From the UHGV virus genome UHGV-0119409: a stretch of DNA of 10,192 nucleotides; one strand, written 5' to 3'. The position numbers were made by a program, and so were the translations under genes. The notes under the pieces are model-generated. The model saw nothing but the letters and a program-made list of their open reading frames with translations, had not been told where the DNA came from and did not search any database. The number at the start of each line of letters is the position of its first letter. Positions within the stretch are counted from its first letter, which is position 1. The DNA is from a virus. Positions 1 through 10,192 of the stretch are shown here, piece after piece.

Positions 1-50
1 GTTCCATTGCCGGAATTGCACGTTCTGCCGCCTCACGCAGTGCCTGATAG

Positions 51-368
51 TCAATCTCGCTCACTGGCTGCCTCCTTTGCTGGGCTTTCTAACTTCTGAG
101 TGGTTGTATCAAACTCAAACAACTTAACCACGTCATCAAACAGGACATAATCGCCATCAGAATCTTCAGTCATGTCAGCGCCACAATCCTGACCGAACGA
201 GTCACAACCATCCATATCAAGCTCGTATCGCTTCAGGTTTGCGATATTTGATAAATTCAGCGCCAGTACAGCCAGGTCATAAACCTCGTCAGCGGTATAC
301 CCTGCACCATGTCCATACATTTCAATGCGGGATATGATTTCTTCTAACCGTTGTTTTGTGATTGTCAT
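51..368 (-). CDS. Hypothetical small acidic protein (105 aa)
   Basis: ORF in operon orientation. Its ATG (complement of 366-368) overlaps the upstream gene's TGA in an ATGA arrangement, suggesting translational coupling. Strongly acidic, Asp/Glu-rich C-terminal half. No family recognised. Confidence 0.5.
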   Translation of the reverse strand: MTITKQRLEEIISRIEMYGHGAGYTADEVYDLAVLALNLSNIANLKRYELDMDGCDSFGQDCGADMTEDSDGDYVLFDDVVKLFEFDTTTQKLESPAKEAASERD

Positions 369-928
369 TTTTGCTCACCACTCTGTTCTTCCAGAAAAAT
401 ACGCATAGCCTCAAGCATCTCTTCGGTGTCATACGGTGACAACTTGTCACGCAGGATGTGTTCAATGCTGTTAATGAACTTGCGGATTGCTTTGCGTTCA
501 ATTTCAGCCAGGAAAGCGTCGGTGGCTTGGGTGTCAACACGGATGCTGTCACGCAAGATGAAAAATGCATTGAGCATTCCAGTCTCTGGAACTTCATCCT
601 GATACTTCTCATACGCATCAAGAGCCTTCATCATCTCATGTCCGAATGGTTGAGGGTGCGCAGCCTTCAGCCTTGCATTCTCCGCCGCCAGCGCCGAAAA
701 CTTCTCGTGTGCCAACTTAACAGCCGCATCAGCCTGCTTAATTGACTCAATCGCTTTCTGCTGGTCTTCGGCCAGCGCATTAGCACGCACCAGTTGCACT
801 TCCAGTTGCGTTGCCAAATCGCTGATCAGCTTTGCCACACTGCGCATATCAACGGCACCACATTCTGCTTTCAGTTCCGAAGCCATCTCATGCCCTGCGG
901 CAACTAACCCTTTGATATTACTTTCCAT
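365..928 (-). CDS. Hypothetical protein, probable coiled-coil (187 aa)
   Basis: ATG at 928 preceded on the minus strand by GAGGG about 5 nt upstream. Ala/Leu/Glu/Lys-rich heptad-like stretch (e.g. ...KFSALAAENARLKAA...). No catalytic motif recognised. Confidence 0.55.
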   Translation of the reverse strand: MESNIKGLVAAGHEMASELKAECGAVDMRSVAKLISDLATQLEVQLVRANALAEDQQKAIESIKQADAAVKLAHEKFSALAAENARLKAAHPQPFGHEMMKALDAYEKYQDEVPETGMLNAFFILRDSIRVDTQATDAFLAEIERKAIRKFINSIEHILRDKLSPYDTEEMLEAMRIFLEEQSGEQK

Positions 929-989
929 CTTTACCCTCGCTTATCCACATAACTTATTGATTACATTGATAACTAAAAAGATCGTCGAT

Positions 990-1334
990 TCAGAACTCTT
1001 CGATGTTCCAGCCACCACCTGCTTTCTTTGGTTTAACCGTTACCCCGATGATTCGGAACGGATACTGATCTGCGGCGACTTTGGTTTTCACCCTGGCGTC
1101 GTCGGTCCAGAAACCTTTCACTTCGTGCAGTTCCATCTCTCCGGTGGCGAGCATCACAGCGAAATCTGGCGTATAGAACGTGTTGTCAGCTAACCGCAGC
1201 TTGATACCCTCGAATCGATACCAGGCGATTTCCCCTGCACGTTTACGCAGCTCAAGGTGCTGGCAATACGCAGATTCAGTTTTGTTCATCTGGCCTGTTT
1301 TGAGTCGACCAAGAGCCTGTATCTGTTTTCTCAT
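990..1334 (-). CDS. DUF1064-like phage protein, possible PD-(D/E)XK-type nuclease fold (114 aa)
   Basis: ATG at 1334 with GGAGG 7 nt upstream (inside operator palindrome 1338-1352). Motif pattern ...YTPDF...ELHEVKG... resembles the D...E.K signature of DUF1064 proteins typical of lambdoid nin-like regions; recalled from memory, not searched. Confidence 0.55.
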   Translation of the reverse strand: MRKQIQALGRLKTGQMNKTESAYCQHLELRKRAGEIAWYRFEGIKLRLADNTFYTPDFAVMLATGEMELHEVKGFWTDDARVKTKVAADQYPFRIIGVTVKPKKAGGGWNIEEF

Positions 1335-1337
1335 GAT

Positions 1338-1414
1338 TTACCTCCGAGGTAATTAAAAACCACATAAGACATGAAATCAATAGAGTTTATAATATTTTGT
1401 TACCTAACAGGTAA
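1338..1414 (-). promoter_or_regulatory. Operator-flanked sigma70-like promoter reading leftward into the DUF1064 gene
   Basis: Minus strand reads: palindrome TTACCTGTTAGGTAA (1400-1414), 19 bp, TTGATT (-35; 1375-1380), 17 bp, TTTAAT (-10; 1352-1357), palindrome TTACCTCGGAGGTAA (1338-1352), then ATG. Same architecture as the pL-like promoter at 4399-4475. Confidence 0.6.
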
Positions 1415-1451
1415 TTATCGAGGCGTAAAAAAATGCGCTATCGCGCTGGTA

Positions 1452-2228
1452 TTACTTGATAAATCCTGCCGCCTTTCCCCGCCTGTATTCCTCCATCAGC
1501 CACTGCGCCGGTGTTATTCCCCCAAGGGTGGCGGCGTTAGGCATGCACCCGAAACTTCGCCCTGGTGGATGGTAAACGTCTCTCCCTGTGTCCGGAGGTG
1601 TACTCATGGGCTCTGGCTTTGCCTGTATGCTGATCACCGGATCGGGTATCTGCTGTCCGGAAGCCACCTTTTTCGCCCAATCATCGAGCAGCCTGCGCGC
1701 GTGTTTCTCAACCTCACTCTCGCTAAGCTGGCGCTGATACATTGCACGACGGGTATCACATACGACCCAGTACATAACCGGATGCCGCCACGGGAATCTT
1801 TCGGGACCACCAGGATATAAACTTTTTTCCTTGCTGTACCGGTGAAACTCCGCCATCACATCGTCAATGGTGACGCCAAGAACCATCTTGCTGTCTTTGC
1901 ACCACTTGATGAATTGCCCTGGCGACGGCCAGAACGGAGATTCACTGGCGCGGGCGTGGCGCATACCAGCGTTAACCTGTTCCATTGTAGTGATCCCATT
2001 CTCCAGAAACGCAAGCATCCATTGCTTACGGAATTCATTAAGTTTGTTCTGCTCCCTTATGGTCGAAACGCTTGCAGGAAATGCAGCCTGTAACTGGACA
2101 AATAGTTCATTGAAAATTCTAGCAACCTGCTCCTTTTTGCCATTGCTGTCACGCCGCTCTTCATGCACAGCAACACCATGCTCACGTAAGCGATCGTACT
2201 CATTGAGAAGTTCTGGAGTTGATTTCAT
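1452..2228 (-). CDS. Replication protein P-like DnaB helicase loader (258 aa)
   Basis: Blocks ...AFPAS..., ...ENGITTMEQVNAGMR..., ...PSPGQF..., ...YPW... match what I recall of lambda P. ATG at 2228 with AAGGGG 6 nt upstream. Overlaps the end of the upstream O-like gene by 29 nt. Confidence 0.85.
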   Translation of the reverse strand: MKSTPELLNEYDRLREHGVAVHEERRDSNGKKEQVARIFNELFVQLQAAFPASVSTIREQNKLNEFRKQWMLAFLENGITTMEQVNAGMRHARASESPFWPSPGQFIKWCKDSKMVLGVTIDDVMAEFHRYSKEKSLYPGGPERFPWRHPVMYWVVCDTRRAMYQRQLSESEVEKHARRLLDDWAKKVASGQQIPDPVISIQAKPEPMSTPPDTGRDVYHPPGRSFGCMPNAATLGGITPAQWLMEEYRRGKAAGFIK

Positions 2229-3030
2229 CCCACACCCCTTCTATCCAGTCAGTGTTATTCCAGTCAAGCTCATCGCTTTTCCCGGCATTTTTTGATTTTC
2301 CCCTGATATGATTTACGTGCCTGGCGAATTTTTGTTCCCACTGAACCTGCGTGAACACTTTGCCCTCAGCCATCCAGTAATCCCGGAATGCAGCAAGTTC
2401 AGCAGGTGTAAATTCCGGTTCCGGCAGGGCCGTTCCCCACAGCGCAGCACGCCGCCGAAAATCTGGCGACGGTAGCCAGCCATCTGTCATCGGAAATTTC
2501 CCGATGGGTTCACTCAGGCCATCCAGAAATTCAGGTTCTGCCACCTGCAACGGCGTACTGTTCGCTTCACTGGTCGGAGCACCCTCGCGCACGTGCGCTA
2601 TGTGTGGGGTTTTATATATATCTTCCTCTTCCTCTTCCTCTGGTAACTCCTTTTGTAACGCTGTTGGCGTTACTTTTTGCGTTACTCGTTTTCGATGCTC
2701 TGCCACTCTTCTATTCGTAAGTGCACGTTTTTTCGATGATTCTCCATTATGTCGCTCAAAGTTTGGAAGAATTAGTTTGCCGTCATGATAAGCAAGCCAT
2801 CCGACGCTAATGAGGGCGTCAGCAAATCCTGTAATAAAAGCGAGTCTATCAAGCACTCCTTTTGTAACGCTGCCAGCGTTACCGTCTATTGTTTGCTGGT
2901 CAGCCCATGCCCATATACGAACCAGCTTTCCAAGAACAGCATCTGGATCAATACCCAGAATTTCTGCTATCTGAAAAATTTCAGGTTTATCAGGAGTGAT
3001 AACTTCAACCTTAATCCAGCTGCTTGCCAT
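2200..3030 (-). CDS. Replication initiator, O-like (276 aa from ATG at 3030; a GTG at 3048 is the alternative start)
   Basis: Sits directly upstream of and overlapping the P-like gene. ATG at 3030 has GAGGGG 6-7 nt upstream. The protein has an N-terminal domain, an acidic EEEEEED linker and a C-terminal domain, and the iteron-like DNA repeats sit in the linker-coding region as in lambda O. Confidence 0.65.
   Translation of the reverse strand: MASSWIKVEVITPDKPEIFQIAEILGIDPDAVLGKLVRIWAWADQQTIDGNAGSVTKGVLDRLAFITGFADALISVGWLAYHDGKLILPNFERHNGESSKKRALTNRRVAEHRKRVTQKVTPTALQKELPEEEEEEDIYKTPHIAHVREGAPTSEANSTPLQVAEPEFLDGLSEPIGKFPMTDGWLPSPDFRRRAALWGTALPEPEFTPAELAAFRDYWMAEGKVFTQVQWEQKFARHVNHIRGKSKNAGKSDELDWNNTDWIEGVWDEINSRTSQ
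2611..2685. other. Candidate origin of replication: AT-rich tract, (TCTTCC)3 and dyad half-sites at ~12-bp spacing
   Basis: ttatatata (2612-2620), then (tcttcc)x3 (2621-2638), then half-sites gtaacgc at 2655-2661 and gcgttac at 2667-2673 and 2679-2685 (12-bp spacing; partial gtaac at 2644). The 19-bp dyad gtaacgctgttggcgttac lies at 2655-2673. All inside the linker-coding part of the O-like gene. Confidence 0.5.
2857..2882. repeat. Second copy of the 17-bp repeat ctccttttgtaacgctg plus a 19-bp perfect dyad
   Basis: Exact 17-bp repeat of 2647-2663 followed by gtaacgctgccagcgttac (9-bp arms). It is read in a different codon phase from copy 1, so the conservation is at the DNA level. Confidence 0.5.
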
Positions 3031-3223
3031 AGGTTTCCCCTCTTGCACTCTTTAGTGCACAAGCAAATTCATTACGATGGCGGTTGGCGCTATTCATTGC
3101 ACATTCAACACATGTTCCGTTCAGAACATACCTTTCAGAGAGATGGCCGTGACGGCACCGCTTTCCTGTGAAATAGCGATTTAACCCGGCTTTTGCGGCC
3201 TCCATTCTGGTTACTATCTTCAA
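3011..3223 (-). CDS. Small Cys/His-containing protein, possible zinc-binding regulator (70 aa; TTG start at 3223 or ATG at 3205)
   Basis: ORF between the cro-like and O-like genes in operon orientation. Motif ...KRCRHGH...NGTCVEC... suggests a metal-binding knuckle. Start codon uncertain. Overlaps the O-like gene start by about 20 nt. Confidence 0.45.
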   Translation of the reverse strand: MKIVTRMEAAKAGLNRYFTGKRCRHGHLSERYVLNGTCVECAMNSANRHRNEFACALKSARGETYGKQLD

Positions 3224-3326
3224 TTTTTCCGCCCCTTTTTGTTATTGATATTGGCTATTTTGCACAATTGGAAAATTTGATCAACCAGATTTGGTTTTTT
3301 ATTACCTTTGAGGTACGAATAGATAT

Positions 3327-3350
3327 GAAAAGACCGCCGGGTGGCGGTCT
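3327..3350 (-). terminator. Intrinsic terminator downstream of the cro-like gene (tR1-like position)
   Basis: Minus strand reads AGACCGCC-ACCC-GGCGGTCT (8-bp GC-rich stem, 3331-3350) followed by TTTT (complement of 3327-3330). Confidence 0.5.
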
Positions 3351-3371
3351 ACAGAGGGTTGTAGCTGGATA

Positions 3372-3602
3372 TCATGAGTAGAAGAAGTATGCCAGTTCTG
3401 CTTTTGAGCGCAGCCATTGTCTTGTTTTACAGGCTTTAAAAAGCCCATTCATCAATACCTTACCTGGCATTTTGCGCTTGCCTGTTAAGTGAGTCTGGAT
3501 ATAGTGACTCGTCGTTCCGGCTTCCTGTGCGAAGGCTTCACGCTCATCCGGAGTAAGTGCAAGCCAGTGCTTTTTGAAATCGAAATGTCCGTTATCGCTC
3601 AT
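3372..3602 (-). CDS. Cro-like HTH DNA-binding regulator (76 aa)
   Basis: First gene of the leftward operon, divergent from the repressor. Segment ...FAQEAGTTSHYIQTHLTGKRK... has helix-turn-helix character resembling Cro/CII-type phage regulators. Weak SD. Confidence 0.55.
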   Translation of the reverse strand: MSDNGHFDFKKHWLALTPDEREAFAQEAGTTSHYIQTHLTGKRKMPGKVLMNGLFKACKTRQWLRSKAELAYFFYS

Positions 3603-3638
3603 AGCTATTGCCTGATATTTATTTCAGATAATAAATAT

Positions 3639-3701
3639 TCACCCATAAGGTAACAAAAATCAAGGATAGTTACCTATGAGGTGCATTTACCTGTTGGGTA
3701 A
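3639..3701. promoter_or_regulatory. Divergent immunity control region with a tripartite operator (OR-like)
   Basis: Perfect palindrome ttacctgttgggtaa (3687-3701), and degenerate copies ttacctatgaggtgc (3670-3684) and tcacccataaggtaa (3639-3653), between the divergent cro-like and repressor genes. Exact -35/-10 elements not resolved. Confidence 0.6.
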
Positions 3702-3756
3702 TATTGCTTTAAATTGAATCATCTACTGATTCATATATGAGGCGATTTTCCAGAAA

Positions 3757-4341
3757 ATGAAAAGTATCCAGGACGTCCGCAGGCAAAATCTCAACGACTT
3801 GATCGACCGTGAATTCAATGGTGTTCAGACGCGGATGGCAGAAAAACTTGGAACTCAGGCAAATCTGGTAAACCGCTGGGCTCTTGGCAAGAAGGTTATC
3901 GGCGACCAGGTTGCGCGAAAAATTGAAGCTGCCGCCAATAAACCACGTAACTGGCTTGATATCGATCGCTCGCTTTCTCAGGAAGGTTTTCAGCCTGTCG
4001 GCCCGAGCGATATAGGTCAGCTGGCGGCTCACAACCTGGAACGCTGGATGAGCGAAAGCCGCGACCTTTCAACACAGGGAAAACTTCACCGCGCATCCGG
4101 CGTCGCCCAGGTGACAATCAGCCGCCTGTTAAACAATGAGGTCAGCGTTTCCATTTCCACCCTGGAGAATGTTGCATCCGCATTCGGGCGTCACGGATAT
4201 GAACTACTGATTCACCCGCACGACCCTGCGACTATCAACTATGACCGCTCACGCTACGCATTGTTACCCGAAACCGAGAAAGCAAAGATCGAAAGTTACA
4301 TTGAATTTGTCATCAACCAGAACGAAAAAAGCAAACAATAA
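3757..4341 (+). CDS. Prophage repressor, CI-like by position, without a recognisable LexA/S24 autocleavage domain (194 aa)
   Basis: Divergent from the cro-like gene and followed by a terminator. Two HTH-like segments (...QTRMAEKLGTQANLVNRW... and ...ASGVAQVTISRLLNN...). No Ala-Gly cleavage site or Ser...Lys dyad pattern seen. Confidence 0.6.
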   Translation: MKSIQDVRRQNLNDLIDREFNGVQTRMAEKLGTQANLVNRWALGKKVIGDQVARKIEAAANKPRNWLDIDRSLSQEGFQPVGPSDIGQLAAHNLERWMSESRDLSTQGKLHRASGVAQVTISRLLNNEVSVSISTLENVASAFGRHGYELLIHPHDPATINYDRSRYALLPETEKAKIESYIEFVINQNEKSKQ

Positions 4342-4362
4342 AACTATATTTTTCAGTAAGTA

Positions 4363-4386
4363 AGCCGCCTCATGGCGGCTTTTTTA
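4363..4386 (+). terminator. Rho-independent terminator after the repressor gene
   Basis: agccgcc-tcat-ggcggct hairpin (4363-4380) followed by tttttt (4381-4386). Confidence 0.75.
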
Positions 4387-4398
4387 TTGCCAGATAGA

Positions 4399-4475
4399 TT
4401 ACCTTACGGGTAATTTTTTTAACTCATATCTATTGACACCAAACCAAATAAGCATAATTATTACCTCAACGGTAA
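4399..4475 (+). promoter_or_regulatory. pL-like early promoter flanked by two operator palindromes
   Basis: ttaccttacgggtaa (4399-4413), 19 bp, TTGACA (4433-4438), 16-17 bp, taatta (4455-4460), ttacctcaacggtaa (4461-4475), then GAGG and ATG at 4495. Confidence 0.7.
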
Positions 4476-4494
4476 CAGACCGAGGTAACAAGTT

Positions 4495-4647
4495 ATGCAG
4501 TGGAAAATCATCAACGGTTGGTACTGCGTTACTGCATGCGGATTCATGAGCTGGAAGTTCCGCACCTTACAGGAAGGCATTAAGTGGGCTTTCGTCAGCA
4601 AAGAAGCTCGCGATGTAGCCAACGATAACGAGATATGGGAGGGCTGA
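4495..4647 (+). CDS. Small Trp-rich protein (50 aa), first gene of the rightward early operon
   Basis: ATG at 4495 with GAGG 9 nt upstream. Translation MQWKIINGWYCVTACGFMSWKFRTLQEGIKWAFVSKEARDVANDNEIWEG. Stop TGA at 4645-4647 is 2 nt from the next start. Not in the supplied ORF track (below its length cutoff). Confidence 0.4.
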   Translation: MQWKIINGWYCVTACGFMSWKFRTLQEGIKWAFVSKEARDVANDNEIWEG

Positions 4648-4649
4648 TA

Positions 4650-4949
4650 ATGAACGTTAATCAGCAGAAAAATCTTCAAAAAATCATGCTGGCATTCGAC
4701 AAGGACTACCGCCTGTCAGAACAGCTATATGACCGACAAGTTGAACTGATTGAGAGCATCCGACTTCATCAACTGTCCTCAACTTTCGACGTTGTAACAG
4801 GCAAAGGCGTTCGTCAGGAAGTGCTGGAGGCTGCTAAAGACAGCCCTGAGTTCGAAGAACTGATAGATTCCTACCGGCGCGAGGCAATGGCAATTATCGC
4901 CCGCTGGGATCTGGCGGATCGGATTGATGGGCAGAGGGAAGCGGCATGA
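4650..4949 (+). CDS. Hypothetical protein (99 aa) immediately upstream of the exo/RecT pair
   Basis: ATG at 4650 with GGGAGGG 6 nt upstream (preferred over the in-frame ATG at 4635). Stop overlaps the next gene's start (ATGATG). Confidence 0.6.
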   Translation: MNVNQQKNLQKIMLAFDKDYRLSEQLYDRQVELIESIRLHQLSSTFDVVTGKGVRQEVLEAAKDSPEFEELIDSYRREAMAIIARWDLADRIDGQREAA

Positions 4950-5845
4950 TGCAGAACGCTGGAATCATGGATAGAACAAAATACATCGGAGGAAGCGATG
5001 TTGCAGGGATTCTTGGAATTAGCCCATGGCGCACCCCGCTTGAGGTTTATCTGGATAAGGTCCAGCCACGTGTCAAACCAGTAGACCCAAGCAAGCAGAA
5101 AGTTTTCACGCGTGGCCAGCGTATGGAGCCATACGTAATAGACCTGCTTTCTGAGGAAACAGGGATGGAAATCGTTCATCGCGGAAACCGCTATATCCAC
5201 CGTGATTACGATTTTATTGCAGCTGAGATCGATGCAGAAGCAGCGTCAGGCGAGAACATTGAGATCAAAACAGTTAGTCCGTTCAAAGCCAAAGAATGGG
5301 GAGAAATCCAGACAGATGCAATTCCTGTGCATTACACGGCCCAGGCCATGCACGGGTTGATGGTTACAAACAAACAGGTATGCGTTTTCGGTGTGCTTAT
5401 CGGTGGCGACGACTTCCGAATCTATCGGGTTGAGCGTGATGAAGAAACTATCCAGGCGATCTTAGAAAAAGAAATCGCTTTCTGGGACCGAGTGAAAAAT
5501 CTTAACCCGCCGGAAGCTACCAGCGTAAGCGATGTATCGCTGATGTTTGAGAAAGATGCCGGGACAAGTATCGAGGCTGACGGAAAGGCACTCGCACTAT
5601 TCAACGATCTACGAGACATGAAGTCACGCAGAAAATCACTGGAAGAAGAAATAGCTATATCAGAAGAGAAGCTGAAGATGTACATGCAAGAGCACTCAGT
5701 CCTGACCCTGGACGGAAAGCCGCTCTGCACATGGAAATCTCAGATCAGCAACAGATTCGACCAGAAGCTATTCCAGTCAGTACACCCTGAGTTATTCGAA
5801 AAATTCAAAACAACAACGACACAACGCGTCTTCAGAATGAAGTAA
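4946..5845 (+). CDS. YqaJ-like recombination exonuclease (PD-(D/E)XK) with a C-terminal extension of about 100 aa (299 aa)
   Basis: N-terminal ...IGGSDVAGILGISPWRTPLEVY..., then ...QRMEPYV..., ...DAEAASGENIEIKT..., ...YTAQAMHG... fit the YqaJ/lambda-Exo-type nuclease motif order. Immediately upstream of RecT. Confidence 0.75.
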   Translation: MMQNAGIMDRTKYIGGSDVAGILGISPWRTPLEVYLDKVQPRVKPVDPSKQKVFTRGQRMEPYVIDLLSEETGMEIVHRGNRYIHRDYDFIAAEIDAEAASGENIEIKTVSPFKAKEWGEIQTDAIPVHYTAQAMHGLMVTNKQVCVFGVLIGGDDFRIYRVERDEETIQAILEKEIAFWDRVKNLNPPEATSVSDVSLMFEKDAGTSIEADGKALALFNDLRDMKSRRKSLEEEIAISEEKLKMYMQEHSVLTLDGKPLCTWKSQISNRFDQKLFQSVHPELFEKFKTTTTQRVFRMK

Positions 5846-5854
5846 GGAGAAAAA

Positions 5855-6877
5855 ATGTCTATCAATGCACTTAAGGCAGCGGCTACCGGTAACCAAGTTG
5901 CACATCATAATGAGAAACCAACAACTCTGGCCGGACTTCTGGCAGACCCAAAAATTAAAGCTCAGATGGCTTTGGCACTTCCAAAGCACATGACAGCAGA
6001 CCGTCTGGCGCGCATAGCAACCACAGAGATCCGAAAGGTTCCAAAACTTGCATCATGCGACCAAGCCAGCTTCCTGGGGGCAATTATGCAATGTGCCCAA
6101 TTGGGTCTTGAACCAGGAGGAGCTCTTGGACACGCTTACCTGATACCGTTCGACAAACGCCAGAAAGTAAATGGAAGATGGGAAACCGTATCTACAGAAG
6201 CACAGCTGATTATCGGCTATCGCGGAATGATTGACCTTGCCCGCCGCTCTGGGCAGATCCTGAGTATCTCGGCTCGTACCGTACATACAAACGACAAATT
6301 CAGCTACTCATACGGCCTGGAAGAAACGCTCGAGCATTTACCTTGCGAAACAGGTGACCGCGGAGAATTAACGCACGTTTACGCCGTTGCACGACTGAAA
6401 GATGGCGGAGTCCAATTTGAAGTTATGAGCCGGGCAGACATTGAGAAAGTTCGTGCACTGAGCAAAGCCGGTAGCAGTGGCCCATGGGTTGATCACTTCG
6501 ATGAGATGGCTAAAAAAACAGTAATTCGCCGACTATTCAAATATCTTCCTGTTTCTATTGAAATGCAGAAGGCTGTTGTTATGGATGAGCGCGCTGAAGC
6601 TGGACTTAGCCAAGATAACGCAGCTGTTATCACTGGTGAATATTCCGTAGTTGACGATGAGCGTCAACACCTGTCGCCAATTTCAGATTCAGAACGAGAA
6701 GAAGCTCGAGAATATATCATCGCGATACTTAATAGCCTGGATCCATCTGCTGAAGATGCAAAAACGATGTTCAAGCGCGCTGAAAATGAGATTAACACCA
6801 TGGCTGAAAAGCTCGGTGATGAATATCACCAAAAATTCATGATGACGCTTAACGATATGCGTCCAGAATTCGAGTAA
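5855..6877 (+). CDS. recT: RecT-family single-strand annealing recombinase (340 aa)
   Basis: AAGGAG 6 nt upstream of ATG at 5855. Sequence character (...GHAYLIPF..., ...IIGYRGMIDLARRSG...) and pairing with a YqaJ-type exonuclease match RecT/Redbeta-type SSAPs as I recall them. Confidence 0.8.
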   Translation: MSINALKAAATGNQVAHHNEKPTTLAGLLADPKIKAQMALALPKHMTADRLARIATTEIRKVPKLASCDQASFLGAIMQCAQLGLEPGGALGHAYLIPFDKRQKVNGRWETVSTEAQLIIGYRGMIDLARRSGQILSISARTVHTNDKFSYSYGLEETLEHLPCETGDRGELTHVYAVARLKDGGVQFEVMSRADIEKVRALSKAGSSGPWVDHFDEMAKKTVIRRLFKYLPVSIEMQKAVVMDERAEAGLSQDNAAVITGEYSVVDDERQHLSPISDSEREEAREYIIAILNSLDPSAEDAKTMFKRAENEINTMAEKLGDEYHQKFMMTLNDMRPEFE

Positions 6878-6926
6878 CCACCACCGCGGTGCCACACGCG
6901 CCGCACTGCAACCAAGAGAGGTATTT

Positions 6927-7175
6927 ATGAAAGGTGCATTAGGTAAGAAGGAACTCCTGGCGGTGGTGCCACTGTCATGGAGCACTATAGACCGTATGGA
7001 GCGCGCAGGGGAATTTCCTAAACGCTGGTATATCACTGACAAACGCTGCGCATGGAACCGTGACGAAGTTGAGCGTTGGCTTGATGAACGTCAGGCAGCA
7101 AGCCCGGCAGAGTTCCAGGGTAAAAAACCTCCTGTTCAGCAACGTGTATATCGTCCCGTGAGCAACGCTGCATGA
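6927..7175 (+). CDS. AlpA-family HTH protein, probable excisionase / recombination directionality factor (82 aa)
   Basis: AGAGAGG upstream of ATG at 6927. Motif ...LSWSTIDRMERAGEFPKRWYI...RCAWNRDEVERWLDER... fits AlpA/Vis-type small MerR-like excisionases that partner P4-type integrases. Confidence 0.7.
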   Translation: MKGALGKKELLAVVPLSWSTIDRMERAGEFPKRWYITDKRCAWNRDEVERWLDERQAASPAEFQGKKPPVQQRVYRPVSNAA

Positions 7176-7284
7176 GTGCGCTGCTAAGGCACTGGATCAA
7201 ATGGTCAGGATGGTACTTATTCCTGGCCTCTGTTTCAGCATGGCTTTATCTGCTGGCATTAATTTTCAGAGAGGGTTGGATTAA

Positions 7285-7584
7285 GTGAGAAAGTTAAGCC
7301 GACTTGAAAAATATCACATGAATAAGGTTTCAATGCGCAGTCCGTCAAAGATTGTCGCCGTTACTCCTGCGGCGATAGAGATCGAAAAACGCGCGATTGA
7401 AAGAGAGAAAAAAGGGCAGTTCCGCATTGCCGCTCACCTTTGGCTTCAGTGTATGGATGTTGCTTCTGGTGATGTTGAGCGTGCAAGGATCGCGGTTCGC
7501 AGGGACCAATGTATCACAAAAGGTAACGGCCTTCGCCGTGGAGACTATAGCGGTATAGGATGTTGCGGGGTGGTTTATGACTAA
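7285..7584 (+). CDS. Small ANR-like protein, possible regulator (99 aa from GTG at 7285; ATG alternatives at 7318 and 7333)
   Basis: Pattern ...KRAIEREKKGQFRIAAHLWLQCMDVASGDVERARIAVRRDQC... resembles the small ANR (Aar-like) family. Stop overlaps the methyltransferase start. Start codon uncertain. Confidence 0.45.
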   Translation: MRKLSRLEKYHMNKVSMRSPSKIVAVTPAAIEIEKRAIEREKKGQFRIAAHLWLQCMDVASGDVERARIAVRRDQCITKGNGLRRGDYSGIGCCGVVYD

Positions 7585-8227
7585 GAAATACACACTAATC
7601 TATGCAGATCCACCCTGGGTATACCGGGACAAAGCCGCAGATGGTAATCGCGGTGCCGGTTTTAAATATCCGGTTATGAGTGTGCTGGATATCTGCCGCC
7701 TTCCTGTGTGGGATTTGGCCGATGAAAACTGTCTGTTGGCCATGTGGTGGGTGCCAACACAACCACTCGAAGCACTAAAAGTTGTTGAAGCCTGGGGATT
7801 CCGTCTGATGACGATGAAGGGCTTCACGTGGATAAAATGTGGTAGTCGACAACCAGATAAACTGGTTATGGGTATGGGACACATGACTCGCGCCAATAGT
7901 GAAGATTGCCTGTTTGCAGTAAAGGGAAAACTACCTCCACGCATTAATGCAGGGATCGTTCAGTCATTTACCGCACCGCGGCTTGAGCATTCAAGAAAAC
8001 CAGATGTCGTTCGTGAAAAACTTGTGCAATTGTTAGGCGATGTTTCTCGCATTGAACTGTTCGCCCGCCAGACGTCTCATGGCTTCGATGTTTGGGGTAA
8101 TCAGTGCGAAGACCCGGCAGTGCAACTACACCCTGGATACGCGTTGGATATTGGCGGATTAACAAATGCATTCAGCAATGCTCCGGTGTCACCAATAGAC
8201 AACCAGGGGCGGGAGCGTGCAGCATGA
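7577..8227 (+). CDS. MT-A70-family DNA N6-adenine methyltransferase, orphan (216 aa)
   Basis: N-terminal ...[10 protein letters not shown]... with the DPPW catalytic motif, and overall size typical of phage MT-A70-like methylases. No adjacent restriction endonuclease candidate. Confidence 0.75.
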
Positions 8228-8883
8228 ACCTATATCAACGCATCAATGGCGCTGACTGGTGCAATATCTTCGTCGTCGGCGATCTGCATGGGTGCTACAC
8301 GCTGCTGATGAACGAACTCGACAAAGTTTCATTCGACCCGGCGCGCGATTTACTTATTTCCGTTGGTGACCTTGTTGACCGCGGCGCTGAAAACGTCGAA
8401 TGCCTGGATTTGATTACTATGCCGTGGTTCCGAGCTGTTCGTGGCAACCATGAGCAGATGATGCTGGATGCACTGGTCAACGGCGGAAGTTTCGGACATT
8501 GGATGTCAAACGGCGGTGGATGGTGGCACCAACTTGATTCTGAGCAGGATGTGCAACTCAAATACCTTCTGCCAAAGATTACCAACCTCCCGATGATTAT
8601 CGAACTGGTTACCGGCAATAAGAAGGTCGTCATCTGTCACGCAGACTACCCGCACAACGAATACGCATTCGATAAGCCAGTACCAGAAGAAATGGTGATA
8701 TGGAATCGTGAGCGGGTTAGCGACGCGCAGGACGGTATTGTCTCGGAGATAACCGGTGCCGATTTGTTCATCTTCGGTCATACGCCAGCACATCACCCAC
8801 TGGTGTATGCAAACCAGATGTACATCGACACCGGCGCAGTGTTCTGCGGAAATCTGACGCTTACCAAAGTCCAGGAAGGATAG
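8224..8883 (+). CDS. Ser/Thr protein phosphatase, lambda-PPase / PrpA-like metallophosphoesterase (219 aa)
   Basis: Motifs GDLHG, GDLVDRG and GNHE in canonical order. ATG at 8224 overlaps the methyltransferase stop (ATGA). The track ORF 8104-8883 includes an in-frame non-coding extension. Confidence 0.85.
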
Positions 8884-8885
8884 AA

Positions 8886-10142
8886 TTATTTATTACTGTC
8901 TTCCATCCACCTCTCAAACTTCGACGGGGAGAACGGAATCAGATCCGTATGCTCCCCGTTAATCCAGGAATCAATCATATCGGCCCACTGCTGCAACATG
9001 TAGGCGCGCTGTCTGGCGTATTCCGCTTTGTTATATACGGCGCGCACACCTTTCTGCTCATGTGCCAGAGCCTTTTCAATCCAGTCTGAAGGATAACCAG
9101 CCTCATGCAACAACGTACTTGCTGTACGGCGCATATCGTGTACAGTGAAGTCCTGAATATGCTCACCATCTTCATTTATTATTTTCACCGTTCTGTCGAT
9201 CAGAGAGTTCAGCGCGGCATTAGATAATGGCTTCCGGAAATTGTAACGACCAGGAACCAGATATTCACTTCCACCAGCGCACATCTGCAACCCGACCAAT
9301 ATATCCTGTGCCTGTTTAGGCAGGTAAATAACGTGCGCCCGGCTTCCTTTCATGCGGTCTGAAGGAATTGTCCATGTCCATTTTTTAAAATCTATTTCAT
9401 CCCACGTTGCATTGGTGAATTCGCCTTTACGAACCATAGTGATAAGCACCAACTTTAAAGCCATTTTCATAGTGCCCATAGCACCAATGGCATCCAGCGT
9501 GCGGAAGAACAGGCCAATTTCTTCTGGTGTCAGTGTTCGCTCTCTTGGTTTAAATATGGCGATAGACGAAGGTTTAATGTCAGCCGCAGGATTAAACAAA
9601 CCATGACCACGGTCATTGGCGTGACGGTATACGCTGCTGATGATCTCCCTGGCCTGTACTGCTGTTGCCCGACCACCGCGTTCGACAATCCGGTCACACA
9701 AATCACGAACCATCGATGTGGTAATTTCAGCCATCATTTTGTTGCCAAGAACCGGAAGTATGTCACGGTCGATCACCGCCTGCTTCATTGCGCGGGTACT
9801 GTCAGCCAGGATGACGTGTTTCATATAACTGTCGGTATGTACCGCAAACGTCTCGGCACCACGAATCTTTTTGATACCGTCACGTTTAGCCGCAGCCGGC
9901 GACTGGCCTGCTTTAAGCAGCTTCTTTGCAGCAATCAGTTCTTCCCGCGCTTCTGCCAGGCTGATACCGTCACGCCCATACTGCCCGATTACCAGTGTTT
10001 CGCGGCGACCGTTGATACGGTAGTCATAGCGAAACGAGACCGTACCTGACGTAAGCACAGCTACATACAGCCCGTCACGATCGGAGACTTTGTATAGTTT
10101 GTCCTGCGGCTTGAGGTTTTTTAATTTTGTATCGGTAAGCAC
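8886..10142 (-). CDS. int: Tyrosine recombinase, P4-type phage integrase (418 aa)
   Basis: N-terminal ...LTDTKLKNLKPQDKLYKVSDRDGLYVAV... (P4-int arm-binding type). C-terminal catalytic signature ...HDMRRTASTLL...LAH...VYNKAEY (R, H-x-x-R, Y). Confidence 0.9.
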   Translation of the reverse strand: MLTDTKLKNLKPQDKLYKVSDRDGLYVAVLTSGTVSFRYDYRINGRRETLVIGQYGRDGISLAEAREELIAAKKLLKAGQSPAAAKRDGIKKIRGAETFAVHTDSYMKHVILADSTRAMKQAVIDRDILPVLGNKMMAEITTSMVRDLCDRIVERGGRATAVQAREIISSVYRHANDRGHGLFNPAADIKPSSIAIFKPRERTLTPEEIGLFFRTLDAIGAMGTMKMALKLVLITMVRKGEFTNATWDEIDFKKWTWTIPSDRMKGSRAHVIYLPKQAQDILVGLQMCAGGSEYLVPGRYNFRKPLSNAALNSLIDRTVKIINEDGEHIQDFTVHDMRRTASTLLHEAGYPSDWIEKALAHEQKGVRAVYNKAEYARQRAYMLQQWADMIDSWINGEHTDLIPFSPSKFERWMEDSNK

Positions 10143-10192
10143 AATTCACCCGTATAGAAACCATTTTCATGACGGTATGAGAGTATACCTTT

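Follow-up and report, generated by a model that had tools for sequence, protein, structure and literature searches.

We propose that a set of TTACC-N5-GGTAA palindromes serves as the operators of a prophage master repressor, Rep, and we hold this prediction to be very probably correct. The window (the whole stretch of DNA that was analyzed, 10,192 nt) corresponds to the immunity/early region of an ε15/phiV10-like (Uetakevirus) prophage adjoining guaA and is 99.6% identical to E. coli APEC O1. Judging from the sequence, Rep, the 194-aa product of the gene at 3757-4341, most likely keeps the phage promoters silent through this conserved palindrome set. The original prediction had named a repressor regulon bound by the 194-aa protein, the Cro-like protein or both, and that reading is supported by the homology of Rep, the sites at the same places in phage SPC32H, the promoter geometry, and the predicted HTH fold and PHROG assignment of the Cro-like protein. 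The repressor–antirepressor family has already been characterized; what we add is a conserved bracket geometry and a genome-wide regulon. Beyond the original prediction, the analysis provides homology to a solved repressor, a 62-bp bracket layout, a prophage-wide regulon and a probable LexA/antirepressor route of induction.

An exact pattern search of the window recovered the five perfect copies that had been claimed (TTACCNNNNNGGTAA), at 1338, 1400, 3687, 4399 and 4461, whereas 200 dinucleotide-preserving shuffles gave a mean of 0.00 perfect sites and a maximum of 0. The earlier chance estimate, about 0.01 copies in 10 kb, holds (10,192 x 4^-10). When up to two mismatches were allowed, the three degenerate copies were recovered at 3302-3316 (one mismatch), 3639-3653 (one) and 3670-3684 (two); intragenic two-mismatch matches at 2777 and 8597 are in line with the 2.9 expected by chance in the window. 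All eight sites fall outside genes, as had been proposed. The sites at 1338 and 1400 lie between the start of the DUF1064 gene (1334) and the stop of the P-like gene (1452), and that at 3302 between a 70-aa gene (3223) and the stop of the cro-like gene (3372). Those at 3639-3701 occupy the gap that separates the starts of the cro-like gene (3602) and rep (3757), and those at 4399-4475 between the rep stop (4341) and a 50-aa gene (4495). The sites had been assigned to three separate promoter regions, but in the window they occupy four regulatory regions, because the site at 3302 forms a region of its own. A ninth site, upstream of int, is cut by the end of the window, which retains its first 8 bases (ATACCTTTAAGGTAA, one mismatch; 10185-10192), and this int-upstream site is also present in SPC32H and phiV10. 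The whole prophage with its flanks contains 15 sites with at most one mismatch, compared with 0.87 expected. A density check against the host, suggested earlier, found a single perfect site, inside a gene, in 108 kb of the APEC O1 chromosome versus eight in the 39.7-kb prophage. The operator consensus is aTTACCtnWnaGGTAAt, a 15-bp palindrome with half-site centers 10 bp apart.

The sites were expected to sit next to promoter-like hexamers, and we found that sites and promoter elements overlap in a fixed geometry that is kept across eight genera. A promoter scan identified a PL-like promoter on the plus strand (4433-4461; TTGACA, 17 bp, AATTAT; 10/12 match), within which CTATTGAC is invariant in 9 loci. 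The putative distal PL operator (TTACCTTACGGGTAA, 4399-4413), 19 bp upstream of the -35, has a T7 tract directly after it. The first T of the putative proximal operator (TTACCTCAACGGTAA, 4461-4475) is the last T of the -10; therefore, this site is centered near +1. A third promoter, P3, is located after the replication genes. This promoter-like element, read from the sequence on the minus strand (1352-1380), consists of a -35 TTGATT (1380->1375), a 17-bp spacer and a -10 TTTAAT (1357->1352), and its CTATTGA and -10 region are conserved in 9 loci. The putative proximal P3 operator (TTACCTCCGAGGTAA, 1338-1352) shares its first minus-strand base with the end of the -10 hexamer, and it also overlaps the DUF1064 Shine-Dalgarno sequence. 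The putative distal operator (TTACCTAACAGGTAA, 1400-1414) is placed 19 bp upstream of the -35, with 62 bp between its center and that of the proximal site. At both PL and P3, two sites 62 bp apart bracket the promoter and the proximal one abuts the -10; the two modules align without gaps, with operator half-sites and CTATTGA as the main invariant blocks. All of these promoter hexamers are no more than matches to the consensus. The number of promoter-like sites in the scan, 6, does not exceed that in shuffles, 5.8.

Three further sites, between rep and the cro-like gene, overlap a PR-like promoter placed by sequence and conservation on the minus strand (3635-3663; -35 TTGATT at 3663->3658 in an invariant AAATCAA block, 17 bp, -10 GAATAT at 3640->3635). 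Putative OR site a (TCACCCATAAGGTAA, one mismatch, 3639-3653) falls within the spacer/-10 of PR. Putative site b (TTACCTATGAGGTGC, two mismatches, 3670-3684) lies just upstream of the PR -35 and is perfect in SPC32H and in Klebsiella relatives. Putative site c (TTACCTGTTGGGTAA, perfect, 3687-3701), 17 bp from site b, is the nearest to rep and overlaps a conserved GGTAATAT block. An alternative PR prediction from the promoter scan is not conserved. No promoter of rep itself was placed with confidence in the window. The putative solo operator (TTACCTTTGAGGTAC, one mismatch, 3302-3316) lies 17 bp upstream of a minus-strand TTGATC -35. The TTGATC belongs to a presumed promoter-like element after the cro terminator (3256-3284, minus strand; -35 at 3284->3279, 17 bp, extended -10 TGcAAAATA at 3264->3256), which is conserved in four divergent genomes. 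A terminator scan placed intrinsic terminators after the cro-like gene (3331-3350, minus strand) and after rep (4362-4381, plus strand), both annotated in phiV10. Additionally, a minus-strand terminator-like element, a short GC hairpin (GCGC-GATA-GCGC) with T7, was read from the sequence after the P-like replication gene (1427-1447); it is invariant in 9 loci and annotated as a terminator in phiV10.

The identity of the 194-aa protein points to Rep as the binder. A phmmer search of the PDB matched it along its full length to SPC32H Rep (5D50_A; E 3.5e-42, query 1-190, chain 2-197, 43% identity), and the alignment gives 54% identity in the N-terminal domain and 34% and 45% in the C-terminal domains. 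By this homology, rep (plus strand) would encode an N-terminal HTH DNA-binding domain, a middle dimerization domain and a C-terminal tetramerization/Ant-binding domain, the C-terminal part being homologous to the MDD/CAD domains of SPC32H Rep. No S24 peptidase domain was found in Rep, whose Pfam matches were HTH_3, HTH_26, LacI-HTH and YdaS-like only. All occurrences of the motif go with a conserved recognition helix, NL(V/I)(N/S)RW, and TTACC-N5-GGTAA sites are absent near distant N-terminal-domain homologues with other recognition helices. The SPC32H Rep-Ant switch was reportedly described by Kim & Ryu in 2013 and Kim et al. in 2016, with structures PDB 5D4Z and 5D50. SPC32H Rep is a non-cleavable repressor, and the LexA-controlled antirepressor Ant inactivates it. 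It is an experimentally characterized prophage repressor that binds palindromic sites as a tetramer (PMC9638917; PMC9986798). Its layout is DBD-MDD-TetDloop, with a p53-like tetramerization domain whose structure resembles that of Rco, an analogy from which looping was proposed (PMC9986798). Of its aromatic tetramer-interface residues, Phe187 and Phe190 (PMC9986798), F190 is invariant in our alignment (F184 here) and F187 aligns with Y181.

The Cro-like 76-aa HTH protein (3372-3602, minus strand), assigned by PHROG and predicted structure, is a possible second binder of the same sites. It matches PHROG 35 'transcriptional repressor' (E 5.6e-13), and its AF2 model (pLDDT 83.6) has five helices and appears lambda-repressor-like; the top Foldseek matches were the 434 repressor DBD, YdaS, C-proteins and P22 c2, with TM 0.54-0.63 but E > 1, and no Pfam match was found. 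The protein is conserved equally with Rep. In lambdoid phages, Cro and CI use common operators. The Cro-like protein could account for some of the sites, and a subset, at OR, is likely shared by the two proteins. It is improbable, in our judgment, that the Cro-like protein, as a lytic-phase regulator, is the main or sole binder of the palindromes and that Rep recognizes some other sequence. The HTH model and the PHROG 35 match would suit such a role, as would the high conservation of its putative recognition helix (GTTSHYIQTHLTG) in motif-carrying contigs. However, five contigs with a divergent Cro helix (TTAGYIAAHYCG) still keep TTACC-N5-GGTAA, and the immunity regions of the window, SPC32H, Tyrion and BUCT711 offer no other repeated palindrome for Rep. 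Moreover, sites at late, lysis and int promoters fit a lysogenic repressor, and Rep has been reported on palindromic sites (PMC9638917). We give very little weight to a third possibility, in which a different factor of the phage or the host is the binder, such as the AlpA-like protein (6927-7175), the PerC-like protein (~7330-7584) or a host protein. Genes of the AlpA-like and PerC-like types occur in the window and its relatives, but the motif strictly co-occurs with the Rep/Cro pair, is densest around rep and is rare in the host chromosome (the one intragenic site in 108 kb). To our knowledge, no E. coli regulator has a TTACC-N5-GGTAA consensus.

Conservation across relatives further supports Rep operators. 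The motif occupies the same three regions, with a spacing of 61-63 bp, in 11 of 11 full-length Rep loci, from Escherichia, Salmonella, Enterobacter, Klebsiella, Superficieibacter, Erwinia, Citrobacter and Scandinavium. Across 9 loci, invariant columns make up 64/70 of the half-sites (91%) but 1/35 of the central N5 (3%) and 51/260 of the other intergenic positions (20%; Fisher p = 3e-29). Half-sites and promoter hexamers are thus fixed while the centers and spacers drift, which indicates selection on the half-sites and not block inheritance. It is hardly credible that the copies merely record the shared ancestry of a duplicated promoter cassette, or are DNA/RNA hairpins, without protein binding: the identical architecture of the PL and P3 modules and the hairpin-like pairing flagged by the terminator scan at ~4458-4491 would accord with this, but the contrast in invariance holds across eight genera, a 5-bp stem around a 5-nt loop has negligible thermodynamic stability, the distal sites, being upstream, are not part of the transcripts from these promoters, and Rfam gave no matches in the window. 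The bracket module was found in at least 120 IMG/VR contigs; a Rep homologue is present in 92 of 120 bracket-carrying contig stretches, and the remaining 28 have too little upstream DNA to show one. The SPC32H genome contains 10 perfect and 8 one-mismatch TTACC-N5-GGTAA sites, at PL, OR, P3 and elsewhere, compared with 0.67 expected.

We infer binding, looping and the direction of regulation in the lysogen as follows. Going by its homologue in SPC32H, Rep would bind each palindrome through a pair of its N-terminal HTH domains; as a tetramer, Rep would therefore have two DNA-binding units. Rep on the three rep/cro-like sites would block PR, with site a in the spacer/-10 and sites b and c upstream of the -35. 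On the 62-bp site pairs around PL and P3, the proximal site would cover +1, and one tetramer would probably hold both sites of a pair together in a short loop. Rep may also occupy the solo site after the cro terminator. A bolder version, which we put forward tentatively and at somewhat less than even chances, is that Rep tetramers clamp promoters through operators exactly 62 bp (~6 helical turns) apart, near +1 and -62, enclosing the whole promoter in a micro-loop, in a geometry kept free of indels in at least eight enterobacterial genera and at least 120 viral contigs. Nearly every transcription unit would then be gated directly: early left, early right, post-replication, terS, head, lysis, int and the antirepressor modules. 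If this clamping occurs, ε15-like phages would use a flat single-repressor circuit instead of an antiterminator/late-activator cascade.

A motif search of the rest of the prophage, recommended earlier, revealed that sites also precede terS, head, ant/tailspike, a c4-ant-like module, lysis and int. Therefore, Rep appears to silence most transcription units directly. In the APEC O1 prophage (99.6% identical, outside the window), an 85-aa Ant homologue (E 1.4e-46 to 5D50_E) has a perfect LexA box (CTGTATAAATATACAG) 21 bp upstream of its start codon, and Rfam C4 and isrK matches lie downstream of a Rep-site promoter in the prophage, outside the window. Ant is known to split the Rep tetramer (PMC9638917). 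At the sequence level, induction very probably proceeds via a LexA-controlled antirepressor and not repressor cleavage, because a close Ant homologue lies behind a perfect LexA box and Rep is without a peptidase domain. DNA damage would inactivate LexA, the small antirepressor Ant would be expressed, and the Rep tetramer would be disassembled.

SPC32H, an ε15-like Salmonella podophage, shares the gene order, a Rep homologue and an Ant homologue behind a LexA box, with the identical motif at PL, OR, P3, terS, head, ant/tsp, lysis and int. In SPC32H, PL has a third site, and the OR sites that carry one or two mismatches in the present prophage are perfect. The present prophage has an additional BRO-N/Ant fusion gene with an isrK/C4 RNA module. 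The likeness to lambda CI/Cro consists of divergent repressor and cro-like genes around a three-site operator (3602-3757), a second operator region (4399-4475) at the leftward early promoter just past the repressor gene, and palindromes for HTH dimers with graded site quality and probably cooperative binding. Lambda operators are 17-bp CACC-N3-GGTG, whereas those here have ACC-N5-GGT in 15 bp; at PL and P3, two bracketing sites take the place of lambda's three tandem sites, and further operators lie at post-replication and late promoters. Lambda CI has an S24 autocleavage domain, whereas Rep is without one and is a tetramer with a p53-like tetramerization domain (PMC9986798).

Phage P1 is similar in that the operators of one repressor lie before many operons and one precedes a C4-antisense-RNA/antirepressor module. 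P1 C1 has many dispersed operators, and immI is a c4-icd-ant module. However, C1 is unrelated to Rep and binds its asymmetric 17-mer operators as a monomer, and P1 is a plasmid prophage. Gifsy-1/3 and Fels-2 (antirepressors listed in PMC7380047), coliphage 186 Tum and N15 AntC follow the same logic from LexA box to antirepressor to inactivated, non-cleavable repressor, although their repressor and antirepressor folds and operator motifs differ from those of the Rep system. Two operators bracketing a promoter and a tetramer with two DNA-binding units also recall GalR OE/OI, pLS20 Rco and PrgX. The gal operators are ~113 bp apart, and the 62-bp center-to-center spacing here is much shorter than that in gal or pLS20; Rep looping is proposed by analogy. 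A 62-bp loop is short, and a distance of ~100 Å has been reported between the middle-domain pairs of Rep, compared with ~210 Å for 62 bp of straight DNA.

The best-supported reading of the 15-bp palindrome TTACC-N5-GGTAA, judged from sequence, is that its copies are operators of Rep, the 194-aa repressor encoded at 3757-4341. An exact pattern search of the window re-found the five perfect copies of the original prediction, starting at 1338, 1400, 3687, 4399 and 4461, and no match occurred in any of 200 dinucleotide-preserving shuffles of the window (0 in 200/200). The three degenerate copies it had listed were recovered when two mismatches were allowed, at 3302 (one mismatch), 3639 (one) and 3670 (two), together with two extra two-mismatch matches inside genes, consistent with a chance expectation of 2.9 for the window. 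All eight palindromes lie between genes, as predicted, and the earlier palindrome statistics proved correct. The motif search beyond the window, proposed as a check, found eight perfect and six one-mismatch sites in the 39.7-kb prophage of Escherichia coli APEC O1, which is 99.6% identical to the window, compared with a single perfect site in 108 kb of the host chromosome. The extended site consensus is aTTACCtnWnaGGTAAt.

The 194-aa protein matches Rep of Salmonella phage SPC32H over its full length (PDB 5D50 chain A, E 3.5e-42), and PDB 5D4Z matches its residues 89-190. Pfam reported only HTH domains in it and no S24 peptidase. The layout is like that of the lambda switch, but lambda's defining S24 domain was not found. 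With SPC32H Rep the window protein shares 54% identity in the N-terminal domain, 34-45% in the two C-terminal ones and 43% overall. Of the residues at the SPC32H Rep tetramer interface, Phe190 does not vary (F184 in the window protein), and the window protein has Tyr (Y181) in place of Phe187. Two papers citing the Rep structure divide the protein into three domains, an N-terminal one for DNA binding, a middle one for dimerisation and a p53-like C-terminal one for tetramerisation and for binding the antirepressor Ant; the Rep tetramer binds palindromic DNA, the paired N-terminal domains on one palindrome come from different Rep dimers, and tetrameric Ant splits Rep into dimers (PMC9638917; PMC9986798). 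A passage of the second, a 2023 structural paper, describes the Rep-Ant mechanism as not extensively characterised (PMC9986798). The window repressor system has every sequence-testable defining feature of the SPC32H Rep-Ant family, and on these features we assign it to that family.

The palindrome occurs at the same three regions in SPC32H, Enterobacter phage Tyrion and Klebsiella phage BUCT711, as well as in Superficieibacter, Erwinia, Klebsiella, Citrobacter and Scandinavium prophages retrieved via the Rep protein. Operator-repressor covariation would have predicted a different palindrome alongside the 43-45% identical Rep proteins of SPC32H and BUCT711, but the same palindrome was found, leaving no covariation of specificity to exploit. 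A contrast in specificity is offered only by remote homologues of the N-terminal domain (Paraburkholderia, Hydrogenovibrio and Thiomicrospira), which have other recognition helices and no TTACC-N5-GGTAA sites, whereas the putative Rep recognition helix, NL(V/I)(N/S)RW, is kept in all motif-bearing contigs. Because operator motif and recognition helix are both kept though Rep falls to 43% identity, cross-immunity is predicted among ε15-like phages of different hosts. When nine non-redundant loci were aligned with MAFFT, 64 of 70 half-site columns were invariant compared with 51 of 260 other intergenic columns (Fisher p = 3e-29); the corresponding counts were 23/32 for the promoter hexamers and 1/35 for the central N5, and even close relatives (the window, APEC O1 and phiV10) differ within the palindrome centre. 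This pattern reads as the footprint of a protein that would contact two half-sites one helical turn apart.

In lambdoid phages, Cro shares operator sites with the repressor. By analogy, the 76-aa Cro-like protein (3372-3602, minus strand) probably shares some of the palindromes. Its model is a five-helix lambda-repressor-like domain (pLDDT 83.6) whose top structural neighbours, namely the 434 repressor DBD, YdaS, controller proteins and P22 c2, all have E > 1. A lineage with a divergent Cro helix retains TTACC-N5-GGTAA, and this favours a motif set mainly by Rep.

At PL, the plus-strand promoter that follows rep, the distal site (4399-4413) is followed by a T7 tract, the -35 hexamer TTGACA (4433-4438), a 17-bp spacer, the -10 hexamer AATTAT (4456-4461) and the proximal site (4461-4475). 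The first T of the proximal site is the last T of the -10, which centres this site near +1. P3, the minus-strand promoter after the replication genes (1414-1338), reads operator, 19 bp, TTGATT, 17 bp, TTTAAT, operator in an identical register, and the PL and P3 modules of the window prophage and SPC32H align without gaps. P3 lies after the conserved terminator-like hairpin 3′ of the replication genes and reads into the DUF1064 gene, whose Shine-Dalgarno sequence is the right half of the P3 proximal operator. Both modules are compact, tightly defined promoters under putative repressor control. Paired sites are 61-63 bp apart in all relatives compared; a distance of 62 bp corresponds to ~5.9 helical turns and places both sites on the same DNA face. 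The 19-bp distal gap is conserved in length and not in sequence, which argues for a spacing constraint on this bracket, an arrangement that resembles those of looping repressors.

The whole-module pattern, comprising 24 specified bases, was found in at least 120 IMG/VR contigs, most of them ~40 kb long. Among the matches listed, many contigs carry two module copies in opposite orientation ~3 kb apart, and a Rep homologue accompanies 92 of 120 bracket-bearing stretches. The remaining 28 have too little upstream DNA, which explains all of the apparent modules without a Rep gene (28/28). SPC32H, Citrobacter and Scandinavium carry a third PL site beyond a hairpin, 76-80 bp past the proximal site (SPC32H L004 4294; Scandinavium L011 4640-4795), and Scandinavium has a further site inside the -35/-10 spacer. 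In the phiV10 group, the downstream segment that holds the third site has been lost.

In the interval between rep and the cro-like gene, an invariant AAATCAA block provides the -35 hexamer TTGATT (3663->3658) of the cro-like promoter PR, with GAATAT 17 bp downstream. This pair was preferred to TTGTTA-17-TATTAT, a candidate from a promoter scan that is not conserved in relatives. Among the three palindromes here, collectively OR, site a (3639-3653) fills the PR spacer and touches the -10; upstream of PR come sites b (3670-3684) and c (3687-3701), spaced by 17 bp. Other lineages have perfect or near-perfect versions of sites a and b, which are imperfect in the window, a difference suggestive of graded affinities. 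For the rep promoter, the conserved GGTAATAT block is a possible -10, but it lacks a -35 and is overlapped by an operator, and candidates downstream of the block are not conserved.

The solo site at 3302-3316 is flanked by the cro terminator and by a conserved TTGATC-17-TGcAAAATA element on the minus strand. A proximal partner at 3240-3254, 62 bp downstream on the minus strand, was discarded with matches at 2/10 positions. Read on the plus strand, the junction of -10 and operator looks like PL in Tyrion and BUCT711. In the window, however, the -35 spacing is 14 bp, and GATCAA, which is conserved, fits better as a minus-strand -35; a plus-strand PRE-like promoter running antisense through cro toward rep is a possibility. 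Beside this site, a GATCAACC block (3279-3286) is invariant in four divergent genomes, contains a Dam site and reads, on the minus strand, as the -35 TTGATC of the conserved extended -10 promoter.

In our putative mechanism, Rep would sit on the proximal sites and on OR site a, occluding the -10/+1 regions of PL, P3 and PR. Transcription is predicted to start at ~4468 on the plus strand and at ~1345 and ~3628 on the minus strand. We infer that the two DNA-binding units of the tetramer would take neighbouring palindromes at OR and terS, which are 17-18 bp apart; alternatively, they would take the bracket pairs, 62 bp apart, and enclose the promoter. The fixed 62-bp and 17-18-bp spacings constrain how a two-unit Rep tetramer could engage DNA, and a palindrome abutting a -10 hexamer offers a rule for annotating promoters in ε15-like phages.

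Beyond the window, conserved site places were compared among the APEC O1 prophage, SPC32H and phiV10. Sites lie upstream of the head genes, the lysis genes and int, between ant and the tailspike gene, and after ant ahead of a module of isrK/C4 RNA and a BRO-N/Ant-fusion gene. At terS, a pair 18 bp apart lies directly upstream of the true start, behind a TGnTACTAT extended -10. The terS start is annotated 27 codons too early in phiV10 (L019 41-122) and APEC O1 (L003 34020-34101), and the SPC32H alignment begins at Met28 of the annotated terS; with the start corrected, the two sites that seemed to fall within terS in fact precede it. The int site starts at 10185, is cut by the window end at 10192 and runs to 10199. 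In APEC O1 it reads ATACCTTTAAGGTAA (one mismatch; L003 45937-45951) and lies ~45 bp before int, within a larger palindrome, GACGGTA...TACCGTC. The site is kept in SPC32H and phiV10; it may be a Rep operator for int or part of the attP architecture.

The prophage encodes an 85-aa Ant homologue close to SPC32H Ant (E 1.4e-46), which starts 21 bp after a perfect LexA box. By analogy with SPC32H, induction very probably follows the same route, in which DNA damage would inactivate LexA, Ant would be made and the Rep tetramer would be disassembled by Ant. The LexA box reads CTGTATAAATATACAG, and immediately ahead of the ant promoter region there is a perfect Rep-type site (L003 11766-11857). LexA and Rep may both control ant; alternatively, the Rep-type site may act on the divergent tailspike gene. 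Ant (L003 11857-12114) differs from SPC32H Ant by few substitutions over 83 residues, whereas Rep is only 43% identical. Either Ant reads a small conserved C-terminal core of Rep (IxYDxxxYxxLPxxEKxKI...F..QN) or the modules were exchanged independently. Between the Ant homologue and the BRO-N/Ant-fusion gene, the stretch at L003 12118-12430 matches Rfam isrK (77.9 bits), C4 antisense RNA (77.7 bits) and the C4 a1/b1 targets, and is a P1 immI-like c4-ant module. It is preceded by a TTGCAA-17-TATATT promoter whose last T begins a one-mismatch Rep-type site; this module has apparently been placed under a Rep operator. The C1/immI system of phage P1 has dispersed operators and a C4-ant module, and the dispersed putative operators and C4-ant module of the prophage are similar.

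A literature text search for TTACC/GGTAA with operator, within a scope lacking the primary SPC32H and ε15 papers, gave no match, and the ZX5 paper assayed repressor and antirepressor function without defining operators. Some of what is described here for the operators may have been reported before; novelty is most likely for the 62-bp geometry fixed across the genus and for the regulon spanning the genome.

The window covers the early region on the integrase side of a podophage of the genus Uetakevirus (ε15/phiV10-like) integrated beside guaA. Positions 3200-4700 are 97-98% identical to phiV10, TL-2011b, ZX5 and others; this immunity region is present in 562 of 5,426 complete E. coli genomes (~10%) and has relatives in Salmonella, Klebsiella, Enterobacter, Citrobacter and Erwinia. 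On the plus strand, rep is followed by a terminator and two small genes, and this strand also carries the YqaJ exonuclease, RecT, AlpA, PerC, methylase and phosphatase genes; the integrase gene occupies the right end of the window on the minus strand. Also on the minus strand, the cro-like gene and its terminator are followed by a 70-aa gene, a DnaT-like gene, a lambda-P-like replication gene, the terminator-like hairpin, and then the DUF1064 nuclease-like and ea-type genes. An Rfam search of the window gave no matches. The 70-aa protein (3011-3223), at the cII position, had no match in Pfam; it belongs to PHROG 1081 (unknown function), has a zinc-ribbon-like CxH...CxxC motif (RCRHGH...CVEC) and is kept by all relatives. 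The DnaT-like gene carries a 28-nt direct repeat (2646-2673 and 2855-2882, 89% identical) with a hairpin, GTAACGCTG...CAGCGTTAC, inside both copies, and these repeats are candidate origin iterons, comparable to the lambda ori inside gene O.

Follow-up and report, generated by a model that had tools for sequence, protein, structure and literature searches.

A probable Rep-repressed early promoter between the P-like and DUF1064 genes of an epsilon15-type prophage

The DNA considered here is the virus genome UHGV-0119409, a stretch of 10,192 nucleotides which is referred to below as the window. A megablast search with the window retrieved epsilon15-like podoviruses of the genus Uetakevirus, with vB_EcoP_ZX5 being 99.2% identical, TL-2011b and phiV10 being 97% identical, and Tyrion, BUCT554, two Klebsiella phages and the Salmonella phages SPN1S and SPC32H being more distant relatives. 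Judged from its sequence, the window is an epsilon15/phiV10/ZX5-type Uetakevirus prophage, the regulation of which is not lambda-like. The region of interest is the gap between a P-like gene and a DUF1064 gene, a junction which is found in 529 of 5426 complete E. coli genomes (approximately 10%). The genes bearing on this gap are the following:

1452-2228, minus strand: lambda-P-like helicase-loader gene (Pfam Phage_lambda_P, E 5e-56; PHROG 109)
1452-1454, minus strand: stop codon of the P-like gene, 5 nt upstream of a hairpin
990-1334, minus strand: DUF1064 gene (Pfam DUF1064), first of its unit, with the ATG at 1334-1332
51-928, minus strand: downstream genes of the DUF1064 unit (from the list of open reading frames)
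365-928, minus strand: open reading frame of a 187-aa Eae-like protein (PHROG of unknown function)
51-368, minus strand: open reading frame of a 105-aa protein (PHROG of unknown function)
3757-4341, plus strand: Rep, 194 aa, presumed binder of the operators described below (full-length match to SPC32H Rep)

The DUF1064 protein matches PHROG 190, ‘Holliday junction resolvase’, with an E value of 7e-43, and is a putative Holliday-junction resolvase-type nuclease. The position of the 187-aa open reading frame is annotated as eae-like in phiV10 and as EaE-like in ZX5, and in complete relatives the unit extends to a PHROG-536 ‘transcriptional regulator’, beyond which come a terminator and the terminase genes. 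The gap itself contains the features listed here, where the name P3 is our own and denotes the element at 1338-1414:

1446-1435, minus strand: hairpin GCGC-GATA-GCGC
1433-1427, minus strand: run of seven T’s following one A, 1 nt past the stem
1414-1400, minus-strand reading: predicted distal Rep operator, TTACCTGTTAGGTAA, an exact palindrome
1400-1414, listed without strand: the distal Rep operator as TTACCTAACAGGTAA, approximately -69 to -55 from the predicted start
1381-1399, minus strand: A/T-rich tract of 19 nt, CAAAATATTATAAACTCTA, between the distal operator and the -35-like hexamer
1380-1375, minus strand: -35-like hexamer TTGATT, inside a conserved CTATTGA block
1374-1358, minus strand: spacer of 17 nt, constant in length in 109 of 109 cassettes
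1357-1352, minus strand: -10-like hexamer TTTAAT, abutting the proximal operator
1352-1338, minus-strand reading: predicted proximal Rep operator, TTACCTCGGAGGTAA, an exact palindrome
1338-1352, listed without strand: the proximal Rep operator as TTACCTCCGAGGTAA, approximately -7 to +8
1345-1341, minus strand: Shine-Dalgarno sequence GGAGG of the DUF1064 gene, inside the proximal operator
1366-1393, plus strand: competing promoter-like match AAGACA-16-TATAAT (10/12, sigma-70 scan)

The hairpin consists of a stem of four G-C pairs closed by a GATA loop, which is short of the at least five pairs applied as a criterion for a terminator, and it was not called by the terminator scan because of this stem length. 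Its minimum free energy is -8.4 kcal/mol, as against -15.0 kcal/mol for the terminator after cro (3331-3350) and -18.7 kcal/mol for that after rep (4362-4381). The position of its U-run, its placement after a stop codon and its conservation are those of an intrinsic terminator, a GCGC-loop-GCGC hairpin with a T7 run recurring with differing loops in each of the eight BLAST-found relatives, and a putative rho-independent terminator is annotated at the same place in the phiV10 record. Read-through from pR is probably reduced by the hairpin, not eliminated. Given a terminator of this weakness, pR read-through might supply the nin-like genes without P3.

A 15-bp palindrome, TTACC-N5-GGTAA, is reproduced without mismatch at 1338-1352 and 1400-1414; the window contains five such exact copies (starting at 1338, 1400, 3687, 4399 and 4461), as compared to 0.00 in 200 dinucleotide-preserving shuffles. 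When up to two mismatches were allowed, ten matches were obtained where 2.9 +/- 1.7 were expected, and inexact copies are also located at 3639 and 3670, in the rep/cro intergenic region, and at 3302, after the cro terminator. The OR region (3639, 3670 and 3687) is the sole part of the window that resembles a tripartite array, and the operator-like site at 3302-3316 is single and without evident promoter. The two operators of the gap start 62 bp apart, which leaves 47 bp between them, and they are intergenic, palindromic and paired around the -35 and -10 elements. They resemble Uetakevirus Rep operators in their palindromic sequence, in having a cognate Rep, and in combining fixed half-sites with a drifting centre.

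The -35-like TTGATT matches four of six consensus positions and is followed by a 17-nt spacer, in agreement with the minimum of 4/6 matches and the 16-18 nt of a sigma-70 promoter. The -10-like TTTAAT matches five of six and departs from the sigma-70 pattern, in which A is required at position 2 and T at position 6, by carrying a T at position 2; for this reason TTGATT-17-TTTAAT on the minus strand was not called by the sigma-70 scan. Functional -10 hexamers with T at position 2 exist, the -10 of the E. coli trp promoter usually being written TTAACT, and the substitution is a weakness of P3 rather than grounds for its exclusion. The A/T-rich tract, in which GGTAA(C/T)AAAATAT is kept across lineages, would by its position represent an UP element. 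The predicted start of P3 lies near G1345 and would generate an unusually short leader of approximately 11 nt, opening with the Shine-Dalgarno sequence. An extended -10 by way of the conserved TGTGG in the spacer was considered and rejected, the TG being out of register with every plausible -10, as judged by hand from the alignments. A search of positions 1100-1700 against Rfam returned nothing but a chance sub-threshold snoRNA match (E 0.27), on which ground a known RNA element in this interval was ruled out.

An internal comparator for P3 is provided by pL, besides which no candidate promoter was found for the leftward operon:

4399-4475, plus strand: pL cassette (operator, 19 nt, TTGACA, 17 nt, AATTAT/operator)
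4399-4413 and 4461-4475: pL operators, both exact palindromes
4433-4461, plus strand: TTGACA-17-AATTAT of pL (sigma-70 scan)

Like P3, pL is preceded by a terminator, its operator starts are 62 bp apart, and its -10 overlaps the second operator by one base, a T that closes the hexamer and opens the operator in both promoters. In both, the distance from the first base of the distal operator to that of the -35 amounts to 34 nt, and the block TCTATTGA occurs at the -35 at the same offset. Outside the half-sites, 23 of 57 positions are alike between P3 and pL, as compared to 14.5 +/- 3.4 for random windows (P = 0.011). Unlike P3, pL carries the consensus -35 TTGACA, an A at position 2 of its -10 (AATTAT) and a longer leader, and in SPN1S and epsilon15 it possesses a third operator. 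The initial annotation had placed a weak hairpin and T7 run after the P stop codon, a promoter having the same operator/-35/17 bp/-10/operator layout as pL, and a second operator overlapping the Shine-Dalgarno sequence of the DUF1064 gene. The hairpin was recovered within a few bases of where it had been put, the layout agreed with pL in its 62- and 34-nt offsets, and GGAGG (1345-1341) indeed falls inside 1352-1338. The gap elements are confirmed to be real and highly non-random.

Conservation was examined in a set of phages collected by BLAST via the flanking genes, comprising phiV10, ZX5, SPN1S, SPC32H, epsilon15, Tyrion, BUCT554 and ST512-KPC3phi13.3, the hosts of which are E. coli, Salmonella, Enterobacter and Klebsiella. 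All eight contain an exact operator pair at 62-bp spacing, located immediately downstream of the last replication gene (at 2642 and 2704 in the SPC32H locus), and in each this pair surrounds TTGAnn, a 17-nt spacer and a hexamer rich in A/T. The genes on either side are exchanged between phages: upstream of the cassette lies a P-like gene or a DnaT-type gene alone, and downstream DUF1064, a RuvC-like resolvase gene or another gene, with RuvC-like resolvase genes standing in place of DUF1064 in epsilon15 and Tyrion. Considering that DUF1064 belongs to PHROG 190, the first gene of the unit would encode a resolvase-type nuclease in all eight BLAST-found phages.

A first scan of viral contigs was queried with the operator pair itself, so that half-site conservation in its output is circular. 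A second scan therefore excluded the operators from its anchor, which consisted of the terminator tail and CTATTGA; for the conservation of these two elements, reliance is placed on the BLAST-found phages and on the operator-anchored set. The second scan yielded 125 cassettes, being metagenomic or prophage copies, of which 109 are distinct and none contains an indel. The distal half-sites are exact in 109 of these 109, with 36 forms of the centre, and the proximal half-sites in 107, with 17 forms of the centre; the mean information of the centres is 0.54 bits (distal) and 1.12 bits (proximal), as against 2.0 bits for the half-sites. The proximal centre is less free because the Shine-Dalgarno sequence is also encoded there. 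Close relationship among many of the 109 cassettes means that shared ancestry accounts for part of their conservation, for which the variable centres, set against the fixed half-sites, act as an internal control. Fixed half-sites with variable centres are what would be expected of a protein-binding palindrome whose centre is not contacted, and the contrast between the two cannot be put down to low divergence alone.

Every cassette, both in the BLAST-found set (eight phages) and in the set from the operator-pair scan, has TTGAnn at the same offset, and a divergent lineage with unrelated spacer sequence presents TTGAAA-17-CAGTAT in the same frame. Among the 109 cassettes, the -10 takes the forms TTTAAT (65), TTAAAT (37), TTATAT (3) and ATAAAT (2). 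When strict sigma-70 criteria are applied, 42 of the 109 pass, in an 18-nt register as TTGAAA-18-TAAATT, none of them being of the E. coli type. Between lineages, the interval from the proximal operator to the ATG ranges from 5 to 21 nt, yet the operator remains fixed relative to the -10, which argues that this operator is placed relative to the promoter and not to the ribosome-binding site.

Part of this arrangement is on record for the type phage, the RefSeq entry of epsilon15 (NC_004775.2) listing ‘protein_bind: repressor / lysogeny’ at six positions:

12-27: repressor site just before terS
2931-2947: repressor site before gp3
32479-32494, 32554-32570 and 32616-32632: repressor sites at pL
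35906-35922: repressor site TTACCAAAAGGGTAA, between gp42 and gp43

It is the site at 35906-35922 that is exactly homologous to the window’s distal operator, and it follows the same hairpin and T7 run. As in the window, it is located between a replication gene and a resolvase gene, and a second operator lies 62 bp downstream, with TTGAAA-17-TTAAAT in between. The epsilon15 locus differs in having a DnaT-like upstream gene and no P gene, and a RuvC-like downstream gene in place of DUF1064, and in the epsilon15 record the distal site is marked alone, without proximal operator or promoter. Neither the proximal operator nor a promoter at the P3 position is annotated in the records of phiV10, SPN1S, SPC32H, Tyrion, ZX5, BUCT554 or epsilon15, and the ZX5 paper gives four predicted promoters and defines no operators. 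A full-text search of the literature retrieved nothing specific on the motif or on operators in Uetakevirus, nor any transcript, binding or other experiment on P3, the publications of Kropinski 2007, Kim & Ryu 2013 and Kim et al. 2016 being outside this search. Rep sites are present in the family at pL, at pR, at the P3 site, before terS and before gp3, thus in at least five control regions, and their distribution over several control regions, including the P3 locus, is already known from public annotation.

The protein presumed to bind these sites aligns over its full length with the Rep of SPC32H (PDB 5D50; E 3.5e-42), and two HTH domains and no S24 peptidase domain were identified in it by Pfam. 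Its closest known counterpart is the SPC32H Rep/Ant system (PDB 5D50 and 5D4Z), in which the repressor is a full-length homologue and the phage carries the same cassette; the antirepressor gene and its LexA box fall outside the window. In PMC9638917, which cites the primary work, Rep is described as a tetramer which binds DNA by means of DNA-binding pairs formed across dimers, which is split by the antirepressor and which is unable to cleave itself, and PMC9986798 describes two pairs of middle dimerisation domains approximately 100 Å apart and a tetramerisation domain of the looping type. Reps of 42-99% identity all carry an unchanged NLVNRW motif in their N-terminal DNA-binding region, which fits with all of these Reps using the same half-sites. 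The cassette is retained in phages the Rep of which is only 41-47% identical to that of the window. A covariation test employing a heteroimmune relative, where the P3 operators should have altered in step with OL/OR, was tried and set aside, all Rep homologues found, the most distant at 41% identity, having retained the TTACC/GGTAA half-sites. We infer that Rep binds both sites of the gap.

Taken together, positions 1338-1451 probably constitute the control region of P3 as a Rep-repressed secondary early promoter serving the resolvase/nin-like unit. The weak terminator after the P gene would partly insulate this downstream unit from pR transcription, and the sigma-70-type TTGATT-17-TTTAAT would drive DUF1064 and the nin-like genes that follow. 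Rep bound to the proximal operator (approximately -7 to +8) would block RNA polymerase directly, and the distal operator, 62 bp or approximately six helical turns upstream, would present itself on the same face of the DNA. One Rep tetramer, or two interacting ones, would probably bridge both operators and trap the promoter in a small loop, as at pL; a tetramer with two DNA-binding units bridging both sites may thus achieve higher occupancy and a cooperative, loop-stabilised repression. A 62-bp loop joined by DNA-binding units approximately 100 Å apart requires sharp bending of the DNA. Inactivation of Rep by the antirepressor would open pL, pR and P3 together. In a lysogen, an unrepressed P3 would presumably be harmful. 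The first pL genes belong to PHROGs 898 and 856, of unknown function, and the PHROG search recognised no N-like function among them, so that a promoter positioned after a terminator may act as a simple substitute for antitermination. In this account we infer the looping, the activity and direction of the promoter, and the efficiency of the terminator.

The operators could also bind Rep with no significant promoter between them, forming a roadblock behind a leaky terminator that would halt leftover rightward transcription in lysogens, while the nin-like genes are expressed by pR read-through; alternatively, they could be auxiliary sites that raise the local concentration of Rep or loop to OR/OL 2.2-3.1 kb away. 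The poor -10, uncalled by the scan, the weak terminator, and the single operator-like site without evident promoter after the cro terminator (3302-3316) would suit such sites, and repressors with dispersed sites are known, such as that acting at the stoperators of mycobacteriophage L5 and the C1 protein of P1 with its operators. However, TTGAnn and the 17-nt spacing recur in cassettes that were found without these anchors and match pL, the divergent lineage, whose -10 (CAGTAT) is better, has preserved the frame, and the proximal operator tracks the -10 and not the start codon. A roadblock would, moreover, have no need for the helical phase of the two sites or for their fixed 47-bp interval, and we consider these two variants, taken jointly, unlikely. 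That the resemblance to pL is nothing but a functionless chance arrangement of A/T-rich sequence and palindromes is barely conceivable: it could draw on the weak -10 and the weak hairpin and on nothing else, and it is effectively refuted by exact operators of which none is expected by chance, and by invariant half-sites and fixed spacing in 109 distinct cassettes and four host genera.

The direction of transcription has to be weighed separately for the E. coli lineage, in which the active promoter could be the reverse one, producing a Rep-controlled antisense RNA to the 3’ end of P either alone or in competition for the same 47 bp. The plus-strand match at 1366-1393 points into the P gene and has a predicted start near 1400, which falls on the distal operator; of all matches in the early region it comes closest to the consensus (10/12, with A2 and T6), and AAGACA-16-TAGAAT/TATAAT is present in 55 of the 109 distinct cassettes. 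These cassettes are, however, exclusively of the E. coli type, having the spacer TTGATTTC(A/G)TGTCTT, and are closely related, while the Salmonella, Klebsiella and Enterobacter types lack the match and retain the forward elements. Furthermore, the scan gave 6 matches in 3.8 kb as against 5.5 by chance, such a match being cheaply obtained in an A/T-rich spacer, and the match has no downstream open reading frame or terminator and no support from Rfam. Considering its confinement to the E. coli lineage, a plus-strand promoter was ruled out as the main feature of the gap and is kept as a minor and distinctly improbable rival.

The lambda operators OL and OR resemble the window in that a repressor blocks early promoters and binds separated sites cooperatively. 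In lambda, three tandem 17-bp operators are present per promoter, with dimers pairing side by side, only pL and pR (plus pRM) are under CI control, and terminators are read through in an N-dependent manner. The window differs in that two operators 62 bp apart flank the promoter, and these do not form a tripartite operator. Promoter-enclosing repression loops, in which phased operator pairs are bridged by a tetramer, are known from lac O1-O3 and gal OE-OI, and one immunity repressor with many dispersed operators gates several transcription units in P1 (C1) and in mycobacteriophage L5 (gp71). The proteins of these four systems are unrelated to Rep, and the loop proposed for the window would be unusually short, with 47 bp between sites. 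The stoperators of L5 are asymmetric, orientation-dependent, located inside transcription units and not tied to promoters, whereas the sites of the window are palindromic, intergenic and promoter-linked and are thus not of the L5 type.

The initial annotation had taken P3 for an unexpected third repressor-controlled promoter by comparison with lambda, had proposed that DUF1064 and the genes of the 187-aa and 105-aa proteins form a separate unit gated by the repressor, and had called for a comparison with related prophages. The comparison bore out the geometry in eight phages and 109 distinct cassettes, and it lends the separate unit strong support as a prediction from sequence. The terms ‘unexpected’ and ‘third’ and the choice of lambda as comparator have to be abandoned, as the window derives from an epsilon15-like phage, Rep sites occur family-wide and the homologous site is annotated. 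The frame is thereby corrected to that of an epsilon15/phiV10-type prophage, not a lambda variant, with operators in several control regions and not in two; as is already known from the annotation of the homologous site in the type phage, P3 is ordinary for the epsilon15/phiV10 family.

The P/DUF1064 gap can now be annotated with a terminator, two Rep operators and a putative promoter, and the cassette represents a mosaic joint at which replication and recombination modules are exchanged between phages. A wider reading, which we put forward tentatively and hold to be possible rather than likely, is that Uetakeviruses lack lambda-style antitermination and are instead organised in terminator-insulated units (cro; replication; the resolvase/nin-like genes and the regulator; the late genes), most of which have their own Rep operator or operators, with Rep forming micro-loops and P3 acting as a delayed-early switch. 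If this were true, a single Rep tetramer would clamp the promoter in a 62-bp micro-loop both at pL and at P3, and P3 would deliver the PHROG-536 regulator needed at the operator-bearing extended -10 promoter before terS. The residual interest of the locus resides in how terminators and operators are arranged together across the entire early and late region, and in the fixed 62-bp operator pair, the constancy of which around a promoter offers a testable geometry for a tetrameric Rep of the SPC32H type on DNA.

The operator predicted for the SPC32H-type repressor Rep, TTACC-N5-GGTAA, recurs well beyond the putative secondary early promoter cassette P3 and the pL cassette. Of the 45 related loci whose sequence extends far enough downstream of P3, 44 carry one or more exact Rep operators over 2.5 kb beyond the cassette on that side, and in most of the contexts listed this distant operator directly precedes the terminase small-subunit gene. 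There, the operator and a conserved extended -10-like motif, TGnTAnTAT, are usually fused, and a GCCGCC/GGCGGC terminator is often located upstream. Further downstream, past the terminase genes, another conserved exact operator, with the sequence TTACCTGAAAGGTAA or TTACCTAAAAGGTAA, adjoins a GTCAA(T/C) motif. Representative positions, all outside the window, are:

ZX5 (L006), 96-128: operator region before the terminase small-subunit gene
Related locus L008, 120-134: operator region before the same gene
Epsilon15 (L193, NC_004775.2), 12-27: operator region before the same gene, marked as repressor-binding in the epsilon15 record
Epsilon15, 2931-2947: repressor site that the record places ahead of gp3 and that overlaps an IHF site, a possible counterpart of the operator next to GTCAA(T/C)
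L024, L140 and L152, among other loci, roughly 5.9-10.1 kb downstream of P3: TTACCTGAAAGGTAA/TTACCTAAAAGGTAA operator with GTCAA(T/C)

Judging from this arrangement, the operator and TGnTAnTAT motif ahead of the terminase small-subunit gene look like a Rep-gated late promoter.

Within the window, additional sites and genes were located as follows:

1366-1393, plus strand: promoter-like match AAGACA-16-TATAAT on the strand opposite P3, overlapping P3 back to back
2655-2673 and 2864-2882: near-identical 19-bp palindromes GTAACGCTGTTGGCGTTAC and GTAACGCTGCCAGCGTTAC, spaced by 209 bp, within the DnaT-like initiator gene
3302-3316: operator-like site TTACCTTTGAGGTAC, with one mismatch, between a terminator (3331-3350, minus strand) and the 70-aa gene
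4478-4492: right operator half-site only (…CCGAGGTAA), 17 bp past the proximal pL operator
7285-7584: PerC-like activator, leftward operon
7577-8227: MT-A70-type adenine methyltransferase, leftward operon
8224-8883: calcineurin-like phosphoesterase, leftward operon

The single operator-like site at 3302-3316 comes right after the strong terminator of the cro-like gene. It is kept in phiV10, ZX5 and Tyrion, is present in a variant form in BUCT554, and has no counterpart in epsilon15 and SPN1S; a scan of the collection yielded 0.37 sites per locus in the matching position bin, and no convincing promoter was seen adjoining the site. The first gene of the pL operon also uses the right half-site as its Shine-Dalgarno sequence, just as GGAGGTAA doubles as a Shine-Dalgarno sequence at P3. 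SPN1S and epsilon15 carry a full third pL operator positioned further downstream.

The promoter-like match opposite P3 is conserved among E. coli-type cassettes only. In BLAST alignments, similarity to SPN1S-type Salmonella phages covers the DUF1064 gene and the P3 cassette and ends at 1439, in the terminator, while that to Tyrion begins at 1331, at the ATG, and extends upstream through P. These end points mark the P3 cassette as a mosaic joint: different modules are joined at this conserved regulatory segment.

In the DnaT-like gene, a CTT-repeat stretch at about 2625-2640 encodes a glutamate run, and the first 19-bp palindrome occurs a short way downstream of it. The pair represents candidate origin sequences, by analogy with the ori of lambda, which lies inside O. 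In the leftward operon, the exonuclease and RecT are encoded by separate genes (4946-5845, 5855-6877), as opposed to the single fused ORF of the phiV10 annotation, and the three genes spanning 7285-8883 adjoin the integrase.

Tandem arrays of TTACC-N5-GGTAA were also encountered in contigs where no P3 or pL features were found (L017, 3828-3905; L058, 7274-7351; also L028, L099 and L110), the L058 array comprising at least seven copies of GTTACCGTTTTGGTAAC. Judging from these contigs, the TTACC/GGTAA half-site pair appears to be in use beyond the P3 and pL cassettes too.

Follow-up and report, generated by a model that had tools for sequence, protein, structure and literature searches.

The window analysed here, a stretch of 10,192 nucleotides of viral DNA (UHGV-0119409), carries on its minus strand a replication initiator gene (2200..3030), whose product of 277 amino acids, counted from an ATG at 3030, matches phrog_2509 ('replication initiation protein') with an E value of 1e-129. 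The list of open reading frames also offers an upstream GTG at 3048 as an alternative start, and of the two the ATG (MASSW...) seems the likelier one, since the homologues all begin with MASSW or MAGDW. In RefSeq the protein is labelled only as 'DnaT-like ssDNA-binding domain-containing protein'. Its N-terminal domain (aa 1-125, encoded at 2656..3030 on the minus strand) is predicted to be winged-helix-like and is presumed to bind the origin, whereas the C-terminal region (2284..2496, minus strand) encodes a domain with the DnaT-type ssDNA-binding fold. The AlphaFold model shows a confident N-domain followed by a disordered segment (126-178), and this set of domains, winged-helix-like, disordered linker and DnaT, fits an origin binder. 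Directly downstream, and overlapping the end of the initiator gene, lies a gene for a lambda P-like helicase loader (1452..2228, minus strand; PF06992, E 5e-56; 39% identity to lambda P, E 7e-50). Pfam matches also indicate several HTH proteins encoded elsewhere in the window.

The initiator can be separated from the known families that it recalls. A DnaT equivalog was rejected, as the match to NCBIfam NF002770 (DnaT, primosomal protein I) is confined to residues 177-258 and reaches 92.3 bits against a cut-off of 201; moreover, unlike E. coli DnaT, the protein has an unrelated N-terminal two thirds and is encoded in a phage replication module beside a P-like loader. The initial annotation had called it 'O-like', which holds as far as a putative functional analogue of lambda O is meant, but not as family membership. 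Pfam Phage_rep_O (PF04492) gave no match in the protein at E <= 0.01, N-terminal similarity is lacking, and a single BLASTP comparison with lambda O aligned only a C-terminal stretch of 55 aa (27% identity, E 0.003), so that membership of the lambda O family was rejected. Pfam did not match Phage_rep_org_N in the initiator either, nor a Rep_3-type domain in the window.

The heptamer GTAACGC occurs six times in the window, where 0.85 +/- 0.87 copies are expected, a count that none of 200 dinucleotide shuffles reaches, and five of the six copies fall within the initiator gene. Four half-sites, of which two are forward and two reverse, start at 2643, 2655, 2667 and 2679 and form an array in a 12-bp register. 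Its centre is a 19-bp palindrome, dyad A (GTAACGC-TGTTG-GCGTTAC, 2655..2673), flanked on one side by an outer half-site, GCGTTAC (2679..2685), which is the first in gene order, and on the other by a degenerate half-site with one mismatch, GTAACTC (2643..2649; GAGTTAC on the sense strand). A second perfect 7-N5-7 palindrome, dyad B (GTAACGC-TGCCA-GCGTTAC, 2864..2882), covers codons 50-56, in a loop between helices, and its centre is 209 bp, or about 20 helical turns, from that of dyad A. Each dyad is included in one copy of a 28-nt direct repeat (2646-2673 and 2855-2882). The array itself covers codons 116-130, where the N-domain gives way to the disordered segment. The dyads sit 150 and 350 nt inside the coding sequence. 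The A/T tract, the (TCTTCC)3 repeat, the half-sites at 2655, 2667 and 2679 with their exact 12-bp spacing and the translation of the linker (LQKELPEEEEEEDIY) had all been correctly placed by the initial annotation, which missed the half-site at 2643-2649 and dyad B. An iteron plasmid origin of the Rep_3 or RepA type was considered and rejected, because the half-sites are 7 bp long and symmetric, not tandem direct 17-22-mers.

The degenerate half-site abuts a homopurine tract of 21 nt, AGAGGAAGAGGAAGAGGAAGA (2621..2641, minus strand), which reads (GAGGAA)3 on the sense strand and (TCTTCC)3 on the plus strand at 2621-2638, encodes EEEEEE, and is the longest homopurine/homopyrimidine run in the window. 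It is adjoined by a pure A/T run of 12 nt, TTTTATATATAT (2610..2621). Together they constitute a candidate DNA-unwinding element: the 20-mer at 2611-2630, with a nearest-neighbour dG of -19.4 on a scale where the window has a mean of -26.6 and a standard deviation of 2.6, is the least stable of the whole gene and lies in the top 0.4% of the window. This instability is visible only in the 20-nt nearest-neighbour profile, the composition at the 40-nt scale giving no marked A/T-rich block. For the window alone, the six Glu residues require all-purine codons anyway, and the fixed alternation of GAG and GAA is the only extra evidence available within this sequence. Beyond the A/T run, a C-tract (CCCC on the sense strand, 2606-2609) and a GC-rich 12-bp perfect palindrome, GCGCACGTGCGC (2587-2598), mark the start of the C-terminal module (2587..2609).

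Comparison with homologues indicates that these repeats have been retained as DNA. The conservation of synonymous sites, chosen beforehand as the observation that could speak against the annotation, turned out in its favour. Among 11 homologues from E. coli, Enterobacter, Klebsiella, Pseudomonas, Xanthomonas, Ralstonia and uncultured phages, with protein identities down to about 50%, only 3 of 40 conserved columns with degenerate amino acids use a single codon, and these three, G50 (GGT), N51 (AAC) and V55 (GTT), coincide precisely with the arms of dyad B (2864-2882), fixed even in phages of 55-62% GC. In 61 close relatives, 82% of the third codon positions vary, whereas dyad B varies in just one of its 19 columns, located in the spacer. 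For dyad A, the same set has one arm invariant, infrequent variants at two positions of the other and a variable spacer; a four-sequence alignment gives invariant arms and a variable spacer. Moreover, the reading frame of the same 26 nt differs between the two dyad copies (VTPTALQ and GNAGSVT), and the array at 2655-2685 is kept as DNA even though its frame differs in some relatives (VTPTALQ versus GNAxSVT). Since the frames differ between the dyads and the codons of the arms are fixed, the alignments show the repeats to be kept by selection on the DNA rather than on the encoded protein. The purine tract, the A/T run and the GC-rich palindrome, which complete this conserved cis element, are likewise kept at the DNA level. 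The GNAxSVT peptide motif is itself conserved in the N-domain. The outer half-site (2679-2685) is less conserved than the others, being GAAACGC in BUCT554 and in a Klebsiella phage, and position 2643-2649 is occupied by a perfect GCGTTAC in Rac and the Klebsiella phage.

More divergent homologues, at 33-39% identity, carry other dyads at the same offsets in the gene (GTAGACG/CGTCTAC, GTCCGC/GCGGAC and TGTCACA/TGTGACA). Two forward and two reverse half-sites at a spacing of 11-13 bp are the commonest layout among 76 related loci, and other relatives have extra direct half-sites, such as three forward plus one reverse or four forward plus one reverse. A mutual information scan of N-domain columns against half-site class singled out no specificity residues: scores were high throughout the domain, and the scan is uninformative because each half-site class is a phylogenetic clade as well. 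Except for the GTCCGC class, to which the N-domain of epsilon15 belongs, the mean identity of the N-domains is nearly the same within half-site classes as between them.

The purine tract shows a similar behaviour. Its alternation of GAG and GAA does not vary among relatives at 69-84% nucleotide identity, and close relatives change only the number of units; a short A/T-rich stretch likewise follows the tract in the relatives. Unexpectedly, in more distant relatives the tract is replaced by an exact (GAGAA)4, conserved at the nucleotide level across several initiator families, some of whose genes carry the Pfam Phage_rep_org_N domain. Phages epsilon15 and phiPSA1 are examples with (GAGAA)4. The initial annotation had placed the repeats in a segment coding for an acidic linker, and the AlphaFold model does locate them where the N-domain ends and the disordered linker starts, but this segment is better read as a DNA element, because the (GAGAA)4 of the relatives encodes REEKRREE there, which is not an acidic peptide. 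In a sample of relatives picked by protein similarity, all the Arg codons of the tract (26/26) are AGA, compared with 7% AGA elsewhere in the same genes. The identical 23-mer (GAGAA)4 joins many different N- and C-modules, with tract lengths of 23-52 nt, and in every case the tract runs along the sense strand, immediately behind the final half-site of the initiator. The 23-mer also occurs as an ordinary microsatellite in the genomes of bacteria and archaea, where only 12-22 of 120 sampled stretches show the repeat-plus-ORF context; outside phage DNA the tract is therefore not diagnostic by itself.

The limits of the homologue matches reveal a mosaic junction at 2606..2621, between the N-module, which includes the repeats and the tract, and the C-module: relatives of the N-module match the window from 2606-2621 upward, whereas those of the C-module match from 2301 to 2612-2619. 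The string AAACCCCACACATAGCGC...GCGAG also opens the C-module in Rac-SA53 and PPompW, whose N-modules are unrelated. In these natural chimeras the type of repeat tracks the N-module, the same C-module being joined to three N-modules with GTAACGC, TGTTCAA or ACCCAAA: Rac-SA53 has a DUF1376-type N-module with four TGTTCAA copies, and PPompW another N-module with six copies of ACCCAAA. This co-inheritance is partly trivial, because the sites lie inside the DNA that encodes the N-domain. N-modules with GTAACGC are found with P-like, DnaC-like or no annotated loaders, and with varied upstream genes. The C-terminal tail motif common to the initiator and lambda O showed no tracking with P-like partners in the few cases examined.

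Taken as a whole, the element would be the replication origin of a temperate E. coli phage, lying within the gene for the phage's own initiator and laid out like ori-lambda, a reading to which a probability of about 0.77 can be given. In lambda and Stx phages, the O-some assembles at an origin located within gene O (PMC7466680; annotated in NC_001416), whose iterons occupy nt 349-433 of the 900 nt of the gene in the lambda annotation (NC_001416). As with the candidate in the window, the origin separates the coding parts of the DNA-binding N-domain and of the loader-interacting C-domain, and consists of sites of about 19 bp with dyad symmetry, followed by a strand-asymmetric purine-rich A/T region and then by an inverted repeat. 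After the iterons, the sense strand of lambda shows a homopurine, A-rich stretch of 18 nt, with the same polarity as in the window, and immediately downstream follows a gene for a P-type loader, of which the product encoded in the window is a 39% identical counterpart. The placement like that of ori-lambda claimed by the initial annotation is borne out: in both genes, at 40-50% of their length, iterons precede an A/T region whose sense strand is rich in purines. Both initiators also share a C-terminal tail motif (LDWNNTDWIEGV against LDLTNTDWIYGV). The two systems differ in that lambda and Stx phages have 4-6 tandem iterons, whereas the window has four half-sites packed into one array and, 209 bp off, a second dyad within the part coding for the N-domain; in that about 40 bp of A/T-rich DNA in lambda correspond to a G+A repeat and 12 nt of A/T; and in the DnaT-like C-domain of the initiator, without PF04492, in place of that of lambda O. 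The element is also small, with two dyads, two weaker half-sites and a strictly A/T part of only 12 nt.

Initiation at such an origin would start with dimers of the winged-helix-like N-domain binding the dyads and the flanking half-sites, possibly bridging both sites. This binding would stress the adjacent purine and A/T stretch and lead to its unwinding. The DnaT-type C-domain would then hold the single-stranded DNA and/or recruit the P-like loader encoded just downstream, which would deliver the host DnaB helicase. As at ori-lambda, the transcription of the initiator gene itself would cross the element.

Other systems offer further points of comparison. The Rac variant of E. coli 442/2 (MN652886) and phages 666R9, 673R7 and 613R10 share the N-module (YdaU, about 70% protein identity), the GTAACGC dyads at the same positions and the (GAGGAA)3 tract. 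The Rac variant differs by its DnaC-like loader (YdaV) instead of a P-like one and by a third dyad just upstream of the ydaU start codon, whereas the YdaU of K-12 Rac has another N-module (DUF1376) with TGTTCAA repeats. The Rac prophage has been reported to have an active origin, oriJ (PMC3945230), and a literature search for its map position gave only statements that oriJ exists and is active. In the case of phage SPP1, oriL lies within gene 38, which encodes the replisome organizer G38P (PMC6316719), and there too initiator-binding repeats and an A/T-rich unwinding element are found inside the gene of the origin-binding protein, with the loader gene following. SPP1 differs in having direct repeats, a second origin elsewhere in its genome and a Gram-positive host.

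The strongest competitor, although improbable, is that the dyads are operators for transcriptional control, either for autoregulation of the initiator or for another phage regulator. Perfect 19-bp palindromes are typical of dimeric regulators, the window encodes several HTH proteins, and the third copy of the Rac variant stands just upstream of the ydaU start codon, but the sites of the window are located 150 and 350 nt into the coding sequence, in a gene where no promoter-like site was found, and the cI/cro-type intergenic region (3603-3756) has no GTAACGC. Moreover, phages that retain GTAACGC have different upstream neighbours, and wherever the array occurs it is linked, in the same order and polarity, to the purine and A/T tract at the domain junction, which a plain operator would not need.

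A slightly less probable reading takes the inverted repeats as hairpins, in the form of an RNA stem-loop, an antisense terminator or a single-strand signal for initiation or primosome assembly. The dyads do fold on both strands (-7.4 to -8.8 kcal/mol, z-scores of -4.2 to -5.2), although these scores do not discriminate, since folding follows trivially from any dyad. In a promoter and terminator scan of the gene only the dyads scored, as weak terminator-like stems, a pattern produced on the plus (antisense) strand by dyad A followed by a T-run; dyad B is devoid of such a run, and Rfam gave no match in the window. The arms of the dyads change together between clades, but never vary within a clade, so that there are no compensatory changes. 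DnaT is part of the primosome that assembles on hairpin sites, and the initiator carries a DnaT-type domain; even so, the clade-specific sequences favour a phage-encoded reader over host PriA, and the extra direct half-sites of many relatives, at 11-13 bp, suit phased protein binding rather than a stem.

It is less probable again that the purine tract, with or without its adjoining sequence, has been kept mainly as a recombination junction for the exchange of N- and C-modules and not as a part of an origin. The mosaic breakpoints at 2606-2621 do coincide with the end of the tract, and the identical 23-mer linking many modules belongs to tracts of 23-52 nt, which reach the length usually needed for homologous recombination. 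However, a benefit in recombination would by itself probably not suffice to keep all 26 Arg codons as AGA, or to fix the strand of the tract and its position right after the last half-site, and lambda too shows a homopurine stretch at the corresponding place of its proven origin. In any case, such a junction would be compatible with the origin reading and explains nothing about the dyads. Finally, that the repeats are a by-product of coding or chance, in which repeated peptide motifs (GNA..VT, poly-Glu) give repeated DNA, is hardly credible: GNAxSVT is conserved in the N-domain and Glu6 is necessarily homopurine, but the same 26 nt occur in two frames, synonymous positions are fixed in the arms only, six GTAACGC copies stand against 0.85 expected, AGA accounts for 100% of the Arg codons in the tract and for 7% in the rest of these genes, and the 33-57% protein identity of the homologues excludes the recent transfer of one sequence.

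Returning to the origin reading, a further question is whether the homopurine tract contributes more than a soft spot in the duplex. That it would be a specific and undescribed origin element, common to unrelated replisome-organizer families (the MAGDWIK family, Lin1244_N, Phage_rep_org_N and DUF1376-like, in phage contigs of 34-69% GC), is a tentative proposal, rather doubtful at present; a literature search for earlier descriptions of a purine tract in phage origins found nothing relevant. Such a tract could possibly serve as a defined landing strip on which the DnaT-type domain, the loader or the helicase would bind single-stranded DNA, or it might give a purine-rich transcript whose stable RNA-DNA hybrid would open the origin or prime it, as a polypurine tract does. 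Exact at the nucleotide level, it connects initiator families without detectable sequence similarity, and, if its role were specific, it would point to a shared step of origin opening or helicase loading in many phages of distant hosts and provide an easy marker to find phage origins in metagenomes.

The repeats of an origin can be read from the conservation of synonymous sites inside initiator genes, with a specificity that changes clade by clade. Knowing the origin would give a handle on prophage induction and copy number, as well as a compact initiator-plus-origin cassette for vectors. The origin of this replication module is annotated nowhere, and its gene is labelled just as 'DnaT-like' or 'primosomal protein I'. 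The module itself is present in about 4% of complete E. coli genomes (237/5426) and in isolated phages, including the Stx2-converting TL-2011b.

The putative replication initiator gene (2200-3030, minus strand, 831 nt) contains four 7-bp half-sites at an exact 12-bp register, two per orientation (plus strand: GTAACTC at 2643, GTAACGC at 2655, and GCGTTAC at 2667 and 2679), the inner pair forming a perfect 19-bp dyad (dyad A, 2655-2673). Next to this array lie a 21-nt homopyrimidine run including (TCTTCC)3 (2621-2641, plus strand), which is a homopurine tract on the sense strand, an A/T run TTTTATATATAT (2610-2621, plus strand) and a GGGG (2606-2609, plus strand). Within the gene, the array takes nt 346-388 and the tract nt 390-410, with the A/T run ending at nt 421. 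The initial annotation had already noted the A/T tract, the (TCTTCC)3 repeat and the 12-bp spacing of the half-sites at 2655, 2667 and 2679, all confirmed in the sequence, and had overlooked a second perfect dyad, GTAACGC-TGCCA-GCGTTAC (dyad B, 2864-2882), taken in by a 28-nt direct repeat (2646-2673/2855-2882). The two dyads are 209 bp apart, about 20 helical turns, a spacing of 209 bp too in two relatives and of 207 bp in Rac. GTAACGC occurs six times in the window versus 0.85 expected (none of 200 shuffles reaches six), 2611-2630 is the least stable 20-mer duplex of the gene (top 0.4% of the window), and 2621-2641 is the longest homopurine/homopyrimidine run of the window. Just past the A/T run, a GC-rich perfect 12-bp palindrome GCGCACGTGCGC (2587-2598, plus-strand reading) is found, at a place where GCGCGCGC-type or C-run/G-run dyads are frequent in relatives; the palindrome and these counterparts recall the inverted repeat on the right-hand side of ori-lambda.

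From these sequence comparisons, the array and tract are best filed as a candidate origin of the lambda-like kind belonging to another initiator family, an element that is unannotated and for which no description was found in the literature searched. Published work describes the lambda origin as lying midway in O and consisting of iterons and an A/T-rich tract (PMC7466680), and oriL of SPP1 lies inside the gene of its origin-binding protein, with repeats and an A/T-rich unwinding element (PMC6316719). In the lambda record, four iterons are annotated at nt 349-433 of the 900-nt O gene, and about 22 nt past them the sense strand shows AAAAGAAAAAAGAAAAGA, an 18-nt homopurine stretch, and then an imperfect inverted repeat. 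Order of elements, polarity and relative position in the gene agree with the window, in line with the proposed ori-lambda-like placement inside the initiator gene. The window differs from lambda in its initiator, outside the lambda O family and with a DnaT-type C-domain, in having a compact array of four half-sites instead of tandem 19-mers, in the additional dyad 209 bp off, and in a G+A repeat that replaces most of the A/T-rich region.

Three independent results of sequence comparison indicate that the DNA rather than the protein is under selection at the dyads. One 26-nt string is read in two frames within the gene, as GTA ACG CCA ACA GCG TTA CAA (VTPTALQ) in the array and as GGT AAC GCT GGC AGC GTT ACA (GNAGSVT) at dyad B, and relatives read their array in the GNAxSVT frame. 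When the N-domain codons of 11 homologues were aligned (phages of E. coli, Enterobacter, Klebsiella, Pseudomonas, Xanthomonas and Ralstonia, plus two uncultured phages), only three of the 40 conserved degenerate amino-acid columns kept one codon in 11/11 sequences, G50 (GGT), N51 (AAC) and V55 (GTT), which are the arms of dyad B; codons of the remaining conserved columns (Gly, Val, Asn and similar) vary freely. In IMG/VR, 61 distinct sequences of close relatives differ at 106 of 130 third codon positions, and dyad B varies at one of its 19 columns, in the spacer; dyad A has a variable spacer, one invariant arm and another with rare variants at two positions, and the outer half-site at 2679 is under weaker constraint. 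Synonymous-site conservation of the half-sites, by which the initial annotation had proposed to judge its origin interpretation, is the outcome obtained, and the comparison supports that interpretation. Dyads constrained in this way could serve as an operator, an unlikely explanation with the adjoining tract and A/T run in view, and we give a little less credit still to a hairpin signal, which perfect inverted repeats could provide, set beside the flanking half-sites in register.

The purine tract adjoining the candidate origin sites reads CC-AGAGGAAGAGGAAGAGGAAGA in the window, as it does in the closest relatives, a (GAGGAA)3 version with invariant GAG/GAA alternation, and CC-AGAGAAGAGAAGAGAAGAGAAGA, the exact pentanucleotide repeat (GAGAA)4, at the equivalent position of more distant relatives. 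It had been regarded as coding for an acidic linker, and it does encode Glu6 in the window, but as a protein feature this does not extend to the more distant relatives, whose (GAGAA)4 encodes REEKRREE, a non-acidic peptide seen in many phage replication proteins; judged by these relatives, the segment is a DNA element. Glu6 can be encoded by purines only, so for the window the DNA-level argument is drawn from the fixed order of GAG and GAA codons and from the relatives. In nine phages found via protein similarity, and therefore a sample free of DNA-based selection, all 26 Arg codons of the REEKRREE peptide are AGA, versus 11/156 (7%) elsewhere in their genes. At least 120 IMG/VR contigs contain the exact 23-mer; among the matches listed, in contigs of 34-69% GC, it has 114 distinct upstream flanks, is part of a sense-strand ORF no shorter than 150 aa in 118/120 contigs, and is preceded within 130 nt by a 6-mer repeated at least four times (both orientations) in 64/117 cases versus 6/411 control windows. 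The last of the clade-specific half-sites adjoins the tract (...GCGTTACC, ...GCGGACC and ...CGTGACC, each followed directly by AGAG). Tract-bearing genes have N-terminal parts of the MAGDWIK family (that of the window), Lin1244_N, Phage_rep_org_N or a weak DUF1376 match, and the nucleotide-level conservation of (GAGAA)4 spans several initiator families (IMG/VR loci L100-L219; named phages L085-L099), this cross-family tract being the part that a specialist would not have predicted. The 23-mer is not confined to phage DNA: genomes of widely differing bacteria and a few archaeal assemblies (L221-L340) carry it too, and there it is also a plain microsatellite. Many of these copies belong to longer simple repeats with no initiator setting, and only 12-22 of 120 sampled stretches show such a setting; the tract alone does not identify a phage origin. 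After the tract, many relatives have C-tracts that encode PPNPP or PLNPP, similar to those of K-12 Rac ydaU. Mosaic breakpoints, in relatives sharing only the N-terminal or only the C-terminal module, fall at 2606-2621, exactly where tract and A/T run end. A recombination junction, an explanation for the tract only, is improbable by itself and compatible with the origin reading; the conserved tract may additionally be a place where modules are exchanged by crossover.

Homologues of the N-domain with 50-57% identity retain GTAACGC dyads at +149 and about +345 to +380 from the start codon, and those at 33-39% identity show different dyads at equivalent offsets: GTAGACG-N6-CGTCTAC in Ralstonia phage Raharianne, GTCCGC/GCGGAC in Cobetia phage Carin1, phiPSA1 and RPZH6, and TGTCACA-N7-TGTGACA in a Vibrio phage. 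In epsilon15 and BUCT711 the dyad scan gave no perfect seven-base dyad, but GTCCGC/GCGGAC half-sites lie immediately upstream of their tract. In 76 further loci, the commonest arrangement is that of the window, two half-sites forward and two reverse, their starts 11-13 bp apart. The C-module of the window, from the string AAACCCCACACATAGCGC on, is common to the YdaU of Rac-SA53 and the replication protein of PPompW, whose N-modules are unrelated to that of the window and carry TGTTCAA x4 and ACCCAAA x6, respectively. GTAACGC N-modules are accompanied by P-like, DnaC-like or no annotated loaders and by varied upstream genes, and only the N-terminal domain always goes with a given half-site. In part this linkage is trivial, since the sites lie within or beside the DNA encoding that domain; its non-trivial part, as read from the alignments, is that presence, position and layout of the repeats persist though their sequence changes. 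That the repeats are a coding by-product, as their place inside a gene might suggest, is highly improbable beside one string kept in two frames. The Rac prophage variant MN652886 has N-module and sites as in the window. Rac is mentioned as having an active origin, oriJ (PMC3945230), for which the literature search found no published mapping. Unlike the window, K-12 Rac YdaU (L220:3120-3977) carries an N-module of another type, DUF1376, and repeats of its own, TGTTCAA x4, followed in the gene by an A-rich stretch and CCCCCCC-TAAAT-CCCCCCC-GGGGG, and this repeat region is a plausible location of oriJ.

The initiator more likely starts at ATG 3030 than at the GTG 3048 of the mechanical ORF call, since all homologues begin there (MASSW/MAGDW) and GAGGGG precedes it. 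Its product matches PHROG 2509 'replication initiation protein' (E 1e-129), and its sole Pfam match is a C-terminal DnaT DNA-binding domain; a full-length DnaT was rejected (equivalog model, 92 bits versus 201 needed). The 'O-like' label fails as membership of the lambda O family, with no match to it in Pfam and similarity to lambda O confined to the extreme C-terminal tail (2200-2260, LDWNNTDWIEGV versus LDLTNTDWIYGV), which could be a contact for a P-type loader. A gene for such a helicase loader lies next downstream (1452-2228; PF06992, 39% identity to lambda P, E 7e-50). VW-6S, the sole other relative examined with an annotated P-like partner, is without the lambda-O-like tail. Building on the anatomy, DNA-level selection, N-module coupling, protein domain make-up and P-like neighbour, which we count as established, N-domain dimers would bind the dyads and flanking half-sites, and dyads A and B, on one helix face, may be bridged. 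The adjoining purine and A/T stretch would then open, and the DnaT-type domain would bind the exposed strand and/or the P-like loader would bring DnaB, the gene's own transcription presumably running through the origin element.

The rest of the window is a typical temperate-phage early region, with a cI/cro-type pair, RecT, a YqaJ-type exonuclease, an MT-A70 methylase, a phosphatase, AlpA and an integrase, and the window is nearly identical to phages vB_EcoP_ZX5, HEMP4 and TL-2011b. Segment 2590-2900 is present in 237/5426 complete E. coli genomes, every time in the chromosome. A 70-aa protein gene (3011-3223, minus strand; CxxGH...CxxC motif, phrog_1081, function unknown) overlaps the initiator start, and its homologues precede the initiator in BUCT554 and a Klebsiella phage, whereas other GTAACGC phages lack them at this place. 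Between the 70-aa and cro-like genes (3331-3350, minus strand), upstream of the replication genes, the sequence AGACCGCCACCCGGCGGTCT gives a strong terminator-like hairpin with a T-run after it. Finally, a perfect 7-N5-7 palindrome TGAATCATCTACTGATTCA (3715-3733), between the divergent cro-like (3372-3602, minus strand) and cI-like (3757-4341, plus strand) genes, is probably an immunity operator.

Follow-up and report, generated by a model that had tools for sequence, protein, structure and literature searches.

In a 10,192-nt stretch of the virus genome UHGV-0119409 (the whole of which we call the window), a short DNA repeat occurs twice within the gene for the phage's own replication initiator. 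We read the two copies as the two parts of a split (bipartite) origin that would work by looping or wrapping of DNA, and we put the probability of this reading, which was derived from sequence comparison, at about 70%. The sites exist, they are constrained as DNA, they co-vary with the N-terminal domain (N-domain) of the initiator, and their layout is kept across the family.

The repeat, ACTCCTTTTGTAACGCTG, is exact over 18 bp, with copy 1 at 2646-2663 and copy 2 at 2855-2872, an offset of 209 bp. The original prediction had described a 17-bp exact repeat, CTCCTTTTGTAACGCTG, at 2647-2663 and 2857-2873; the repeat is real and its first copy had been placed correctly, but the second lies at 2856-2872, and this shift by one base means that the predicted spacing of 210 bp must be replaced by 209 bp. 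When up to three mismatches were allowed, 0.01 occurrences of the 17-mer were expected in the window, and none of 200 shuffled sequences contained two copies; a chance origin of the repeat is excluded. Each copy is associated with a 19-bp dyad of the form GTAACGC-N5-GCGTTAC, and the coordinates and arm lengths predicted for these dyads proved right: GTAACGCTGTTGGCGTTAC at 2655-2673 has 7-bp arms and GTAACGCTGCCAGCGTTAC at 2864-2882 has 9-bp arms.

The window contains six copies of the 7-mer half-site GTAACGC where 0.85 would be expected; no shuffle reached six, and five of the copies fall within 2655-2685 and 2864-2882. Two half-sites that had escaped earlier notice, GCGTTAC at 2679-2685 and GTAACTC at 2643-2649 (one mismatch), continue the first dyad in a 12-bp register, so that the first site is in fact a cluster of four half-sites. 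This proximal iteron cluster (2643-2685) consists of GTAACTC at 2643-2649, GTAACGC at 2655-2661, GCGTTAC at 2667-2673 and GCGTTAC at 2679-2685, in strict 12-bp spacing, and forms a nested palindrome centred at 2664. Copy 1 of the repeat takes in the end of the degenerate half-site, the T-run that serves as spacer, one complete half-site and 2 nt of the spacer within the dyad. The distal iteron dyad (2864-2882) is a perfect 19-bp palindrome in which the two half-sites flank the spacer TGCCA, and it occupies codons 50-56 (GNAGSVT) of the initiator gene. Neither site is assigned a strand.

The initiator gene lies on the minus strand (2200-3030, ATG at 3030) and encodes 276 aa. An acidic low-complexity linker separates the N-domain (aa 1 to about 134, encoded by 2629-3030) from a DnaT-like C-domain (aa 179-249, encoded by 2284-2496), which matched the Pfam DnaT family PF17948 (E = 1.6e-18); in the PDB, the protein matched the DnaT chains 6aep and 4ou6 (E about 1e-20). 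As a whole it matched phrog_2509, 'replication initiation protein', over residues 1-268 (E = 9e-130). The N-domain matched no Pfam family at E values up to 10, lambda O included, and domain searches gave no match of the initiator to a Rep family (Rep_3/WH1-WH2). The earlier description of the product as 'O-like' is therefore apt for its role but not for membership of the lambda O family, because the N-domain lacks a Pfam match and the C-domain is DnaT-like. In an AF2 model of moderate confidence the N-domain has helices and a beta hairpin; structural matches to the model were weak and mostly to winged-helix domains. The N-domain therefore probably binds DNA as a winged-helix domain, and codons 50-56, which carry the distal dyad, are predicted by the same model to encode a loop of it.

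The gene for a lambda-P-like helicase loader (1452-2228, minus strand; Pfam Phage_lambda_P PF06992, E = 5e-56) is immediately downstream of the initiator gene and overlaps its end. Upstream of the initiator are three small genes in the positions of lambda cII, cro and cI; HTH or repressor-family matches were obtained for 'cI' and 'cro', and 'cII' is named from its position alone. Genes for RecT/YqaJ recombination and an integrase lie farther along the window. From this gene content and order we take the window to be a lambdoid prophage's early region. The replication genes in it are near-identical to those of phages vB_EcoP_ZX5 and HEMP4 and of the Stx phage TL-2011b, and the region is chromosomal in 237 of 5,426 complete E. 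coli genomes.

The two dyads are translated in different codon phases, as had been predicted (209 mod 3 = 2). The distal dyad, which begins at the second base of a codon, is read as GGT AAC GCT GGC AGC GTT ACA, that is GNAGSVT, and the proximal one as GTA ACG CCA ACA GCG TTA CAA, that is VTPTALQ. Across most of the wider family the two clusters share one frame and encode GNAxSVT and NAxxVT; the proximal dyad of the window's clade is read in a frame other than that of the distal dyad, so the DNA motif survives a change of frame.

Constraint on the DNA was assessed by a codon alignment of 21 non-redundant homologues (<97% mutual identity). At codons 50, 51, 54, 55 and 56 (GGT AAC ... AGC GTT ACA), which make up the distal half-sites, synonymous entropy was zero in all 21, whereas the 65 other codons for conserved residues had a mean codon entropy of 1.22 bits (Mann-Whitney p = 2e-4). 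Codons 52-53, in the dyad spacer, were variable, and codons 124-130 at the proximal site showed the same lack of synonymous variation. The codons GGT and GTT are kept at the site even in phages of Pseudomonas, Xanthomonas and Ralstonia, which are GC-rich hosts where these codons are rare. When the window was aligned with Enterobacter phage BUCT554, a Klebsiella prophage and ydaU of the Rac prophage, both dyads were kept in flanks differing at about one base in three. We collected 79 viral loci, giving 72 unique homologues with an N-domain of the MASSWIKVEVIT type, a start common to all homologues of the window's clade. The distal dyad was intact in all 72, at gene nt +148/+160, with the proximal cluster at +345 to +381. 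In clades with other iterons, the residues of the distal-site loop are quite different, which indicates that the site shapes the peptide and not the reverse. The window's own gene is a weak test in this respect, since the amino-acid motif largely dictates the DNA: a synonymous-codon shuffle that preserved the protein produced at least two half-sites in 7.9% of trials, and the argument therefore relies on comparison between genomes. In this single-genome test, the automatic choice of the 7-mer missed loci L083 and L090, in which sites are visible on inspection. The zero synonymous variation in the distal half-site codons, the frame difference between clades and the retention of GGT and GTT in phages of GC-rich hosts together support the earlier proposal that conservation acts on the DNA rather than the protein.

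Within the gene, the coding DNA of the acidic linker and then of the DnaT domain comes just after the proximal cluster (gene nt +345 to +387). Read along the gene strand, the elements next to the cluster are, in order, a polypurine tract, an AT-only 11-mer, a C-run and a 12-bp GC palindrome. The polypurine/polypyrimidine tract (2621-2641, 21 nt, minus strand; AGAGGAAGAGGAAGAGGAAGA) has the structure (GAGGAA)3GA, encodes EEEEEE and adjoins the cluster. The AT-only 11-mer (2610-2620, no strand assigned) is TATATATAAAA on the gene strand, and the C-run CCCCACACAT occupies 2600-2609; the local GC minimum, 0.375, is at 2600-2639. Beyond this AT-rich stretch lies the GC-rich 12-bp perfect palindrome GCGCACGTGCGC (2587-2598, no strand assigned), which we assign to the origin only tentatively. 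GC-rich palindromic runs occur at the corresponding place in some relatives, for example CGCGCGCGCG in epsilon15. In nearly all relatives, the proximal cluster adjoins a polypurine run with AT-rich DNA next to it. In most of them the run is (AGAGA)n, usually encoding REEKRRE. The copy number of the tract differs between near-identical relatives, and the order of AT-rich DNA followed by a C-run was seen again among them. The proximal cluster, the polypurine tract and the AT-rich stretch together look like a lambda-style origin core, with 2610-2620 as a candidate DNA-unwinding element and the polypurine tract as a candidate part of it. The initiator gene contains no DnaA box; the window has three, as many as chance would give, and in some relatives a perfect one lies in the right arm.

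The N-domain family extends to phages of Pseudomonas, Xanthomonas, Ralstonia, Vibrio and Cobetia and to epsilon15, at 33-50% identity; it amounts to 7,203 clusters, formed at 50% identity and matching with E of 1e-3 or better, and is without a Pfam model. We took twelve such relatives and mapped repeated 7-mers on each. Phages VW-6S, CP2, PAN70 and QkW1 carry GGTAACG(C), with the distal site at about +148 and the proximal one at about +345 to +391. In Vibrio phage 1.211.A the half-site is TGTCACA (distal +164 and +197, proximal +357 and +371), in Raharianne it is GTAGACG (distal +141 to +177, proximal +357 to +383), and in epsilon15, BUCT711, phiPSA1 and RPZH6 it is TGTCCGC (distal +54 to +100, proximal +333 to +389). 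The half-site GTCACGC was also found in both clusters of relatives. In the epsilon15 group, the arrangement of four half-sites is identical in the distal and proximal clusters. Two loci with a more distant initiator type and the same C-domain, L081 and L082, use a 10-bp direct iteron, TGTCACGAC, again in two clusters (+127 to +190 and +398 to +468). Relatives that have changed the half-site thus carry the new one in both clusters, as expected if the second copy is, as had been suggested, a second site for the same factor.

Bacterial chromosomes gave a similar picture. A scan of one genome per bacterial species yielded 80 prophage loci, spanning Enterobacterales, Pseudomonas, Xanthomonadales, Burkholderiales, Akkermansia and other Verrucomicrobiota, Planctomycetota and others, and 79 of these were scored. 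Among the 7-mers in the first 480 nt of each gene, the commonest was present in both zones in 73 of the 79, and at least twice per zone in 46.

Inner-dyad distances were 207, 207, 207, 209, 210, 216, 216, 219, 276, 279, 288 and 300 bp, and no helical phase is common to these dyad-to-dyad distances (207-300 bp), which makes a rigid, phase-dependent loop unlikely. The place of the distal cluster varies by sub-family (+54 or +148), yet it stays 200-300 bp from the core throughout; a position that shifts within a constant range of distance suggests an architectural role related to distance. No distal cluster was found in Xanthomonas phage SAC or Cobetia phage Carin1, in both of which the proximal cluster is clear, so the distal site can be dispensed with and is probably auxiliary.

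Phages that differ in half-site can share the remainder of the gene. BUCT711, of the TGTCCGC type, and the loci L054 and L002, of the GTAACGC type, have virtually identical DNA beyond the end of the polypurine tract, and the right arms of epsilon15 (TGTCCGC) and L045 (GTAACGC) are near-identical too. Shared right arms with different half-sites imply that the N-domain DNA, both clusters and the type of polypurine tract were exchanged as one block, and the junction of this exchange is the polypurine tract, not the dyads. Exchange of the N-domain and both clusters as a unit against a shared right arm is further support for a second site of the same factor, a proposal that had named ori looping or autoregulation as its purpose and that sequence comparison supports well. 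Since the half-site follows the type of N-domain, a host factor or another phage protein is disfavoured as the reader of the motif. According to the classical lambdoid rule, origin specificity resides in the N-terminal part of O and loader specificity in its C-terminal part; the swapping of N-domain and clusters against a common C-domain mirrors this rule.

From these comparisons we infer that the initiator binds the sites, that the DNA is unwound beside the proximal cluster and that looping is involved. Dimers of the N-domain would recognise the half-site GTAACGC, and the initiator would act together with the adjacent lambda-P-like loader. The proximal cluster and 2610-2641 would form the origin core, at which the P-like protein would deliver the host helicase to the opened duplex, as at ori-lambda. 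The distal dyad (2864-2882), 209 bp off, would take a further initiator dimer; with the intervening DNA of about 200 bp looped or wrapped, this dimer would join the proximal complex and so stabilise, activate or gate initiation. Feedback is also conceivable, since a bound dimer could impede transcription across the initiator and loader genes. In a stronger form of this scheme, the distal cluster would be an obligatory part of a looped 'split O-some', with dimers 200-300 bp apart and loop strain opening the polypurine/AT tract; this is possible, although we are inclined to doubt it. If it were true, it would be a distinct mode of origin firing in a very large, unnamed initiator family found across many bacterial phyla, and the binding site would dictate the loop sequence GNAxSVT of its own binder.

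The main alternative is that the initiator binds the distal dyad for autoregulation only: the dyad would be an operator or roadblock inside the coding region, and its occupation would lower transcription of the initiator gene and the loader gene. The dyad is suitably placed for this, 150 bp into the gene and upstream of the core, where rightward early transcription would pass; in Rac an additional dyad covers the ribosome-binding region of ydaU (-33 to -15), where operators are typically found, and SAC and Carin1 manage without the distal cluster. Against this reading, the distal cluster repeats the multi-half-site architecture of the proximal one, with all four half-sites in the epsilon15 group, and its distance to the core stays at 200-300 bp although its place in the gene is +54 in some sub-families and +148 in others. 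We consider pure autoregulation unlikely, although the sequence features themselves are compatible with either role.

Less probable still, and in our judgement improbable, is that the motif is read by a host protein or a Cro- or CII-like regulator, or that it marks a recombination hot spot or a mere repeated peptide motif. The GTAACGC half-site is identical in prophages of very distant phyla, which speaks for readings of this kind, but it switches with the type of N-domain while the right arm and C-domain stay constant, and it matches no DnaA box and, by eye, is unlike the IHF consensus. Module exchange does happen nearby, but its junction is at the polypurine tract and not at the dyads. A repeated peptide would fit the NAxxVT-like sequences that both clusters encode in the same frame in most members, but it is ruled out by the VTPTALQ reading of the proximal dyad in the window's clade.

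It is very improbable that the dyads act as RNA or single-strand hairpins, either as elements of mRNA stability or processing or as an antisense (plus-strand) intrinsic terminator at 2655-2673 followed by TTTTT: a terminator-like scan marks both on the plus strand, with T5 after copy 1 (a weak hairpin), and both fold better than shuffled sequences (z from -3.9 to -4.5), but copy 2 lacks the T-run, no promoter-like site on the plus strand precedes either dyad, Rfam 15 gave no match at E up to 1 across 2100-3700, the arms are invariant without compensatory changes around a variable spacer, and the extra half-sites of relatives, in direct orientation at 11-13-bp spacing, are unexplained by hairpins.

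The split origin, if correct, would supply a base-level origin candidate for an entire class of temperate phages and prophages, among them the Stx phage TL-2011b, epsilon15-like phages and Rac. A split origin that co-evolves with its initiator would be a clean system for the study of joint change in specificity and site, and a clear case of a protein whose sequence is constrained by the DNA site to which it binds. Pairs of half-sites could also serve to predict prophage origins and replication-incompatibility types from sequence.

Our literature search, which did not extend to older subscription papers, found no report of iterons, an origin, binding, replication or looping for this initiator family. 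Split iteron arrays are familiar from the plasmids P1 (incC/incA), F and RK2 and from oriL of SPP1 inside gene 38, where the repeats fall into two groups, one of them by the unwinding region, and the sites lie in the initiator gene or flank it. In the plasmids, Rep_3-type monomers bind iterons that are direct repeats, and the main task of the second array is copy-number control by handcuffing. Compared with P1, F and RK2, the sites here are inverted half-sites (dyads), the element is a temperate phage and the initiator matches no Rep family.

A known element with a related initiator is the Rac prophage, which holds an active origin, oriJ (PMC3945230). Its YdaU is a homologue of the initiator, with about 65% identity in the N-domain, and ydaU carries the same half-site at the same two positions together with the same polypurine tract. 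Rac differs in its additional half-sites, which comprise a 12-nt insertion in the distal cluster and a third dyad just before the ydaU start codon, and in its loader, which is DnaC-like where that of the window is P-like. No definition of oriJ at base level was found in the literature searched; the published 'oriJ' primers that we traced lie in ydaV, about 650 bp from the ydaU iterons.

In ori-lambda, the iterons lie midway along gene O and an AT-rich tract comes next (PMC7466680), the position and order seen in the window. The window shares with it sites inside the initiator gene at the boundary of the N- and C-domains, 19-bp dyads and a P-type loader gene downstream, and its AT-rich, strand-asymmetric flank is a candidate counterpart of the lambda unwinding region. 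It differs in that the initiator has no detectable match to lambda O and has a DnaT-like C-domain, in that one contiguous array of 4-6 iterons is replaced by four half-sites, equivalent to two dyads, and a lone dyad 209 bp off within the DNA that encodes the N-domain, and in that no more than 11 bp are AT-only, with a polypurine microsatellite ahead of them. The origins of Stx phages have six iterons, two extra ones of which are weakly bound in vitro yet required for plasmid replication (PMC7466680), a suggestive parallel to the distal dyad. An intragenic iteron origin with an AT-rich tract and a P-type loader is of a classical kind; the differences here are the initiator family, with its DnaT C-domain and no lambda O match, the split sites, and the polypurine microsatellite at the junction.

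The initiator N-domain (PHROG 2509, residues 1 to ~134) matched 7,203 clusters at 50% identity, 4,876 of them with an E-value of 1e-10 or better. We found no Pfam model for this domain, and proteins of the family are publicly annotated as 'primosomal protein I', 'DnaT-like' or 'hypothetical', because these labels are based on the C-domain alone.

The half-sites of the putative split origin vary in number and place among the collected homologous loci (L-numbers). Rac ydaU (L003) carries a third full dyad directly 5' of the start codon (gene nt -33 to -15), and a 12-nt insertion at +160 adds a half-site to its distal cluster. In many other loci, single half-sites lie at -60 or -120, within the upstream gene. 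In Xanthomonas phage SAC (L094) and Cobetia phage Carin1 (L091), the proximal cluster is clear and no distal cluster was recognisable; these two are natural 'distal-less' variants, of use for probing the role of the distal site. A split layout also exists with another kind of repeat, because L081 and L082, in which a different N-domain type (MATSWLRLWHDM...) is joined to an almost identical DnaT C-domain, harbor 10-bp direct repeats, TGTCACGAC, about five per cluster, in two clusters (1627-1690 and 1898-1968 in L081; L082 likewise). These direct iterons are followed by two copies of ACAGATAAAGA.

Between the distal and proximal clusters of the window lies a second low-variation stretch, around TCGAAAAAACGTGCACTTAC (window 2728-2733; codons 100-101, AAA AAA, of the initiator gene) and the neighbouring codons 102-106, where synonymous variation is zero or low. 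This stretch may form an A-tract bend or represent another degenerate half-site, or it may be a DNA-level element of a different type.

The polypurine tract (GAGGAA)n (window 2621-2641) is the junction at which N-domain/iteron modules meet differing right arms, that is, the DNA beyond the tract on the C-domain side. Its unit number ranges from 2 to 6 across otherwise near-identical relatives (L016, L019, L024-L026, L035-L038, L057, L069-L072), and the length of the poly-Glu linker changes with it (e.g., proteins of 274 vs 276 aa); the tract behaves like a microsatellite. In the window, a perfect 12-bp GC palindrome, GCGCACGTGCGC, is located at 2587-2598, just past the AT-rich stretch and the C-run, and some relatives have GC-rich palindromic runs in the equivalent place (CGCGCGCGCG in epsilon15). 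In ori-lambda, an inverted repeat likewise lies to the right of the AT-rich region. A perfect DnaA box, TGTGGATAA, is present in the right arm about 60-75 nt past the polypurine tract in several relatives (L089, which is epsilon15, L030, L033, L036-L038, L045), and other relatives have TTATCCGTA at this place. The presence of the box in some right arms, together with the lack of any DnaA box within the initiator gene of the window's phage, suggests that dependence on host DnaA may differ between right-arm types.

The initiator start given by a mechanical ORF list, GTG 3048, was replaced by ATG 3030, which is conserved (MASSWIKVEVIT in all homologues); with this start, the last 20 nt of the cII-like ORF upstream are shared with the initiator gene (window 3011-3048). 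Further upstream, a strong terminator-like hairpin, AGACCGCCACCCGGCGGTCT, followed by a T-run (window 3331-3350, minus strand), occupies the gap that separates the cro-like gene (3372-3602) from the cII-like one (3011-3223), a position corresponding to that of tR1 in lambda.

What the first reader, a model, noticed from the sequence alone, without database searches (positions are those of the whole stretch)
3757..4341. Repressor appears to lack a LexA-like autocleavage domain
The 194-aa repressor shows two HTH-like segments but no recognisable Ala-Gly cleavage site or Ser...Lys catalytic dyad of S24 peptidase-type CI repressors. Induction would then have to run through a trans-acting antirepressor, as described for Gifsy-type prophages, rather than RecA-stimulated autocleavage. 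No antirepressor candidate is visible in this window.
Basis: inference. Interest (0 to 1): 0.5.

Follow-up and report, generated by a model that had tools for sequence, protein, structure and literature searches.

The report
Non-cleavable phage repressor, antirepressor-controlled
This gene is the lysogeny repressor of a phiV10/epsilon15-like E. coli prophage; it has no self-cleaving domain and belongs to an already characterised family that a small SOS-controlled antirepressor, encoded elsewhere in the prophage, switches off.

Summary
ORF 3757-4341 (+) encodes a 194-aa protein with two HTH-like helical modules. It has no Peptidase_S24 domain and no Ala-Gly or Cys-Gly site; lambda CI, run as a control, scores S24 at E 6.8e-29. 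The protein is a full-length homologue (E 3.5e-42, 43% identity) of Rep of Salmonella phage SPC32H, whose structure is solved alone and bound to its antirepressor Ant (PDB 5D4Z, 5D50). It is 99.5% identical to the repressors of phiV10 and vB_EcoP_ZX5. In ZX5, overexpressing the repressor shut off lytic transcription. The window is 99.6% identical to a guaA-integrated prophage of E. coli APEC O1. That prophage encodes an identical repressor and, 27 kb away and outside the window, an 85-aa Ant (87% identical to SPC32H Ant) behind a perfect LexA box. Rep and Ant co-occur in 35 of 36 phage records. The family differs from the Gifsy repressors (136 aa, single domain), though the logic is the same. 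The window holds no antirepressor gene or LexA box. Palindromic TTACC-N5-GGTAA operators flank the gene, as in SPC32H. Interest is low: this is correct but already described.

The parts
3757..4341 (+). rep: prophage lysogeny repressor, 194 aa, SPC32H/epsilon15-type Rep
   Evidence: ORF. phmmer vs PDB: 5d50_A 'Repressor', E 3.5e-42, residues 1-190. 99.5% identical to the phiV10 and ZX5 repressors and 100% to the APEC O1 prophage protein. No S24 domain.
3757..3966 (+). N-terminal DNA-binding domain (aa 1-70), Cro/YdaS-like HTH
   Evidence: Pfam YdaS_toxin/DUF739-like HTH at 20-61. Model helices 4-59. 54% identical to the SPC32H Rep DBD, with NLVNRW conserved. DBD role taken from SPC32H.
4021..4221 (+). 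Middle HTH_3-like module (aa 89-155), equivalent to the dimerisation domain (MDD) of SPC32H Rep
   Evidence: Pfam HTH_3 at 106-147, E 1.2e-09. Homology to 5d4z (Rep 92-198), E 3.6e-20. 33% identity. MDD role.
4222..4338 (+). C-terminal module (aa 156-194), equivalent to the tetramerisation / Ant-binding domain (CAD) of SPC32H Rep
   Evidence: 46% identical to SPC32H. Y162, L170 and F184 are invariant across 22 family members. Low pLDDT at 157-167 followed by a long helix 172-193 in the monomer model. CAD role.
3639..3701 (.). OR-like operator cluster: three TTACC-N5-GGTAA sites (3639-3653, 3670-3684, 3687-3701) between rep and the divergent cro-like gene
   Evidence: Motif enrichment: 10 hits vs 2.9 expected, 0 of 200 shuffles. 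The sites align with three perfect or near-perfect sites in SPC32H.
3628..3656 (-). PR-like promoter (TTGTTA-17-TATTAT) overlapping operator 3639-3653, reading into the cro-like gene
   Evidence: Consensus scan. Function is inferred.
3372..3602 (-). Divergent 76-aa cro/cII-like regulator gene
   Evidence: phrog_35 'transcriptional repressor', E 5.6e-13. Same position as phiV10 p41 and SPC32H_042.
4362..4381 (+). Intrinsic terminator after rep
   Evidence: 8-bp GC-rich stem plus T run. Annotated as a terminator in phiV10.
4399..4475 (.). OL-like region: two perfect TTACC-N5-GGTAA sites (4399-4413, 4461-4475), 62 bp apart, bracketing a strong promoter (TTGACA-17-AATTAT, 4433-4461, +) for the recombination operon
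   Evidence: The same 62-bp pair occurs in phiV10 and SPC32H.
3302..3316 (.). Additional operator-like site (1 mismatch) downstream of the cro-like gene terminator
   Evidence: Conserved in the APEC O1 prophage and phiV10.
1338..1414 (.). Second pair of perfect operator-like sites (1338-1352, 1400-1414), again 62 bp apart, between the P-like gene and the DUF1064 gene
   Evidence: Conserved pair in phiV10 (35070/35132) and SPC32H (35972/36034).

Best explanation
The gene encodes the immunity repressor (Rep) of a phiV10/epsilon15-like (Uetakevirus) prophage of E. coli integrated next to guaA. By homology, Rep has three modules: an N-terminal HTH DNA-binding domain, a middle HTH-fold dimerisation domain and a C-terminal tetramerisation / Ant-binding domain. 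It has no protease domain. Rep most likely binds the TTACC-N5-GGTAA palindromes that overlap the divergent PR-like and PL-like promoters on either side of its gene, and so keeps the lytic genes off. RecA does not cleave it. Instead, DNA damage cleaves host LexA, which lifts repression of a small antirepressor gene (ant, 85 aa) about 27 kb away in the same prophage. Ant then binds the Rep C-terminal region and releases Rep from DNA. What is shown here: the absence of S24, full-length homology to SPC32H Rep, the shared operator layout, the presence of ant with a LexA box in the closest genome, and Rep-Ant co-occurrence. What is inferred from homologues: the physical Rep-Ant interaction, the tetramer and non-cleavage for this particular orthologue.
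For: No S24 domain, with a working positive control, and no AG/CG site. phmmer to 5d50_A gives E 3.5e-42 over residues 1-190, and to 5d4z E 3.6e-20. Foldseek's top hits are 'Rep-Ant complex from Salmonella-temperate phage'. The DNA is 97-98% identical to phiV10-like phages and 99.6% to the APEC O1 prophage, where Rep is 100% identical. phiV10 p24 and the APEC O1 85-aa gene match 5d50_E 'Anti-repressor protein' at E 3.8e-46. A perfect LexA box, CTGTATAAATATACAG, lies 21 bp upstream of the ant ATG, and the arrangement is the same in phiV10 and SPC32H. Rep and Ant co-occur in 35 of 36 phage records. They are found in 537 and 529 of 5426 complete E. coli genomes respectively. The operator motif is highly enriched and positionally conserved with SPC32H. 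From the literature: SPC32H Rep binds DNA as a tetramer and Ant disassembles it, and LexA-controlled Ant in Salmonella prophages is cited to Kim and Ryu 2013. Overexpressing the 99.5%-identical ZX5 repressor abolished free phage and cut holin and endolysin mRNA by more than 99.9%.
Against: The window itself contains neither ant nor a LexA box. Their presence in the window's own genome is therefore inferred from the nearest genome (99.6% identical) and from co-occurrence. Rep is only 43% identical to the crystallised protein: 46% in the Ant-binding module and 33% in the middle module. No Rep-Ant binding, non-cleavage or LexA dependence has been shown for the phiV10-type pair. In ZX5 the protein tested as the 'anti-repressor' was the BRO-N protein, not the small Ant. 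The two primary SPC32H papers could not be read here, so details come from citing papers and PDB titles.
Confidence: 0.88

Rival explanations
1. Induction runs mainly through the 231-aa BRO-N protein encoded next to ant, not the small Ant. This protein carries an Ant-like C-terminal domain.
For: The APEC O1 prophage encodes a BRO-N protein whose residues ~148-229 match the Ant family (phrog_450, E 5.5e-36; tblastn 40% identity, E 9e-14). It is 99% identical to ZX5 ORF4. Overexpressing ORF4 lowered the prophage titre from 1e9 to 1e6 and repressor mRNA by 75%.
Against: No perfect LexA box precedes it: the only perfect box near these genes is the one upstream of ant, and a terminator-like hairpin separates the two genes. 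In phiV10 the Ant-like C-terminal part is split over two reading frames, and SPC32H has no second Ant-like match, so the protein is dispensable in relatives. Overexpression is weak evidence. The two routes are not mutually exclusive.
Confidence: 0.2
2. Rep is inactivated by RecA-stimulated self-cleavage or another protease, through a cryptic module that profile searches do not recognise.
For: None found. It is only the default lambda paradigm.
Against: There is no S24 signal in this protein, in 22 relatives or in 86 database homologues. There is no AG/CG site. The model is all-helical and its best structural matches are the SPC32H Rep structures. A review citing Lemire 2011 and Kim and Ryu 2013 says that in several Salmonella prophages induction runs through a LexA-controlled antirepressor rather than repressor cleavage.
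Confidence: 0.02
3. It is a Gifsy-type (GfoR/GtgR, DicA/RacR-like) repressor, inactivated by a GfoA/GftA-type antirepressor from a dinI-ant-irsA operon, possibly supplied in trans by another prophage.
For: The overall logic is the same: a non-cleavable repressor plus a LexA-controlled antirepressor outside the immunity region. Cross-talk between prophages is documented for Gifsy phages.
Against: The Gifsy-1 (LT2) repressor is 136 aa with a single HTH_3. It shares only a 40-residue, 25%-identity local match with this protein and was not hit by tblastn at E<=1e-5. Gifsy repressors are described as ~150 aa, resembling only the lambda CI N-terminal domain. The cognate Ant here belongs to a different family (5d50_E, phrog_450), and no dinI homologue is annotated in the APEC O1 prophage.
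Confidence: 0.03

Closest known systems
Rep/Ant lytic switch of Salmonella phage SPC32H (Uetakevirus; PDB 5D4Z, 5D50; Kim and Ryu 2013 J Virol; Kim et al. 2016 PNAS)
   Same: Full-length homology (E 3.5e-42) and the same length class (194 vs 198 aa). Same Pfam signature, same position in the genome, and the same three-site operator cluster with TTACC/GGTAA half-sites. The cognate Ant is 87% identical, behind a LexA box and divergent from the tailspike gene.
   Different: Only 43% identical overall (DBD 54%, middle 33%, C-terminal 46%). The host is E. coli. The Rep-Ant interaction and non-cleavage have not been tested for this orthologue. The E. coli relatives carry an extra BRO-N protein with an Ant-like domain, which SPC32H lacks.
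Repressors of E. coli phages phiV10 (p40) and vB_EcoP_ZX5 (ORF21)
   Same: 99.5% identical protein, the same immunity region (97-98% DNA identity) and the same integration next to guaA as reported for ZX5 (the phiV10 site was not checked). The ZX5 repressor was shown by overexpression to block lytic gene transcription.
   Different: The surrounding modules are mosaic. This window has separate YqaJ-exonuclease and RecT genes and a NinI-like phosphatase, where phiV10 has a fused RecE/RecT and a DUF1382 gene. In the public phiV10 and ZX5 records the small Ant gene is labelled only 'hypothetical protein'.
Gifsy prophage repressors GfoR/GfhR/GtgR with antirepressors GfoA/GfhA/GftA (Lemire et al. 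2011)
   Same: A non-cleavable repressor is inactivated by binding a small antirepressor. The antirepressor gene lies outside the immunity region and is under direct LexA control.
   Different: A different protein family on both sides. The Gifsy repressors are 136-150 aa single-domain lambda-CI-NTD-like proteins that most likely interact as dimers. Their antirepressor sits in a dinI-ant-irsA operon. No significant sequence relationship exists beyond the generic HTH.
Lambda CI / LexA (S24 peptidase-type autocleavable repressors)
   Same: An N-terminal Cro/C1-type HTH domain, divergent promoters with multiple palindromic operators, and the same gene position and orientation relative to the recombination and replication operons.
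   Different: No S24 catalytic domain, no Ala-Gly site and no beta-rich C-terminal fold. The SOS signal enters through LexA control of a separate gene.

Membership tests
S24 peptidase-type autocleavable repressors (LexA, lambda CI, P22 C2) | C-terminal Peptidase_S24 (PF00717) domain | tested here: not met
   No hit at E<=1 in this protein, in 22 relatives or in 86 homologues' precomputed Pfam hits. The lambda CI control scores E 6.8e-29.
S24 peptidase-type autocleavable repressors (LexA, lambda CI, P22 C2) | Ala-Gly (or Cys-Gly) scissile bond in the inter-domain linker | tested here: not met
   No AG or CG dipeptide anywhere in the 194 aa.
S24 peptidase-type autocleavable repressors (LexA, lambda CI, P22 C2) | Beta-rich catalytic fold with a Ser-Lys dyad | tested here: not met
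   The AF2 model is all-helical. Among the 50 Foldseek PDB matches shown there is no LexA/CI C-terminal domain; the only LexA hit is an N-terminal HTH domain.
S24 peptidase-type autocleavable repressors (LexA, lambda CI, P22 C2) | RecA-stimulated self-cleavage in vivo or in vitro | not testable with these tools
   Needs a western blot after mitomycin C or UV in recA+ and recA- hosts.
SPC32H/epsilon15-type Rep (Rep-Ant switch of Uetakevirus phages) | Full-length sequence homology to SPC32H Rep | tested here: met
   phmmer to 5d50_A gives E 3.5e-42 over residues 1-190 of 194. tblastn gives 42.7% identity over 99% of the length.
SPC32H/epsilon15-type Rep (Rep-Ant switch of Uetakevirus phages) | Three-module architecture: N-terminal DBD, middle dimerisation domain, C-terminal tetramerisation / Ant-binding domain | tested here: met
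   The alignment covers all three modules. The model shows two helical bundles plus a C-terminal strand-and-helix region, which has low confidence in the monomer. Foldseek's top hits are 5d50 and 5d4z.
SPC32H/epsilon15-type Rep (Rep-Ant switch of Uetakevirus phages) | Cognate small Ant gene in the same phage | tested here: met
   Not in the window. Present in the 99.6%-identical APEC O1 prophage at L002 13357-13614. It matches 5d50_E at E 3.8e-46. Rep and Ant co-occur in 35 of 36 phage records.
SPC32H/epsilon15-type Rep (Rep-Ant switch of Uetakevirus phages) | LexA box at the ant promoter | tested here: met
   Perfect CTGT-N8-ACAG boxes lie directly upstream of ant in the APEC O1 prophage, phiV10 and SPC32H.
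SPC32H/epsilon15-type Rep (Rep-Ant switch of Uetakevirus phages) | Same immunity-region layout and operator type | tested here: met
   Gene order matches phiV10 and SPC32H. Three TTACC-N5-GGTAA sites align between the window and SPC32H. The motif is enriched in all.
SPC32H/epsilon15-type Rep (Rep-Ant switch of Uetakevirus phages) | Physical Rep-Ant complex that releases Rep from DNA; Rep tetramer | not testable with these tools
   Needs pull-down, SEC or EMSA with the phiV10-type proteins. No multimer prediction tool was available.
Gifsy-type repressors (GfoR/GtgR; DicA/RacR relatives) | Small (~136-150 aa) single-domain protein resembling the lambda CI N-terminal domain over nearly its whole length | tested here: not met
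   This protein is 194 aa with three modules. The Gifsy-1 repressor is 136 aa with one HTH_3.
Gifsy-type repressors (GfoR/GtgR; DicA/RacR relatives) | Sequence homology to GtgR/GogR | tested here: not met
   BLASTP finds only 10/40 identities within the HTH (pairwise E 3e-4). Gifsy-1 is in the collection but tblastn did not hit it at E<=1e-5.
Gifsy-type repressors (GfoR/GtgR; DicA/RacR relatives) | Antirepressor encoded in a LexA-controlled dinI-ant-irsA operon | tested here: not met
   In the APEC O1 prophage ant stands alone behind its LexA box and a terminator-like hairpin follows it. No dinI homologue is annotated in the prophage.

The most novel reading that the evidence does not exclude
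Rep may be a genome-wide regulator rather than a local one. Its TTACC-N5-GGTAA operator recurs at about nine intergenic places around the whole phage, conserved across phiV10, SPC32H and the APEC O1 prophage. One site lies about 40 bp upstream of the LexA box of ant, one upstream of int, and there are two pairs with an exact 62-bp spacing. If Rep binds these, ant would sit under a double lock (LexA plus Rep). The 62-bp pairs would be natural targets for one tetramer bridging two operators. The highly conserved Ant (87% identical between E. coli and Salmonella phages, versus 43% for Rep) could also cross-induce related prophages.
Probability: 0.3. Interest if true: 0.35.

Novelty: already known. 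Interest (0 to 1): 0.12.

Why it matters
It matters mainly for annotation. About one in ten complete E. coli genomes (537 of 5426) carries this repressor, usually labelled only 'helix-turn-helix domain-containing protein'. Its partner Ant is labelled 'hypothetical protein'. Recognising the pair as the SPC32H-type switch predicts two things: these prophages are SOS-inducible through LexA rather than through repressor cleavage, and induction is in principle reversible. No new biology follows from the finding itself.

Tried and rejected
1. I looked for a LexA box inside the window. There are only four 1-mismatch matches to CTGT-N8-ACAG, which is at chance level.
2. I looked for an Ant-like sequence in the window by tblastn. 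The best E-value is 0.18, so nothing is there.
3. My first operator search used the wrong spacer (N7) and found nothing above chance. Corrected to N5, the motif is strongly enriched.
4. I tried to read the primary SPC32H papers (PMC3807360, PMC4983836) and the epsilon15 genome paper (PMC2698709). None is held, so mechanistic details come from citing papers and PDB entry titles.
5. I considered Gifsy-family membership and rejected it after a direct comparison with the Gifsy-1 repressor.
6. NCBIfam gave only sub-threshold hits for the repressor (RstR, HigA, TreR), all far below their cut-offs. They were not used.
7. No convincing sigma-70 promoter for rep itself was found by the consensus scan, so the PRM equivalent remains unidentified.

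Full report
**1. The observation**

The ORF exists exactly as described: 3757..4341 on the + strand, ATG start, 194 aa.
- Pfam finds HTH_3 with two matched stretches (best at residues 106-147) and a weak Cro/YdaS-like HTH at 21-61. No Peptidase_S24 appears even at E<=1.
- The same negative result holds for 22 diverse relatives scanned individually. It also holds for the precomputed Pfam hits of all 86 database homologues, which are nearly all about 190-200 aa plus a few shorter fragments.
- The test can detect the domain: lambda CI, run through the same scan, scores Peptidase_S24 at E 6.8e-29.
- The protein has no Ala-Gly or Cys-Gly dipeptide.
- An AlphaFold2 model built on a 22-sequence alignment (mean pLDDT 76) is all-helical. 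It has two helical bundles (4-59 and 83-151) and a long C-terminal helix.

**2. What the protein is**

- A sequence search of the PDB gives a full-length match to chain A of 5D50, 'Repressor' (E 3.5e-42, residues 1-190). It also matches 5D4Z, which covers residues 92-198 of the same protein (E 3.6e-20).
- Foldseek with the model returns the same entries first. They are titled 'Rep-Ant complex from Salmonella-temperate phage' and 'Repressor from Salmonella-temperate phage'.
- The source phage is SPC32H. Its annotated rep gene (KC911856, 33739-34335) is 42.7% identical to the window's protein over 99% of its length.
- At the DNA level the immunity region is 97-98% identical to phiV10, TL-2011b, O157 typing phages 9 and 10, and vB_EcoP_ZX5, all epsilon15-like podoviruses of the genus Uetakevirus. 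The protein is 99.5% identical to their repressors.
- The whole window is 99.6% identical to a roughly 39.5-kb prophage between yfgI and guaA in E. coli APEC O1. That prophage's repressor is 100% identical.

**3. Window context**

The gene order is that of a lambdoid immunity region.
- To the left, on the - strand: a 76-aa cro/cII-like gene (3372-3602), a 70-aa Cys/His-rich ORF, a DnaT/O-like initiator, a lambda-P-like loader, a DUF1064 gene and two unknowns.
- To the right, on the + strand: a terminator, two small conserved ORFs, a YqaJ exonuclease, RecT, an AlpA-type excisionase, a PerC-like activator, an MT-A70 methyltransferase and a NinI-like phosphatase. The integrase follows on the - strand.

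**4. How the repressor is inactivated**

Citing papers describe the SPC32H system. They say Rep binds DNA as a tetramer, and that the tetrameric antirepressor Ant binds two Rep dimers and disrupts the tetramer. They also give the domain map: an N-terminal DBD, a middle dimerisation domain and a C-terminal tetramerisation / Ant-binding domain. A review cites Kim and Ryu 2013 for LexA-controlled antirepressors in Salmonella prophages.

I checked whether the partner exists for this element.
- phiV10 gene p24 (85 aa, annotated hypothetical) matches the Ant chain 5d50_E at E 3.8e-46. A perfect LexA box, TACTGTGTATTTATACAGT, precedes it.
- The APEC O1 prophage has the same gene, matching phiV10 p24 at 83 of 83 aligned residues and 87% identical to SPC32H Ant. 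The box CTGTATAAATATACAG lies 21 bp upstream of its ATG.
- SPC32H has the same arrangement.
- In the prophage, ant lies 27.4 kb from rep, about 24 kb to the left of the window start.
- The window itself has no Ant-like sequence (best tblastn E 0.18) and no LexA box above chance.

**5. Co-occurrence of Rep and Ant**

- Among 50,697 phage records, 36 encode a full-length Rep homologue and 35 encode Ant.
- 35 of the 36 Rep records are also on the Ant list. The exception is a 138-kb composite record.
- In 5426 complete E. coli genomes the rep gene is found in 537 and the ant region in 529. Each also has three plasmid copies. These lists could not be cross-matched, so the agreement is only in the counts.

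**6. Operators**

The palindrome TTACC-N5-GGTAA is strongly enriched.
- The window has 10 hits with up to two mismatches against 2.9 expected, reached by 0 of 200 shuffles.
- With up to one mismatch, the APEC O1 locus has 15 hits against 0.8 expected, phiV10 has 14 against 0.65, and SPC32H has 18 against 0.5.
- Three sites (3639, 3670, 3687) lie between rep and the cro-like gene. They align with three sites in SPC32H. One overlaps a PR-like promoter.
- Two perfect sites (4399, 4461) bracket a strong PL-like promoter just after the rep terminator.
- The conserved NLVNRW segment of the DBD (54% identical overall) fits the shared half-site.

That Rep binds these sites is an inference. It was not tested here.

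**7. Direct experimental literature on this orthologue**

Phage vB_EcoP_ZX5 integrates at the 3' end of guaA.
- Overexpressing its repressor (ORF21, 99.5% identical to the window's) abolished free phage. It reduced holin and endolysin transcripts by 99.97% and 99.99%.
- The 'anti-repressor' tested there (ORF4) is the BRO-N protein. The small Ant homologue is left as 'hypothetical protein' in that record.
- The BRO-N protein carries an Ant-like C-terminal domain. It is therefore a plausible second antirepressor, and this is the main rival or complement to the small-Ant route.

**8. Comparison with the Gifsy systems**

The logic is the same: a non-cleavable repressor and a LexA-controlled antirepressor outside the immunity region. 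The family is different.
- The Gifsy-1 repressor is 136 aa with a single HTH_3. It shares only a 40-residue, 25%-identity local match with this protein.
- The Gifsy antirepressors lie in a dinI-ant-irsA operon. That arrangement is not seen here.

**9. Verdict**

However, this is a member of an already characterised repressor-antirepressor system in a well-known phage genus, so novelty and interest are low.

Three things remain untested for this orthologue: non-cleavage, Rep-Ant binding (the Ant-binding module is only 46% identical to the crystallised one), and the relative roles of Ant and the BRO-N protein.

The only mildly new angle is the dispersed, positionally conserved operator set, including a site next to ant and the 62-bp pairs. 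It may already be described in the epsilon15 and SPC32H papers, which I could not read.

Noticed in passing
window 1338-1352, 1400-1414, 3302-3316, 4399-4413, 4461-4475; L002 13266, 13646, 14698, 32372, 35523, 35541, 47437: The TTACC-N5-GGTAA palindrome is not confined to the immunity region. It recurs at about nine mostly intergenic places around the whole phage: next to ant, downstream of the BRO-N gene, at the 5' end of the small terminase gene, and upstream of int. Two pairs have an exact 62-bp spacing. Positions are conserved in phiV10 and SPC32H. I recall that the epsilon15 genome paper listed putative operators of this form, but I could not verify this.
   Followed up: partly
L002 13930-14625 (APEC O1 prophage; outside the window): A 231-aa BRO-N protein next to ant carries an Ant-like C-terminal domain (phrog_450 at residues 148-229, 40% identical to Ant). 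It is 99% identical to ZX5 ORF4, the protein tested as the 'anti-repressor' in that paper. In phiV10 the Ant-like part is split over two reading frames.
   Followed up: partly
L001 20543-20800; L005 2089-2346; L002 13357-13614: The SPC32H-type Ant gene, with its LexA box, is annotated only as 'hypothetical protein' in phiV10, ZX5, the APEC O1 RefSeq record and most related phage records. PHROGs also files it under 'unknown function' (phrog_450).
   Followed up: yes
window 8224-8883 (+): A NinI/PrpA-like serine/threonine phosphatase gene sits between the methyltransferase and the integrase, where phiV10 and ZX5 have a small DUF1382/hypothetical gene. It looks like a swapped cargo gene at the prophage end. 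The mechanical ORF list extends it to a GTG at 8104, but RefSeq starts it at the ATG at 8224.
   Followed up: no
window 4946-6877 (+): The recombination module is mosaic. The window has separate YqaJ-type exonuclease (299 aa) and RecT (340 aa) genes. phiV10 has a single 1761-bp gene annotated as a RecE/RecT fusion. ZX5 and SPC32H have shorter RecE-like and RecT genes.
   Followed up: no
window 3011-3223 (-): A 70-aa ORF with a CxH...CxxC pattern (phrog_1081, unknown function) lies between the cro-like gene and the replication initiator gene and overlaps the latter's start by about 38 bp. It is conserved in epsilon15-like phages.
   Followed up: no
L002 10042-13161 (APEC O1 prophage; outside the window): The closest prophage carries an endosialidase-type tailspike (expected to target the K1 capsule) on the epsilon15-like chassis, in place of the phiV10 O157-specific tail fibre and O-acetyltransferase.
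   Followed up: no
window 4495-4949 (+): The first two genes of the PL-like operon (50 aa, phrog_898; 104 aa, phrog_856) are conserved in all relatives but have no known function. They occupy the position where lambda has N and other early-left regulators.
   Followed up: no

Follow-up and report, generated by a model that had tools for sequence, protein, structure and literature searches.

The stretch of DNA analysed here (the window; 10,192 nucleotides of virus genome UHGV-0119409) comes, judged from its sequence, from an epsilon15/phiV10-type (Uetakevirus-like) prophage next to guaA and contains its immunity genes and early-left operon. Positions 4340-5000 are 100% identical to the chromosome of E. 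coli APEC O1, where the copy is a prophage with its integration site beside guaA. With these 661 bp as query, similar DNA is found in 559 of 5426 complete E. coli genomes. The order of genes in the window is matched gene for gene by the early region of phage phiV10 (genus Uetakevirus, epsilon15 group). A leftward set comprises replication genes, a small gene in the cII position and a cro-like gene; the rightward set is made up of a two-HTH repressor, two small ORFs (ORF-A and ORF-B hereafter), an exonuclease, RecT, an AlpA-type excisionase or regulator, PerC, an MT-A70 methylase and a Ser/Thr phosphatase. The window closes at the right with a minus-strand gene for a P4-type integrase. The repressor gene (3757-4341, plus strand; Pfam HTH_3 and HTH_26), equivalent to the putative repressor gp40 of phiV10, points toward the early-left operon as lambda cI does. 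The recombination genes, also on the plus strand, encode a YqaJ-type 5'-3' exonuclease of the lambda-Exo/RecE-like kind (4946-5845; Pfam YqaJ, PF09588, E 3e-23; phrog_434) and a RecT single-strand annealing protein (5855-6877; Pfam RecT, E 3e-57; phrog_148).

Two other genes of the window deserve mention. The lambda-type Ser/Thr protein phosphatase gene (8224-8883) sits between the MT-A70 methylase and the integrase, at a place where phiV10 has a DUF1382 gene; in the relatives L087 and L094-L097 a phosphatase homologue is found on the opposite side, beside the cII-position gene. The product of the latter gene (3011-3223, minus strand; 70 aa) has no family match in Pfam or NCBIfam, and its Cys/His pattern, C-x-H-G-H ... 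C-x-x-C, suggests a small zinc-binding protein.

The repressor gene is followed by a terminator-like hairpin with a T-run (4362-4381, plus strand), at the same place as an annotated terminator in phiV10. Further on lies a sigma-70-type, pL-like promoter-like site (TTGACA-17-AATTAT; 4433-4461, plus strand) with 10 of 12 consensus matches, flanked on both sides by perfect TTACC-N5-GGTAA palindromes that resemble operators: TTACCTTACGGGTAA at 4399-4413, upstream of the -35 element, and TTACCTCAACGGTAA at 4461-4475, overlapping the -10/+1 region. The intergenic region between the repressor and cro genes has three copies of this motif, and the whole window has 10, as against 2.9 expected, a number that none of 200 shuffles reached. 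ORF-A, ORF-B, the YqaJ exonuclease gene and recT all lie on one strand downstream of the promoter-like site; 2 nt separate ORF-A from ORF-B, and the ORF-B stop codon overlaps the exonuclease start at ATGA. We infer the position of the pL-like promoter from the operators and the gene order. Given the hairpin, the promoter-like site, the palindromes and the enrichment of the motif, the preliminary description of ORF-A and ORF-B as the first two genes of a pL-like operon upstream of exo-RecT is sound, and the positional logic by which it placed them in the kil/gam slot of lambdoid phages holds. An inverted repeat at 4458-4491 was considered as a minus-strand terminator, but is better explained by operator half-sites around the promoter's -10 element. 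Perfect or near-perfect copies of the palindrome also occur outside the immunity region, at 1338-1352, 1400-1414 and 3302-3316. The first two lie just upstream of a minus-strand DUF1064 gene (ATG at 1334), whose Shine-Dalgarno sequence is overlapped by one of the pair (TTACCTCGGAGGTAA); the repressor may thus act at a third site, within the replication/nin-like region.

The two small genes proved to have the coordinates and sizes first assigned to them (a Trp-rich protein of 50 aa and one of 99 aa, within 4495-4949), and PHROG matches, homologues and dN/dS confirm them as real. ORF-A (4495-4647, plus strand; phiV10 gp39, epsilon15 gp37) is the first gene of the operon, with a GAGG Shine-Dalgarno sequence 9 nt upstream, and encodes MQWKIINGWYCVTACGFMSWKFRTLQEGIKWAFVSKEARDVANDNEIWEG, in which 5 residues (10%) are Trp. 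It matches phrog_898 end to end (E 2e-38). ORF-B (4650-4949, plus strand; phiV10 gp38, epsilon15 gp36) encodes an acidic helical protein that matches phrog_856 end to end (E 2e-54). Its start is the ATG at 4650 in RefSeq and 4635 in a mechanical ORF list (104 aa); M1 and N2 are invariant in the family alignment, in agreement with the 4650 start. Each ORF has dozens of homologues. Median dN/dS values of 0.04-0.07 for ORF-A indicate strong purifying selection, and synonymous codon variants abound within its invariant N-terminus; for ORF-B the median is 0.26, again indicative of purifying selection. We found no functional work on either gene in the literature when searching by accession number and phage name. 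RefSeq annotation of ORF-A is uneven: under the 661-bp match many complete E. coli genomes list one "hypothetical protein" and others two.

By homologues and selection pattern, ORF-A is a genuine protein-coding gene, confined to the epsilon15/phiV10-type phage group. Its family alignment displays a nearly invariant, Trp-rich core of 35 residues, MQWKIINGWYCVTACGLMSWKFRTL-EAI-WAF, followed by a variable tail, and this core is kept in phages of E. coli, Salmonella, Klebsiella, Enterobacter and Citrobacter. The gene was found in 36 phage records, from phages of the first four of these hosts, and the four records that were opened are all classified as Uetakevirus. In more than 120 related loci it directly follows the repressor gene and is always first; its linkage is to the immunity end of the operon. 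Across loci, its identity (64-84%) exceeds that of the neighbouring repressor (44-64%), so that ORF-A is not specific to an immunity type, and what it recognises is probably conserved. The pattern suggests binding to such a target, which is probably one of the host.

Searches with ORF-A detected no relatives in Pfam, NCBIfam or the PDB, nor in PHROGs beyond its own family. Small proteins encoded near the start of early-left operons beside the repressor gene, namely Kil of lambda and P22, Rac KilR, lambda cIII, Rac YdaF and Qin YdfA (47-73 aa), invite comparison. The absence of any resemblance to Kil, remarked on from the start, was borne out: hhalign gave at most 1% for Kil, KilR, cIII and C3 of lambda, P22 and Rac, and a search of 20 family members against Pfam at E 10 returned neither Kil (PF06301) nor cIII (PF02061). 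YdaF shares with ORF-A an 11-residue KF(R/K)T..(G/A)..W motif, but comparison with 23 sequences of the DUF1391 family (Rac YdaF/Qin YdfA) gave 0.3% by hhalign, with the motif alone aligned. No similarity to N or Ral was detected by hhalign. Weak Pfam matches to DUF2985 and Phage_zn_bind_5 touched at most 3 of 20 members, and PDB matches to "bagel" and mucolipin entries are short Trp-rich chance similarities. The AF2 model of ORF-A, built on a shallow alignment, has a pLDDT of 54 and is too poor for a fold search.

One could envision that ORF-A is a host-takeover peptide of the Kil or cIII type without sequence kinship to those already known, for instance one that inhibits cell division or a protease of the host. 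The division inhibitors Kil, KilR, DicB and gp0.4 are small early proteins that are themselves mutually unrelated. Small size, a place at the head of a repressor-controlled early-left operon, a core nearly invariant over phages of five enterobacterial genera and better conserved than the repressor, and the very low dN/dS all agree with such a role. Yet the case is a purely positional one, set against the negative profile comparisons above, and we hold the idea tentatively, as somewhat doubtful. That ORF-A might act on the phage itself, for example by regulating early transcription or translation or by assisting some conserved protein of the phage as a cofactor, seems unlikely. It does occupy the first slot after pL, where lambdoid phages have the regulator N, and is basic (family median pI 8.75) and confined to Uetakevirus-type genomes; against this, it has no arginine-rich motif, no HTH or RHH signature and no family match, and its conservation is independent of immunity type.

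The surroundings of ORF-B are of a different kind. In 125 distinct related viral loci the order is repressor, ORF-A, none to two inserted genes, ORF-B, occasionally a gene of 75-90 aa, exonuclease and RecT. In all 125, ORF-B stands ahead of the recombinase genes, with an exonuclease of either the YqaJ or the DUF3799/RecE-like type. The latter is a 273-aa PD-(D/E)XK nuclease unrelated to YqaJ, and each exonuclease has its own RecT type. The matches of the window to most sequenced Uetakevirus phages stop exactly at the ORF-B stop codon (query 610-613; window 4946-4952), beyond which these phages carry the DUF3799/RecE-like exonuclease and a different RecT in place of the window's YqaJ and RecT; in phiV10 the annotation is of a single RecE-RecT fusion ORF. 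The ORF-B/exonuclease junction is therefore a mosaic breakpoint between alternative recombinase cassettes. The most distant member of the ORF-B family, P0099, is encoded directly upstream of a RecT gene (L169), another (P0084) upstream of a YqaJ gene, and in a contig that is not epsilon15-like and is devoid of ORF-A (L083) ORF-B still precedes DUF3799 and RecT. From these contexts it follows that ORF-B travels with recombinase modules and is indifferent to the type of exonuclease or RecT. The family is a narrow one: a profile search run exhaustively over 1.84 billion cluster representatives returned only 32 relatives, all from this same family and none annotated, and "hypothetical" is the label of ORF-B everywhere.

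Profile comparisons and an intermediate sequence indicate that ORF-B is, very probably, a highly diverged remote homologue of lambda Gam (PF06064). When its profile was compared by hhalign with 31 early-left-operon proteins of lambda, P22 and Rac, Gam scored 17.9% and all others 1% or less. Profile-profile comparison with 26 bona fide Gam sequences raised the value to 88.3% (E 2.9e-6), with residues 32-87 of ORF-B co-linear with GamS 33-90, and the use of 97 ORF-B sequences gave 89.1% (E 2.3e-6, score 37.3), statistics that are less reliable than usual in view of the low diversity of the alignments (Neff 1.7-3). The reversed Gam alignment, as a control, gave 7.9% (score 20.7), and the best of 30 column-shuffled alignments 1.1% (score 15.3). 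Reciprocal HMM-to-sequence searches gave 22-24 bits both ways. Among 14 family members scanned against the whole of Pfam, PF06064 had the best E-value, 0.0042, and was touched by one of the 14; in the PHROG-wide scan one of 14 orthologues reached phrog_259, "gam-like host nuclease inhibitor" (0.016), the only weak PHROG match with a function that fits the context. When the profile was searched against the whole PDB, the best match within a single stretch was to the Gam chains 5mbv and 2uuz (E 0.07), ranked below repeat proteins only, none of which had a significant stretch. The clearest evidence for homology appears to us to be a transitive chain. P0085, which fills the ORF-B slot in another guaA-integrated epsilon15-like prophage, is 43% identical to ORF-B over all 99 residues, ungapped (E 9e-27), and 41% identical over 58 residues to the Gam of Citrobacter koseri, P0216 (40.4 bits; E 8e-11 as a single comparison, or about 1.7e-5 by our own estimate after allowing for 97 x 26 pairs).

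ORF-B itself has no Pfam match, PF06064 included, and no NCBIfam match even at E 10, and it fails the curated Gam models, phrog_259 among them; a direct comparison with PDB sequences likewise yielded no usable match. Direct BLASTP against the Gam P0216 is not significant (E 0.19), which is why no resemblance was visible by eye in the preliminary description; that statement stands for pairwise comparison, not for profiles or for P0085. Likewise, of the proposal there that ORF-B is a non-homologous anti-RecBCD factor, the second half survives as the best-supported reading, whereas "non-homologous" does not. Structure prediction and a structural-similarity search were proposed at the same time: the AF2 model of ORF-B is all-helical, with one long N-terminal helix (residues 3-45, pLDDT about 65-75), but its overall pLDDT is 66, the alignment being shallow, and three fold searches returned generic coiled coils and helical hairpins and no Gam. 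Other early proteins were examined as relatives. P22 Abc2 (0.7% by hhalign), P22 Arf (1.0%) and Rac RacC (outside the best ten, at most 0.5%) were rejected, as were Abc1, Ea10 and Ral in the 31-protein comparison (at most 1%). A BLAST off-diagonal hint of an internal duplication in ORF-B came to 0.5% and was rejected.

The likeness to Gam (GamS, PF06064; PDB 2UUZ, 5MBV) is uneven along the protein. The C-terminal halves of the two families align at 92.7% (E 4e-7), the N-terminal halves at 0.3%, and the Gam-like stretch is limited to residues about 31-88 of ORF-B, including the motif G...DD-x-EF(Q/E)E...I(A/I)R. The two proteins also agree in size (99 aa for ORF-B; GamS, which is residues 41-138 of Gam, has 98 (PMC5218532)), in an all-helical prediction and in acidity (pI 4.86 for ORF-B, with a family median of 4.71 and net charge -6; 4.80 and -10 for GamS). 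Both genes lie immediately upstream of annealase and exonuclease genes in a repressor-controlled early-left operon. They differ in that the identity of ORF-B to Gam is below what Pfam, NCBIfam and PHROG need for placement, and in that its N-terminal 30 residues or so, which in Gam form the RecB-channel helix, are unrelated in sequence. ORF-B has no longer isoform of the GamL type; its partners are a YqaJ or RecE-like exonuclease and RecT, those of lambda Gam being Exo and Bet, and the gene order is gam-exo-recT as against gam-bet-exo in lambda. We think ORF-B is best read as an unannotated member or subfamily of the Gam family and not as a new kind of system.

If so, the regulatory sequence would run as follows. 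As the repressor leaves the TTACC-N5-GGTAA operators, the pL-like promoter at about 4433 would transcribe ORF-A, ORF-B, the YqaJ exonuclease and RecT, the last three of which would constitute a complete Red-like "gam-exo-annealase" module. An acidic, helical ORF-B dimer would occupy the DNA-end-binding site of the host's RecBCD, as solved for Gam, and the block would protect linear phage DNA, as well as the ends made by the phage exonuclease, and hand recombination over to exo/RecT. In the solved complex of RecBCD with Gam, the dimer body lies over the RecB arm that binds duplex DNA, to which it presents acidic residues that mimic phosphates; the channel for 3'-ssDNA is occupied by one N-terminal helix, which serves chiefly as a steric obstacle (PMC5218532). 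Gam also lowers the ciprofloxacin MIC about 4-fold (PMC5218532). Since the Gam-like signal is confined to residues 31-88 or thereabouts, ORF-B retains the region that corresponds to this body, and its N-terminal sequence, predicted as a long helix, differs from that of Gam. Dimerisation, the RecBCD target and a role of the N-terminal helix as a plug are presumed by analogy. That near-identical ORF-B proteins (95%) precede exonucleases of two unrelated families, YqaJ and DUF3799, and different RecT types argues for a target in the host and not for a cofactor specific to a phage partner. On homology and genomic context together, ORF-B probably inhibits RecBCD, and we have a similar degree of confidence in the reading as a whole, that is, an epsilon15/phiV10-type prophage with a pL-like operon in which ORF-B is the diverged Gam of a Red-like module.

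The same presumed aim, to neutralise RecBCD or to hijack it for the phage recombinase, is served by the small early proteins Abc2/Abc1 of P22 and gp5.9 of T7, neither of which has any sequence relationship to ORF-B. The abc genes of P22, moreover, lie downstream of erf, whereas ORF-B is upstream of the recombinase genes, and the mechanisms differ, in that Abc2 is reported to modify RecBCD and not to block it (PMC9836394).

The N-terminal divergence raises the question of whether the target of the protein has changed. ORF-B could be a descendant of Gam in which the unrelated N-terminal helix aims the acidic dimer scaffold at some other host machine that binds DNA ends, for instance SbcCD or a defence nuclease, instead of RecBCD or besides it. 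The absence of Gam similarity from the first 30 residues or so, next to a similar C-terminal domain, would fit such a history, as would the clear separation of the family from canonical Gam, given that no member does better than E 0.0042 for PF06064. However, it is the duplex-mimicking body that makes the most extensive contacts in the solved complex, with the helix acting mainly as a steric plug (PMC5218532), so that the helix could drift in sequence with the target kept; furthermore, in its position and its coupling to exo/RecT the gene is exactly like gam. We judge retargeting distinctly unlikely. A bolder reading in two separate parts, namely that ORF-A is a new, sequence-orphan, host-directed early protein (for instance an inhibitor of division, of a protease or of a defence system) whose core binds a target present throughout the Enterobacteriaceae, and that ORF-B is a Gam scaffold in which the replaced N-terminal helix changes or widens the range of targets, is possible while falling well short of probable. 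Finally, it is very improbable that ORF-B assists the phage's own recombinase by acting on exo/RecT, as Arf does for Erf in P22, and resembles Gam through a helical or compositional artefact: the gene does always adjoin those of exo/RecT, often with translational coupling, but its indifference to exonuclease and RecT type, the negligible score against Arf, the reversed and shuffled controls, which exclude a purely compositional match, and the BLAST bridge to a real Gam at 41% identity all speak against it.

With ORF-B taken as a diverged Gam, a gene labelled "hypothetical" in about one in ten complete E. coli genomes would most probably encode a RecBCD inhibitor, and the epsilon15/phiV10-type phages of Salmonella, Klebsiella, Enterobacter and Citrobacter all carry a gene of this type. 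As a Gam, ORF-B would complete a Red-like gam-exo-recT module and widen the known sequence space of the family. It may be of use in recombineering toolkits and is of relevance to defence systems that sense the inhibition of RecBCD or are blocked by Gam; the dealings of Gam with Kiwa and OLD are the subject of published papers. For the question of which parts of Gam are essential, ORF-B is a natural counterpart to compare, since the body is conserved and the plug helix is not. ORF-A, for its part, is a well-defined and strongly conserved small orphan that would be cheap to test experimentally.

Both junctions of ORF-B, with ORF-A and with the exonuclease gene, are insertion hot spots in related loci (L086:3034-3993, L085:2880-3065, L102:4288-4515, L123:4282-4554). 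Between ORF-A and ORF-B the inserts encode a 61-aa protein and/or one of 310-355 aa with a highly charged Glu/Arg/Ala coiled-coil centre; between ORF-B and the exonuclease the insert encodes a protein of 75-90 aa with an LRDYFAAKAMQ motif. No Pfam match was obtained for any of the three. In one related locus, an IMG/VR contig, the RecT gene (L103:5091-6002) contains a poly-Gly run that stems from a run of G in the DNA and is probably an artefact of assembly or masking.

Follow-up and report, generated by a model that had tools for sequence, protein, structure and literature searches.

The three overlapping genes between positions 7285 and 8883 of the window (the whole 10,192-nucleotide stretch of viral DNA analyzed here) most probably close the early-left operon of a Uetakevirus prophage related to epsilon15 and phiV10, at the end far from the promoter, a reading to which we assign a probability of about 0.8. 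The PerC-like gene and the methylase position, which come first and second, are backbone and are conserved across the phage genus. Cargo is limited to the third gene, encoding a phosphatase, in a sharply bounded one-gene slot. The sequence, gene calls, and family names had been published before, and within this described phage genus the arrangement is a frequent variant; the discovery value is small, and the contribution of this work is context.

The probable end of a long early operon

The earlier note had described three overlapping genes, and all three were found as described on the plus strand: a PerC/Pch-family gene with a GTG start (7285 to 7584, 99 amino acids), a gene for an orphan MT-A70 (beta-class, DPPW) N6-adenine methyltransferase with an ATG start (7577 to 8227, 216 amino acids), and a gene for a lambda NinI-type Mn-dependent Ser/Thr(/Tyr) protein phosphatase, also with an ATG start (8224 to 8883, 219 amino acids). 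The first two overlap by 8 nt (ATGACTAA at 7577 to 7584) and the last two by 4 nt (ATGA at 8224 to 8227). Since these stop/start overlaps are real, translational coupling of the three genes, also proposed earlier, is plausible. Shine-Dalgarno-like purine runs (AGAGGG, GGGGTGG, and GGGAG) lie 5 to 9 nt 5' of each start. Matches in Pfam, PDB, and PHROG, the last at full length (phrog_868 for the PerC-like protein, phrog_359 for the methylase, and phrog_246 for the phosphatase), establish the three as genes and not chance ORFs. The GC content of 0.49 to 0.52 over 7400 to 8900 equals that of the flanks, and the base composition of the phosphatase cassette is not anomalous. An Rfam scan of the whole window gave no match.

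Transcription of the whole operon may start at a promoter-like site, TTGACA-17-AATTAT (4433 to 4461, plus strand), a candidate early-left promoter by consensus match only. It lies downstream of the repressor terminator (4362 to 4381) and is the sole 10/12 match to the sigma-70 consensus on the plus strand between that terminator and 8883; in phiV10, a terminator is annotated at the equivalent place after the repressor gene. A simple consensus scan of the plus strand revealed no further promoter-like site from 4461 to 8883 and no terminator-like site from 4381 to 8883. The proposed order is repressor, terminator, promoter-like site, two small ORFs, YqaJ exonuclease, RecT, AlpA/Xis, 38-amino-acid membrane ORF, PerC-like gene, MT-A70 methylase, and slot gene, with successive spacings of -13, -4, +9, +49, -4, -4, -8, and -4 nt.

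The uninterrupted chain of overlaps starts at an AlpA-family excisionase/regulator gene (6927 to 7175, plus strand; Pfam Phage_AlpA, E = 3.1e-5), whose counterpart in epsilon15 and SPN1S carries the annotations excisionase and regulator. The next member, absent from the earlier note, is an ORF for a 38-amino-acid membrane protein (7172 to 7288, plus strand; phrog_17484, E = 2.5e-26, full length). It is annotated in PAS61, phiV10, epsilon15, SPN1S, and Tyrion, and it overlaps alpA by 4 nt and the PerC-like gene, from the GTG at 7285, by another 4 nt. The overlaps previously described for the three genes are genuine, but the chain begins upstream at alpA and not at 7285. Tight packing of the operon as a whole accounts for these overlaps; they do not mark the last three genes as a dedicated machine. 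At the far end, a P4-type tyrosine integrase gene (8886 to 10142, minus strand; Arm-DNA-bind_3, Phage_int_M, and Phage_integrase) converges with the operon, and the int and phosphatase stop codons lie 2 nt apart on opposite strands. Relatives of the window prophage are integrated beside guaA (PMC9782041).

The order from the repressor through the MT-A70 gene and a slot gene to a convergent P4-type integrase gene is shared with the early-left operon of phiV10 and epsilon15. The 1.7-kb stretch with the three genes is 99.9% identical to the chromosome of E. coli APEC O1 (NC_008563). With equal gene order, the region is 99.3% identical to Escherichia phage vB_EcoP_PAS61 (OQ921333) and 98.9% identical to phage BP9; identity to phiV10 is about 98.6% outside the slot gene. 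PAS61, BP9, and the guaA-type prophage of APEC O1 have the same genes in the same order, with no substantial difference from the window, and carry them under the names hypothetical protein or PerC family regulator, adenine DNA or MT-A70 methyltransferase, serine/threonine phosphatase (NinI), and integrase. The publications on phages PAS61 and ZX5 do not mention the three genes.

A PerC gene together with a methylase is found in phiV10, epsilon15, SPN1S, Tyrion, and prophages of Kosakonia, Klebsiella oxytoca, and E. coli. Unlike the window, epsilon15 and SPN1S have extra genes between the two, and their methylases have a shorter C-terminus than the window enzyme. Among complete E. coli genomes, the pair of PerC and MT-A70 genes occurs in 514 of 5,426, and 143 of these 514 carry the full trio with the phosphatase, as do two phage isolates (PAS61 and BP9). 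The suggestion that the combination was an undescribed operon thus did not hold: the identical trio has been sequenced and annotated in PAS61, BP9, and the 143 E. coli genomes.

The MT-A70 methylase and its likely substrate

The assignment of the second gene to the MT-A70 family was upheld by profile searches (PF05063, E = 5.8e-22; 78.9 bits against a cutoff of 23.9; model positions 1 to 172 of 172). Motif IV, DPPW, lies at residues 11 to 14; the second Pro is found in 9 of 10 relatives, and the other three residues (Asp, the first Pro, and Trp) do not vary. In PADLOC, the methylase matches MTase_II (E = 5.9e-77), the only match among the seven window proteins scanned. Among solved structures, the ciliate MTA1 complex and METTL3 come closest. 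A Pfam scan of the nine largest plus-strand and int ORFs of the window found no nuclease besides the YqaJ recombination exonuclease. Because no cognate endonuclease stands beside the methylase, whose neighbors are the PerC-like gene and the phosphatase gene, the enzyme is an orphan, as had been claimed; no endonuclease-like gene was found in the 10-kb window.

An M.EcoGII-type nonspecific methylase was considered and rejected: M.EcoGII has 349 amino acids, a DPPY motif, and a recognition domain in its center (PMC5778455), and the window enzyme is a 216-amino-acid DPPW MT-A70 protein. The number of GATC sites in the window (34 observed versus 39.7 expected) shows neither depletion nor enrichment and hence gives no clue to specificity. 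M.EcoVT2Dam, another candidate for the relevant homolog from Stx phages, is presumably a member of the second phage Dam family, PF05869. It is listed apart from M.EcoGV (PMC6602927).

By analogy with studied relatives, the methylase most likely methylates DNA adenine at GATC in a Dam-like manner. The phage and transposon MT-A70 enzymes that have been tested, PhiBZS1_p32 of Serratia phage BZS1 and M.EfaBMDam of Tn1549, are GATC specific (PMC7556043). These beta2-class enzymes belong to the same Pfam family as the window enzyme and are likewise small and single domain, and in temperate phages the gene lies near int (PMC7556043). The HK639 enzyme, a member of this group, is 75% identical to PhiBZS1_p32 (PMC7556043); it is 45% identical to the window methylase and has an insertion of 23 residues. 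In addition, the methylase position is held in sister prophages by an unrelated PF05869 Dam (E = 3e-58) or by a Dcm::Dam fusion, which argues for a role in DNA methylation. Its substrate would be phage DNA that is being replicated or has been packaged, once the prophage is induced or a cell is infected. The benefit may be protection from GATC cutters that are sensitive to methylation, or complete methylation where host Dam is in short supply. Against the Dam-like reading, an E. coli host that is Dam+ makes a further GATC methylase redundant, with no evident selective advantage.

The closest studied homolog is the Stx2a-phage enzyme M.EcoPA8orf6770P of prophage phiPA8, to which the window methylase is 83% identical over residues 1 to 187. 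For M.EcoGV of E. coli O104:H4, an enzyme described as very similar to that of the Stx2a phage, in vivo methylation of GATC has been reported (PMC10810198, PMC6602927). The window enzyme and the Stx2a-phage enzyme are both MT-A70/DPPW proteins whose genes lie in the early-left operon, a few genes from int. The Stx2a-phage methylase gene is followed by DUF1382, as in phiV10. The enzymes differ in their tails, which comprise the last 21 residues of the Stx2a-phage enzyme and the last 29 of the window enzyme; the different C-terminal tail of about 29 residues is conserved in relatives from E. coli, Enterobacter, Kosakonia, and Klebsiella oxytoca. In phiPA8, a stationary-phase promoter drives transcription of the homologous methylase gene in the lysogen (PMC10810198).

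The DNA/GATC assignment is contested for this clade owing to results obtained with M.EcoPA8orf6770P, which barely methylated dam- DNA in vitro and, together with PNB-2, preferred 16S rRNA and 30S subunits (PMC10810198). The window methylase might accordingly be mainly an RNA methyltransferase that acts on 16S rRNA in the 30S subunit and tunes spontaneous prophage induction instead of protecting DNA, as a heterodimer with a small partner from the same operon. We regard this as possible but unlikely. It would fit the high identity to the Stx2a-phage enzyme, which is reported to form a 1:1 complex with PNB-2, to prefer 16S rRNA and 30S subunits, and to affect induction and virulence (PMC10810198). 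It would also fit the second subunit commonly needed by MT-A70 enzymes, the ciliate MTA1 complex and METTL3 being the nearest structures, and the small putative nucleic-acid-binding protein gene that often precedes phage MT-A70 genes. In Tyrion, the gene upstream codes for a wHTH protein, and in SPN1S, for one of the DGQHR type. The gene for an HTH-type "regulator" lies directly upstream of the methyltransferase gene of a Klebsiella phage, overlapping its start, and one ORF further upstream in HK639.

The window itself, however, has no homolog of PNB-2 or PNB-1 (best tblastn E = 1.3). A holoenzyme of the phiPA8 type would have its PNB-2 gene directly before the methylase gene and cotranscribed with it; in the window this place is taken by the PerC-like gene, which is unrelated to PNB-2. 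The STEC-type tail (the last approximately 27 amino acids), proposed to bind PNB-2, is replaced, and the alignment ends at residue 187. Moreover, the modified rRNA base was not identified, according to the authors of the study themselves (PMC10810198), and the in vivo GATC methylation reported for M.EcoGV is at odds with an rRNA substrate. The unrelated DNA Dam enzymes of the sister prophages, at the same operon position, also weigh against it. The presence of Dam at the methylase position thus bears on the dispute over whether this MT-A70 clade methylates GATC in DNA or 16S rRNA, and Dam-like DNA methylation is the substrate assignment that we favor.

The phosphatase and its slot beside int

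The lambda-PPase-like call for the third gene also held: the phosphatase aligns with lambda phosphatase (PDB 1G5B) over residues 1 to 217 of both (E = 9e-100), and it matches Pfam Metallophos (E = 1.4e-15) and phrog_246, "NinI-like" (E = 8.6e-108). All lambda catalytic motifs are kept, namely, GDLHG at 19, GDLVDRG at 48, GNHE at 74, CHAD at 138, and GHTP at 185, so that the metal-binding and catalytic motifs are common to lambda NinI and the window phosphatase in a full-length alignment. At the DNA level, the gene is 67.6% identical to lambda ninI and 78% identical to the HK225 gene. The equivalogs of the chromosomal E. coli PrpA and PrpB (NF008516 and NF007425) were rejected, as both scores were below the cutoff (266 bits versus 326 and 221.6 versus 332). 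The location differs from that in lambda: the window gene ends the early-left operon and abuts int, whereas lambda ninI lies in the nin region between P and Q, upstream of Q. The genomic setting is what distinguishes the two here; the enzyme family is unchanged.

From the stop codon of the methylase gene to the 3' end of int there is room for one gene, and the phosphatase gene is one of several that can take this slot. This variable cassette slot (8229 to 8902) differs from those of phiV10, epsilon15, and SPN1S. In the alignment of the window with phiV10 (alignment A1), the two are identical through ATGAA (8224 to 8228), and similarity returns at about 8903, in the last codons of int. The usual filler is DUF1382; others are several unrelated ORFs of 59 to 95 amino acids, nothing at all, or the phosphatase. 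Thus, the slot gene is DUF1382 in phiV10, a 60-amino-acid ORF in epsilon15, and the phosphatase in the window. The int-proximal cargo slot proposed in the earlier note is therefore real for the phosphatase but does not extend to the PerC-like gene and the methylase gene, which are backbone. Of the features expected of a moron, presence or absence between conserved flanks applies to the phosphatase only, with boundaries at 8228/8229 and about 8903, and a promoter or terminator of its own was not found in the consensus scan (plus strand, 4461 to 8883).

From its sequence, the phosphatase is predicted to be an active NinI-type enzyme that dephosphorylates host or phage phosphoproteins and to be dispensable like lambda NinI; lambda ninI is nonessential (PMC10695390). 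A more specific proposal is that the cassette is an antidefense gene that reverses Ser/Thr-kinase immunity or kinase toxins and that the slot is an exchange site for such genes. We consider this doubtful. The polymorphism of presence and absence at a sharply bounded slot among near-identical prophages would be in keeping with such a function, the active-site motifs are intact, and many temperate phages carry NinI-like genes, which they can do without. However, lambda NinI has no known target or phenotype, the window phosphatase carries no PADLOC or antidefense annotation, and a literature search found no report of NinI-type phosphatases as counterdefense. The remaining slot fillers, moreover, are tiny ORFs of unknown function. 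A general NinI-type phosphatase activity remains the reading that we prefer for this gene.

It is very improbable that the three genes constitute a dedicated and coselected counterdefense or host-modulation module, not described before, in which regulator, methylase, and phosphatase act together. Overlaps of stop and start codons such as these would allow coupled translation, the trio recurs in 2 phage isolates in addition to the 143 complete genomes of E. coli, and the phosphatase allele, counted at at least 95% identity, is almost confined to this context (146 complete E. coli genomes with the allele versus 143 with the trio). Nevertheless, the same overlaps join all upstream genes, and approximately 72% of the E. 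coli prophages with PerC and methylase genes lack the phosphatase, most having DUF1382 instead. The pair itself is not fixed either, since it is interrupted in relatives by DUF1317, wHTH, DGQHR, or DUF1382 genes, and the methylase is exchangeable for a PF05869 Dam while PerC stays. NinI-type phosphatases also occur elsewhere in other contexts, such as the nin region of lambda and HK225 and ppp in P1. A separate cargo module, as inferred in the earlier note, is thus not what was found: with no promoter or terminator site of their own in the consensus scan, these are distal genes of a long early-left operon.

The PerC-like protein

The small protein encoded at 7285 to 7584 matches Pfam PerC (PF06069) with 30.1 bits against a cutoff of 22.6 (E = 6e-7) over 46 residues, corresponding to model positions 5 to 50 of 90. 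The NCBIfam ANR model (NF033650) matched the same stretch, residues 35 to 77, with 23.6 bits, below its cutoff of 32 (E = 3.4e-5). The description "ANR-like" was thus right with respect to similarity over the shared core, but the ANR cutoff was missed and the PerC threshold was passed instead. Within the subfamily, 39 of 40 scanned homologs matched ANR at an E value of ≤0.01 (best E = 9e-7), and the RefSeq name is PerC family regulator. The match to phrog_868 covers positions 1 to 99 of 99, which supports the GTG start.

PerC/Pch, ANR (Aar), and the window protein are alike in being small, helical, about 10 kDa, and encoded on mobile elements. The window protein belongs to a subfamily of its own (phrog_868), which has a C-terminal tail and an additional helix at the N-terminus, and its gene is part of an early phage operon, with neither virulence genes nor an AraC-family gene beside it. 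The AlphaFold2 model is all helical, with four helices, a mean pLDDT of 74, and high pLDDT in the core helices at residues 28 to 42, 46 to 59, and 63 to 82. In a fold search against the PDB, the model had no match at an E value of ≤0.001 and no DNA-binding fold was recovered; the best matches were MIT-like three-helix bundles (E of about 0.4).

By analogy with Pch and ANR/Aar, the protein may be a module of three helices that binds other proteins and so lifts silencing by H-NS. Pch relieves H-NS silencing and activates LEE1/ler (PMC4764244), and the ANR protein Aar binds H-NS (PMC5570504). The H-NS antagonism raised earlier as a possible role would fit this published work on both families. The role would be extrapolated from only distantly related family members, which counts against this step. 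The ANR family was defined by co-occurrence with an AraC/XylS-family partner in the same genome (PMC4983702). This definition requires no adjacency; a Pfam scan of nine ORFs of the 10-kb window found no AraC-family gene.

It is highly improbable that the PerC-like protein is an accessory MT-A70 subunit, a counterpart of PNB-2 that docks on the C-terminal tail of the methylase and sets its DNA or rRNA substrate: the 8-nt overlap of the two genes, their presence in one operon in all examined relatives of the Uetakevirus type that have an MT-A70 gene, and the conserved methylase tail of the E. coli, Enterobacter, Kosakonia, and Klebsiella oxytoca enzymes are compatible with it, but PerC is kept where a PF05869 Dam replaces MT-A70, the two genes are often separated by others, and epsilon15 and SPN1S have PerC without the methylase tail. 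Gene neighborhoods accordingly gave no support for an MT-A70-specific partner. If it were true, the PerC family would gain a biochemical activity, and phage MT-A70 enzymes would be obligate two-subunit enzymes like METTL3-METTL14, with swappable targeting subunits (PNB-2, wHTH, DGQHR, and PerC-like proteins). The "regulator" upstream of MT-A70 in the Klebsiella phage and HK639 was also considered as a PerC-domain protein and discarded, as it had no similarity and only a weak HTH_11 match.

Returning to the H-NS-linked families, the ANR and PerC models match the same part of the small protein, at about residues 35 to 80. This shared core suggests that PerC and ANR, both H-NS-modulating families, are related.

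Layout of the early operon

Three plus-strand genes precede int: a PerC-like gene (7285-7584; GTG start, 99 aa), an MT-A70 methylase gene (7577-8227; 216 aa), and a phosphatase gene (8224-8883; 219 aa). The earlier note had read them as overlapping genes, and both overlaps were borne out, ATGACTAA at 7577-7584 and ATGA at 8224-8227. A Shine-Dalgarno-like run lies 5' of each start, and the three products gave strong family matches, full length in PHROG (phrog_868, phrog_359, and phrog_246). Pfam profile searches confirmed the proposed MT-A70 and Metallophos families. A further ORF, absent from the first gene list, encodes a 38-aa predicted membrane protein (7172-7288, plus strand; phrog_17484, E 2.5e-26) and has 4-nt overlaps with alpA (6927-7175) and with the GTG start codon at 7285, so the overlap chain starts upstream of the reported module. 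This ORF is conserved in PAS61, phiV10, epsilon15, SPN1S, and Tyrion. In the database homolog P0087, its N terminus is fused to the PerC-like protein, probably through a frameshift or an error in sequencing.

From the repressor gene to 8883, the sole strong plus-strand promoter-like site was TTGACA-17-AATTAT at 4433-4461, a consensus match only, just downstream of a terminator-like hairpin at 4362-4381. After this hairpin, the consensus scan gave no further plus-strand terminator-like site up to 8883, nor any plus-strand promoter-like site ahead of 7285. Between 4495 and 8883, adjacent genes are spaced by -13, -4, +9, +49, -4, -4, -8, and -4 nt. Based on these spacings and the sole promoter-like site, the trio most likely forms the distal end of the early-left recombination/excision operon, and its coupling is predicted to be a feature of the entire operon. 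The phosphatase gene and int converge, their stop codons 2 nt apart (8881-8888). No terminator-like site lies between the two genes on either strand, and early-left transcripts would read antisense into int.

With nucleotides 6900-10192 as the megablast query, Escherichia phage vB_EcoP_PAS61 (99.3% identity) and phage BP9 (98.9%) matched end to end; the match to phiV10 and a dozen relatives, at about 98.6%, covered only 80% of the query, and epsilon15 and SPN1S matched at about 80% identity. The E. coli APEC O1 chromosome carries a 1.7-kb stretch at 99.9% identity, where RefSeq names a PerC family transcriptional regulator, an MT-A70 family methyltransferase, a serine/threonine protein phosphatase, and an integrase. 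Annotated Uetakevirus records share a common layout of repressor, terminator, two small ORFs, exonuclease and RecT, and AlpA/excisionase, followed by the 38-aa membrane ORF, the PerC-family gene, the methylase, a small slot gene, and a convergent P4-type integrase. Sister prophage loci place the integration site beside guaA (see also PMC9782041). The YqaJ exonuclease and RecT are separate genes in the window (4946-6877) and in epsilon15; one 1,761-nt RecE-RecT fusion ORF is annotated in phiV10 (1218-2978 of the locus), and two "RecT" coding sequences with a gap between them are annotated in PAS61.

The operon had been proposed as a system not previously described. In fact, all of its parts come from known families, the identical arrangement is on public record with annotation, and experimental work on the closest methylase homolog exists. 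On gene-neighborhood evidence, a dedicated three-gene system does not hold up.

The phosphatase and its slot

Up to the methylase stop and the start codon after it (ATGAA, 8224-8228), the window and phiV10 are identical; they then diverge totally until about 8903, inside the final int codons. With the right cassette boundary there, the C termini of the integrases differ between cassette types. The slot holds DUF1382 in phiV10, ORFs of 60 aa in epsilon15, 59 aa in SPN1S, and 68 aa in Tyrion, ORFs of 63, 66, and 95 aa in enterobacterial prophage contigs, and nothing in some prophages. The methylase 3' end, CAGGGGCGGGAGCGTGCAGCATGA (8200-8228), also holds the ribosome binding site and start of the slot gene; the DNA is near-identical in phiV10, with two substitutions. 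This segment may serve as a recombination anchor for slot exchange.

Among 5,426 complete E. coli genomes, the PerC and MT-A70 pair was found in 514 (at least 95% identity) and the full trio in 143; DUF1382 mostly came next in a spread sample of genomes with the pair. The phosphatase allele (at least 95% identity) occurred in 146 of the complete genomes and is thus almost confined to the slot. GC content does not shift along the region. The idea of int-proximal cargo holds for the phosphatase, with its sharply bounded slot, but not for the PerC-like gene and the methylase, which belong to the backbone. By this distribution, the phosphatase alone behaves as cargo, and it has neither the promoter nor the terminator that mark a classical moron.

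The lambda-type assignment of this enzyme stood. The protein matched Pfam Metallophos (E 1.4e-15) and aligned with lambda phosphatase (1G5B) over residues 1-217 (E 9e-100), and the motifs GDLHG, GDLVDRG, GNHE, CHAD, and GHTP are all intact. Its gene shares 78% DNA identity with that of HK225 and 67.6% with lambda ninI, partial matches extend to ppp of P1, and the protein scored under the equivalog cutoffs for both E. coli chromosomal phosphatases. An active Mn-dependent protein phosphatase is the statement that these features support. Lambda ninI is nonessential (PMC10695390), and our literature search turned up neither a physiological target nor an antidefense role for this type; counterdefense against kinase-based immunity is a guess.

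Target of the methylase

The methylase matched the full Pfam MT-A70 model (E 5.8e-22) and carries DPPW at residues 11-14; its nearest solved structures are a ciliate MTA1-complex subunit (E 4e-13) and METTL3. There is no endonuclease gene nearby and PADLOC returned MTase_II only, so the enzyme is an orphan, as the earlier note had held. An M.EcoGII-type enzyme was ruled out, M.EcoGII being a 349-aa DPPY protein (PMC5778455).

GATC methylation of DNA is the activity we favor, with a probability of roughly 0.55. The MT-A70 enzymes of Serratia phage BZS1 and Tn1549 are GATC specific, and the HK639 homolog is 75% identical to the BZS1 enzyme (PMC7556043) and 45% identical to the window methylase. 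M.EcoGV is described in PMC10810198 as highly similar to the Stx2a-phage enzyme and as methylating GATC in vivo when overproduced, and it is listed as a Dam homolog in PMC6602927. In several guaA-integrated sister prophages, a PF05869 Dam (E 3e-58) or a 664-aa C5-methylase::Dam fusion occupies the MT-A70 position (L008, 5819-6373; L012, 5104-5655; L013, 4445-6439; L014, 3261-3812), while the PerC gene and int are retained. This swap is a non-orthologous displacement of the methylase. In our reading, the strongest case from sequence for DNA adenine methylation as the selected function is that unrelated DNA Dam enzymes take over this place in the operon. The 34 GATC sites in the window, versus 39.7 expected, are unremarkable.

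An RNA target is unlikely, even though the closest studied homolog points to it. M.EcoPA8orf6770P of an Stx2a prophage, 83% identical to the window enzyme over residues 1-187, is reported to have hardly any activity on DNA in vitro, to pair 1:1 with PNB-2, the product of the gene directly upstream, to prefer 16S rRNA in 30S subunits, and to raise spontaneous induction (PMC10810198). However, the window has a PerC-like gene where that locus has PNB-2, and no PNB-2 homolog was found in it; the Dam replacements also argue for DNA. In addition, the last 29 methylase residues are unlike the Stx2a type: another tail (residues 188-216; 8140-8224) stands there, which is kept in E. coli, Enterobacter, Kosakonia, and Klebsiella oxytoca relatives and in Tyrion and is missing from epsilon15, SPN1S, and HK639.

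The PerC-like protein

A partnership between the PerC-like protein and the methylase is very improbable, because PerC persists when Dam replaces the methylase and other genes often separate the two: DUF1317 and a DGQHR gene in SPN1S, DUF1317 and a small wHTH gene in Tyrion, DUF1317 and DUF1382 in Klebsiella oxytoca prophages, and gp30 in epsilon15. The pair does not form a fixed unit. For phage MT-A70 genes, the ORF just 5' repeatedly encodes a putative nucleic-acid-binding protein of varying kind, and it often overlaps the start of the methylase gene (SPN1S, 2906-3901; Tyrion, 2284-2511; Stx2a phage, 3274-3504; loci L007, 2073-2501, and L015, 9973-10401). The kinds seen were DGQHR/DndB-like, a 75-aa wHTH protein, PNB-2, and a 142-aa HTH-type "regulator," which in HK639 is followed by a 55-aa ORF before the methylase. 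These genes could be swappable targeting partners of MT-A70 enzymes.

The label "ANR-like" was fair for a distant relation, as 39 of 40 subfamily members scanned matched ANR at E ≤ 0.01, but the window protein missed the NCBIfam ANR cutoff (residues 35-77; 23.6 bits versus 32) and reached that of Pfam PerC (residues 35-80, window 7387-7524; 30.1 bits versus a gathering score of 22.6). Members of this subfamily occur only in Enterobacteriaceae prophages. An AlphaFold model from 40 sequences (mean pLDDT, 74) has helices at 6-18, 28-42, 46-59, and 63-82 and a disordered tail. Foldseek against the PDB gave no significant match and no DNA-binding fold, the best matches being MIT-like three-helix bundles (E ~0.4). 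Pch lifts the silencing imposed by the H-NS/StpA/Hha complex (PMC4764244), and Aar, of the ANR family, binds H-NS (PMC5570504); by analogy with these distant relatives, the PerC-like protein most likely acts in antisilencing through protein-protein contact. Action on H-NS has been reported for both families, and since the PerC and ANR models match the same ~45-residue helical core, PerC/Pch and ANR look homologous.
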